64,000 bases of DNA from Amphiscolops sp. MND2022 (taxonomy: Eukaryota): contig OZ076409.1 of NCBI GenBank assembly GCA_964187785.1, forward strand, positions 55,740,001-55,804,000, read 5' to 3'. The notes beneath the pieces are model-generated. The model made no database searches. It saw nothing but the letters and a program-made list of their open reading frames with translations, and was not told where the DNA came from. Each line of letters opens with the position of its first letter. Positions within the stretch are counted from its first letter, which is position 1. Positions 1-64,000 of this stretch are shown one piece after another. The translations under genes and the position numbers were made by a program.

Positions 1-1
1 A

Positions 2-3000
2 AATTTCCCATTCTTCTCCATGCAATTGAAAACAGCGGATCACAAGTACACCAACGTCATGGAACCCATCTGCGCACGGGGGGATATAACAATTCCCCCC
101 AATGATAGACACATGGTCTCTATGTATTCTCAACTATACGATGACGCGAATGTCACTGGAATTCTTCAACCGAGCAATGACCTTGCAGATGATGGAGATA
201 TAACATTCTGTGCTGCTCTTGTCACTTTGACTCAAGGTCAGCTTACGATCCACGTGAACAACTTCAGTGACCAATCACACACCATCAAAAGAGGTTCACA
301 CATCGCTAATTTCTCCGTCCTCAAGCCAGAACAGTTGAAATACGTCAAACCCATTGACCCAGTGACCACATGGCACCTTTTACAAGATAATCCCGAGAAT
401 GCCGCCTACTATGCCAGCAGTCTCATCAAATCTCCGAAAACTGACGATAGTAGCGAACACTATTGGTTTCCTACTCCGGAAGACCCCGGAGACCCTCAAA
501 CACATACACCAATACAACAACGGATCCTGAAAGAATTACAAAACCTACAGGAATTAGAGAAACTTAACCCTCAAGATGACATTGAGTCCAGAAAACAGTT
601 TCTCGCCAACTTTGATTGGGCAGACTCGACGCTCAACCCAACGGAAATTGCCCAAATTGAAGAACTCCTGGTTGAATTTCATGACATTTTTGCTCGACAC
701 CGCTTCGATATAGGCATGAATGAGGATTTCAAGATCAAACTGACTCCTAAAGATGACTCCCCTGCCTATAGTCAAAGTTTGCCCACACCAATTAACCTCA
801 AAGAAGACATTCTTGTTGAATTAGCACTACTACACCGATATGGGATTATAACAACACTCCCGTTCTCAAAATACGCCAGTCCTATTTTTGCCCAGAAAAA
901 ACCCAATGGCAAGCTGCGACTCTTGGTCGACCTCCGCAAGATCAACAAATTGATTTCTGACGACTACATCAACAATAACCATCCAGTCAGTACGCTAACC
1001 GATGCCGCGCAACACATGGCAGGCAAACGATTATTCTGCAAACTAGACTGTTCTCAAGCATATCACTGCCTCCAGATGGCTGACCAGAGGTCAATTGAGA
1101 TGCTGGCTTTCAACTTCGCCAGCAGAACCTTTGCCTATCGCAGACTTGCGCAAGGTCTGAGTAGGGCCCTGTCAGCCTTCTCGAGCTTTATGCGCGAATA
1201 TTTGGACAAAGTGATCAAAGCAGACCAATGCGCTCAGTATGTTGATGATATTGGGATTGCTGCCAACAACACTACGCAACTTATCAACAACCTTCGGGCA
1301 ACTTTTGAGTGCATTAGGACTGCAGGTCTTAAACTAACGATGCATAAATGCCACTTTGGTGCCAAAGAAATTGACTTCCTGGGACGCACTATCACTCCTG
1401 AAGGAGTGCGGCCACAACGACCCAGAGTCCAAAACTTCCTAGAGAAAACGAAATTCCCAAAGTCCAAAAAAGCACTCCAAAGATACTTGGGCTTCCTGAA
1501 CTATTACCGTAACTACATTCCAAGGCTTCCAGAACAACTGACACCCTTTTTCAAACTACTGAAAAATGATGCAAAGGTCACAGTCACACCTGATCTGTTA
1601 GAACAATTCACCGATATCAACAAAGCTCTTGACCGATGTTGCGAACTTGCACTCAAACAACCTCTGCCCAATAAACAAATAGCATTAATGACTGATGCTA
1701 GTTTCTCGGCAGCAGGTTATGCAGTTCTCATCGAGGACGATCCAATGCAGAAATATAGTTCAACGCGAAAAGCGTTTGCACCAATAGCATATGGATCCAA
1801 GACCTTTAGTCCCGCCCAACTGAAAATGTCCATCTATGCAAAAGAATTCCTAGCGATATTCTTTGCCTTCAAGGAGTTTGGACACATCTTTTGGGGGACC
1901 CCGAAACCGGTGACCATACTAACAGACAACAAATCAGTTACTCGCTTTTTTCAAACTAAAATCATTCCGCCAACTTTGTGGAATGCGTGTGACTACGTTA
2001 TCCAGTTCAATTTCACAATTGCCCATATACCAGGCAAAAACAACACCGCAGCCGACTACTTGTCACGATTAGAAATCTGCCCTAAAGAGAAACTCATACT
2101 CCGTATACGGGAGGATATATCGACAACACCTATCGAACTCAACGTCCAGTCGGCTGGAGTAATCGAAGAAGACCAGATATTCCTTACAGACGAAGATGAG
2201 GAAACTGAAGAGCAAATATGGCAACGGAAAAAGGACGCTAGGTCCCACCCGACGAACCAAGTACCTGATATTTCCTTTGAGAAACTCAGTGTACACCAAG
2301 GCATTTCTTCCCAACAGATAACATCACAAAGACTATTAAACAGAACCACCTTGGCTATTGAACAGCAAAACGACGTAATATTACACCATCTACGCCTTAA
2401 ACTACAGAAAGAAGACTATTCGGAAACGATTCTACAACAGGATCCACGTTACCGGCATTACTGCAGTCAAATCGACCGTCTGTCCGTACAGGACGACATT
2501 GTCATTCGAGACTACTATGACGAAACAGGCAATGTACAATATCGACAGGCACTTTTACCCAAACACCTAGTGTCTGAATTACTCCAATCATTACACGGAT
2601 CGGCGAACAAACATCCAGGAATCTCCAAGATGCTCTACGAAATCCGCCAAAAATATTACTATCCTGGAATTGCAAAAATCGTCAAAAAATGGGTCCTAGG
2701 ATGCGAAACATGCATAAAAGACAAAAGAACCACAAATCCATCAATAACGCCGTAACTACTCAATTTACCCGAATGGGATCTTGGTCCTGAGGATGCCTTA
2801 CAGATTGATCTCTTACCTAATCTTCCCCCGAGTGGAGGATATGAAAACATCATTACTGCACTTGACGTATTCTCCAGATACTTATTTGCCTATCCAGTCA
2901 CCGACGCATCAGCCTCTAGTACCGCAAAAGTGATTATCGACATCATGACGAGACATGCCTACCTTCCGACGACCTTAATTACTGACAAAGGCACGGCATT

Positions 3001-4237
3001 TACATCACGTCTAGTCGACGAGGTGGCAAAAATATTGGGAATTCAGATCAAATGTGCAACAACGAAGCATCCGCAGACGATAGGTAAATTAGAGAGAACT
3101 CACGCCAGCCTCAAGTGTAACCTCAAGATGGCTTCGGGCGAATATCGGCGCCAATGGCATAAGTATCTACCATTGGCCGTCCTCAACTACAATACCACCT
3201 ATCATTCAAGCATCGGATGCGAACCTTCCAGGATTTTTCACGGAAGGATACCATATAATATCTTAGACCATCGGTTAGGACTAAATCCAAACCCAAAGAT
3301 CCTACCTACAACAGATTTTGCCGAAGAATTACAAAGGCGTACTCAAATTCTCATTGACAGGACGAAGAAAAATATTATGCAATCGTACTCAAAATATAAA
3401 GAATATTATGACCGCAAAGCGAAAGCAGCTCCGTTACACCAGGGTGATTACTGCTTTATACTTCAGCCGCTAGCGGACCACCAAGGGTCAAAAATCCCGT
3501 TCCGAGAATTCCTGTGGACTGGACCCTATATCATCGGAAAAGTTTTGCCAAATGAAAACTACATCGTCAGAAAACTCAATTCTAATAAAACACAAATCTT
3601 ACACCGTATTAGATTACGAAAATATACTCCCAATACAGACATACGTGATGTCCGTCCAGAGGGAAATTTACAGGCCGACGATGAAATTATTATACCACAG
3701 GATGATCTTTACATTATTTCTTGGGAGACTGAATTTGATGATTTCCCACTGAATTCCGATTTCAAAAATGCTTCCGACGATCCTTCAAGGAATTCTGATC
3801 AACGGGACGCCATAATTACCGATTTAGACCCTCGGTCTACGAGACACGACCGAAATACTGATGACGCAGCTACTGAGCAGCGCAGAGACCAACTCGACGA
3901 ATTGGACCCTCGGTCCACTAGACTGCAACAAGATACTAACTCAGAGGAGTCTGAGCAACTACCTGGGCAATCAACTGAAATTGCGTCCGAGACCGACCTT
4001 GAGTCAACCGGACAGCAATCAAATACTGATTCAGAACCTGATACACCCACCTCCAGGGGCCCCTCAGAGGCGGGAAACCCTGATTTTTCAAATCCTAGAG
4101 GGAGGGATATAATCGTGCCCGATTTATCAGATAGAGAAACAGACGATTCAGTTGTAGAGAATGAAAGTCCTCGGGGAGGAAAATACAATCTACGCCCTAA
4201 CCCTACCCCCAACTTTACTGATGAATATAGATACTAG
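2..4237 (+). pseudogene. pol: Gypsy Pol polyprotein (dUTPase-like linker, RT, RNase H, integrase with GPY/F motif) with one in-frame TAA at 2753-2755
   Basis: Frame is open from the window start. RT: LRLLVDLRKIN, LDCSQAY, YVDD. RNase H: TDAS, KEFLAI, TDNKS, NTAADYLSR. Integrase zinc finger H..HPG..CETC. ORFs 20-2755 and 2930-4237 are in the same frame, and read-through gives ITP*LLNLPEWDLGPEDALQIDLL..DVFSRY..TDKG..LERTH (DDE) and WTGPY. Confidence 0.93.
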
Positions 4238-4600
4238 TCAGGAAAATTGAATTATTTGCCCCGTTATTTCTTCTTTAACAAATATCTTTTTTCTTGGGGC
4301 TCGAACTGATTTAACAGCAGAATAAAATTCAGTGCCAAAACGACACAAACAGACGACCAATAATACAGAAATACAATCCAACAGCCATAAATAAAACAAC
4401 AAAGAAGAAAATGAACAAATGTACAGTCTAGAAACAGATGCACATAAATACAATTAAAATTTAGAACTGGTTGCAGACAAGAGGTTTTCAGCTGATTGGC
4501 TTAATTCGCTCCGGGTCAATAAGTGGCTCATCTTTTTAGATACTTTGGACTTCTTATACTCAGCAGACTTAGTAACATTAGAGGTTTTGGACGAAGGATC

Positions 4601-7600
4601 TTAATTTCGATTGCGCTGGCAGGTTCCATCGGGATCCAACCGCTCAAGGATTTCGGCACGAGCAAAGAAATCTACACTGTCCCAGGGGCTATAAATATCT
4701 GACGTCCCAACTCCAACGAAAGTAGGCTCCAATTGCAAGAAAGCAGCAACGGACTGATCGGAACTGACAGCTTCCACGCTATAAGGCACGTTTTGGAAAT
4801 AAGATTGCACAGGTAACACCACGTCTACAAAACCACTTGTGGGATCGTCAGAATCAACTGAACCGAACTTGACTGCAGGTAGGGTCTGGAAAGGCTCGTC
4901 GAGACGCAAACAAGCCCAGCGGAAAAGCTTGAGTAGCAACGGGCGACTCAGGAGGGTAGCTTGCTCGATCAGGAAAGCAACGGTATCCCGGATGAAAAGA
5001 GTAGGTTGACATAATTCTGGATACCTGCGTCGGAGATCATCAACAAACGACGCATACTCCTCTTGACATTCAATTTCTTGTTCCAATGAAAAGTGCCCCC
5101 GGAGTCGGAAGCTGGTGAACAGCTGAGAAAAGCAGTACATTGCGTGCGGTAGAGGTTCATGCAACAGCGTATCCAGATCAAAACTACCTAGGCCTTTCAT
5201 TAGATCAGTAGTAAGTGTCTTCTGGTTTCGGACGGAACTGAACAGGTGAGAAACGTAACTCCTGGCAGATCTCCCGAAATCGTCCCTGTTCTTATTTGCC
5301 AATGCATCAAGTGGCATCCCCTGGTCCTTTTTGTCTCGGATGTCTTTTTCTGCCATGGCCCTGCAAGCGACCCGAAGTCGAGAACCCAATTTGATCCGGG
5401 AGATGAACTCGGAGACTGTGAGAGCGGTTACGCTCTTGATATCCAAATTCAAGATAGCAGTCCAATTTTGTTCGTCTGGTAAATCTACAGGGTTGGAACA
5501 TCTTCGAGCGAGCTTGAACAAATATTGGCACAATTGCCGGTACAAGTAAAAGTTGCGGTCCTTGCGTCCACTAAGGCTGATGGCGAAACTCTTTGCATCT
5601 AAACATCACAAGCCACTTACTAACGTAGTCAACCAGACGCGAAATATACAAACAAAATTACTAAAATGCACTCTATGAGAGGATATTTCAGAAAACCGAA
5701 GATTGTAGTTAAAAAACTTCTCCTAGCACAATAAGAAACAACATTTACTAACAATCCCGGGCAAGAATCTGGAAAAGTTCGAGTTTGGTAGTGAACAGGT
5801 CGTCATACACAATGGACCACTCCAAACCTTGTGGCTGAAAGGAATAAAACCTGGTATCTAAAAGTGAACATAGGCGAACCTTCAATACGAAAGACACAAG
5901 GTAATTACCTGATTCTTCACTCCTTGCATCTCTTGAGTAACTGTAGCTGATCCCAAATATTCTAAGACTGCATCCCAGTTAGATAACAATTCCTGACACA
6001 TCACGTGAAGCTTAGCGTAGTCAAGTTTACAACTACGGATGGCCTAAAAACAAGACGAATGGTCAGAGAGGAAATCTATAATATGACCGGACAGCAGGTC
6101 AAAAGAACATCTCCAACCTTTGAAAGTTCGGGCGCGAGGCTGAGACTGCCTCCTAGGAAGACCACAAGGTACTGCAGCACTGACACAAAGTTGATCCTCC
6201 CGAAGACACAATTGTTGCGCTTGTGCATTAACTTCTGGAGAGACAACTCCTCAAACCTTTGGGGGCTCTGGATCGCTCGGGGAAACAAAGAGCTTTTGTC
6301 CAACAATTGTACCAGCTCTAGTGAACATCCACTGCAGCAAACAAGAGTAGGGCTCGTCGAAATTGCAGCTAGCAGCCCACTCAGTAAATTGAGCTCTGCA
6401 GAACAACGTCCTAGCACACGTCCAGTCCGTTTGAGAAGGACCCTGCAGAGCTGCTTGTCCCTCCAGAAACGAAGGTGTAGGAAGAGAAACACACCCTTGA
6501 CCTCAAATTCAACAGCGTAATAGCCGTTAGAGACGACGTGATGTCCAATGTCTTCCAGCATTTGCACAAAGATGTGGTGGAAAAGCACCTAAAATGAAGA
6601 AAAATTTCAACTCAACCACCTAAAAGGAGGTATCCTGACGCTCAAGGAAGTCTCGAACCCTAGATTTATCTGGTAGGCTAACGTAGATTAAGGAGACTAG
6701 GTTTTATCATAGTAAAACTACTAACAGAAAGTCTCTCTTTGCCCCAATTGAAGTCAGAGAAGAGGGCTTGGTAATTCACAACAACGCCCACATCCTTCCA
6801 AAGCCTCCTGAGCAATCCAAGGTCACCGATTGAGGGTAAGAAGTGCCCGAGGACGGATATCTGGACTCGAACTCTATTATCTGAGGAGGACGTCATGTGC
6901 GTGCTGCCAGCCATAGCCTCGTGATAATAGGGGAGTTTCTCACCGATGTCGATTAGTTCTGCCTTCTTGAAGTGCTCATACTCCCTCCTGAGATCTTTGG
7001 GAGACAATATCAGACCTTTACCGTCTCGAACATGATGGTGGATGACTTTTGTGACCGGGTCTTCAACCGTAAGGTGTTCGTACCGCCACCTCTGGTCCTT
7101 ACGGAGATGACGTTCAGTCGAATGGTGTCTGAGGATTTCTTTAGCGCCGCGTCCATAAATTGAGATGTTCCCCTTACAAATCTGGCAATAGAATTTGTAA
7201 GGGTTCCACTTAGGGTCCATAGGACCGGATACAAATGTTCTTGTCCATGCCATTCCATCTAACATCTCATCTCTGAGAATCCTACTAGACCTTGGTACGG
7301 CTTTACGGGGGTTCTTGGACTTGACCTTTGGTGCAGGTTTCTTTTGCCCTTTTCCTTTTGTCTTGGCTGCTTCCTGCTTCAATTCTGCCAAGGTCTGGTT
7401 TCCAGGGCTTTCGCAGGTGGCAGAATTGGGGGTGGCAACTAGGTCAACACGACTGCTGCCAGCAACTGGAGGACTGGGAATTTGGACAGCGGACAATCGA
7501 CTCGAGAAATGTCCAGGATCAACATCGCTCCAGAACTCTCCCTCACTAGTTGCTCCTCTACTGTTGACGTCACGTCCACTGTCCTCGGCTCCATAAGACG

Positions 7601-8792
7601 TCAAGTCCCCTTCTGACCCAGTGGAACAAGAACGTAGGGATACCGGGCGATGCATTGGTCCTTTACTTCCAGATGGAGAATCACGGAGGCTCAACTGACT
7701 AGCACGTATAACGACGCTGTTAAGCATCTTAAATGATGCTCTTGCCGTCTCATCTGCAACGATTCGTAAAATGTGCCCAATTTGTTCCTGGTTGAGGGCG
7801 ATGGTTGGGTGTCCCTGCGGCAAATTAAATGAGGGGGTTTTCTCAAAATAGGTCCGAATTAATTCTTGACTATTGATAGACAGTGGGGCAGGCCCCCCGG
7901 TGCGATGGATTGCTTCCTCGGGAGAAACATAGCTAGTCTCACTCAGGGCAGGAGCAAAGTTTTTGACTGGAGCAGTAATAGCGTCAGCTAATGTTGACCT
8001 CTTGGGCTGAACGGACTCAGGGTCACTAATGGCCGGGACTTCTACTTCACTGCATGACATGGGTATGTCCTCTCCTGACGTAGCTCGGGACTGTGAATCA
8101 ATGGGGCTGGAAGTGGAGGCTCCGCTGACGACGGGGTGCTCACGTGCAGGGGCAAAGGTAAATTCCATTGGTAGAGCACTAATGTTGACTTTCCTCTTAG
8201 GGTGCTTACTGCCTTGTCCCTGATCGCGTACGCTGGAATGTAGAGGAGGGGTAGCGAGAGAAATCTTCTCCAGTTCTTGTTCATGAATCTCGGTAATTGG
8301 GTCGGCAGGTGGAGCTGTTGAATTCAGTTCTATGGGTTCGCTGATGCTGACATTAGGAGGGGTTGACAGAACGTCAGGCGCATCTTTCTTTCCCTGGGAG
8401 CACATAGCAGCAAATTTCCGAGAACAATAGGCACCCACACTTTCGTCGGAACCACTACTGGCAAACACAGAACCTCCTCGTTTGTAAATTTCTGCCAACA
8501 GGGATATGTTTTCAGCTTCACGCTTGACTTGAGCTACACCTAAACGTTCCGGTGTAGTGACCTCTGGTTCAGGCTGTTTCTGGGGAGAATATTCAGGCTC
8601 GGAAGAGGATAAGGTAATCTCAATCACTTCAATCTCATCTTCAGAGCGGCCACTAGATTGTTCTTCGACGTCTGCATTTTGTTGGCTTGTATCCATCACC
8701 TCTTCGTTTGGCTGAGTTGGTTGGCCGTTTGAATTCTCTCCTAAAAGGAAAGAAATAAATGAGCGCGGTTGACTTCCTGCATAAAAATCCAT
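4601..8792 (-). CDS. Antisense spliced gene inside the retrotransposon; predicted exons 8792-6726, 6588-6118, 6043-5909, 5834-5753, 5598-4601 (~1250 aa); disordered N-terminus, BED-type zinc finger, possible hAT-transposase-derived body
   Basis: Four GT..AG introns (137, 74, 74, 154 nt) with pyrimidine-rich acceptors join three long minus-strand ORFs and two small exons in frame (phases 0,0,0,1; 3753 nt total). Zinc-finger motif FYCQICKGNISIYGRGAKEILRHHSTERH. The N-terminus is uncertain (acceptor-like TTTCCTTTTAG near 8742). The frame stays open for 48 more codons past TAA 4601-4603, to 4454. Confidence 0.75.
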
Positions 8793-10555
8793 CTTGCCGC
8801 AAATTTATGAAAACTTCCGGAAGTAGATTAAACACAATGTTCACGTTCGTGACAGAACATTTCATGATGGAGGAAGTGGCAAAGTTAGAATTAAACCCTG
8901 ATCAAGTTTATTTCTAATGAAATTAAAAGAACCAACCTGATGTCTCATCCATATGGAAAGACAGAATTGATGTGACTCAGTCCTTTACTAATATCCGCTG
9001 GGTATTGAAGAGTAGGATCAGTTACACGATAGTTGACTGTAAGTCAAGTCCGCCCACGTAGGTTAGATCCTCAAAGCTCCCAAGATTATACATTCACTCT
9101 ATGGGAAACAACTGTTTAGCTGCTAAATTGCCTCGGAAATAGTGGATGGCCTTACTCGGAAAGCTGGTACTAAGACCCAAGGTCAGAGAGACTGCATGGG
9201 AATGCTGAAATATTCTATTACAACGCGAGTGATAATACTTGAGGTTGATTACTCAGCAGTTGAAACGATAAAATTTAAATGCAGCAATGGTTTGTGGAAA
9301 GGAAAACTCAAACTGATTGCGATGAGACCCGATACTTTGAAACCCAAGGTCAGAGAGACAGCACTAAATTACGAAGGTAAATCAGTACAGCTCAAGTGAT
9401 GCTACTTGAATATCAAATAATAAGGAGAATGCAATGCAATTGAATTGAAAGATCACAACTAGAATAATGTACGGAATTTTACTGAGTGAATCAAATGAAA
9501 AGATGTCAACTGATACTAAATGTCACGCCAGTTACTAAGACAATCTAATTCTTATGTTTACTTAACCAGACTGCTTCAATATACTAACACGCTGTACCGT
9601 CCAAGTGACGTCATGAACACATTTGGACTGAAAGTACACTAGACAGCACTCCTTTACCAGCATAGTAGCACTTGACTAATTAGACGCAAGGTCCACTTGA
9701 CTGCAATCAAATACCTGCATACTACTATTCACACTTAATAAAGAGTAACTTAATACAATTATGACGTCATCATCACCTTCTTACCTGAAGCGGTGTTAAT
9801 GGCATTATGATACTCCTCAGTACTCACTAGCAATTATGAAACCATCTCCATCCCTTCTCTGAATTTATCCGATATGTACAATTCGTTGCTACTAATTCCT
9901 AACATCAAAGAGTCGTGGCTACATGTAAACTTGCTCAAAGTTATCAATTATCTTGACCAACGTGACAATAAGTCCCGTACCTGCCAGCGGTGTACTTATT
10001 ACAGGTTAATATATTAAAAATTAACAAATCTTCATTTGGTTCAACGCTCCGTGCAATTTCATTCCATAGAATTACAAACCATTTCATGAAATTTAGTCAG
10101 TTCTCTTTACTCAGTAATTTTACTCGATTTCACACATTATTATCATCCACTCATTCAGAAAGCTAATTGGTCAGACCTACTACTGCAGTCGGCCTGACTA
10201 AAGGTCTTTGATGTCAATAGTTTACAGAGAATTAACACTAACACCTCTTATAGCGTCAATGAGGTGTCTTTGAAAAGGAAAGTAAACTCAACTCAAGAGG
10301 CAATTAATAAACTCTTACAGGCCGTAAACTCTAGATTGTTGATGACCATTCACCCAAATTGAAACCTATAAGGAAATAGTTGGGGAAGATGCGGGTAAAT
10401 TTCCCGCTCAAACATTCCCGCGGAAACGGGAGTAGACCTATAGTCAGTCTGACTTTACCTCGTCATTCTTACCCTAAAGTTCTCTCTGAATCGGTCGCAA
10501 AGAAACTCAAATCAAAATTGCTAAAAAACTTCTCATTCAACGTTTCCACAAGGAA

Positions 10556-11380
10556 ATGTCTCTATAATTTTCTTTGGAGGAACACGATAGACCTCTAGTT
10601 AGCCTTTCGTACCTGTCATCCGATGAAGAAATGGAAGTAGACTCAGTGTCAGTTGCAGATGGACCTGACGGTCAAGATTCTGACGACGATATACAAGTTC
10701 TTGCTTGTTATCGTGAAAATATACCCTTCCCTCCACAACTCATCGCAGGTCGGGCAATGACGACAGAGTTAGCACATTGCTTGAACGACCTGAACATACC
10801 AGATGACGACTTAATTGGATCAGCAAGCACTTTTACAGATCCGTCACAAGACTTGCTTGATTGGTGTGTAGGTGGCCCCCCGAGAACTTCTTATGGCTCA
10901 AATGCGAATGACCACCCAATAAGGTATTGTGGCCAGCTAAACCCAATACGGGACTCCCCATGGTCACCTCCGCCAGAAGACCAAGGACCCTCAGTTGACA
11001 CCTACCAGCCTATGCAACCTCACGGTTCAGCAGACTCATGGTTCGGCAATTCACACATCACAGGCCTAGGAATTAGCGTCAGTGGAAGCTGTGGCCAACC
11101 GAATGAGACGACCCAAACTGGTTGTGTGATCTGTGGGAAATCATCTGCCGACATTAAAGAAGAAATAACACTGGGGTACCTTGAACAGACACACATTCCC
11201 GGAGAGACTTATGAGCAGCGGATTGCTAGACGTGATGCATTCCAGGCAGGTATGAAAGCAGGGACGTTCATACTTGTACCGGGGGGAGTGTCGCAAGCTG
11301 CCGCTTGTGACGGCGTCCTATACCAAATGATGCCAGAAGGTAATGAGACACTACCAGCACCCGGGGTACTACCTATCTAA
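10556..11380 (+). CDS. Accessory ORF of unknown function spanning the PPT/3' LTR junction
   Basis: 268-codon open frame 10574-11380 with an acidic N-terminus and a CVIC motif. An in-frame ATG at 10556 is followed by TAA at 10565-10567; the next ATG is at 10631. Codons LVPGGVSQ overlap the PPT and LTR start. Confidence 0.6.
11281..11288 (+). other. Polypurine tract of the large gypsy element
   Basis: GGGGGGAG lies immediately before TGTCGCAAG, the inferred LTR start. Confidence 0.65.
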
Positions 11381-12034
11381 AACAAACTCTGAAACAAACT
11401 TTAGCATTTATTCTGATAGTTTAATATTAGTTTCATACATGTAACGACCGAAGTATTAGCGCTAAACATGTAATTTTTATGCTACTATTTAGACCTAAAG
11501 TCAAACTGACAGCATTCAATCAGTACATTTATTCAATTGCTATTATTGATTTGTTACTATTTAGAATTTCCCATTGATGAAATTACTTACAATTAGTCTG
11601 TACCTAAAGTACATCACTTAGTTAACGATGCAACACTTAGCAAATTAACTCAACTGCTGTTAAACGATGTTTAAAGAGTACTTTAAGACACTTTTCTGAG
11701 CAGTTAATTAACTGGTACTCTACTGCAGTCAAATTGACCTGTGGTCACAAGTACTTGTTGACCAATCAGAGTGAAGCACCAGTCTATCATTGCAGTCATG
11801 CTGACGCATGGTCAAATTTGGAATTTCATTGAGTATTGATGTTACCAATGCATGAAAGGTTGTTTTTAACCTGAATTTGAATACATGTAAAGATACCCAC
11901 TGTTTGTTTGATGCTATTTATATCTCTTCATTTGTGTGACGTAATGTCAAAACCTTCAGTCTATTTTTAGAACTAGTGACCTAATAATGAAACCGGGGCT
12001 ATATTTAGAATGATATCACCCTAAATTCAGTTCC

Positions 12035-12078
12035 TGACACGCAAAATACTGCGTGTCATGCAGTATAAACTATATATA
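12035..12078 (+). promoter_or_regulatory. Putative LTR core promoter: 9-bp inverted repeat followed by TATA-like boxes
   Basis: TGACACGCA-N6-TGCGTGTCA (12035-12058) then TATAAACTATATATA. ACTGCG(A)GTGTCATGC plus TATATAAA is conserved in the solo LTR at ~40036-40068, upstream of the homologous ORF. Confidence 0.5.
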
Positions 12079-12192
12079 CGCGGAATTTGTAAGAAAAGGA
12101 TTCATTCATTGATTGAGAACGCTACGATACAAAACCGTTCAATTTGTTACTGTTGATTAATTCACCGTTGAAATCAAACCCATTTCTTGAAA

Positions 12193-12838
12193 ATGCCTTC
12201 AACTAGAAAGCAGAAAGCAAGAGAGAAACGTTCCAGACAGTCTGACGTAATGTCTGATATAGAAAATCTTGATGTAATGTTAGGAAATTATCAGAGAGAG
12301 AATAATGAATTCCGAAGTGAGAATAATGAAAATACATTAGACCAAAGGTCTGATGAAAGGGAAGGCCAGGATCGAAATGTGGAAGACTATCAAACCTTCC
12401 TGAATAACAATCCAAGTGAAAATAGTTGTTTGACCATTGAAACTAGTAGAGTTATTAGTTCTGAAATTTCATCACAGATGTCAAGGAAATTTCAGGAAAT
12501 GCAAACTAGTCTAAATTCTCAGATATTGGATGTTATAAACACTGCAATTGACACTAGGGTGCTTCCCAGCATCAAAAATGCTGTTAGGAGACAGAATTCA
12601 GCGAGAAATACAAGTTTAGACCTTCGGTCAGATGGACTGCATGAAGATACTGCCGCCCCAGGAAATTCTCAGAAGGACCTTCGGTCGATTAGACTGCATC
12701 CGGAAAATACCAACAAAACGTACAAGGATGCTCAAAATGAGTTTCCGAGATTAATTTCAATCAAAAATAACCAAACAAATCATCGTAGAGAGAATTCAGG
12801 TGATTCTCAAGTTAGTGATGATGACTATGGTTATGACA
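12193..12838 (+). CDS. N-terminal part of ORF1/gag-like protein encoded within the LTR, cut off at the LTR end
   Basis: MPSTRKQKAREKRSRQSDVMSDIENLDVMLG..., homologous to MSTTRKQKNKARKSRDADMLSDIDNMDVML at 40181. The frame is open right up to the terminal CA (DYGYD). Confidence 0.6.
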
Positions 12839-13499
12839 AAAAAGAACCAAGAAAATTATTTTTTTAGAACCCAAGTACTTTGTGCAAAAAAAGAAAGCGT
12901 CATACTTGATGACAGAAACTTTGTTGGTCCAAAAATTAGCCTACATCCATGTTGTTTTTCTCGCAAGAGAATGGTTTCTGTATTTTTTATCACTTTAGAG
13001 AAATATGAGCTACGAATAAGAAAAAAGATTTCGACATTTTTTTCAACTCTTGTTTGCCCCGTCAATTTGACGTCATTTTTGAGCCGAAATCTAGCTGTGA
13101 AACGTGTGTACAATTTACGAAACAGTGGACCCTGTATTTAGTCTCCGTTCTGAGATAGAGGGGATCAAAGATGAAACACTATCAAAAATCGCGTTTTTTC
13201 AAAAAAATGTTTTAACAAAACCAACAAGCCAATTTTATTAAATTGTTTTTCGACGAAAAGGTAGCCTAGGATCCAGCGCAACTTTTAGCGAAAACATGGT
13301 GTCCGTAAGAAAACGTCACCGTATTGGCACCTCGCAAAGCTCAAGTCCCAAAAATAATGATTTCTCATATTTTCACTCGAAATATAGAACCAGAGCTCCA
13401 TGTGCGTGCGATGAAGGAGTCGGAAACTGATTAAAATATTGAAAAACAAACTACCTACTTATTGTGTTTTGGTGATTTTTGGACTAATTTTGGCTATTT

Positions 13500-15250
13500 T
13501 TTTTTCATAAATCCCAGTCATACAATCGTGTCGTTATTTCAATCCAAATTTTCAAAGAAGTACGATTGCGTAAGTATTTGAAACACTCCGTTTGAAATAC
13601 TCCGTTCCAACCCATGGAGTAGCTCGAAAATTTCACCAAAATGTGCAAAAACAAGGTCTAAAACTTTTTGGTTCTTCAATTATTTTGGGTCAGTCTGAGA
13701 TACTTTTCTGCAAACAAAACAGTAATTTTTTTTCAAATTCTAACGCACATCTAATTTTATCATTTAGTGGTTTTTGAAACTTCTCAATTACACAATATCT
13801 CTAATTTTTATTTAAAAGTCTACAAAAAGCCAAAAATTAGAGAATTTAGATTTTTTTCTTCAGCTCTGGTGTCTTTTTGAGGCAATTTATAACCCATACT
13901 GCAGTCATATCTTCAGCGACGGCTAGTGGACAACAATTCCATTCGTCGTTGAGTTTTTAGGATTCTGATTCAGGAAATCAATAAATTTTATCAGAAATTT
14001 TCAAGAAAAAAAGCCAAACCAATGAAGTTTTCGGCCTTCGACTAATTTTATATTACTTTGATTTTTACGCACACAGCAGCAAAAATCGCTTTGTAAAGCA
14101 AACTGCATAGCTAGTTTTTTTCCCTAATCTGCCAACAGTCTAAACCAAGAAACGTCTCGAATTGTTCCAAATATTGCAAAAAAGTCAAAATACTTTGTTT
14201 TTCGACTTCTTTGAAGTCATTTTGATGCTATGCTAACGTGAAACTGCAATTTACTTTCATAAATAAAACCTATGCGAAAACAATGCTGTTTGCTGTTGAA
14301 AGTTTTTATTCTTCAACAAACGAACTATCAACAATTTTAGAAAAATTGGTTAAAAAATTTGAAATAAAATAGAATCTTCGACTTTTTTGGGTCATTGAGA
14401 AAATCTTCTATCTAGAAAACTATGAAGCTTGTCTTTCAAAGGCCTGTTGCATAGCTTGACAAACAGTCTTGAGCTTTAGAACCCTTCAATTCACAAAATT
14501 TTTTACAAACGGTCACTAAAATTGTCAAAAACAGGAAAACTTTGACATTTTGCGATCTTTTTCGGGTCAATTAGAGGTTTTTTCAGACACAGATCTGCAA
14601 ATATCTCTTCAGAAATGACAAAAGGGTATAGACTGCCATTGTTTTTAAAAACGTTTTCAGGATTGTTTCCCTCGAAAGTGTTTAGAAATTTCACAAACTT
14701 TGCAAAAAAAGTTCAAAAACATTCTTATCCGCAAAAACTTTGAATTCTACACAAATTGCACTAAAAATGACATACTCTGGAAATGTTTTTCGGGGTCAAA
14801 TTGAGTCAAACTTTTTAGAAACGTTTCTACAAAAATTGCGTTTTAAAAGTTCAAAAATTGTAAACGTTTTGCATTTTGAACTATTTTGGGTCTTTTTGTG
14901 GCAATTATCTACTACAAAATTGCTTTTATCTCACCAAAAAGGCCTCTTGGACAATGAATTGTTTCCTTGTTGAACGTTTTTTTTATGTTCTGATCCACAA
15001 AATATAACACAAATTTTACAAACATTATATAACAACGTTAAATCTTGGAAATTTTTGCAGTCCATTTTGTGTTCATTTTGCGTCTTTCTGGCATCTTTGG
15101 CCCCCAAATCAAAAAGTCTCTAAAAACATATCGCATGAAACTAGCTTTGTGTCAGTTGAATTCTATTTGTGAAACCCTTCAGTTTGGGTATAACTTCGGA
15201 ACATGGCCAATTTTGGAAACAAACGCGGCTGATTTAAATATTTTCGTTTC
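13500..15250. repeat. Highly diverged tandem array, roughly 170-180 bp period; boundaries approximate
   Basis: Recurring TTTTGGGTCAATTTGAGG-like core at ~13685, 13868, 14215, 14389, 14563, 14793 and 14886. Confidence 0.45.
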
Positions 15251-15465
15251 ACAAATATGAAATATTGACGGAAATCAAAAATGTTTGTCTTAAAAAAAAA
15301 ACGTTGTAATCCGGACAGTACTGCAAGAAGTTAGAGGGTTTTCAAATTCCTTCCATTATGAAAGATCTTATAGTTGCTTGAAGATTGCCAAAATAAACCA
15401 AAAATCTTGCACGGTCTTTTATCAAAATTTGAGGGAAGAACGCCGGATGTTGTTCTAACATTGTT

Positions 15466-15718
15466 TTGCCGAAATTCTTAGCTTCCTGGAAGCGCCCTCC
15501 GGGGGGCATGAGAATGACGTGGAGAAAGCTGGCCCAAGACGACCTCAAACCCTACCTCAAGCCCCCCAACATGAGCCAATCCAACTGGAACGCTGACTGG
15601 TTCGACATCGCCAAGGAAACGGCTGCCAACAGGCCAAGATGGAGGGGCCTTGTTCGTGACATTGTGGCGGGCAATGATCAACGCTGATCGAAAAAGCCCT
15701 GATGGATGGATGGATGGA
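15466..15718 (+). mobile_element. 5'-truncated non-LTR retrotransposon (RTE-like) 3' end
   Basis: GC-rich island encoding WKRPPGG..TW..W....A.NR..WRGLV, typical of a LINE ORF2 C-terminus, followed by a (GATG)n microsatellite tail at ~15702-15718. Confidence 0.7.
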
Positions 15719-15911
15719 CAACTGAAGAAACTCAATTTCACAATCTTCACTTTTACTAGTCTGTTTTCAGCTGATTTACTATTCAAGAAAAAGGACGTTT
15801 TGCATTGTCAATTCGTAAATATATCCATTCGAAATGAATTCACTGATAATTTCTGGTACCCTACTTTATGCATCTTTGTAAAGCCATAGTTCTCTGCTTT
15901 GGCGAATGGAT

Positions 15912-17015
15912 TCAACCGTGGCCAAACTTGCGTACCGCGTCTTGCTCTTCGGGTGACAAGAACAAACTTGCTTCTTCAACCCATTCAGGTACAAGTACAG
16001 ATTGTTCCCATTTCCTCACTCCTGCCGAAAAACAAGGTTGTAAGGTGGCAGCTGGCCCTTCGCTCAGGGTGTAATACATCATGTAGAAATTACACATCTC
16101 ATCCTCAGAAGTTGGGCCTATGGGAACTGTCTTGTCAGTGGGGTTTGTGTAAGTGCATCGTGCAAACAGACGATCAGAGGGCTCTATGATAATATCTTCC
16201 TGGCAGGGATAGAAAGTCTGTTCCATTTTTGGGCTCATTCGTCCAATCATAGTCCAGGTGTTTTGATGGTTCCATGGATTGGTTTTAACTTGGAAGCCAC
16301 TGATCAAGACCCCGTAGCTGTGGGCGTGGGTCCTGAATGCGAACGGTACAATTGAATGCTCTCTCGGGATTTCCTCCGGTGGGCAAACGATATCCAAAGT
16401 TTCAAGGTCTCCGGGACCTCGATTTGGACGAATCACACCTCCAGATCCCAGCAGAAGAACTCCTCCTGAAAGTTCAGTTGGATTCTTCTGGTACTCGATG
16501 TCAATTCCTGAGTAATCTTTCAACGCTGGGTCTTTTTCAAATTTACTCACGTCCTTGTAATGAACCTGTATTACCAAATACTTGACGTTCGTGTCTTTAC
16601 CAATCTTGAAAGAAACATCTTCAGGTAACTTGTAGCTGCCAGCTTGCATGGCTTCTGCAAAAAGGATATTGGATCCTCCTCGGCCGCACACTCCCCCTTG
16701 TACTAGATCCACTGTATCTTCGTCGGCGGCGCTTTTACTCATCTCACCACACAACCAAACGTCTTTTTCAACCCCAGGGGTTTGACATCCGTACAGAAGT
16801 ATATGGTGAGCAGCCCCGTTGTCATCAGCGGGTGAAAATCCTCTGATGTAATAGCTGGTATCGGGGTCCAGTTTTTTGGCCGTGCAAACGTATTCGTTTG
16901 GGTACGATGGTTTAAATCCGGGTAACCTCACCGTTTCATTATGTAAGCATAAACAGAGCTGAACCGATACCACCAGAAGCACTGTGAGATGGAAGCAAAA
17001 TTGTACTGAAATCAT
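15912..17015 (-). CDS. PHM: Peptidylglycine alpha-hydroxylating monooxygenase, monofunctional and secreted, 367 aa
   Basis: Hydrophobic signal peptide; CuH ligands AHHILLYGC and QVHY; CuM ligands FRTHAH and EMCNFYMMYY; QTFYP. No PAL or transmembrane domain. The CDS is uninterrupted. Confidence 0.95.
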   Translation of the reverse strand: MISVQFCFHLTVLLVVSVQLCLCLHNETVRLPGFKPSYPNEYVCTAKKLDPDTSYYIRGFSPADDNGAAHHILLYGCQTPGVEKDVWLCGEMSKSAADEDTVDLVQGGVCGRGGSNILFAEAMQAGSYKLPEDVSFKIGKDTNVKYLVIQVHYKDVSKFEKDPALKDYSGIDIEYQKNPTELSGGVLLLGSGGVIRPNRGPGDLETLDIVCPPEEIPREHSIVPFAFRTHAHSYGVLISGFQVKTNPWNHQNTWTMIGRMSPKMEQTFYPCQEDIIIEPSDRLFARCTYTNPTDKTVPIGPTSEDEMCNFYMMYYTLSEGPAATLQPCFSAGVRKWEQSVLVPEWVEEASLFLSPEEQDAVRKFGHG

Positions 17016-17062
17016 CTTATTCTAGAGAACATGCACTGTTTGGGGGTTCGGTGATTCTCAAC

Positions 17063-18882
17063 CTGTAAATGAAACTAAGAATTAGTTCGTGAAAAATAAT
17101 GTAAAGAGCTGTAGCAATAAATGCACTAAGTGCAAAGCTAATGTAAAAAAGCTAGCTGAAATAATTGCATAACGACCAAAAAACTAAATGTCAAATTATC
17201 TGTGATTTAAAAGTCAGGAGTTTTAGTGAAGTACACAAAAATATGAACGTGATGTTTTAGAATGTTCGGTGCGTCAATGAACTTTTAAGCGTCTGTGGCA
17301 TAGTTTTATAACTAAAATTAGAACGATCTCCGTCAATGAAAAGTCAAAAAGTCTTCAGATGAACAAGCATGTGAATTCTTTTTTAGATGAAAAACTTTAT
17401 TTCTAAAGAAGGCATAGCTTAAAAGTCCGCTTTAAAATGATATTCATTCTATATGCATCTCATTTATGAGATATGTTTATCATGTCATCTAATTCATTCA
17501 GTGTGAATGCCATGTTTAACATACTTATCCACGGGCAAAAGAAATTTCATTGTTGTTTATTCTCGAATGTTTATTTTCAAACGGTCCAAACATTTTGTAA
17601 AATTGTGACTGCATGTTGCTGGCTATTTGAATGCTGTTCACAAAGAATGCAGCGGAAAATTACATGTACGTTTTGCCAAAATTGTTCAATTATTGCGTGT
17701 TGTAAAAACCCAACAAGTGGTTTAATTTCGAGTATCTTATCAGGATAATAAATTAGCATTAACTTTTTTGTACATTTCATAAGTAAAGTTTCTCCTGGAA
17801 ACGACCGATATGTGGAAAAATCCGATACTTAATTTTTAGAAATAACTAGTACAACTTTCAGCTATCTAGAAAGATACACTCGTCACTCGAAAATACTACA
17901 CTTACAATGATTGTTACAGCAGACACGACATCGATTTATCCTAAAACTTCAACGCTGTATCGAATCAAAATAAACCATGATTTTTGATTTTGGCAACGCT
18001 TCTTTAATTGCCGTTCTTGCTTGGAAAAACCGCAGCAAAATTCATGTTGATTATCAAGAACTTCGATGGAAGCATTCATGACCATCACATAAAATTTCTT
18101 GACCTGAATGGTTCAACAAAACTACTGACTGTTATCGCATTAAACTTTTTTGGCACTTTAGTTTGCTGCAAAATATCAAAAAAACTTGAAGGTTCTCCCT
18201 TTCAAGGCAGTTAAAAATTCGAAAAAAAAGTCGTACAGTGCCGAAAAAAATGAAAGAGGGGACCCTTCAGTCTCGTCCGCTTTCGGCAATACTCGAAAAA
18301 GTTTCTGGCTAAAGCAAGGACTCGAACCCGTGACCGCTGGTTTCACCGTAAACCGAGTAAAGTATGTACTAAAAAGTTGTACAAAAAAAACTAGCCATTG
18401 TAATAGTCGGGCTTTTTTCATTAGAAAAGCGCCGACTAAAAGAACAGGATTTTGGCAAACGGGAAACAGGTCTGGGTTCAGAGATTTCATTAGGTCAAAT
18501 TAGGACACAGACTACAAAATGTCTCAGGTGGGCAACCACGGTATAACAACTTGGCTAAAACTCAGATTCTAATGTCAAGTTAATCATGTTCCTTTCGAAA
18601 AAAATATACTTCTAAAAATCTCTTGAAGTTTTTAGATTGCCTGGCATTTTATTTGTATCTCATTTGCCATAAATTTTCACGTTTCAAAGTTTATTAGTTT
18701 TATTCTTATGACATGAGAACAGAATCTTTCATTGATTCTTCAATGGAAGTATAAAGTACGGGAATAAAAGTTTATTTTGCATTGAAGTCCATTGCTGTAT
18801 TATTGTTCACAATTCACCCCTGACACCATTTATTTTTGTTCTTTGGGTTATCTTGTATTTTTAAAACAAAAGAGATGCTTAC
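17063..18882 (-). other. Possible 5' UTR intron of PHM
   Basis: Minus-strand acceptor TTCATTTACAG ends at 17063, 47 nt before the ATG. A consensus donor AG|GTAAGC starts at 18882. The pairing of the two is inferred. Confidence 0.35.
18176..18437 (-). mobile_element. Partial copy of Helentron-like non-autonomous family A
   Basis: Reverse complement of the AGTCGGCGC...CGACTATTACAATGGC end and the TTTTTCGGCACTGT blocks shared with the copy at 25138. Confidence 0.55.
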
Positions 18883-21829
18883 CTACCTCCTGACGAGTAC
18901 ACGTTGATAGAAAGATATGTATAATGTCGGATAGAACAAGGGCGATGGCAACACTAACACTGCTTTGGGCCCAACTAATCTATCACGGATAAATAAAATT
19001 TCGTTCTCTTTCAATCCAGGAAAAAGGGAATAAAAAATAGCGACTGTTCCATGTATTTCCTGCCTTGTGAAGGGAAATCATATGCGGGAAACAGTAAAAT
19101 GACTCTAGCTACCAACGTTACTACTGGTGGCTTCGATTCTCAATATACACGGCTTCTTCCCACGAAATTATTTCCCCGCACACGCGTGGGGGTAGCAGCG
19201 AACAGCGAAAGAGGAAAAAGGTGAACTACGCGAGGAAATTCAGATATAAATCAAGTCTGTATAATGTGTTGAGCTTCCTTTGAATTTTGGTGCACACATC
19301 TCAGTTAAGAGCTTTTCGCGGCATAATTTTTTTCTTTACTGACGAATGCAGAATTATTGTTGCTAGCTGCTACGTAAGCGTATGGTGATTACGTTCCTTT
19401 TGAATGGCGTCTTACCATCGCGATCGCCGCACCTTCAACGGCTATGATGTAATAGTCTTTTCAAGCCGCTCGTCAGTTTTTAGCTATGAAGCTGCTACAA
19501 TTCGACTATGGAGTAAGTTCCTTTTTAATGCATACACTTAGTTCTCAAATGTACTGCATTTGATAAATCCGGAACCGAAACACGGCAATTGTATTTTTAT
19601 CGACGTCTTATGATGAAATAAACGCGCTCCACCAATGAATTATCATCTCTAAAGGCAAGGAAAAAGCAAAACAACCGCTGACGTCATAAATAATGTGGTA
19701 AGTTTTATTTATAAAAAAAAATCACACATTCCAGCTGACTTGAGCTGCTCGCATGCGAACAAAAATTCAAACTGAATAAATCAGATTTAGAAATTATGGC
19801 TCAATTTTGTAGATGCCATGGAAAGCAGAACTTAATGTACTTCAACATATGGCGGCTTTTTGATACTTCAAGATTCATCAAAAGTTTGAACTGAGTATTT
19901 TTGAAAAATCTTTGTGCTAGATATATGAAAAATCAAAAAGTAAACCCGACACAATTAACACAAGACTTTTAAAACCTGACACGTTTAAAATGAAACTTTT
20001 AGAAGCAAAACATGAAACAATTTTTACCGACAGTTTTTGTTTATGAGGATCAGCCTTAACTACTTTTAAAACTCCTGAAACTGTGAAAAACCAGTGGTGT
20101 AAGATGAGCGTTTTTTCTCCACATCGATGCCTGATATACTTGCAGTTTGAGACTGTATTGTTTTCTTAATTTTTGCTTAAGGTCCTAGTTTTTCTTGATT
20201 TGACAGGTAATTGAAGTAATTCAATCAGCATCGTAACAGTTTTTCATGACCAATAGTAAGAAAAAAGAAAACGGGACGCAGAAGAACTGCAGTAATTCTC
20301 GTATCCTGTTACTAGACGCTACATAAAGAAAGAGCGGTATTACTAACGGAAATTCGGTCATACACTAATCTAACAAGATAAAATGCTGTTACAGTTCATG
20401 AATTTCTTTCCAGCATTGTATTTTTTGAGCCAAAGTGTCCAAAAATGGCTGAAAAAAGCATTTTGCAACACTTTGCTGTAAATGGCAGCTAGTCCTCAAC
20501 TGTTCGAACACTATTAGTATACCTCGTCGTATGCCGAAAAAGCGTCAAAAATGCGATGAAAGAATCTCGTTTGCCGTTTGCATATAAAAACATAGTTCTT
20601 AAACTTCGTTTGGTGCCAGTTTCTATTTTTGAAGTTTTTGCCATAAAAAAGACTTTTCAGTAACGTTGAAAAGTTAAGGTGTGCTCCCTTGGGATGTAAT
20701 GATATCAAGCGACCTAATTGCATCCGGTGAAGCATTGGAAATTGGAAAACATTTGACTGAAACTTGAGTTTTGACTAGCAACCACTTGAGAGACCTCAAA
20801 CAACTTCCTGTTTGTTGGGAAAAGCGCAGACTCCGTCTGGAGCATTGAGAAACTGCATAAAATTTTAACAAGACGCCTGTTGACGAACGAGATACGTTCC
20901 GCCCTCAAAATAATTTAAAACGACATAAACTAAATGCACCATGGAAATGCAAAGAAGTTTGGAGAGAAAAACGTTAAGCTTCATCTCAGCCGAGTTTTGA
21001 AGAAAACACTTAACTTATAAACACGCTAAGTACCCAAAAGATATGTTGTTAAACTATGTGGATACCAGTGCCTTGCTTACCAAATTTTTATACTTTTGCG
21101 TAAAAGCACCAAAACTAACAAAAACTGGAAAAATTTAATATTTTCGACATCTTTGGAGTCATTTTTAGGAACTGTTTTTCAAACATGACGCCCGCTGAGC
21201 AGCGAGAGAATTTCCGCCCCAAACTGTTCTACAACTAAATAAATTTGAAGCTCAAGAATAGCCAATGCACTATAAAAATGCAAAGAAGTTAGAAGAAAGG
21301 AAAGCTTTGATTCATCTTATCCCACTTTAAAGGAAACCCCTAATTTATAACTTCTGCAATAGTTGTCCACTTCTTGTTTTTTGGCACTATGCGACTTACC
21401 GAGAAAGGAGAAAATTTTAAATAACTTTTTTGAAATAATTTTCGAAAAAACATTTTTCGCAATTTTTAATTTTTGGGGTTTTCTGTAAAAGCGATGAGTT
21501 TCCCGAGTCTTGAGTGTGACTTCTTTGTTCCATTTGATCATATAGAACTGACGAGGGTCTTTCTTTATTGTGGAAATTACCTCACTGCAGTTTTTTTGAC
21601 TCTGTGCGTCTTTCCGAAACTTTAATTTGGGCAAAGAGTACCCCTTGCTTTCAAAGCTGAGTTCGACTGGAGAAAAGTAGTTTTACGGGCTGAAACTTGT
21701 TTCGCCATCATGGAACTTCACCGGAAAAAACTTTTAAAATGGATTTTCTGTGATTCCTGTTGGGCAGAATGTGGTTTCCTAGTCTCCGCCGTATTTCTTG
21801 AGGTAATTTTTGGCACTGAGAAAGTGGTA

Positions 21830-24800
21830 GAAGCTTGCGACTAGGTCCTTTGCAAATTTAGGAAAACTGAGCGATCCCGGTTTGTCATGATATTGCACAT
21901 AGTTCCACCAGAAGTGTCAAAAGTTGGAAATAGTTTTGACAACGTTCGGGTCAATTTGAGGAACTTTTCTGATATGAATCTACAGGTGTTTCTTCAAAAG
22001 AAAGTCTACTGGACACCGAGTTTAGTTGTTGTTGAGTGTTTTCACCATTCTAACCCACTAAGTAGTTACAAACTTCTTTCTTTGGCAAGTGTACTCCACA
22101 TCTACTGATTTTACTTGGAGGTTTTTGAATATTAAATATTGGATAAATGAGGTCGAAATATACGTTTTCAAGTAAAGTTTTTGAAAGTTGGGCAAATTAA
22201 TTTATCTGATATCTTTTCGAAACGCTACACGTTACAATCTTGAGCCTATGTTATTTCTGAATGAAGTAAAAATTCGAAAAGTGTCCAAAAGTGGGACTAT
22301 GTTGTGGAAAATGAAAAAAGTTCGGAAACTTTGACACCTTTGTGGTAAACTCGATGAACTTCATCCCACTTTCTCCCCAATTGCGTTTTGAAAACGTTTT
22401 TGTTTCAACGCTTAGGTCGTTGGACGTGTTTTGGGTGTTTTTGAAGTCAATTGCAACAGAAAAATGCAGTGCTTCAAAATTGCCTGCTGGAGACACCCGG
22501 TTTAGTCATTGTCGAGTTCTCTAAACCATTCAATGCAAGAAAATAGCTCAGGAATTGTACGGAAAATTGCCTGAAAATGTAAAACAATTTGAAAATTCTC
22601 AGTTTTTCCAACATTTTGGTCATTCTGAGGAAACTTTTGACCATCATTTATATTTTTTATGGAAAACGTGCTTTGGATCTTGTTTCATCACCTGGAGGAT
22701 TTCCAAGCTTATTTTACTGAAATTTTCCAATCTCAACTAAAAATTCAATGAAAATGTCGGAAATCGACAAAAAAAATTCAACAATTTCGACATTTTGCGG
22801 TCAATTTTACCCATTTTTTAACCGAAGTCTGCAAGTATTCCTTTAGAAGCCTACTGGATTATGAGGTTAGTCTTTGTTGAACGTTTGCCAACATTTTGAC
22901 TCCAAACAATTCGAAACGTACACAAGATGCACAAAAACGAAGGTGTTGAATTTTTTCGACTCCTTTGGAGTCATTCTGAAGTGTTTTTGAAGCAAAACGA
23001 TTCAACGTCTGATCAAAAAATGTAATGCAAAGCTCGTTTTTTTGTTGTTGAGTTGATTGTGTTGGAATTTAGAACATTATCTCACGGAGAATGTACAGAA
23101 ATTGCATCAAAAACGACAAAAACTTTTTTGACAGTTCAGGGTCAATTTGAGGCATTTTTCTACGAATTGAACTCAACTTCTGACGAAAGCTCACCAAAAC
23201 AACAAATTTGCTAATACTTTAGGCGTTTCAACATTATAGTCCATGAATTCTATGGAAATTTTGACAAAAAGTGATAAAAATAGTGAAGATTAGAAACTTT
23301 TCGAAATTTTGTCTCTTTCGATGTCAATTCCTGATGTCAAACACCTCGATGTCAAATTCCGCGATGTCAAATTTTAGTTTGAAAAACTGCAATTATCTCT
23401 TTTCTAAGCATACTGGAAACTAAGCATACTTCCAGTTGACGAAGTCTGTCGAAAATTTCGAAAATCTTAAAATCTTTGAAAATGGGAAAATTTTAGAGTT
23501 TTTGTCATTTTCTGAGTCAATTTGAGTTTTTTTCTTTTAGAAAACAGCATTTATCTCTTCGGAAATGCCTACTGGACAACAAATTAGTGCCATGTTGGGC
23601 ATTTCCAATATTCTAATGTACTACATCTATTAATGTACACGAGCTTGAATATGCGGGAGCTACAGAATAACTTCTTTTGGAAGCCGTACTGCAAAGTTTG
23701 TGGTTTCGCTTATCGATCCTATTGAATATTAAAGATTCGACGAAAAAGGTCGAAACAAAAACTTTACGATTACAAGTGGTGTTTTTTGGAACTTTCGCAA
23801 ATGAATTTGTCCTTTTTTTGAAACACTACTGGTAGCTTCACGTTTCAATTCCATGCTTTTGAATTTTCTAGTTAAAGGAAAGCTTTGGAAAGGGTCCAAA
23901 AATGAGCCTTGTTTCGAAAAATTGTTGTCGAAAAATGCAAAAATTGTGTCAAATTAGCTTTTCTTTTCTTTGTTGTCGAATGCGAGGAACTTCATCTCAC
24001 TTTCTTTCCCAAAATATTGTTTTGATACCATATTTTTAAACGTTCAGTCCAATGGAACTTTTAGTCTTTGAAAATAATTGTGAATTGAACGAATCTTTGG
24101 TTTGAAATGTCAAAAAAGTGCATTTCGGTCACTTTTTGCATTTTGAGGTGATTTGAGGCCAATTCTGTTAAGAAATTGCTGTTTTACCTTCCAAAACGCC
24201 CACTGGATCACAACAGATTTAGTCTTTGTTGAGTTTTTCAAACTATTGTATTCTAAAAAAGCTCAAAAATCATCTAGGAGTTTGCAAAAAAGTCAAAAAG
24301 TCCAACGTTTCTACCATAAGTTTCGCTCATTGAGGGAGGTTTCTACCATAAAAATTTCCAATTTCTCTCAAAAAGCGTGCTGCAAACCTAGTTATATCAT
24401 ATGGAGATTTTTGAAGCCTCAATTTTAACACAAATGCTACAAATCACAAACAAAAATTCACAAATTAACTTGAAAATCTGAAAAATATTCATTTTTGGAG
24501 GTCAGTTAGAGGCGTTTTCTGACAGAAGTCTGCATATATGTCGTCAAAAAAAGCTACTAGATTACAAGTTCAATTGTCGTCAAAAAAATTAACATTTTGT
24601 GCAAAAAATTCAATAAGTTCACATAAATGGCATGAAAACGTGAAGGTGATGAAATTCTGGACTCATTTGGAGTCATTCTGAAGTGTTTCGATACAACGCG
24701 CTCCAACGTTTTGTTCGAAAACGCGTACTTCATAGCTAGTTCTGTCATCTTTTGTACGAACATTTTTTGAACGAACATTTTGGACCTTCCAACCCATAGA
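21830..24800. repeat. Highly diverged ~170-180 bp tandem array, same family as 13500-15250; boundaries approximate
   Basis: GGGTCAATTTGAGG/GGAGTCATTCTGAAG cores at ~21948, 22430, 22617, 22798, 22967, 23139, 23513, 24498 and 24668. Confidence 0.5.
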
Positions 24801-25137
24801 ATCTCTTGAAGGTGGTTCGGAATTAGCTTGAAAAATGACTAAGAGGAAACTTTTGGACTTTAACTTGCGAAGTGTCTTAGAACTGCTATTAACCAATGTC
24901 GCTGTCAAATAACCTAATTAATTTCTTAACTGATTAGAAGTATCCATGAGTCTGAGAGAGGTAACTGGAAAACGAAGTGAGCAGTATGTCATGAACGTTT
25001 TTCCGGTAATATCGTAGATAACAAGGAAGTCTTCCGCTTGCTTAGAAAGTGAGGTGCTCAATTGTGCTGCTGATAATAGAAATTATATGGTAGGTCGCAA
25101 ACACAAAGAGCACTCTTCCCCATTTTGCGTCATTTTT

Positions 25138-25753
25138 AGTCGGCGCTTCATGAAGTGAAACGCGACTATTATAGTGGCTGTCTTTTTTTTCAATCCACAC
25201 GAACTGACCAAAATAGTTCTTAAAAGTTCTACAAAATATTATTGCACCAAATTGCACTATTTGGTCTAGCGAACTGAATTAAAGTTTTTCCTGTTTTCCC
25301 GCGTAACATACCGCACCCGGCGAGACCAAAGGGTCCCCTTTCCAATTTTTTTTTCGGCACTGCGACTTTATTTCCGGCAATTTTTTGTTGGAAAATGTTG
25401 GAAAATCCCAAAGGGTCCCCCCTTTCAGTTTTTTTCGGCACAGTGAGATTTTTTTCCAAAAATAGAAATTTTTCCCCCTTCAATTTTTTGATGTTTTGCG
25501 ACAAAACCCCTTCAACTGCGACAAAAATGTTGACAATTTCGGAAGTGTCCTCCTTTCAGTGCGCCAGGGGCTCGCGCTAGCGCGCCCCGGCGCGCCACTC
25601 GGTCCATTTTTTTGAGTATGTAATTTTTTCGAATTTTTTTCGTAAAATTTTCGATTTTCGAGCACTGTAAAAGAGAATACTTGACACTTGGAAGTCTTTT
25701 TGCTATTTTTGAGCCTTGGATATGGCACCGATTTGGGCCGGTCCCGGCTTGTT
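25138..25753 (+). mobile_element. Helentron-like (HINE/DINE-type) non-autonomous element, family A
   Basis: Starts in a T-run with AGTCGGCGC. Ends with the subterminal inverted repeat GGC(A/G)CCGA(T/C)T, a GCCG-N4-CGGC hairpin and TTGTT. Several copies occur in the window. Confidence 0.6.
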
Positions 25754-28700
25754 GGATTATATCATGGATATGTTTGTTCCCTATATTTCAAATGCATGAT
25801 AATCAGGTAAAATTATCTGTTTCTGCTTCTAAAATAATTAAATTGGACCTCTTCAGGTTCGATTGTGAAATTTTTCCATCAAACGAAACTTTTCCTTTAT
25901 TTAACATTTCAGAACCAGAAAACCTTGCCTTTTGTATACAATTTGCCCACGAAGTTCTGATAATGATAAAAACGAGATTTTCCGGATAATGTAAGCAAGC
26001 AATCTTACTTCTATGCTAATTGTTCCACCGTCCGTACTAGCGTCCTCTATTGGATCAAGAGCATGAACGGCTCAACTGCAAAAGTCGTCAAGGTCATTTC
26101 AACATTCTCTGTAACTGAAATTCATTTTAGATCAGATTACACACAATTCTTAGTGCTGATGAACAATTTTTGGGGGCTCATTGAACTTTTTTGAGTAGAA
26201 GAGAAATCGAATGATCTCCGAAAAGGTTTCGAAGTTTTCATGACTAAGCGTGTCAAGTGTAAATTCAAGAAAAATCATCCTCAGAAGCTAAAGCAATTAT
26301 TTTGAAATTTCGTTGGAAATTAGAATTGAGAAGGTGAATCCCAAAAAAAATTGTCAGACACATGAAAAGAATAAGCATCAATCTAATTAGACACCAATGG
26401 GATCTTTTTCCAAAAGATGTATCAATCCATCTGTAGGAAAAAGATATCAATGGTCTACTATAAAGATAAATAAAAAAACATGCAGTTTGACAGTTCAAGT
26501 CAGAAATTAAGTTTGTCATTTTGATGATGATGAACAACAATCAATTGTCAGCTATTATAGCAAGTGAAAAATTGATCCAGCTATTATTATTATTATTGAA
26601 AGATACTTCAATTTTTAATGGAGCTTTTCAAAATAGCCGCATCGTTAATTTGCCAAAAAAGTAGCATCGAACTATCAATCGTTTGGTGAAATTCCATTTT
26701 CTTTCAACATCCAATCAGGAACCCTTACACTTCGCAATTTTGGCAACCGTTTGAAGCTTTGATTGAAGTGTTTGCTGGGTATAGAAGAAATTATAAAGGT
26801 TTTTAGTCATCTACAGTTATCTTTTGAAAAATGCAAATCCAGCTATGGTCGATCTGCAGTAAATTTCACAAGCTGCAATACAACGTGCAGGCTGATTTTT
26901 TTAAAAAATCAGACAACCTCTTTCGCAGAAGTTTGAACTCACAAAAAAACTTTCACGGCTGAAAAAATCAGTCCATCATAAAACTCCGAAGTTCTAAAAC
27001 AATGACCACTCTAGAAACTGCAGGGAAGTTGTTCTCATTCATAATTTTCCTGCAACAAAGGATTGCCGGTAGAAAAAAAGACTTGAGCAAAAGAGTTCGG
27101 TTTCAAGTTTTAAATTTTATAAAAAATGAAATCTTTATGAATTCCAGTACAAAAAGTATGTTTTATACGTAGTTTACTTGGATGTTACAAAAACTGTGAT
27201 GATACACCCTTATATAGCTCAAAAAGATCGACGTTTGTAATTAAAGGAGAACTTTTAAAGCAATTATTAGAGAAAACAATTGATGGAACACTTCAAGTGT
27301 TTGCAGATGTTTCGTAAAGGCCACTTCCTTTGTAATCAAGTTGCACTGTCCTCACCATTCATTATCATGCCTTTGTTCTAAAATTGAAAACAGTTCAAAC
27401 TGTAAAAGCAGCTCCCATTTTTGAATTGGGGTAAATTGAAATGAAAATTGAACGAATTTGAACAGGACGTTTTAAACAAACGAAGGACAGCTAATAAATA
27501 CGGAAACAATAGAGGCAAATAGGGTCTAAACATTTGACTAAGGACTTCAGAAAAGCATTTCACGTCATAATAGCGTTAAAGCCAATTTTTGAGGCACTGT
27601 GCGATTGGACAACAGTTCAACTGGTCAACTGTGCAGTTAACCAACACGATCGAATGTCTTTCTTGGGATTTTTTTGCAATATGCGAAAATTTTTGGCTCG
27701 TTTTTTTCTAAGGACAGCTTTGACTAAGAACCCCAGAAAAAAAACACAATTTCGATTCAAAACTAAAGTACAAGCGGGTACTGAAAACACATGGGACTCT
27801 TGGGAAAATTTCAAAGCGCGAAAAGGCATTGTGCACGCATATGTAAACATATATGTATCAGTTATTCATCAGAATTAACATGGTATTTTGTTTGGGAACC
27901 CAACGGAAGTTAGGAAAGTGAAATTTGACCTTTTCGAATTCTCTCGTTCTATATTTCAATAACCACTGGTCTTATCAAAAAATTCCAGGTGTCAACTTTC
28001 TATCCTTGACCTTGTTCTATAGACTATATGGCTTCAATTTTATTATTATCTTTAAAACCATTTTCTTCAAAAAATCACGTTAGAAAATGGTAACACATTC
28101 ACACGTTACTTCCAACTTCCCTCGGTGAATGCTTTGGAATCAATACTGTTTGGTGTTGTCATATTTCAAAGGAATGTGTTTCGGCAACAATGTCAGAATT
28201 AAAAGCTGGAGAAAGAGCGTTTTTCTTGACGACCAGTGGTTTTCAGAAATATTGCTCAAAAAAGTAGGGAATCTTCCTAACAGAAACTACCTTTCTAACT
28301 CTGATTAAAAATGGAGACAATTTTGATGCCGAGTTTTGGTCAAATACAAATCCTAAGAAAATTCAACAAGAAACGTTTTCGCTTGCGATATTGACTGCAC
28401 TAATTGACTGCATGATTGTGGTTCTGACTGCGAATCTTGACACGCATCTGACCTATGAGGTGTCTGTTGCGAGGCTCTCTATAGCCCAATTTGCTTCGCT
28501 AGGGAAATATAAATATCCGGTAAATTTTGAGTGTTTTTCGAACATTTTCTAAGAAAACTCTGGAACGTTTTGTTTATGTCATCTAACTTCGTTCCTTTGC
28601 AAATATACGTGCAAGTAGTCAACAGAGGAATCCCTTGGTGTACACAAAAAGTTGGCACACAACCTATTTTGAGAAAAGCTGTCTTTTAAATAGCAACGTC

Positions 28701-28907
28701 CAACAAAACTCTAGTGTTGAGTTGAGAGGTTTAACCCTTATGTAATTATCGAACCGCAAATGTGGTGAAATACGTATGAATAGTTGAAAACATTGTTTTG
28801 TCAATATTTCTGAAGCCTTTGATGAACAGCTTTATAATCAGGTTTTTAGAACAACTACTTGCTAGCGAAACAACCACGATGTTTGTGCATTCACGAGCAA
28901 GTGTTTT

Positions 28908-29679
28908 AGGTGGGCGCATTTTGACAAAATGAGCGCGACTGTTACAGTGGCAAGTTTTTTTCGTCACATAACAGAATGTATGCGTAGTGGATACTTTTTA
29001 CAAAAACTACTAAACTACTGGACCGGCCAGCGGAAACGCATCTAAGTTAGTGCAAAGGGTTTGTATTACATTTTCATGTATTACATTTTAAACGTAATAT
29101 TAAAAAACCGGACGAGACTAAAGAGTCCCCCTTTTTGATTCATCCGGCACTGTAAGACTTTTTTGAAAATTTTTATGTCTCTAAAGGTTCCCCATTAAAT
29201 TTTTTCATTTTCTTCGACAAATTGGATGCTAAAAAAATTAAAATGGTCCCTCCTTCTACATTTTTCGGCACTATGAGACTTTCAAAATTCTCATTTTTTG
29301 TCTGAAAATAGGTTTCCTCAATTTATATCTACGAATGGTTTTTTGATACTATCGGAATCTTTGATGTTATATCCTAAGTAAGATGCGTTCTACTGAAGAA
29401 GTGGTCCAGGGTCGAAAATATTGCGCTATATCCGAGTTTTTGACGCTAAACATGAACTGTATTGCGTTTTATCAAGGAGGAGACCGAGGTTCAAAAAACG
29501 TTTCCATGAGCACGCTAAATCCCAACTTTTAAAGCGGCTTCCGATCACGAAAGGCACCCTTTGGCTGTTTCGACACGTTTTGTAATTTTTTCATCTGAAA
29601 AAGTTCTGAGCATATTTTCAAAACTTTGCGCTTTCTGAGCCTTAAGTACAGCGCCGATTTTAGACGTTCCAGTCTTGTT
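28908..29679 (+). mobile_element. Diverged family A copy
   Basis: GCGCGACTGTTACAGTGGC near the start, TTTTCGGCACT blocks, and an end reading GAGCCTTAAGTACAGCGCCGATTTTAGACGTTCCAGTCTTGTT. Confidence 0.5.
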
Positions 29680-29934
29680 TTTTAATTGAAGATTCAAAAC
29701 TGGAAACACATTTTCTTCATAATTTTTCAATGTTCGGGAAAAAACATCCATCAGCTTTTCCATTGTAACTTTTTACGATTGAAAACACCTACTGTGCGTT
29801 TTTTGTTCATTTTGATGACGTTAGTTGCATATTTGAGTTGTAAGGTCAAAGATACGAATTATATGCATACGTGTTATAGCGCTTCCCTCACCAGAAACAC
29901 GAATAAGGCTTTTTTCACAACCAAAACTTGAACG

Positions 29935-30235
29935 GAAGAAGAAAGTTAATTTTCCCCAATATCACGCGGTGGACGCCGAATAAAAACTTCTGCCTTTTCA
30001 AGTTGGCGCCTTTCCGGATACTATCTCGACATAGCAAGTTCAACATCACAAGGTCTGACTGCTCACCGTGGATATTTTTATTTTACTTTTCTCCCCAAAT
30101 TCGTCATTTTTTGTCAATAACCACACCACTCAGCTAGGAATGAAAGACTTGCTTGAGGCCCAGCAATAATGAGTTGAGGGAGGTTTGAACCGCCCTAATA
30201 CAGGCCGAATGCTTCAATTACTACCCCATGCATCC
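29935..30235 (-). mobile_element. tRNA-derived SINE, uninterrupted copy
   Basis: The minus strand reads GCATGGGGTAGTAATTGAAGCATTCGGCCTGTA..GGTTCAAACC (A/B-box head), a body matching 33134-33286 and 38750 onward, and a 3' stem-loop tail matching 38851-38946 and 48485-48590. Confidence 0.65.
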
Positions 30236-31987
30236 CTGATTCAAAAATCATTTCTCGTCCTCCATCTATGTTAGGTGCATAAAAAAGAGAATTTTCCCAA
30301 TTCCGCTGCTTTTCCCAGTGCTGCTTTTCTAATTCAGCGTCCTTCTGGGATGCGATTTCGCCATACCAAGCAATCTTACCATATTTGCAGCCAAATGGTC
30401 AAACAATGATCGGTTTGAAGCTGTGGTTTCAAATAGACGTGCTGAAGGTCACGGATTTATATAATCTATAATCTATAATCTATAATCTAATCATCTTTGA
30501 AGGAAATTCCGCGATCATCTTTATTCTCTGGTTACACATGTTGTCGTTCAAAATGATATCTTTCACAACATGCAATGAAGTACTACAACTATTGTTCGAT
30601 ATTTTGATGAAGTAAACTATTATTTGGCTCAGTTTTTTAGACAAATTCTCGCATAGAAAAAGTCTCTTTGTATGTATCAGCCGAAGAGAAGAGAAGTGAA
30701 GTAAAACCTGAACCGTTTGCAACAGAAACTATTGCGTTTTTTGGTTGTTTAATTTTCTCAAAGTGACGATCAGCGCTGAGAATAAGACAGTAAACTATCG
30801 AAAACAAAACTATTTATGCTCGCTGAGCGCTGCGATAATTTCTGCCCGGAACTATTTTAGCAACAACAAATAAACGTATGCCAACAAGTACGTTCGTAAG
30901 CTGCAACTTGCTGAACTGGCCTTTTTCAATGAGACTCTATGAAAAATATGCTAAGCAGCTTTTTTTCTTGAACTGTGCGGGAAGTCATAATCACAAACAT
31001 CTAACAGAAATTGTACAAAACTTGCATAAGTTAGTCTAAAAATGTAAATTGTGTTTTTTTAGGTGCTTCAAAGCGGTTTTGAATACAACTACGAGTTTCA
31101 CCATTAAAAAGTATCATGAGTTACCAAATGTTGCGTTGTTGACGTCCGTGTATACTCATACCAGCAAAACATCCGAAACTTGTACATCAATTGCATAAAA
31201 CACTCAAAAAACGACAATAAAAAATATGTTTTTCAAAGTTAACCACTTTCTGGGATCTCCCTATGGCAAAGTGTAATGCCAAATCTGCAGCTAAATGGGC
31301 AAACGGTCATCTGCTTGAGGCTGTGGTTTCCGAAAGCTGAAGTTTTTCGAAGGGTGACTGCTCGCTAATGCTGAATTTAATTTTGTTTTCTTTCAATCCA
31401 TTTCACTCTTGTTTTTTCCAGAAAAAAATTAAACAGAAGTATATTAAGTAGCTATAGGTTTCGCAGTATCATTATATCCTCGGAAACATCCGAAATTTTG
31501 CAAAAAGGCATGCAACTACCAAAAGACGGAGTTTTAGCTCTTTTCCGTTTACTTTCAGGATTTTTTCAAACAAGCAATTTTTAAATATTCAATTTTTAAA
31601 CTCTCCGGATTGTATTGTTTTTTTTCCAAAAATAAATGAAAATTGTACCACTGTTGTTAGAATTCTTCGAGAATAAAAAATTCATTTTGGCTGTGTTTTT
31701 TGGGAAAAAACTCAATATCCAATTACAAAATTATGCTAAGTAGTCAATTTTTACGGATACGTATGTATGGTCACAGTAACAGAAGAAAAGGGTTACAAGA
31801 TGCCCGCTGAACAGCAGGATATTATCCGTTCAAACTGACGGCGGTTCAGCAATGAGGTATTTTTGAAGCTCAAGAGTATTGCACAATGAAAATGCATACA
31901 AGTTTGATGAGAAAGATTTGACACTTTTTGATTATTATCGTCCCATTTCAGAGGGAAACACTTCCAGAACACACTGAACACCTTTTT

Positions 31988-32573
31988 ATTCGGCGTTTTC
32001 GAAGGAAATGCACGACTCTTACAGTGGCTAGTTTTGTTTTCGTCAGTTCAATGCGATCTACTTTTTCTGTTCATTCAGACTTTCTCTGTTCAGACTTTCA
32101 GAAGCTTCAGACTTTCAGAAAGAGAACGTAGGGTTCGAGTCTCGCACTAAAGTTTTTTGCTTCCAAAAGTAGAGGGTAGACCAAAGTCCCCCGTTTGGGT
32201 TATTTTCGGAACTATGCGACTGTTTTCCGAAAATGTTTTGAATTCTCTCAAAGGGTACCCCCTTGATTTTTTTGCAGTTGTCGGTTTGTAAAAAACGTTT
32301 AATGAGCCTAAAGGGTCTATTTTTGGATTTTTCGGCATTGTGCTACTTTTTTACCAAATACCTTTTGAAAACTTTTAATTTTCTCAAAGACAAATTAGGA
32401 TTTTCTGATGTTTCCAGTGCAGAAAAAAAAACTGTTCTAGAGTTTCGGGGAAAACCCTTTCGGGATTTTTTGGCACTGTGTGATAAATGAAAAATTTCAC
32501 AATAGGCTGTGTTTTTCCTTGAATATTATTGAGCCTTAGATATAACGCCGACTTGGGCCGTTCCCGGGTTGTT
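31988..32573 (+). mobile_element. Family A Helentron-like copy
   Basis: TTTATTCGGCG start and GAGCCTTAGATATAACGCCGACTTGGGCCGTTCCCGGGTTGTT end. Confidence 0.55.
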
Positions 32574-33130
32574 GTTTTTTGTCGGCCTGTGTGAATACCA
32601 AAACCTAACCAATCAATTTTTTATAACTTTGCACGAAAAGTCACCAGAAACATCAAATTTGGAACATTTTGAGTTTTCTACAACTTTGCAGTAGTTTGAG
32701 CCACTTTTCTAATAAACTGCAGATGTCTTTTCAAAAACGTCTATTGTATACCGGGTCTAGTCGTTGTTGAATTACGAAAATATTCGAAAGGTTTACAAAA
32801 AAAAATTATAATTATTTCATGAACAAAAAATTTTGGACTTTGTGCTTATTTTAAGTCGTTCTGACAAATTTTTTACATACAAAATTGGAACGTGGCGAAG
32901 TTAGGAAAGAAACGCAGTTCAGTAATTTTACCTCCCCAAAACAGCACGAAAGAATGCAAAACTGTCAAAAAGTAACAACAATTATTAAACTGCAGGTTCA
33001 TTCGTGTTTTATGAAATTCGTTCGGTTGAAAAAATTACAAGCCATCTGCTGCGGCAGGTACTTTCGTAGTAATCAGCAATCCTGCATAATATCTGCTAAT
33101 GGTAATTTACAATACTACCTCACCACTATG

Positions 33131-33286
33131 GGAGCATGGGTTAGTGGTTAGAGCATTCAGCCTGTACGAGGGCAGTTTCAGGTTCGAATCTCTTTCAACT
33201 CGCCAATACTGGCCATTGAGCAAGCCTAGCTTAGTGGTTTGGTCAATGACAAAAAAATGAATTTGGAGAAAAGCAAAATAAAAAAG
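33131..33286 (+). mobile_element. tRNA-derived SINE, 5' part; interrupted by the gypsy element and continuing at 38734-38950
   Basis: A-box-like TAGTGGTTAGAGC and B-box GGTTCGAATC; colinear with the 29935-30235 copy. Confidence 0.65.
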
Positions 33287-33482
33287 GGTGGTATAGCCTA
33301 CGTACTTAGAAGGCTAGACAGAAGACAAGAATGTACCTGCCTAGAACAATGACCTGAAACATTTTCATCAGGTTGTGTGCTACCAGAGATTTCAGTTAGA
33401 TACTCTGATGTTACTGATTGATTTTACTGATTCTTAATCTGAAGAACTCTTAGAAACTTTCACTTTCTATTAGTATGTTACA
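33287..33482 (+). repeat. 5' LTR of the decayed gypsy element
   Basis: Direct repeat of 38541-38733 (GTGGTATAGCC...TTAGTAT..TACA), visibly diverged. Confidence 0.85.
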
Positions 33483-36400
33483 TGGCGCAATCAGCATAAA
33501 GAACAAGAAGACATGGATTCTGCGATTGAACCCAATGTATCCGATCAGACGGCTACAAATCATACTACAGTCATTGAGAGAATGGAGAAAAACAAATACA
33601 AAATACCGATCTTCTCGGACAGAGAAACGGATTTGACAAAACCAAACCCGAGGATCGGTGGGAGCAAATCTCAGTGTACATCGATCTCACATACCAGAAA
33701 AACTCAGATGAACTGATGGAACTTGGAACAGTCTTTCCGGACGCACTCACAACACACCATACCAAGGGTGATATTATTTGAGCATTGGGCCCAAAGGAGA
33801 AACACGAAGTAAAGAGGGGCCAATGTGGAAAGGAATCGAAGGACTTCAGTTTGCAGGAACTGTTAAAATTACTCAAGAAGACATTCCTACCCACAAGAAA
33901 CGAATTTCACAGCAGATCTCAGTTTTTCAATATCATAGAAAAGATAAGGAGTCGTTAGACGAGTAGTGAAAAAGATTTGTGGATTTTGAAAGGAAATGCA
34001 AATTCAATAGAATCACACCCGAAAAAATTATCGCTTACGAATTTGCAGCAACCATAAATGACACTTGACAATATCATCAACGGACCATTAAAGCTACAAG
34101 TGGTACTTGAAACTATCGAAGTAGGCAACTACAATCGTAAATACGGAGATAAAGAGTCGAAACAAAAGAAACCGAAAAGACCGTCGTCAGACAGTTCATT
34201 AGACGGGGAACAAATCGCTTACACCAAGCAGGCATGGAAAAAAAGATGACACCGACAAGAGGAAACAATCACGCCGAAGTTGTCTCACTGCGGGAAATCA
34301 AACTGGACACTCAATGCCTGGCAAGAAAGTCTCAATGCAACAATTGCAAGAGAATGGGACACTTTGCCAAAGTTTGCCGATCCAAGACTGTCAATCATTC
34401 ATGGGAAGGAGATGAAACGGGTAGTAGCACCGAAGCATGGCCAGAAATAGATCAGATTAAATCCGTCAACGTTGTGAATCGAGTAGATTTTTTTAAAGCA
34501 ACCTTATTGGTCGAGGGAGAGCCAAAAGAATTCAATATCAATACAGGCTCTCGAATAATAATAATCCCACAAGTAATTATTCCGAAGGACCTGAAAGAGA
34601 CCGCTAAATGTTTCGTGGATGTGAACCGAAAAAAGCAAGGCGATATTGCCAATACTTATTACAGAATACAAAAACACACAACCATTGTTGGGACTAAAAA
34701 TGTTAGACAAACTGGAAATTGGGCTGCAAGGAAGCAAAAATACGAACATCAACCGACATTTAAGTGTTGATGAAAGACACGAGACAATTCTTTCCGACTA
34801 CGAAAACTTGTTCAAAAGAAGCACACAATAGAAGACCTGACAGTAGATTGCCAGTTGAAAAAAGAAGCAAAGTCAATATAACAAAAATGTAGACCGGTCT
34901 TTATCCATTCTAAGAATATTGTGCGGCAAGAGATGGAGAAACTAATTGAGAAGGGGCATTTGGAAAAAGCGGACAGGACAACCGAAAACTGCTTTGTATC
35001 TCCCACTGTAATAACTCTAAAGAAGGATAAATCGGTTGAGTTAGCGTTGGACTCGCGACGACTGAATGAAGCCTGCATCAAAAGGAAACCGCCAATGACA
35101 ATTATGGAAGAACTAATCAGCGAAGTCTCGACAAAAATAACGAAGAATGAAGGCGAAATATGGATGTCAAAAAATGACTTGGACTACGCATATGGACAGG
35201 CGAATCTGTCGAGAAGCCTCAAAACATTGTGTGTTTTCTAAAAATATGGGGGTGAATTCATCGGTCACTCCTGGTTCAAAAAGGGTTTTTATGGATTGTC
35301 GGACACTCCCACCGTATTCCAGGAACACTTCGACAAAGTGTTGGAATTTAAAACACAAGTCTGGCAGGATGATATCATATGTGTGACTAACAAGGCTATT
35401 GAAGACCATAAACGGGAACTGTGGAGTATCTTATCCAAGTTACAAGACCTCGGCTACAGAGCAAGCGAAAAAACGGAATTATTCAAAAGTGAACTGACAT
35501 GGTTTGATTGCTGGTTTGATCGAAACGAGGTAAAACCGATAACAGACAAAACAGGCAAGTCATTACAATATTGAAAGCCCCTAAAAGCACAAAGGAATTA
35601 AAATCGTTCTTGGCATGAATTCAACATTTGTCAAATGTTCCTAAATAATCTTTCCACAGAAGACTGACACAATAAGAAGATTGCTGAAGAAAGGCGTTAA
35701 TATGGAATGGACGCCAGAAATAAACAGAGACTTCGAGCTACTAAAGAAAGAGTTCACCGAAGCACCGTGTCTGACCCAAAGAAAGACAATTACGTAACGA
35801 CAGATGCTGGCGACACGGGATTGGGTGTAACACTATGGCAAAAAAAACAGATATTCAGCCCCATAGATTTGCCAGCAGACTTTTCACAGATTGTGAAAAA
35901 CACGTCATAAACCAATTAGAACTGCTGGGAGCGTTGTTGGGCCTTGAACATTTTAGATGTTACGTTTACAGGGAAACAGTTAATTTATTAAGTGATCACC
36001 ATGCAATTCAACTTTTACTTAAACGTAATAGGGCAAATAACCAGTAGTGCGCAAAAAAACGCGTTGTGTAAATTGTTTAAGCCATTTTGACGTAAACGAA
36101 CAGTACACGGCCGAAAAGAACGTACCACTGACGGACTATTTATGCAAAGTAGAACGTAAAACCGACGAACAACATGAGATGGAAGCCAAAAAGGAGTTCG
36201 TAATTAATCGAATATACGGTCTGTGTATTTTAGTTGGGGAACGGAAGGATCACCCAGTATATCGAACAATCGGCGTCGTCACGAAAAATGGACCAATCAC
36301 AGCACGGCATGCACACGCATGAACACAACCAAACAAATCATTCGCTCGAAACAATTACTCCATCAAGCAGTGTTAATTCGATTAAAGCAAACAAATTACC

Positions 36401-38540
36401 GTTCAAATTACCGTCAAAATCCAAGATGGACAAAGTCAACGGAATCGATATTGAGTTTATTTTAAAAAAACGGGGACTTTCCCCAAAAACAGATTGACTA
36501 CGGACAGAGAGAAACCGTATATTACAGCCTCAACGAACACGAATAGTCTGCAAGGGACGAGCGAATGAACGCGTCCAGGAAAATAGACCGTGCCAACAGG
36601 GCAGAAAACTAATCGATCGAGAAGCTAAAGTACCTCCTTTGCATTAGATTCTTTCAATATTGTGAAACAAATGGAACGATGTCATTACAAGTATTCTCGC
36701 CGAACAACAACCGTCCTGGATCAGCAATACTTCGGATGGGGAGAATCAAGCCAGCCTGGTTAAACAAGACAAATGTCAGACGGACGTGCTGAAAAAATAC
36801 CGCCGGCATAAAAGTATCAAACTTATTATGTTGAAACAGACAGCGAAATTAAATCAGCACGATGAGGCAAACAACGAGAGGACTACAGACGCGATCAAAA
36901 AGGCCGAAAACGATTTCGCGATGGGGTTTTGCCACTGCTAGTGGACCAGAAAGCCAGGGACGTGAAAATACTGAATGTTATTTCAGCAATCGAGACCGAC
37001 CGTTTAGGCGATATTTTCTACTATCATCGGCCACACAAAGAACACCTTACCCCCAGGTCCGGACTGCTATTTTCAACGATAAAATAGTTATCCCCGAGGC
37101 AATGAGGACGCCCGTAATTGCAATGGTACATCAACGCCACGTAGCAGTCACGAAGATAGATAAAGCTGCCAAGGCGTTCTGGTGGACAGGATTACACCGC
37201 GACCTAAGGGAAAAATCAGAAACTTGCCCCAGCTGTAGAGCCGCAGAAAAGAATCATAAAACACAAATACCGCAAACTGAAATAAATAGACTAGAATTTT
37301 TAACGGAGTTAAGACAAGAAAATCAATTGGATTTCGCTGGTCCAATCAAATCCCAAAACAAGCGGAGATGTATATTTTTAGTAGCAATCGACCGCTTTAG
37401 AAATGGACTGACTGCACAACTGTGTAAAAATACGGACACACGGACCGTACTAAACTGTTTAACCAAGTATTTTTCGGACAACGGAACACCACGGACAATT
37501 CGTACCGACAACGGTAGCTGTTTTAAAAGTAAGGAGTTTTAAAAATTTTGCGACGACGAAACCTTCAAGCGAATCCGGAGTACACCAGTTTTACACACCG
37601 GCACCGGATTGGTGGAAAGAACAATACTGACAATTAAGTCGTTAACAAGAGCTAATTTAGAAGAAAGCTTGACATTTGAAGAGAGCGTCCAATTGGCAAT
37701 AAAAACGCCGCACAACACACTGAATGTGACATCTTTCCAAATGCACCTACAACGTAAGCCACGTACGGCTAATACTAATATGATTTGCCAACCCTCATGC
37801 TTCCTGTCCACTTGGAAGAAAACGTTGACAAAATATGTTTTAGCACAACCCACAGGGCTAGACGTTTTCACAATAAACGACCCAGGTGGAAAATTGGCGG
37901 ACTATCTGGTGTTGAACGATACAAGAAAAAGAGCCCGATTGGTAAGCCAAGACTTCAAACAGTATAACTGTTACGAAAAAGAGACTAAATCCAACGCCAT
38001 GAAATCTAGATTTGAAACGGACAAGTCCAGACTACGGTAACAGAATCTGATAACATCATAACGACTGTTGAGGGAATAATATTACAATAAAAATAGCTTC
38101 TAGCCCAAAACATGTTCAGCCCACAAAGAAGACCGAAGAGTCCAGGAAACCCACAAACCGGTGCCGCAGATGCGGAAGACTCACCAATTAGGACTTCTGC
38201 GACACGCACAGGAGACTAATGCAAGACTACAGCCAGCGCTGATGTCGGCACAAGCCATACTTCTCCAGCAATGCCGATAACAGAGCCCGAAACTCGCCGC
38301 AGTTTGCCGTGACTGCTGGGGACAAATAAACATTCGCAGATCCCATAGAATTGGAACTGCAAACCGGGTCGAAAAATTAAACGGAATGGAATATTTCTAG
38401 TCAGTGGCGTTTAGTAAAAGTAGCCAAAACAGTGGGAAGAGTCATTAGCTTCACCCGCAGCAAGTTTGCAAACAAAGACGGATTGAGCCCACCCGAGACA
38501 ACCGGAAATCAGATTGGTTTCCTGATCTATGAAGAGGGAA

Positions 38541-38733
38541 TGTGGTATAGCCAACGTATTTAAGTCTAAACAGAAGACAAGAAAGTACCCGCCTCAAACA
38601 ACAAGCTGAAACAATTTCCTCTCGTTGTGTGCTGCCATAGAATTAAGTTAGATACTCTGAGTTACTGATTGATTTTACTCATTCCTACTCTGAAGAACTC
38701 TTAGAAACTTGTCTTTCATATTAGTATACTACA
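38541..38733 (+). repeat. 3' LTR of the decayed gypsy element
   Basis: TGTGG...CTACA, directly after the PPT. Confidence 0.85.
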
Positions 38734-38950
38734 ATTGGAATGGCAACAAAGAGCAGCCAGACATTTGGGATTTTGAGCAAGTCATTTTTGAAATCACAGC
38801 TTGAAGTTTAATACCACTGCTTGAGCACTCGACTACACCTACGGTACTGTAGCTTGCTTTGGCGCGATAGCACCCGAAAGGTGATCGACTTAGAAAAGCT
38901 GAACTGCTTATTCGGCGTCCACCCCACAGAACTGCGGAATTAAACTTAAT
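38734..38950 (+). mobile_element. SINE 3' part with stem-loop tail
   Basis: GAGCAGCCAGAC and CTTGCT..GATAG..CGACTTAGAAAAGC..TTATTCGGCGTCCACC match the minus-strand SINE at 29935-30075. Confidence 0.6.
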
Positions 38951-39024
38951 TTAAGCAGGGATCATTGATGGAAGACAAGAATTGATTTTTGGAACTAACT
39001 TTTCGTCGAACACACCTATTAGAC

Positions 39025-40756
39025 TGTCACAGGCTGCGACCTGTGACGGGATCAAATACACGACCTCTACATACAAAAAAAATCGCATGGGGAACTCTTT
39101 TGACCTGTTAGAACTAAACCTTTCACGTTCTTAAAACAATTTAGCTTGTTTTAATATGTCATGAATTATTGTATTTGATAATAACATTGAATTTGGATTT
39201 GATATTAGCCTGGTAATATTACCGGAAATATTCCGATCAAGAGTTGGATTCACTGTATGTAGTAAGCTATCGATGAATTATGAGTGAAGTGAGCTAGAAG
39301 TACGGAAGCGAGTTCAACTGAGCTCCCGTACTTTTATCGCTGCGATACTTACCGGCTTCTCATTAACCAATCATAGATCTCCATTTTACAGTGAAGAATA
39401 GCTATTTGCCGATTACGGCTATTTGAATAGATGCTCACTGTGCAGTAATAGCAATTAGGCAAATGACCGGTTCCGACTAAAAACGTGACAAGTATTCAAG
39501 GCTCTATGAGTACTTTGATAGTAATTAGTTGAAGGCTTGTGTAGTATTTAGATGTTTAGATAATCTGTTATTGAAGATTATCAGTAATATTGTGTTTGTT
39601 GCTAGTGTGAATAATATCAGAGTGTTTGTTGCTAGCTGTAGTAATAGCCATTCGTACCAGTCTATGCACCAAACTCGACAAACAAATTGTGTTAGCCACC
39701 AGTCTAATAGCCTAGTAAGGCTATAAGGCTACTTTGTCATTGTTATATCAACATGCAACTTTAATACCTGACGCATTCTATGACCTTTTGTATTGCATGC
39801 TTAGCCACGTGTCCAAGTGCGTTATCACATATTTTGAACATTTCAGTGGAATTTGTTGATATGAAGCTGATATTTGTTTATGGTCAGTTGACGTACTTTT
39901 CCGAATAAGTTTCTTTGAACTGAATTCCTTTAGCACTTCGATATCGATGATGTTGGCGCTATATCAAAGAATTGTTGATGTTGATCACATGAACACTTAG
40001 TGAATAGGTTCGAAATGTCGTTAAAATATGTAAACACTGCGAGTGTCATGCTAATGAGAGTATATAAAGCCCTTACTCCTTGAAGCTGACAAAACTTCGC
40101 AGAAATTTATTACTGTTCAAACTCACTCAAAATCGTTTTTCCGATAGAACTAGTGAAAGACGCATAATCGGACATTCTTCATGAGTACTACAAGAAAACA
40201 AAAAAACAAAGCTAGAAAATCTAGAGATGCTGATATGTTATCAGACATAGATAACATGGATGTGATGCTACGTAGCAACCACTTTGAACAAGAGGAAAGC
40301 GAGCTTAGCAACTCGGTCCGAAGCCCGGAACGCCCTAGTTACAACGCCATATCTAATCATGACTTGAACTCTCACTCTAACTCCAGGGAGAATGCAAGTA
40401 GGGATTTTACCGTGAATGGTCAAAACTCGAGGGAAGTTGATTCAAACAGTGAAATCAATAGTCTGTCTGGGGAATTGAATTGAAGGATGACTCAAGAAAC
40501 GAAAATCTAATGAGTATAGTGAGCTCGCAAATTCAGAGAGCTATAACTGAAGCTTTTAACGAGCAAGTTTTACCCCAGATTCAAGCTACTCTTTGGTCTG
40601 GACAAGGACCAGTACCCGATAGAGGATGGGATGTCCTGGGCAGAAGACCGGAATGTAGATCTGAAGAAGCCCTAAACCGCAAGTTCAGAAGTAGTTCGAG
40701 AGATGAGCTACGTAGGAACTTCAATAGAAACGAAGAACTAGAGAATACTCATTACA
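39025..40756 (+). mobile_element. Solo LTR (~1.73 kb) related to the 11289-12838 LTR, containing a decayed ORF1 start (40181-40756)
   Basis: TGTCAC start and CATTACA end; homologous 5' end, promoter block and MSTTRKQK ORF. Flanks TAGAC/GTGAC match only partly as a TSD. Confidence 0.7.
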
Positions 40757-41574
40757 GTGACCCAATAGATATACTTGAAAAGGGGATAGGTGTCCCTCAT
40801 AACCAAATGTTGTATTCTGAATCTGAAGGGCGTTTCAAATTCGTAAAAATTCGTTTGTAAGAGACTGAAATTGTGGCTTCAAATAAAGTTGAGTACCCTG
40901 CCGTTTACCTGGCTTGAGGTGTACTCAAGTTATAAGAAACGTCTTATATTTCATGCCTTGAATGAACAGTCTGATCAACAGTTTGAACAAAAGTATGAAA
41001 ACAAACGTGGAAAGTCAGGAAGTACAGTTAGAAATTGTTTCAGTTCATGTGAACAATCATTGACACAAGTCACTATACCACTGGTGGACAATCAGGTAGA
41101 ACTTGGGAAATGACGTCCTCAACTTTTTCGGTACCAATGCACTGGACATTTTTTGTTTTACTGAGGAAACAACTATTAGTCAAGTTGCAACAACACAGGG
41201 TCCATCTTCGGAAATATTTGTTATGGAGTATCGGCAAGTCTTCCTGCTTGTGATTTTTTTTTTGGATTTACATCAGTATTCCAGCGAAATTCAAAGTCTG
41301 TGATTATACTTGAAGGAATTGAGCCCACGCAAACATTTGATCAATTTTTCAGCAAAAGTAGAGTTAGTTAATCAAATGAAGTACCTACTTGCACTCAAGC
41401 GTCTGTTTTGCATTTTAGTTTGCTGCAACCGAGTGTACGTTTTTAGAATCAAAATTCAAATTCAGCATGTACCGTACTGTTTTACGCCATCTTTCTGTTT
41501 CAACTTTATATGATAGCAAACAAGCTGAGAACGGCGTAGATCAGCGCCCCTATTAAAGCTCATAAAGCGCAGAG

Positions 41575-41993
41575 TACTTGGCTCTTTTCTGTTTTCCCCC
41601 CCACCACCAAAATTTTTGGAAGTAAATTTCCTTAAAAACTTTAGACTAGCCTAATTAAAAGTAAAACCTTCTTTCATAATGGGAAGTTAACGTTCATTGG
41701 AATAGTGTTTTGCTTTAACAAAACATTGTTCACGCTTTTTGACTATAATTGTGTTCGTATTAAGTGTTTATTGATGACTCAAAACAGGAAGCTGTTGATT
41801 TCTTCATCAAAATGCGTGACTACATATTGAAAAAGTGTGAACAAAATTTGTATCTGAATCCTAAACTATCACATTAAGAATGAATGTAAATTTGAAGCTT
41901 TCTGGTTTGTATTCAAGTCTTTTTGTTATACGATTTTAACTAATTTTCCAAAAAAAACTTGGTGGTGGGGGGAAAACAGAAAAGAGCCGAATA
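41575..41993. mobile_element. MITE (~420 bp) with long TIRs, probable TA target
   Basis: GGCTCTTTTCTGTTTTCCCCCCCACCACCAA at one end and TTGGTGGTGGGGGGAAAACAGAAAAGAGCC at the other. Confidence 0.75.
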
Positions 41994-42243
41994 CTTCAAA
42001 TAGTTAAGAAACTTCTAAGAAAATTCCTAATCTCACTGTGCCGAAAAAAACAGCATGAGGGACACTTTGGACTTGAAAGACTTTTTCTAGCTAAAAATGT
42101 CAAAAATCAAAGGACACTGTTTTTTAAAATAAAAAGTTCCCTAAAATGTCTGACAGTTCTGAAAAAGTACCCACATATTGCTTTTTGATCTGAATAAATC
42201 TGCTTTAAATGAGCGTCTGATCTCTTTGAATCATTTCGGTTTT

Positions 42244-42782
42244 ATTCGGCGCTTTTCGTAGAGAAACGCAGACTATAGCAGTGACTTTTCTTTTTTTTGA
42301 CCAACGAAGTGACAGATTTTGAAAGCTTTATAAGCTGGCATCCACTAACTGCCACAGTAATGTAACTTCTACTGCCACTTGGCATAGAGGTTAATTAGGA
42401 TTTTTTGAAGTCTGCCAAGCAGAAGGACGTGGGTTCGAGTCTCGCCCTTGACCAAAATTTTTTGTGCATGTTATTTCGGCTTAATGAGACTTTCTTTTCC
42501 CAATTTTTTTTAATGTCTCCAAAGGGTCTCCCTTCAATTTTTTTCTTTTTTGCAACAGAATGGATGTTGAAAAAATCCGAAAGGGTCCCCCTTCTACATT
42601 TTTCGGCACTATGCGACTTACCGGAGACCAAAAAAATATCGGAAAAAATTTCAAAAAAAATCGATTTTTTTCAATTTTTTCCTCATTCCGGTACTGTAAA
42701 AGAGAATACTTGACACTTCGAAGTCCTTTTGCTATTTTTGAGCCTTAGATATGGCGCCGACTTGGGCCGTTCCCGGCTTGTT
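42244..42782 (+). mobile_element. Family A Helentron-like copy
   Basis: ATTCGGCGC start; GGCGCCGACTTGGGCCGTTCCCGGCTTGTT end; internal B-box-like GGGTTCGAGTC. Confidence 0.6.
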
Positions 42783-42960
42783 AGTTTAAGTTGCAGAATT
42801 TTTAGGGTCATTTCGACTGCGTTAAAAATTTATGAAAAAAAGTTTCTAAAAAGCCACTATAATGGTCGCGACTAATCTAAGCAATCCAAACAAGGCCTTC
42901 AGTTTTTTCGGTGACGACACAGATTTTTACGGAAGAATTAGGTCGTATTTTAAATTTACA

Positions 42961-43386
42961 TATTCGGTTCTTTTCTGTCCAATAATCCCCCCCCCACCAC
43001 CAAAATTTTTGAAAATAACTTTCCCTAAAAACTTTAGATTATCCTAATTAAAAGTAAAACCTTCTTTCATAACAGGAAGTTAACTTCTATTAGAGTAGTT
43101 TTCCGCTTGAACAAAACATTGTTCACGCATTTTGACTATAATTATGTTCGTATTGAGTGTCTATTGATGACTTAAAACAGGAAGCTGTTGATTTCTGCAT
43201 CAAAAATGCGTGACTACTAACGGAAAAAGTGTGAACAAAGTTTGTATCTGAATCCATAACTATCACCTTGAGAATAAGTTTAAAACTGAAGCTTTCTGGT
43301 TTGTATTCAAATCTATTTGTCATAATATTTTCCACTAATTTTCCATAAAACTTTTGGTGGTGGGGGGGGACAGAAAAGAGCCCATA
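42961..43386. mobile_element. Second copy of the ~420-bp MITE
   Basis: Colinear with 41575-41993, with the same TIRs. Confidence 0.75.
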
Positions 43387-45620
43387 TTCAATATACACAT
43401 ATACACTTATACTCAATTTTTGGAAACCCTGCATTTAAAGTAAGTTTATATGGCTCACTGGGTGTTGAAACGTTGCTGTACTTCGATGCTTGGTTAGTGC
43501 TGAGTCTTCAAAAAAATAATTACTCAGATGACGTAATGATAAATCATATTGAAAAGTATTGTTTGAAAAACGAGTACATGAGATTGGAATGTGTTCTAAT
43601 TATTTGCCGAACTTTTATTGAAGTTTTCTTTTCTGGAACAACATTTCATTGATGAAAAGAGTCAGAAACAATCTTCTATTGAAAATAGTAAGCTTCAGTC
43701 GAATTCAGAAAAAAGATGTAAAAAAAGTAATTTTCGATGTTTTTTTCAATTGTTTAGTATTGTTCCAAACCGGGGAGTTTGTTCGCACTGAGGCTTTTTT
43801 CTCCTTGGAGCTTAAAAGTTTGAACACATGGATCAAGAATATTTTTGAGTTAGGTGGATAGCTACTAGCATTAGTGTGAGTTCACACCAGAAAGTTGATT
43901 TCATGTTTCTTCTGGCTCAAAAAAGACAAACGTGTATATTCAAGCATTTCAAGATTTTCTTCAGTGTGCTGCACAGACAAAACATTTATACATTTATACT
44001 GTGACATTTGTACATCTAGTATTAGCGTCATTGAAACTCGAAACGATACCAAATTTGTTTCAAGCCTACAGTTGCTCTCGAGTCGTCTTCAGCGTAAGGA
44101 GGTTTGTTCCGTTTTTTGCTGCTTTTTGTAAATACATTTTCTTCTGTTTTGCTGCTGAGTAAATTCTGCATATTGCAACAGTTTAATTCATTTCCGATTT
44201 GCAGTTTAATTTTCGAGTCCTTGACATTTTTTGTTCATAATCTGATTGTTTTGCACGAAAAATTTCTCGTTCACTGGTTGTCTTCACATTTTGTTCATTC
44301 TTCACTATAATTTCTCCCGAAGCTAAAATGAGAGTACATTAGACACGTTATTGCTTCAAACAACGAAAGTGAACGTAGCTCCGTTGTTTCCTGTTCAATA
44401 TTCATCTTCGAGACACGTGTGAAATTACGTCAACTCTTGTGAACACAATCATCTATGCAAGAAAAAAACGTTATTTACCGATCCACGTTTTTACGTATTT
44501 CGCTAGAAAACAGTTCATACGATCAGTTATCGAATGCTATACACCTTCCAAACACAATAGACTTGCCAAATTACAAATTGTCAATCACAAAAAGTGAGTA
44601 AAAAGACATTTTTTGGTTCTCCGAGAGACGTCAGTGAAAGATTTAGGGTGGCCTCCAAAAATCTGTCATTTTCTGAATATTACCTTGTTTAAGGCTCATT
44701 AGGCCTCTTATTACTGTTTCTTTACGGAAATGGCTTGCTGTCTAACCGGTGGACAAGGACACCATTGTTTCGAAAAAACATGTGACAAATAGGTCAATTG
44801 GGAGCTTAGCAAAGGTGGGACGCGGAATTTTCGTCGTCAGAAATTTCGTCTTAGGAAATTTCGTCGTATTAGCAAATCCAGCGCTCGTAGAAATGAAGTA
44901 GTGAAATGATTTTGAAATAGTTCGCAATAGTTCAGTGGCTTTTGCGGCGAAGTGTTTAGACGTTGTTCAACTTTATTACCTCAAAATTTCCATCTTGAAA
45001 CAGATCATCGACAAAAAAAGTTTGAGAATAAAAACTGAAACTACCCAGTATGCGAAAAATTTTTTTGGGAAAAAAGTTTTTCAATTTTAATCAGTGATGT
45101 TCTTGTCGCGATTTTCCTTGCAAAAATAGATTTCGATACAATAAGGTGGAAAGTATCACCGTGCACTATTTCTATGAATGATAAGTTTTTAAATTCAGAA
45201 ACGCTTGTTTGGTAGCAAGAATGTAGTAAAATATGCCCTCGCTGGTGAAAAAAAAACCATTTCAAAAAATCACTCACTTATATTAGTCAATGAAATATTA
45301 TTATACGGTCTGAATCGATGTTCATCTTCAGAAAAAAGTTTGCTACCAAACAGTTCCTAAAAACAGAACTTTTCAACAATTCTTTGTATACAGGGTAGTT
45401 TAAGTTTCTGTTCGCAAACTTTGGTTGTCGATCTGTTTCAAGCTTGAAATTGCGCAGTAATCACTACTGAATAACTTCTGACTTCTTGTCAATCATATCA
45501 CTACTACTTTCATACAGGCTTTCGCGCAGCTCTAATGATCAATTGTTACGATAATTATCACTGAACGTGATTATTCAGATACTATTTTTAAAAGGGAGTT
45601 CTTGCTCACCAGTTACAGCA

Positions 45621-46044
45621 CGGGGTTCTCTTCTGTAACGCCCCCCCCCCAAAAAAAAAAAATTTGGAAATGAATTTCCTTAAAAATTTCAGAATAGTCT
45701 AATAGTCTAAAAATAAACCCTTTTTTGATAATAAGAAGTTAACGTCTATTAGTATAGCTGTTTGTTTGAACAAAACATTTTTCACGCATTTTGACTATAA
45801 TTATCTATTCGTAGTCAGTTTTTTGTGACTCAAAACAGGAAGCTGTTGAGTTTGCATCAAGAATGCGTGACTTCATAGACAAAAAAAGGCGAACAAAGTT
45901 TGTATCTCAACTCTAAACTGTCATCCTGGAAATAAATATAAAATTGAAGGTTTCTGGTTTGTATTCAAGTCTTTTGTTATAATATTTTCACTAATTTTCC
46001 AAATTTTCCCGAATTTTGGTGGTTGGGGAAAACAGAAGAGAGCA
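45621..46044. mobile_element. Third, more diverged copy of the ~420-bp MITE
   Basis: Shared internal blocks (TTTGACTATAATT, AAAACAGGAAGCTGTTGA, TTTCTGGTTTGTATTCAAG) and degenerate TIRs. Confidence 0.7.
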
Positions 46045-46656
46045 CAGCACCGGCCATTTCAGAAAGAACATAGTCATAAAATGCCATATGAATGCTCTAC
46101 TGTATAATAACTGCTGTGTGCCGCAATTACCCCATTTGTTCTAGTCAGTTCTTCGTCGGTAAACTTCCCATGAACAGAAAGACCTAAATAATCTAACCGG
46201 CTAAAGCTGGAGCAGTGAGTGCCCCATAACGAAGCTATGGCACGATTTACCTCATTCGTTAAAAACAGCGTCCACAGTCTGAGCGATTACTCTGCTTTGA
46301 GATAGAGTAGAAAAATTCATTTCACGTTTCTCGCTTTTCTTTGGCTTTTCCGTAGAGCAGACTTCGAAATGCAAATACAATAAATGTCGAAAGACTTGAA
46401 AAAAAAACAGTTTGAAACATAGTCAAACTATGTTCCATTTACAAACTGAAATTTGACGTATTTGTCAATACGTCGCTTGTTTGAGGTGGTTTCATCCTCA
46501 CATTTGACTATCTGTCATTTTCTAAGGAACGCTGAAGTCTCTTTCCAAGCAACGTTTGCCTGAAGGCTTGTTTAATTCAATAGTTTTGACCACAGTTCTC
46601 ATCTGCGTTTACCCCGAAAATTACAACATATCAACAAAATTGCCATAATTATTCTT

Positions 46657-47142
46657 AACAAGCCGGGACCGGCCCAAGTCGGCGCCATATCTAAGACTCA
46701 AAAATAGCAAAAAGACTTCAAAGTATCAAAAGATTCTCTAAAATATCAAAAAGACTTCAAAGTGTCAAACTATTCTCTTCTACAGTACCTGTGAAACCCA
46801 AAAGATTGGACCGGATTGGTGCGCTAAAGGGAGGACCCTTTGGCATTTTTTAACATCCATTGTTGCAAAACATCAAAAAGTTGAAGGGGAATTTTCTCGA
46901 AAAACAAGTCTCACAATAACAAAAAAATTGAAAGGGGGAGCCTTTAGTGTCTCCCGGTTTTGCATTTTACGCGGAAAAAGAGGAAAAACCTTTTTGGTTC
47001 AGTTCGCTAGACCAAGGGATTCAATTTAGGACCATAAATTTTCGTAGAACTTTCAAGAACTATTTTGGTCAGTTCATGTGGTTTGAAAAAAATTTCAAAA
47101 AGTGGCTATAGTAGTCGCGTTTCACTTCATGAAGCGCCGACT
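46657..47142 (-). mobile_element. Family A Helentron-like copy, reverse orientation
   Basis: AACAAGCCGGGACCGGCCCAAGTCGGCGCC...GAAGCGCCGACT is the reverse complement of the 25138 copy. Confidence 0.65.
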
Positions 47143-47149
47143 GAAAATA

Positions 47150-48484
47150 AACGACATGACACCTTTACTGGGAGTAAACTTACGAAAACACCTACAATAC
47201 ACCATCAAAAAAATCTCACAGGACAAAGAAAAGAACTAATCAGAAGCTATCCACACAAATTTCTGGAACTTATTTGAAACGAACCATACAATTAAAACAC
47301 AGCGATGAAAATACAAAACAAACGGTATGCTACCCAAAACAAAAAGTACGACCGATACCGTACCACTTATAGGACGGCGTGAAAAAACGAATTGTACAGA
47401 CTTCAAAATCTTGACACTTAGAAGCAAAAAAAACATCGAAGACGATTGTTTCGTGCCCCCATAGTCATTACAGTCGAAACGGATAATCAGTCAAAAATGA
47501 ATGGATGGCTGAAAATTAAACGAAAGTTGCCTAAAGAAAAGACAAGATATGCCGAACGTGGATGAACTACTAAACCCAATCTCCTCAGAACTATCAGAAA
47601 TCCGCCCCAACTTAATTTGGACAACAGTTCTAAATCTAGAGCCACACCGACAAAGAGGATCAGCAGCAGGATGACGGCCGCTACTGATCAGCCATCGGGC
47701 TCAAAAATCGCAGAACCACCAATGACATGTGGTTACTGAAGAAAGGAACCTCATCGGGCAGAAAATAGCGAAAGAAGCTACGATTGGTTGAAAACAACGA
47801 GTAACCAAGAAATAAAAAGGACAATTCACCTCTTCGGATAAACCAAGTGACAAACCCATGGACCTAGACTTGAGCACAGTTTCAGAGGATGAATTCAATT
47901 GCTACTACTACACTGAAGGAAAACTCATACTTACAAACATTGAAGATTCCGAGACAGCTTCAAACACAATACAAATAAATAGTGAACCGACATCATCGGT
48001 GAGAAAATCAAAGAGATCCTTCAAGGAGATCAAAACAATCCGTGAAATTAGGCGGAGTACTCTAATAATAACGAAACAAAAACATTTTATTAACCGTTAT
48101 TTACTACAAGCAAACCAAGCAAAGCAGCCGAAGAAAAGTGAAGATACGGAGGACCGTAATATACGGACCATAATGAGAGACGTCAACTCCAACCGTAACA
48201 TACGTCAACCGTAATAATATAAGGAACTCCAACCACCAACTACCCCGCACAACCAACTTGACTTCATCCGGAGAGGGGGGAATATGGAATACAGAGGTCT
48301 TATTATTAGACCGAACTAAAGAAACATAGACAGAAAGTGGTTTATATACAAACTCTAATAATTCAGACTTTTATTTTCTGTTGCATGTCTTATTGTGACA
48401 GGACTTATTACTTGACTCAAGTCCACCATTGCTTGACTCAAGTCCACCATTACTTGACCACTTGGTTGCAAATATGGTACCATA
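47150..48484 (+). mobile_element. Gypsy remnant: RT fragment, PPT and one LTR (~48283-48484)
   Basis: EDDCFVPPIV.. and LNESCLKKRQDMPNVDELL resemble the RT at ~34980-35120. PPT GAGAGGGGGGAA is followed by TATGG...CCATA inverted termini. Confidence 0.6.
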
Positions 48485-48590
48485 GCTTGCTATGGGGAGA
48501 TAGTATCCGAAAGGGCGCCGACTTAGAAAAGCAGAACTGCTTATTTGGCGTTCACCCCGCGGAATTGGGGAAATTAACTTTCTTCTTTTC
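48485..48590 (+). mobile_element. SINE 3' tail
   Basis: Matches 38851-38946 and the reverse complement of 29935-30040. Confidence 0.6.
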
Positions 48591-49967
48591 TTGTGTGTTA
48601 TTACATCAGTAATGTGTTATTACGTCAGTATTGTTGTTAGAGTCACTACACTCTCAGTTGTAACCTAGAGATTAGAGAACTTAACATCATTTTTTAATGA
48701 AAAAATATTGTAGAAAAAAATCTGTTGCCCTGTTTTAGTGTCTTTTTGATAGAAGATTTCTTGAGGAATCATGTAAGATTCTTGGATGTAACATGGAAAT
48801 CCATCCATGACCATCGCGGCATGAATCATGCATGAATCATGAATCAACTTTGGACGGAATTTCATGACCGAGCAATCTAAAAAGCGAAATTCCATTGATA
48901 AGTTTAGTGAGAAAATTTTTAACTGTGTAAACTCGTACAAAAAAGCGCTTTCCTCTCAAAAGTTCATTCAGTGAAACAGCCCAACACATTTTTTATTCAA
49001 TTACCGCGCTAAAATTTGCGGAAATTGTTTCAATTGACAAATAACGTGTACAGGCACATTGAAGTTATTAAAATGACCAAGTCAGAGGAATATATTATAC
49101 GGAATTTTTGATGGGAAGGAAAACCATATTACAGCAATTATCTGCAGTTCTAATAGATCGCGTATGAAACACGTAGTTTTTTTGAAAACTTCTTTTATAA
49201 TTTTGAACCAAATAAATCGCGATAAAAGTGTATGCATTACAATGTCACAGCTGTAAGTTCAAGTCGGTCAAGTCAACTCACTGAAGCTGTGTCTGCTTGC
49301 TTTTGATGAAAATTTGTGTTGGCGTGTCAAACTGTTAATAATGTAAATCTACATGTTTGACAGACGACCACCTGGAACAAGGAAACATTTGTTCCTTCAG
49401 TAAGAACAAAATATTACTTCTTTTCAGGTGTTCAATCCTTTCCTCATTAAGGTTTCTATTACGTACCAGAATTTAGGCTTTGAAGACGTAACAATATAAA
49501 AGTAATGATCCAGACCACACAGAAGTGAAAATAACTTAGAGCTAAAAAGTGCATGGGTTAGAAACCAGACTAAATTTTTCAATGGAGCGGAATCATATGA
49601 CTTCTATCGATGCTTCAAGCTTCTACTGCACTTCTGGTTTTAGATGGTTGTGATTCCAACTACTTTTGAAAATTGGAGTCAAACATCTGGTTGCTGGTCT
49701 TTGAGTCTGGAATTACTCGTTCTTTTGGTCGAAAAATAACTCAGAAGTGATGATCACATTTTCCAGCGGTGATGACGCATTTAAATTTTTTTGGTCGCTT
49801 CTATCACGTTTCCTTTATTTTTCCAAAAATCACAGGTATTCTCCGCACAAGATTTTTTTTATACCTCCCAGATTTGCAATTATGCAAACTTCGCAGTTTG
49901 CTGTATTTCCATTATTGATGACATCATTGCGTGCACCGTTTTCGGTCACCGTAGTAGTAGTCATAAA

Positions 49968-50516
49968 ATGTGGTTTAGTATCATTTCACGCCGCGCTCAT
50001 TTCACCCCATATCATTTCAACCCCTATTCATTTCACCCCACGTTCATTTCACCCCACATTTAAATTATCAAATGCGTCTCGGATTAATAACTATTGCATG
50101 GCAATTTCAATCTTAGAGCTAAAAGAAAAGCGTGTCTTATAAACCACAAAATCGGAACCGAATTGTCATACTTCTGAACAAGTTGCTGAAAAAATTTTTT
50201 CTATCAATCAAAATCTTCAAATATGAATGCTGCGAATCTTCTGCAAAAACTTTTCTATTACGTTTCATTAGTCACGTATGGCCAGAACCTGACAATCAAA
50301 TCAAAGCTAACTCAAAGACAGTAGGCATCAAAGTTTAGTCCTTAATTGGTTAATTAAGGCGAGACGCTTTTGTATAGTTACGCTATGGAGTGAAATGAAA
50401 GTCGGGTGAAATGAAAGTGAGTGAAATGAACTTGGGGTGAAATGAATGTGGGGTAAAATGAACGTCGAGTGAAATGACATGGGGCAAATGATTTTGGGGT
50501 GAAATGAACGCACACC
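49968..50516. mobile_element. MITE with arrays of short subterminal repeats (CATTTCACCCC / GGGGTGAAATG), possibly Kolobok-type
   Basis: About 5 CATTTCAC(C/G)CC copies on the left, about 8 inverted copies on the right, and TTAA after the right end. Confidence 0.55.
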
Positions 50517-51022
50517 TTAAAATGTCACATAGTAGTAGCATTTTTAAACATATGTTGAAATGGGCGTTGCTTTCAGAGCTCAGATATTAAATATGGTATT
50601 AACCTGTCGAGGAAGGCCAAACAATTCCCAATTCTTAGGCATAAAAAAACTGCCGTTTTAATAAACGTAGCAAAACGGCCGATTCTAATTGTAACAAAAC
50701 AGCCGATTTTGAAGCTTAACAACATGGCCGATTCTTGTGGCGTAACAAAAGGAACTGATCAGCTACGGAGACACACCTATTGTGCCTTCAGTGCAAGAGC
50801 GAGCGAAGCAGTGCGGCGTGCCATTATTGACTAGCTGCTGGGCTTGACGAAGGTAAAAACAAGCTCAGAACTGCAGGAAAACTGAATTTTTTTCTACGTT
50901 TGAAATTTTAATCAATTCACCAATCAGAAATGAAAATGAGAGCTGATTAACATTGTAAATGGTTGATAACGACGCTCAGCACAAAGAGGGACGAATTGTT
51001 TAATCATAAGAGTGTACCTCTA

Positions 51023-52526
51023 CCCTAGTTTTTCAGAATCACAAATTTTGCAAAATTCGTCCTAATTTCTTACAAATTATGCATTTCTTACAAGAATCTT
51101 ACGAGTTTGTACGAAAAACGCAAATTTTGCAAATTTGTTACAGTGTTGAACATTTCTTACAAGAATCTGATAACATTTTTGCAAAATTTGCATCTATTTG
51201 TAAGAAATTCTTACAAAAAATGCGATGTGTTACTTCGACCAAAAATTAGTTCAAGATTTTCTGGACCCATTTTGTGTCTTTTTTGAATAACACCTGAATA
51301 AGAAGTCTGTATCTATATCAGGGTAACATTAATGACCCGGGTAGCACCAAGGACGCTTTTTGGTACCGCGTTTCCTGAAGCCGCTTGAAAAAAGGACTTT
51401 GTGTTCAATTTTAGGGTAGATTTTCATAAATTTTAGATGAAAATGGTCCAAATTTGGAATATTGTCGGAAATTTTAGATGGAAATGGTCCAAATTTGGAA
51501 GATTGTCAGAAATTTTAGACGGAGATGGTCTAGATTCATATTTTTGTTGGAATAAGATCCAAAATCACCGTATTTTGGTGAAAAAACGTTTAAATTCACT
51601 ATTTTTGAGGAATAACGCGTTCCTGTTTCTGTTGGAAAAACCTTGTTTTCCGTTGGACCTCAAGTTTGATCCGACTTTAATATTGGTGTTTCTTTCGGTT
51701 CTCATGTTTCTTTGAGCGATTTTTACTGCAATTATTCGTTTATAGCGCAACTAGAGTGTACTGTTTCCTTTATTGACTAGCGCAGACTAAGAAATGGGTT
51801 TTTTGAGCTCTTGATTACATTTTTGGTGTATCGGAAAAATTGTTCCTTTTTCGTTATAACATTTTTTCAAGTTTTATCCATCTCACGGTTCTTTTTTCAC
51901 TGCAAATACCTTTCAGGAAGCCGTATGTAGCCCTGTCAGAGTTGACAACTTCTCAATTGGCCAGCGACGACTGAAGAATGGGACTTTATTACATAACTTT
52001 ATTTGATATTTTCAGTGTTTTTTTTTACATAATTTCAAGTGGTATTTTTAATTTTAATTTTCCTTTTTTGCAGCCGTTTTAGAGAAAAGGTTTGAGTGAG
52101 AAACAGTTTGAGGTTTGAGAAACAAAAATTATTCGATAGAATAGCGTCTAAAATCACCGTATTTTGGTAGAATAAGGTCTAAAAACACTATTGCACTAGA
52201 GTAACGTCTAAAATAACTTTTTTGAGAGAGATGGGATCATTTTGTTGCGAAAGGCTGAGGTTGAGAGTATGGAAATGGTATCATTCATCGCTCGAATGAA
52301 TTTTTCTGATTAATAGGTTAGGAGCGACTTTTTTTCCAGAATTTCCTTTGGTGGAACAATGCAAATTTTGTAAGAGTTTTGTAAGATTTATGCATTTTTT
52401 GTACCATTTTCAGCTGAAAATCGCAAATTTTGGAAGAATCTTGTAAGAGTTAGTGTCAAATAATGCATTTTCTTACAAGAGTTTTTGTAAGAATTTTGCA
52501 AAAGATGTGAATTTTTTCAACTAGGG
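51023..52526. mobile_element. Non-autonomous DNA transposon with TIRs and TA duplication
   Basis: TA|CCCTAGTT...AACTAGGG|TA, with inverted subterminal blocks (TTCTTACAAGAATCTT / GTAAGAATTTTGCAAAA). Confidence 0.65.
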
Positions 52527-53350
52527 TACTGTCGACCACCAATGTACCATCGATTACCAGCAATAGGAAAGGTATTTTAAAGGGCCGATTTCGTTTCCAG
52601 CGGTGGTCATTGGGAGTGTCAGTACTAGAGTCCCTAATTGTTAGCATCTTGGCCTATAAACTTAAATGTGCGTCGTAATAGACCATTGTTTTTGATTGTC
52701 ACTGTTTCTTCAAAAATCTGCTTCAAATTTATTGAGGTAGTTTGGCAAACTCTAGTCCTTGACTAAGAAATAACACGAACGTTGCAAACGAAAACTTTCA
52801 GTTTTTTATTTGTGAATTCTGCTAAGCATCCAAATGTGTCATTTCATGCACAACTGATAGGAAAACAATTTTCGGTTTTTGTTACCGTGTGAGAAATCAT
52901 TCAAAGTAAGAAGCAGTGTGCAATTTTGCAAGATTTTTCTTGAGAAACTTTCAGCATCAGTATCAAAAAACCTTTTTGATGTTCTTCTGCCAAAAGCTCG
53001 TGATTTAACAGATTTAGCAGAATGAAATGATTGCACTTCCATAACGATAATACCAAAGTCTTATATCAGATTTGTTTTGGTGTGGCAATTGACAGCCTTT
53101 CAATAGAAAAAGAGTCTTCGCCTTTGATTATTGCATTATATTGATATCGACTTTTTGCAGCAAAAAATTTTTAATAGTTGAATTTTATGCTCGTTTCACA
53201 TTTCAGCAGCTTTATTTAGCTGGGGAAAAAACGGTTTCCCTTTGTTTTGATTCATTCTATTTTCATGTTTTTTCAATTCATTAAACCTTCAAAATTGATG
53301 TTTCAGTCAAATAGAACTTCCCAACGTTCAAAAAATCGTAAATGACACAA

Positions 53351-56300
53351 ATGGCGGCCAATCAGAAAACGAAGGTAGCTGTGGCAGGAGGATGCGGTTT
53401 CATTGGATCTCATTTGGCTAAAAGGTATAAACAGTTTTTATATAAAAACCATATATTTTTTAACCAATTGCGCTTTTAAATGTCGTCTACGTTTCCTCAG
53501 AGTATGTACACATCATTTAGCTCCAATCAAATTTCCAAAATCAGTGTAATATCTCGCAGTGGAATGAATGCACTGATTGTCTTTGGAGTTTGTAAAAATT
53601 CCAGTCATTGCTAAATTCCAAACTTTGATTACTCCGGGTTGGGTGCTACAGAAAACATTGAGAATCTCATGAAAACTCACAGTATACTTACAAACTAATG
53701 GCTGACATCGCACTTGACGGCTCGTATTCACTGTTGAAGTATAACAAGAAGTGAACGTCTCCAACAGGGGCCCCGCTCAAACTCAAAAAGCGCAAAAATT
53801 GGAAAACACAGAGATATTAACTTTCCTCTCCTAATCAGCTCATGAAAAGCTTTGAAATTTTCTTTGGCGGTTCTAGTTGTTTTTAGTCAGCGCTTTCTGC
53901 GAGAAAAAAGCAAGAATCTTACAATCAGTCGCTCTTTTTTTCAGATGCCACCATTTCTATAAGATACAGTTTCTTTAGGGATCCTCTAGGGATTAGGAAT
54001 CCATCCTACAATGGAATTTTCAGTATTGCGAGATTTATGAAAGTTTCCTCATTAGTTGTACCTGTGCATTTACACGACTTTGCTTTTCATGAGCTTTGAG
54101 CGGGGTACCGACATGTGCCGTTCCTGCTTGTTTCATTTTAAATCATTACGTATTTCGCTGGGTAGGCAAACTGCACATATCGTAAAAAATACGAGAAGAT
54201 AAGCTTTAGAGTTTCTTATGTTCGCGTATTTTACGACATGGCAAAGTTTGGAGACGACAAAGTTCTGAAATCATGCAGCAGTTACCGAGGCAATTACCTC
54301 AAAAGTTCAACTTCAAGTTCAAATTATAGAAACTGTCGTAACGATAGAAGTCAACATTGAACGGTAGACATCGCTTGATATTTCAAATTTACGCATTTTG
54401 AAGTTTAATTTCATCTCTATAATTAATTTTTAATCCAGTGAACATGGAGGTTTTATGATCATTTACGTCAACATTGAAGACGAATAGATGGATGGACTTT
54501 AAAGATACTGATATTTAATTGTGCTATTTCAGTTTGAAAGAAGACGGTTTCCACGTAAAAGTGGCTGACTGGAAACCGAATGACTTTATGGAAGCTAGCG
54601 AATTTTGTGACGAAATGGAAATCTGTGACTTGAGACAACTCTCCAGCTGCTTGAAGGTAAGTTCGTCACTACTTTTCACACCAATAGTATTTACATTGAT
54701 CCTGCGAAACCAGTTTGTGCAGTAAAAAAATTTTGCAAGCTTTTTCACTGCGAGTTTGTTAAAAAATATATCATAAACAAAGGCTTCCATAAAGCAGGCC
54801 AGCGTCTGCTTTCGGACTCTAGCAAACCATGAAACCACTTCCTTTGGTTTAGAGACACAAATGTGGAAATTAAGGTAGCTTTTAATGTTATATTAAACTG
54901 TTGTCTTTAATGTTAAATTGTAGTGATTTAGGTCATTTGACTTTAACCTTAACTCAGATATTAGGACGAATGTCGAACCTTTGAGAGGAACGAAAGATTG
55001 TTGTAAATATGTATTCAACTACCTGTTAACATCATATTCACAATTCTGGCATCAGAAAAGATTCGCAGTTAGTTCCCTTCAAAAGATACAGTCGTCAAAA
55101 TACATTTCTTCGAAAATAATCTGTTTTAACTATAACATGGCGCTGCGAGCTCTGGATCTTTAGAGACATCAAAAGATGTATTTCACAGCAAACTTTATGT
55201 CAGATTTTCCAGCATTAACGTAGAAGTCTACCTCAATATAATTTTTAGTAGCTGATAAAAATGTATTTTTTATTAACTATTCGGGTTACTAGTTTTTACT
55301 TCGAAAAACTGAAATTGTTGATTTTACTGTTGTCGAAAGAGTTAACTTTTTTCAGTTAGTAGAGGGATGCACTTACGTTTACAACTTGGCGGCTGACATG
55401 GGCGGAATGGGTTTCATTCAGAGCAACGAAAGCGTCATCTTCTACAACAACGCAATGATCTCCTTCAACATGCTGGAGGCAGGCCGCAGAAGTGGCGTCA
55501 AAAAGTACTTCTATGCCTCCTCTGCATGTGCATACAGTGAAGACAAGCAGGTGAAATTTCTCTCACAGTTGTAATCAATTAATTCATTGATCGGTATCTT
55601 ACCGAGAAAGTTACTGCTCCTCCTTCCCAAAATCAATTACTTCGAGTGTTGTTGATCGACTTCATGTTGTCTTTTTCAGTTAAAGTGCTTATTCTTTTTG
55701 CTATCGCTGGTCGAATCTGCTGGAAGTTTCCACATGGTGTAGGCCTGCATACAGTGTAGTTTTTAGGAGTCGGAAAAAATTTTCGACTACTTATGCAATC
55801 GTGCTGTTTTTTTTTTGTTTTTTCTCCCGACTTTTTCATGAAAATTTCAAATTTCTCAAAAACTGTCCATACGATTTTCACGAAATTTTGCACAGTCATT
55901 CTACACCCAAAGGGGCCCCTGCGTGTGCAGAGGCATCAAAATCGTATGGCCTGGATGTGAGAAACATAGCCAAAATTAGCCCAAAAATGGCCAAAAACAG
56001 CCATTTTTCGACTTTTTTCGATTTTCTCAAAAACTGTCCATACGATTCGAATGAAATTTTCTACAGTTATTCTACACCATATTAGAGTCCTATATGTGCA
56101 GTGGCATCGAAATCGTATGGCTGGGATGTGAGAAACATAGCCAAAATTAGCCCAAAAATGGCCAAAAAACAGTCATTTTTCGATTTTTTTTCGATTTTCT
56201 CAAAAAACTGTCCATACGATTCGAACGAAATTTTCTACAGTTATTCTACACCATATTAGAGTCCTATATGTGCAATGGCATCAAAATCGTATGGCTGGGA

Positions 56301-59300
56301 TGTGAGAAACATAGCCAAAATTAGCCCAAAAATGGCCAAAAACAGCCATTTTTCGACTTTTTTCGATTTTCTCAAAAACTGTCCATACGATTCGAATGAA
56401 ATTTTCTACAGTTATTCTACACCATATTAGAGTCCTATATGTGCAGTGGCATCGAAATCGTATGGCTGGGATGTGAGAAACATAGCCAAAATTAGCCCAA
56501 AAATGGCCAAAAAACAGTCATTTTTCGATTTTTTTTTCGATTTTCTCAAAAAACTGTCCATACGATTCGAACGAAATTTTCTACAGTCATTCTGCACCAT
56601 ATTATGGTCCTTTATGTGCAATTTCATTAAATTCGTATTGCTGAGATGTGAGAAACATAGCCAAATTTAGCCCAAAAATGGCCAAAAAACAGTCATTTTT
56701 CGATTTTTCACAAACTGTTCATACGATTCGAACGAAAGCGAGTCAGAAGGAAAAAGACTTAAGCCGACTCCTTTACCGCATATGCGGCTCTGGTTAAGAG
56801 TCGGAAAAAATGTTTCGACTACTTATGCAATCGTGTCGTTTTTTTTCTCCCGACCTTTTAAGAAAAATTTCAACTTTCCCAAAAACTGTCCATACGATTT
56901 TTATAAAATTTTGCACAGCCATTCTACACCCCAAGGGGCACCTGCGTGTGCAATGGCATCAAAATCGTATGACTGGAATGTGAGAAACATGGCCAAAATT
57001 ATCCCAAAATGGCCAAAAAACTCGATTTTTTTCGATTTTCTGAAAAACTCTCCATAAGATTCGAACGAAATTTTCTACAGTCATTCTACACCATGATATG
57101 GTCCTATGTGTGCAATTTTAATAATTTCGTATGACTGGGATTCGAGCGAGTCAGGAGAAAAAGAACAGAGTCCACTCCTTTACCGCATATACGGCTCTGG
57201 TTTATAGGTTTTTAAACCTAGTAAATTCAGTGAGCTTCCAGTGGTAAAACATGTAGAATTACACTGCAGTTTCCACTATTGAGATTGAAATCTAAAACAT
57301 TTCCTACTTCATTACCTACACGGTCTCAGTGTTTTTACAATTTCATTTTACAACTACATCATCTGATGAAATCACCGGTTATCAAACAGCACGCTGAAGA
57401 TGACGCTAGTTTGTTGTTTACTTTGTGAACAAAGTCAACTCGCATTAAAATAAACTCGCAGTGAAAATTAAAACACCTTGAGTCTTGTAAAAAAAGAACA
57501 GCTTCTTTAAAAACCTGCAAAATATCAAGGCTTATAACTGCCACAAAGTTTAGTAACATAGTCAAGATTGCTTGAACGTTCTACATGCTGCATGGAAACA
57601 TGGAGGCAATTTTTTAATCAAAAGATGAAAATTCAGGAAGCAAGCAAGGAAACAATTTGTAAAACTTCTAAGCAAATTGTAAAATATTTAAAGTACATCT
57701 ATGCATGTTGAAAAAGTTTCAAGCAGGTTACTGAATTTTTTAAAAATTAGGAAGCAAGAAAACGAAGGCTCCGACCTATCTTAAACATGCACTTGGAAAA
57801 CTTTATCAAATGCTTTCTCTTCATCTTGAAACAGTGTACTTCGTCAAAACAATGAATCCAATGGTAAAAAATCAAATCAACCAGTACAAAAAGAGACAGT
57901 TGAACACAAAAAAGACAGTTCAGAAGCCTTCAAAGCTTTTATCACATCATACGAAGTTACTAGGCCAGAAATAGATCGTAGCTTCAGAATTCTGCAAAAA
58001 CGAAACCAATTTTTATTCTGCAGACGTCGTCTAAAACTGGGTCCGCGTCTGAAGCACTCCAACTGCAAGGACGGTGAGACTAGAAAACTATCACAGTTGG
58101 AGAGTCCGAAACAAAACATTTCCTCAAACTTTGAGTCTTTGATACAAAGCCATACAGAAAGCAAGGTTTTCAAACGATTCAAAAGCAAGGGTTCAGGATA
58201 GAATGCCAAACTAGTCCCCAACTTTTTTAAGTCATTATTACAATCACTAAATTGAAAAAAATGTTTCGATAACGACGAAAACATGTTCGAACGTTTCAAA
58301 AAAGACTCCTATGATATTTGCTCTGGAAGATTTCAAAAACAACTTCGAATATTCCATGTGAAAACGCAAAAATGTAAGACATTAACCAAAGAGTTCTCGG
58401 GCTCAAAAACCAGTTTCCACTTTTCAAACGACTAAACGGACTCTAAAAGTTTGAAAAGTTGACGATTCACATGGAATTGGAATCGAAATGCTCACAAAGG
58501 CCTATAATAACATTGTTTCCAGTATTTCAATATATTTGTTAAGAACTTTGTGGCTGAATATGTTTCAAAAGTTTGAAATACCAACCAATCCAAACCGAAT
58601 ATTATAATATTCCGTTCTTAAAATAAATCCCTGAAAAAGCCGTAAAAAACTTCAAATGGAAAATGTTTTTTTTTCCAAACCCGAAAATTGATAATGATTT
58701 GGTTGTTCAAAAGTTTGCAAGCTGAAACAAACTTTCCCACAAAAACGTCCAGTTGTACGAATTTTTCTGCCACTCTAGCATTCGTTGACTATTTGTTTAC
58801 GTCCTGTAGCGTCTTTGATAAAAAAATTGAGGTTTTGCCCGCGAAAACTGCAAAATGTTGCTGGTGATTCCTCTTTAATTTCCTCGATAAGTATCTGAAA
58901 AATTAGGTGACGCAGCATGGAAATTTTGAACATTAAAATTTCTCTAAGCAGCTCCCGGAAACCTAATGATTTTGTCTTGCAAACATTAAAATAATGTAAA
59001 AATTTCGAGCACATTCAACTTGGAATGCTTCTTTCAAGCAGCTTGATAAAAGCCTAATAGAACAGGGAAATAATTTTGCCTGAACGTTTTTCCAATTGAG
59101 ATTGAGTAAGCGACTGTTATAGTGGCTTTTCATCGTTTTTTTGTCAATCCTGTCGATTTGACCAAAATGGGTCTTCGAAGTTCTACTGATAGTTGACGCT
59201 ATGGGTTTAGCGCTGGTTTTCTATACCATAGGCTCAAGGTTTGATATCAGGGACAATTTTTTGAGTTTTTTGAAAATTTTTTGCTTTACAAAAATGTCTT

Positions 59301-62300
59301 ATATGGAACCTTTGATATTATTAGTCAGCGTTTTCCAAGCCTAAAGTTTCCCAACTCGTTGTTTTTAGCACGGCGAGTGTTTTCAATTTTTCGGAAATTC
59401 TTGCAGGTTGAGCGCGGATTTCAAAAAAATACTTTTCCATGATGAGAAAATGCCATAAATTATTTCAAAACTTTTTAGAACCTGTAAAGGTTTTTATTGA
59501 GCCAGAAAAAAATAATTCCAATATTTGAGAACCGAACTTGTCTTCGCAGGTTGTTTCTCAAAACGGAAGTTATCCTCTTAAATTTATAAGCATGGGACCC
59601 GGACACAGAGTAGTCTAAATTCAGCGTTACTCTACTAAAAAGTTTCGCATAAACGTTCGATGTTTTTGTAGGTGAAGCCATCGAAGTTTGGTCCAGTATG
59701 CAATCCATGCATGCAGTTAAGCAAGCAGAATTTTTGATCCATTATTCAAATTTTTTAACAAATGTTTTTATTCTTTTCTTCAAAAAAAATTCTGTTGAGA
59801 GTCAAAAAAGATGAAAAATTGATGGCAAAAACTTCGTATGAGAGAACTAGCCTTAAGCGGTGCGTCGACTGATGCCGTTCCCAGCTTGTTAGTCCTTTTT
59901 ACTATTTTCTCAATTAAACATTTGGACATAAAAGAGTATAATTTACATTTTCCAATACTTTCTCGCACAAACTTTTCTTTTTTTTGACAGCACAAGGATT
60001 ATGCAAATAGCCATCGATTTGACAACATATTTCCAAAATTTTTCAAAATCGTGGCGGTAGGTTTGTTGTAAGTTGCAACAATCTTTTGGCTGCACTAATT
60101 TCCCAACTCTAAGTTAAAACAATCATATTGAATTTCAATATGCTAAAGTAACATGATTTTTATCCAATAATTGTTGTTGGCATTTTGAAATCCAATTTGA
60201 GCACTGCAAGAAGGTGCTGCAACTACCAGTAAATTGACTCTCGCCTCGAGGTTTCTAAAGCACGCCTCCTGTTGGCTTCATTATAATGAACATACATATA
60301 CATGTAAGCATAATTTGTTTGCGTTTTTAGGAGTCGGAAAAAATTTTCGACTACTTATGCAATCGTGTTGTTTTTTTAAGGCGACGAGCGAAGCGAGGGG
60401 CCTTATTGTTGGCGTTTAGTTTTTTTTTTCGCCAAAACGTGACATCCCTCTGCATTTGTAAAAGTTTCGGCTATTTTTCTCCAAGCCTATTTCTCCGAGA
60501 CAATTCAAAATTTCAAAAACAGAATCGCAAGTGAATGCCCTTTCTGGCCATGTAAGAAGGTTCGGAAAATTTTCCGCCTCGGCGATTATATTAGCTTCGA
60601 AAACATGATTTTTGCGAAAATTTTTAGGGTTTTTTACGATTTTGCGTAATTTTTCCACTTGAACCATATCGAACCGTCTCAAAATGGGTACCAACTGACG
60701 CAAGAGGATGTCTTTTTTAAGGTCGTGAAAGTTTCATTTCTTTACAATTATTGGGCGTTGAGAAAATGGCGAATAAAAATTGGGAATTTTTGGGGGTTTT
60801 TTTTCGAAAAAATTTTATAATGTAGATTTTGCTCAATTTTACTACTTAAACGAATCGAACCGGCTCATCATTAGTACCGACTGACGCACGAGGATGTCTT
60901 CTCTAAGCTCATGAAATTTTCATTATCCTACGATCATTGGTCGTTGAGAAAATGGCGAATAAAAAAATTGGAAAAATTTTGGGGTTTTTTGCGAAAAAAT
61001 TTTATAATGTAGATTTTGCTCAATTTTACTACTTAAACGAATCGAACCGGCTCATCATTAGTACCGACTGACGCAAGAGGATGTCTTCTCTAAGCTCATG
61101 AAATTTCGTTATCCTACGATCATTGGTCGTTGAGAAAATAGCGAATGTAAATTGGAAAAGTTTTTGGGTTGTTAGCGAAAAAATTTTCTAAATGTAGATT
61201 TGGCTCAATTTTACTACTTAAACGACACCGAACCGGCTTATAATTAGCTCCGACCGACGCAAGAAGATGTCTTCTCTAACCTCATGAAAGTTTCATTATC
61301 CTACGATCAATGGTCGTTGAGAAAATGGCGAATAAAAATCGCAACATTTTTGGGTTTTCCGAAAAAATTTTCGAAATGTAGATATTGCTCAATTTTTCTA
61401 CTTAAACAACATCGAACCGACTCATAATTAGCAACGACCGACGCAAGAGGAGGATGTCTTCTCTAATCTCATGAAAGTTTCATTATCCTATGATCATTGG
61501 TCGTTGAGAAAATGGTGAATAAAAATCGAAAATTTTATGAATTTTTTGCGACAAAAATCTGTTTTTTTTTTGCGAAAAAAGTATTTTGATGTACCCCATG
61601 CAATTGGGATGCTTGGGCGCACTTTCGTAGAACCCATTACTCCTGGGCTCTCTCAAAGAGGTCGTCTGCTCGGAGCCGTCGCGCAATGGCAGTTGCGCCT
61701 ATGTTTTTTATTTTTTTTCTCCCGACCTTTTCATGAAAATTTCAAATTTCTCAAAAACTGTCCAAACGATTTTTATAAAATTTCGCACAGTCATTCTACA
61801 CCCAACGGGGCCCATGCGTGCGCAATGGCATCAAAATCGTATGACTGGGTTGTGAGAAACATAGCCAAAATTAGCCCAAAAATGGCCGAAAAACAGCCAT
61901 TTTTCGACTTTTTTCGATTTTCTCAAAAACTGTCCATACGATTCGAACGAAATTTTCTACAGTTATTCTACACCATATTAGAGTCCTATATGTGCAATGG
62001 CATCAAAATCGTATGGCTGGGATGTGAGAAACATAGCCAAATTTAGCCCAAAAATGGCCAAAAAAAAACAGTCATTTTTCGATTTTTTTTCGATTTTCTC
62101 AAAAACTGTCCATACGATTCGAACGAAACTTTCTACAGTTATTCTACACCATATTAGAGTCCTATATGTGCAATGGCATCAAAATCGTATGGCTGGGATG
62201 TGAGAAACATAGCCAAAACTAGCCCAAAAGTGGTCAAAAAAGGGCCATTTTTCGACTTCAGAAGGAAAAAGACCTAAGCCGACTCCTTTACCGCACATGC

Positions 62301-63190
62301 GGCTCTGGTTTAATGTATTTTTATTTTCAGTTGGATCCTCAGAACCCGGGGTTGAAGGAAGGAGATGCTTGGCCCGCCCACCCCCAAGATACGTACGGCC
62401 TGGAGAAGCTGTGCAGTGAAGAACTGGGCCTGGCTTATAAACGAGACTTCGGCTTTGACTTCCGCTCAGCCCGATTCCACAATGTCTACGGCCCCAGAGG
62501 CTGTTGGAATGGGGGCCGCGAAAAGGCGCCCGCTGCCTTCTGCCGAAAAGCAGTTTGTTCTGATGTCGATTTCGAAATGTGGGGAGACGGTAGGTAAACC
62601 GAAGGAGCTATTGCGATGAAAAGCCTATATTTCCTTTTCGAAATTTAAATCTATAAAATCAGTAGTTTTCATTTTCTGAGGAGACAATATCGAATGTTTT
62701 CTAAGCAATCAATTATCCAACTGGACTTAGCTTTATTTGATATCTGTCACTGAATATTGTTTTTTTTCCAGGTGAGCAAACCAGAAGCTTCGTTTACATC
62801 GACGACATAGTAGAGGGTGTAAAAAGGATAATGGACGCCCCTTCTCTGGACGTAGTTCTAAACTTGGGCTCAACTGAGATGATCAGCATGAACAATTTTG
62901 CCAAAATGTGCCTGGAATTTGCGGGAAAACCGGGCTTGCCAATCAGACACGTGCCTGGACCCGAAGGAGTCAGAGGGAGGAACAGCGACAACACATTGAT
63001 TAAGGAAAAATTGGGCTGGGAGCCCAGCACTCCCTTGAAAACAGGAATGAAAAAGTTGTTCGACTATGTCAAACAGGCGATGGAAGCTGAAGTTCTTGCT
63101 GGCAAAGTTAAAGACCTGTCTGAATACAAAGTGTCGAAGATTGTCCAGCAAACAACCGATAGTCTCGATGCCATGGTACCTTCTAACTAA
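53351..63190 (+). CDS. GME: GDP-mannose 3,5-epimerase, 356 aa; exons 53351-53424, 54533-54656, 55356-55550, 62331-62589, 62772-63190
   Basis: All four introns are GT..AG and phase-compatible (1071 nt CDS). Motifs GGCGFIGSH, DWK, NLAADMGGMGFIQSN, YASSAC (catalytic Cys), PQDTYGLEK (YxxxK), FHNVYGP, GGREKAPAAFCRK (catalytic Lys), WGDGEQTRSF and GPEGVRGRNSDN match plant GME as I recall it. Confidence 0.93.
55765..56793 (+). mobile_element. Helentron-like family B element with internal 171-175 bp tandem repeats, in GME intron 3
   Basis: AGGAGTCGG start, subterminal inverted CCGACTCCT, hairpin CCGCATATGCGG, T-rich flanks. Repeat units start at 55934, 56105, 56279, 56450 and 56625. Confidence 0.7.
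56796..57200 (+). mobile_element. Second family B copy, head-to-tail with the first
   Basis: AAGAGTCGGAAAAAATG..ACTTATGCAATCGTG start and ACTCCTTTACCGCATATACGGCTCTGG end. Confidence 0.65.
60329..62308 (+). mobile_element. Third family B copy, interrupted by a nested element
   Basis: Start AGGAGTCGGAAAAATTTTCGACTACTTATGCAATCGTG at 60329, resumes at ~61704 and ends CCGACTCCTTTACCGCACATGCGGCTCTGG. Confidence 0.7.
60378..61703 (+). mobile_element. Nested Helentron-like element (family C) with about five 184-187 bp tandem repeats
   Basis: Inserted in a T-run of family B. GACGCA(A/C)GA(G/A)GATG repeat anchors at 60697, 60883, 61070, 61256 and 61440. 3' hairpin GCGCAA-TGGCAG-TTGCGC. Confidence 0.6.
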
Positions 63191-64000
63191 AAAATGCATT
63201 CCAGAAAAACATCGAAGTCATTTTGACAAAACTATTCCAGAGGTACCGGGAAATTATTTCTGTTTAAAAGCTGAGAAGTGTTACGGTTGTTCCTTGACAA
63301 AATATTCCTAAATCACCTAGCCAAATCCGCATTTTATATACAAATATTTTAAAAGAAGCATTTTGAAGTTTGTTTTTCAATTCAAGTGTTTGGTGTCTCT
63401 TTTTACATTTCAATTTTGCTGTTTGTCAATATTGTATTCTCTGATTCCGAATGGCCTTCATTGTTTGAATTGATTTAATACATTATCTGCACCCGTTAAT
63501 TAGTTTCTTTAGCACCAATGATTTTCGTAGTTCGAAGATTTTTCATCACTCCATGGTCATGTACCATGTTGAGCACTCCCTGCGAATCTGTGCAGATATG
63601 TACAGATCCTGACAGACATTCCAGGATTTGTCAAAAATTAACTATACGAAAATGACCGATACTATAACGTATTTCGAGCTAGCAGCAATTACAAAAACTA
63701 CTCCGGCAAACTATGTTCCCGGAATATTACAACAACAGCACTTTATCAACACCTCTACCAACCCAGAAGACCGCAGCGTGTCTAATTTAATCCGCCAAAA
63801 CGATGTCAATGTGGCAACCGGGCCTCTCAAAGTTAAAAATTTCTTCTGAACAGTTCAAGTGAAATGGATGAATTACCGTGTATAACCGAACAATACCGAA
63901 CATTCTCTAGTCACTGAAATTGCCATGATGGTGACTAATTTTCCTGCTCGAGCGTTTTGTGTGATGGAGAGTTTCACGTGACTGAGCCTTGATCAGCGAA

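Follow-up and report, generated by a model that had tools for sequence, protein, structure and literature searches.

A spliced and selected antisense gene, probably of hAT-like ancestry, across a large Ty3/gypsy retrotransposon lineage of Amphiscolops sp.

A large lineage of Ty3/gypsy LTR retrotransposons in the genome of Amphiscolops sp. carries an antisense gene downstream of pol as a lineage-defining and lineage-wide trait. It is virtually certain that this gene is real, spliced and under selection. Its product is likely related to hAT-type transposases but catalytically dead, and predicted structures and domain layout make a hAT-like ancestry probable. The window analyzed here is a stretch of 64,000 nucleotides (G000:C1:55740001-55804000) of the 1.07 Gb genome. 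The host element is 16,479 bp long and has 1550-bp LTRs (TG..CA), a PBS, a polypurine tract (PPT) and a 5-bp target-site duplication (TSD), the latter being present in 28 of the 31 elements examined. Apart from the antisense gene, its features are the following.

G000:C1:55736360-55737909, just outside the window, upstream: 5' LTR, 98.6% identical to the 3' LTR
2..4237, plus strand: pol (dUTPase-like, RT, RNase H, integrase), starting upstream of the window
10568..11380, plus strand: second accessory ORF (ORF270), ~270 aa, in sense orientation, crossing the PPT into the LTR
11277..11288, plus strand: PPT
11289..12838, plus strand: 3' LTR (TG..CA), with the first ~215 gag codons inside
12839..12843, plus strand: 5-bp TSD

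The domains follow the Ty3/gypsy order (gag, then PR, dUTPase-like, RT, RNase H and integrase). The gag gene starts inside the LTR, and the dUTPase-like domain between PR and RT (E 1.8e-4) falls slightly short of the Pfam cut-off. ORF270 is conserved and under purifying selection. The window copy is decayed, with an in-frame stop in pol (2753-2755), a premature stop in antisense exon 5 (4601-4603) and a break near the start of ORF270. A neighboring gene encodes a copper monooxygenase of the peptidylglycine type.

The antisense gene comprises five exons.

8792..6726, minus strand: exon 1, 689 codons, with a conserved start
6589..6725, minus strand: intron 1, 137 nt, phase 0, GT-AG
6118..6588, minus strand: exon 2, 157 codons, predicted RNase H-like alpha/beta core
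6044..6117, minus strand: intron 2, 74 nt, phase 0, GT-AG
5909..6043, minus strand: exon 3, 45 codons
5835..5908, minus strand: intron 3, 74 nt, phase 0, GT-AG
5753..5834, minus strand: exon 4, 27 codons + 1 nt
5599..5752, minus strand: intron 4, 154 nt, phase 1, GT-AG
4454..5598, minus strand: exon 5, helical region with a weak structural match to Hermes 378-571

All five exons are stop-free in the expected phase, save for the premature stop in exon 5 of the window copy. The gene and pol converge tail to tail, 216 nt separating the end of exon 5 from the pol stop (4237), and the gene is located upstream of the PPT and the 3' LTR. The initial annotation had proposed precisely this arrangement of five in-frame exons with GT-AG introns, converging with pol inside the element, and it is confirmed in both respects. 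It had overlooked the premature stop of the window copy, the exchange of the cassette, the intron-less sublineage and ORF270. The proposed length of ~1250 aa is correct for the window copy (1250 aa), but not for the family, in which the stop at 4454-4456 yields ~1300 aa. Among 29 other close copies, 19 read exactly 49 codons further and a single one ends at the same stop as the window copy. Exon 2 of the window copy is also shorter by five codons (471 nt versus 486 nt in most copies).

Intron boundaries were extrapolated from protein homology alone in 27 copies, ignoring splice signals. The 108 introns thus delimited are bounded by GT..AG in 96 cases (99 GT donors, 2 GC donors and 105 AG acceptors). 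Intron length varies from 63 to 211 nt, whereas exons 3 and 4 have a constant length in all 27 copies. Between distant subfamilies, intron identity decays to 0.34-0.57, the baseline from shuffled sequence being 0.44+-0.07. Judged from the DNA, the introns are real. Some copies lack individual introns: intron 1 is precisely absent from L191, P0248, P0251 and P0274, intron 2 from the D lineage and L191, intron 3 from L208, L214, L216 and L217, and intron 4 from D5, D7, D8 and L219. In a natural intron-less sublineage (81 matches), one ORF runs straight through all four junctions, and the exon profiles cover it end to end, within two residues. Repeated intron loss is the simpler reading, because a GT donor is found directly after exon 2 in the most distant lineages sampled. 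The usual model for precise intron loss is recombination with reverse-transcribed spliced mRNA (PMC2614967). If the losses arose in this way, they would be indirect evidence of antisense transcription and splicing. The lineage thus offers a natural system for following precise intron loss within a retroelement.

The gene is found throughout the lineage. A search of the genome with exon 5 returned 123 matches with 49-100% identity (121 scored of 7,493 candidates). All 26 other copies that were fetched carry the gene at the same position and in the same orientation within LTR elements, as do 10 out of 10 copies of a lineage with ~70% RT identity; three of these 36 copies have a partial deletion. 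For a sampling independent of the gene, an LTR-PBS 15-mer was counted (7,449 matches in the genome versus one for the control) and the sequence behind each of the first 41 sites in the list was retrieved, except for one site lying 2.7 kb before the next. An integrase is present in 33 of the 40 stretches, and 30 of these 33 contain the antisense gene, including lineages with an RT identity of ~50%. The gene is missing from three integrase-bearing elements: L199 is truncated, and L190 and L204 belong to a sister lineage that has an env-like gene. Two other stretches hold gene fragments without an integrase. LTR pairs in the lineage are up to 100% identical, denoting very young insertions. If all 7,449 PBS sites belonged to full-length elements, the lineage would account for as much as roughly one tenth of the genome. 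No relative of the antisense gene was found in the metagenome and viral contigs searched, and the matches listed in the homologue searches (150 + 120 + 36; one set of 623 matches) are all without names, those looked up deriving from ENA only.

Selection on the antisense frame was estimated with the Nei-Gojobori method. The dN/dS values range from 0.04 to 0.24 from the finger to exon 5 (the folded exons) and from 0.09 to 0.32 in the low-complexity N-terminus, similar to pol. For distant subfamilies, synonymous sites are saturated, against a pN of 0.10-0.35 across the folded exons. The initial annotation had expected other copies to carry the gene at the same place with dN/dS below 1, and had set against this a one-off nested DNA transposon lacking selection. 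The expectation is borne out. The one-off insertion, or a set of open frames arising by chance, would agree with the premature stop of the window copy, but the gene has the same place and orientation lineage-wide, purifying selection, conserved splice sites and no pair of terminal inverted repeats above chance (only short, chance-level repeats occur around the gene within 4100-10600), which leaves this explanation a negligible probability.

Whole genes, together with their upstream region, have been swapped between elements that are otherwise ~95% identical. In groups A and B, gag, pol, ORF270 and the LTR differ at a dS of 0.08-0.17, while the cassettes are saturated (pS 0.72-0.82). The drop in identity between A and B, from ~95% to 50-82%, is confined to 4250-9250, so the gene and ~450 bp upstream of it move as a module. 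The integrase stayed ~98% identical while the cassette was exchanged. At depth, the exon-2 tree (FastTree) resembles the integrase tree (a quick method), both with branches free of a support test; inheritance thus seems mostly vertical and the swaps shallow. Two conserved elements lie in the upstream region.

8792..8823, minus strand: conserved sequence just 5' of the ATG, with the palindrome CTTCCGGAAG at 8814-8823
8884..8918, plus strand: conserved hairpin whose 9-nt loop, nearly invariant, contains the palindrome TGATCA

The first is likely, judging by its conservation and position, the gene's own TATA-less promoter. Its CTTCCGGAAG-type palindrome, which we take to be ETS-like, is kept in 25 out of 25 C-lineage copies scanned. 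A search for repeated binding motifs revealed single-copy conserved boxes and no array. The hairpin is located ~100 nt further upstream. Its paired positions are compatible with pairing in 96.7% of cells, with two-sided changes in six of the eight pairs; slid controls reach at most 47.5%, a comparison biased in favor of the hairpin as its structure was derived from the same alignment. The G-U variants favor the genomic strand, and the loop also occurs in the most distant lineages while being absent from the D lineage. The hairpin is likely an RNA dimerization signal of the kissing-loop type, presumably akin to those of retroviruses. A common loop would allow subfamilies to co-package and exchange cassettes. 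Two other readings of the upstream block were rejected, namely a snoRNA (the best Rfam match, SNORD93, has an E of 3, far under the cut-off) and a short sense ORF, which shows no conservation.

The layout of the protein begins in exon 1 with the conserved start, followed by a long low-complexity region with few conserved blocks, a basic stretch, a CCHH finger and a helical region.

7107..7187, minus strand: zinc finger core C-x2-C...H-x5-H (BED-like or matrin-like)

The BED finger of the initial annotation stands as a finger with conserved CCHH ligands, and its BED assignment is plausible, although Pfam zf-BED matches only one of 30 members, with an E of 0.098, under the cut-off. Models of the matrin/KIN17/ZN292 type match more often than zf-BED, and hhalign of the finger against hAT fingers gives E 0.023-0.026. 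Fingers with H-x5-H also lead hAT-type ORFs in the same genome (L167, L174 and L177). From the finger onwards, the order and size of the parts (finger, helical linker, core and a helical tail of ~350 residues) are as in hAT domains. In structure predictions made on single exons, exon 2 forms an RNase H-like core, for which Hermes is the best Foldseek match. Together with exon 5, two separate exons match Hermes in collinear order, all of these matches being below the significance marks. Co-folding of exons 2-3 with exons 4-5 from one D-lineage copy scored 0.30 against a mark of 0.34. As had been suggested, the segment following MLEDIG corresponds to the first strand in the predicted core and has no conserved Asp. 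No majority-Asp column exists in the predicted first or fourth strand (the best Glu columns count 13 and 17 of 32), and there is no conserved Glu at the position expected for the catalytic Glu of Hermes, which we take to be numbered E572. The view that the protein is not env-like is likewise upheld: it is antisense, its N-terminus is not hydrophobic, and its hydropathy over 19 residues peaks at 1.85, within a helix predicted for exon 2, compared with 2.32 in the env-like ORF of L204.

The proposed capture of a hAT transposase is weakly supported by the Hermes matches of two exons in order, which stay under the significance marks. Descent from a different protein with an RNase H fold (from some other DDE superfamily, or a host gene already tamed from one), with coincidental Hermes matches, is a minority reading, improbable next to hAT-like ancestry and still the most substantial alternative to it. 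In its favor, profile comparison with hAT proteins of the same genome revealed no similarity past the finger, the top VIA ranks for exon 2 go to retroviral integrase cores, with integrases, Argonautes and ISCth4 scoring equal to or above Hermes, and the finger resembles the matrin-type models oftener than zf-BED. The hAT subgroup that we presume to be most alike is not among the sampled hAT loci. The [TS]RW motif occurs in none of 43 intron-less proteins as opposed to 12 of 13 hAT rows, and CxxH within residues 250-450 in five of the 43. No Pfam family exceeds its cut-off in the exons, the alignment members or the intron-less ORFs, PF05699 being unmatched. PDB sequence searches yielded nothing below E 0.1, while the positive control of 13 hAT ORFs retrieved Hermes at E 2e-72. 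The ESM Atlas returned only leads below 0.9, and a comparison of exon 5 with longer proteins gave no match. A search of the genome for DUF4371 came back empty, as did its control. Against the alternative ancestor stand the independent and collinear matches of two exons to Hermes, the hAT-like order and size of the domains, and the H-x5-H fingers heading hAT-type ORFs. A further possibility is that the protein interferes with hAT DNA transposons as a dominant negative, to the benefit of either host or retrotransposon. Inactive transposases are able to poison oligomers, and the genome holds many hAT copies (150 scored of 2215 candidates). Nonetheless, the protein has diverged from the sampled hATs past detectable similarity, so co-assembly is unlikely and the explanation as a whole very improbable.

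Regarding function, we lean, short of even confidence, towards a nuclear DNA- or chromatin-binding factor that would keep the element's own copies expressed, as an activator or by anti-silencing. This role is favored because of the finger, the basic stretches present in the protein, the putative own promoter, the lineage-wide retention and the long-lived swapped alleles. A DNA transposon, or a host-tamed gene derived from one, may have inserted backwards into an ancestral element. Its introns could survive reverse transcription because antisense introns are not seen by the splicing of genomic RNA. Transcription would start from the promoter just 5' of the ATG, and spliced antisense mRNA would occasionally be copied back, which would account for the precise intron losses scattered among relatives. 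The nuclease would have been lost and the finger and oligomer scaffold retained for binding, while old divergent alleles would be maintained and exchanged, in keeping with a factor engaged in conflict with host silencing. The complete scenario, i.e., an animal LTR lineage that captured an intron-bearing DNA transposase and disarmed it into a swappable DNA-binding counter-silencing factor with thousands of copies and many ancient alleles, remains doubtful as a whole. If true, a class II enzyme would have been recruited by a class I element as its weapon against the silencing machinery of the host. To our knowledge, few transposon-encoded anti-silencing factors are known, with examples from plants.

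Two other roles for the same protein are considered unlikely. As an integration or nuclear-import cofactor, it would tether the cDNA-integrase complex to chosen chromatin. A finger on a transposase-like scaffold could bind DNA or nucleosomes, the gene lies beside the integrase in all copies, and nuclear import by accessory proteins has been proposed for plant antisense ORFs (PMC7264820). However, 28 five-base target duplications share no common sequence by eye, and the exchange of the cassette beside an integrase that stayed nearly identical argues against a tightly co-evolving contact. As a self-repressor, a role of similarly low probability, the protein with the same ancestry would damp LTR transcription, limiting copies or maintaining latency. 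Antisense orientation, own promoter and splicing are as in HTLV-1 HBZ (PMC10186651), and purifying selection throughout the lineage is compatible with such a role. Thousands of copies and very young insertions speak against repression, and long-kept divergent alleles with swapping would better fit a host conflict than autoregulation. HBZ and APH-2/3/4 resemble the gene described here as spliced antisense genes in the 3' half of a retroelement that are likely nuclear regulators; HBZ differs in being a small bZIP protein with its promoter in the 3' LTR (PMC10186651), whereas the gene here has a likely internal promoter 2.5 kb from the LTR and an unrelated protein. The expression-keeping role has a functional analogy in VANC of VANDAL elements, a transposon-borne accessory protein with family-specific anti-silencing. 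VANC belongs to plant DNA transposons, relies on tandem motifs and is experimentally proven (PMC6719617); here there is no motif array and the anti-silencing role is only predicted.

Antisense accessory genes are already known in plants. For the intron-bearing, transposase-like version in animal LTR elements, a literature search of titles and abstract starts, with Repbase, subscription journals and supplements outside its scope, turned up no earlier description. The plant Retand/Grande/RIRE2 elements (Tat-group Ty3/gypsy) have antisense ORFs alike in position between pol and the 3' LTR, orientation, lineage-wide retention and predicted DNA binding, and gene23 of Grande has its own promoter and is nuclear (PMC11963269 and PMC7264820). 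Retand-type ORFs encode TRP28 (PF04195) or other plant domains of stated unknown origin, whereas PF04195 is unmatched in the animal gene, which differs further by its ~1300 aa, four or more introns and transposase-like layout; the word 'intron' is absent from the main text of the Retand paper. Most antisense accessory ORFs of LTR retrotransposons have no known source (PMC7264820). For the gene described here a transposase is the likely source, and the estimates of selection, together with the alleles and intron-less forms that occur naturally, make the origin and function of such ORFs testable in an animal. With hAT transposases such as Hermes and the tamed ZBED/SLEEPER genes, the protein shares an N-terminal CCHH finger, a predicted RNase H-like core and a long helical region, in that order (domain layout and BED binding as given in PMC10368747). 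It differs in lacking the conserved catalytic Asp/Glu, the RW motif, PF05699 and terminal inverted repeats, and in being borne by a retrotransposon rather than by a DNA transposon or the host. Bdelloid rotifer LTR elements likewise combine a dUTPase, located between PR and RT, with third genes other than env; the products of ORF3 comprise GDSL esterases, DEDDy exonucleases and env-like proteins, and 'intron' and 'transposase' are absent from the main text of the paper (PMC5408684). Finally, the plant mobile domain (PMD) is common to Gypsy and MULE elements, comparable to the domain sharing seen here, but it is a plant-only domain and not a transposase core (PMC5418596).

Apart from the antisense gene, the minus-strand accessory gene encoding a CCHH finger, the Ty3/gypsy element carries the following features on the plus strand:

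68-320, plus strand: dUTPase-like domain, between protease and RT
8884-8918, plus strand: conserved hairpin showing compensatory changes, with a 9-nt loop that is palindromic
10568-11380, plus strand: second accessory ORF, in sense orientation, crossing the PPT and ending within the LTR
12193-12838, plus strand: start of gag, inside the LTR

The second accessory ORF is shared across the C lineage, with an identity of 38-96% and a dN/dS of 0.10-0.24. Its product has no match in Pfam and is acidic, with a CxxC and hydrophobic stretches followed by acidic ones, which resemble SUMO-interacting motifs. In the related D lineage (L141-L160), the equivalent position is occupied by a different, likewise acidic ORF; the LTRs are longer (about 2.0-2.6 kb) and the antisense gene has extra introns in its N-terminal portion. 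In the L221-L252 sublineage, the antisense gene is intron-less from the finger to the C-terminus (e.g., L222:922-3432), while introns upstream of the finger seem to remain. P0348-P0358 are more remotely related and likewise intron-less.

The hairpin, flanked by two further conserved boxes (8867-8877 and 8926-8940), is similar in form to a kissing-loop dimer signal, but lies in the element's 3' half. Each LTR holds around 215 gag codons, and the gag frame continues across the PBS. The dUTPase-like domain between protease and RT is found in distant lineages too, and PMC5408684 describes such a domain in rotifer and basidiomycete elements.

A PBS identical to that of the antisense-gene elements also occurs in a sister lineage, represented by two copies:

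G000:C1:2604504-2614503: L190
G000:C1:5383157-5393156: L204

Both carry a fragmented env-like gene in sense orientation, with a hydrophobic start, a basic cleavage-like site and a C-terminal hydrophobic stretch. Their antisense ORFs are a different set, with His and Cys pairs; neither these ORFs nor the env-like gene has a Pfam match.

Downstream of the element in the window lie a PHM-like copper type II monooxygenase gene that lacks introns (15912-17021, minus strand) and satellite-like repeats of two families (55800-62300; periods of ~172 and ~186 nt). Elsewhere in the genome, tandem elements occur at L055-L056, L039-L041 and G000:C10:2574606-2603479, with LTRs in common or a repeat spacing of 13-15 kb.
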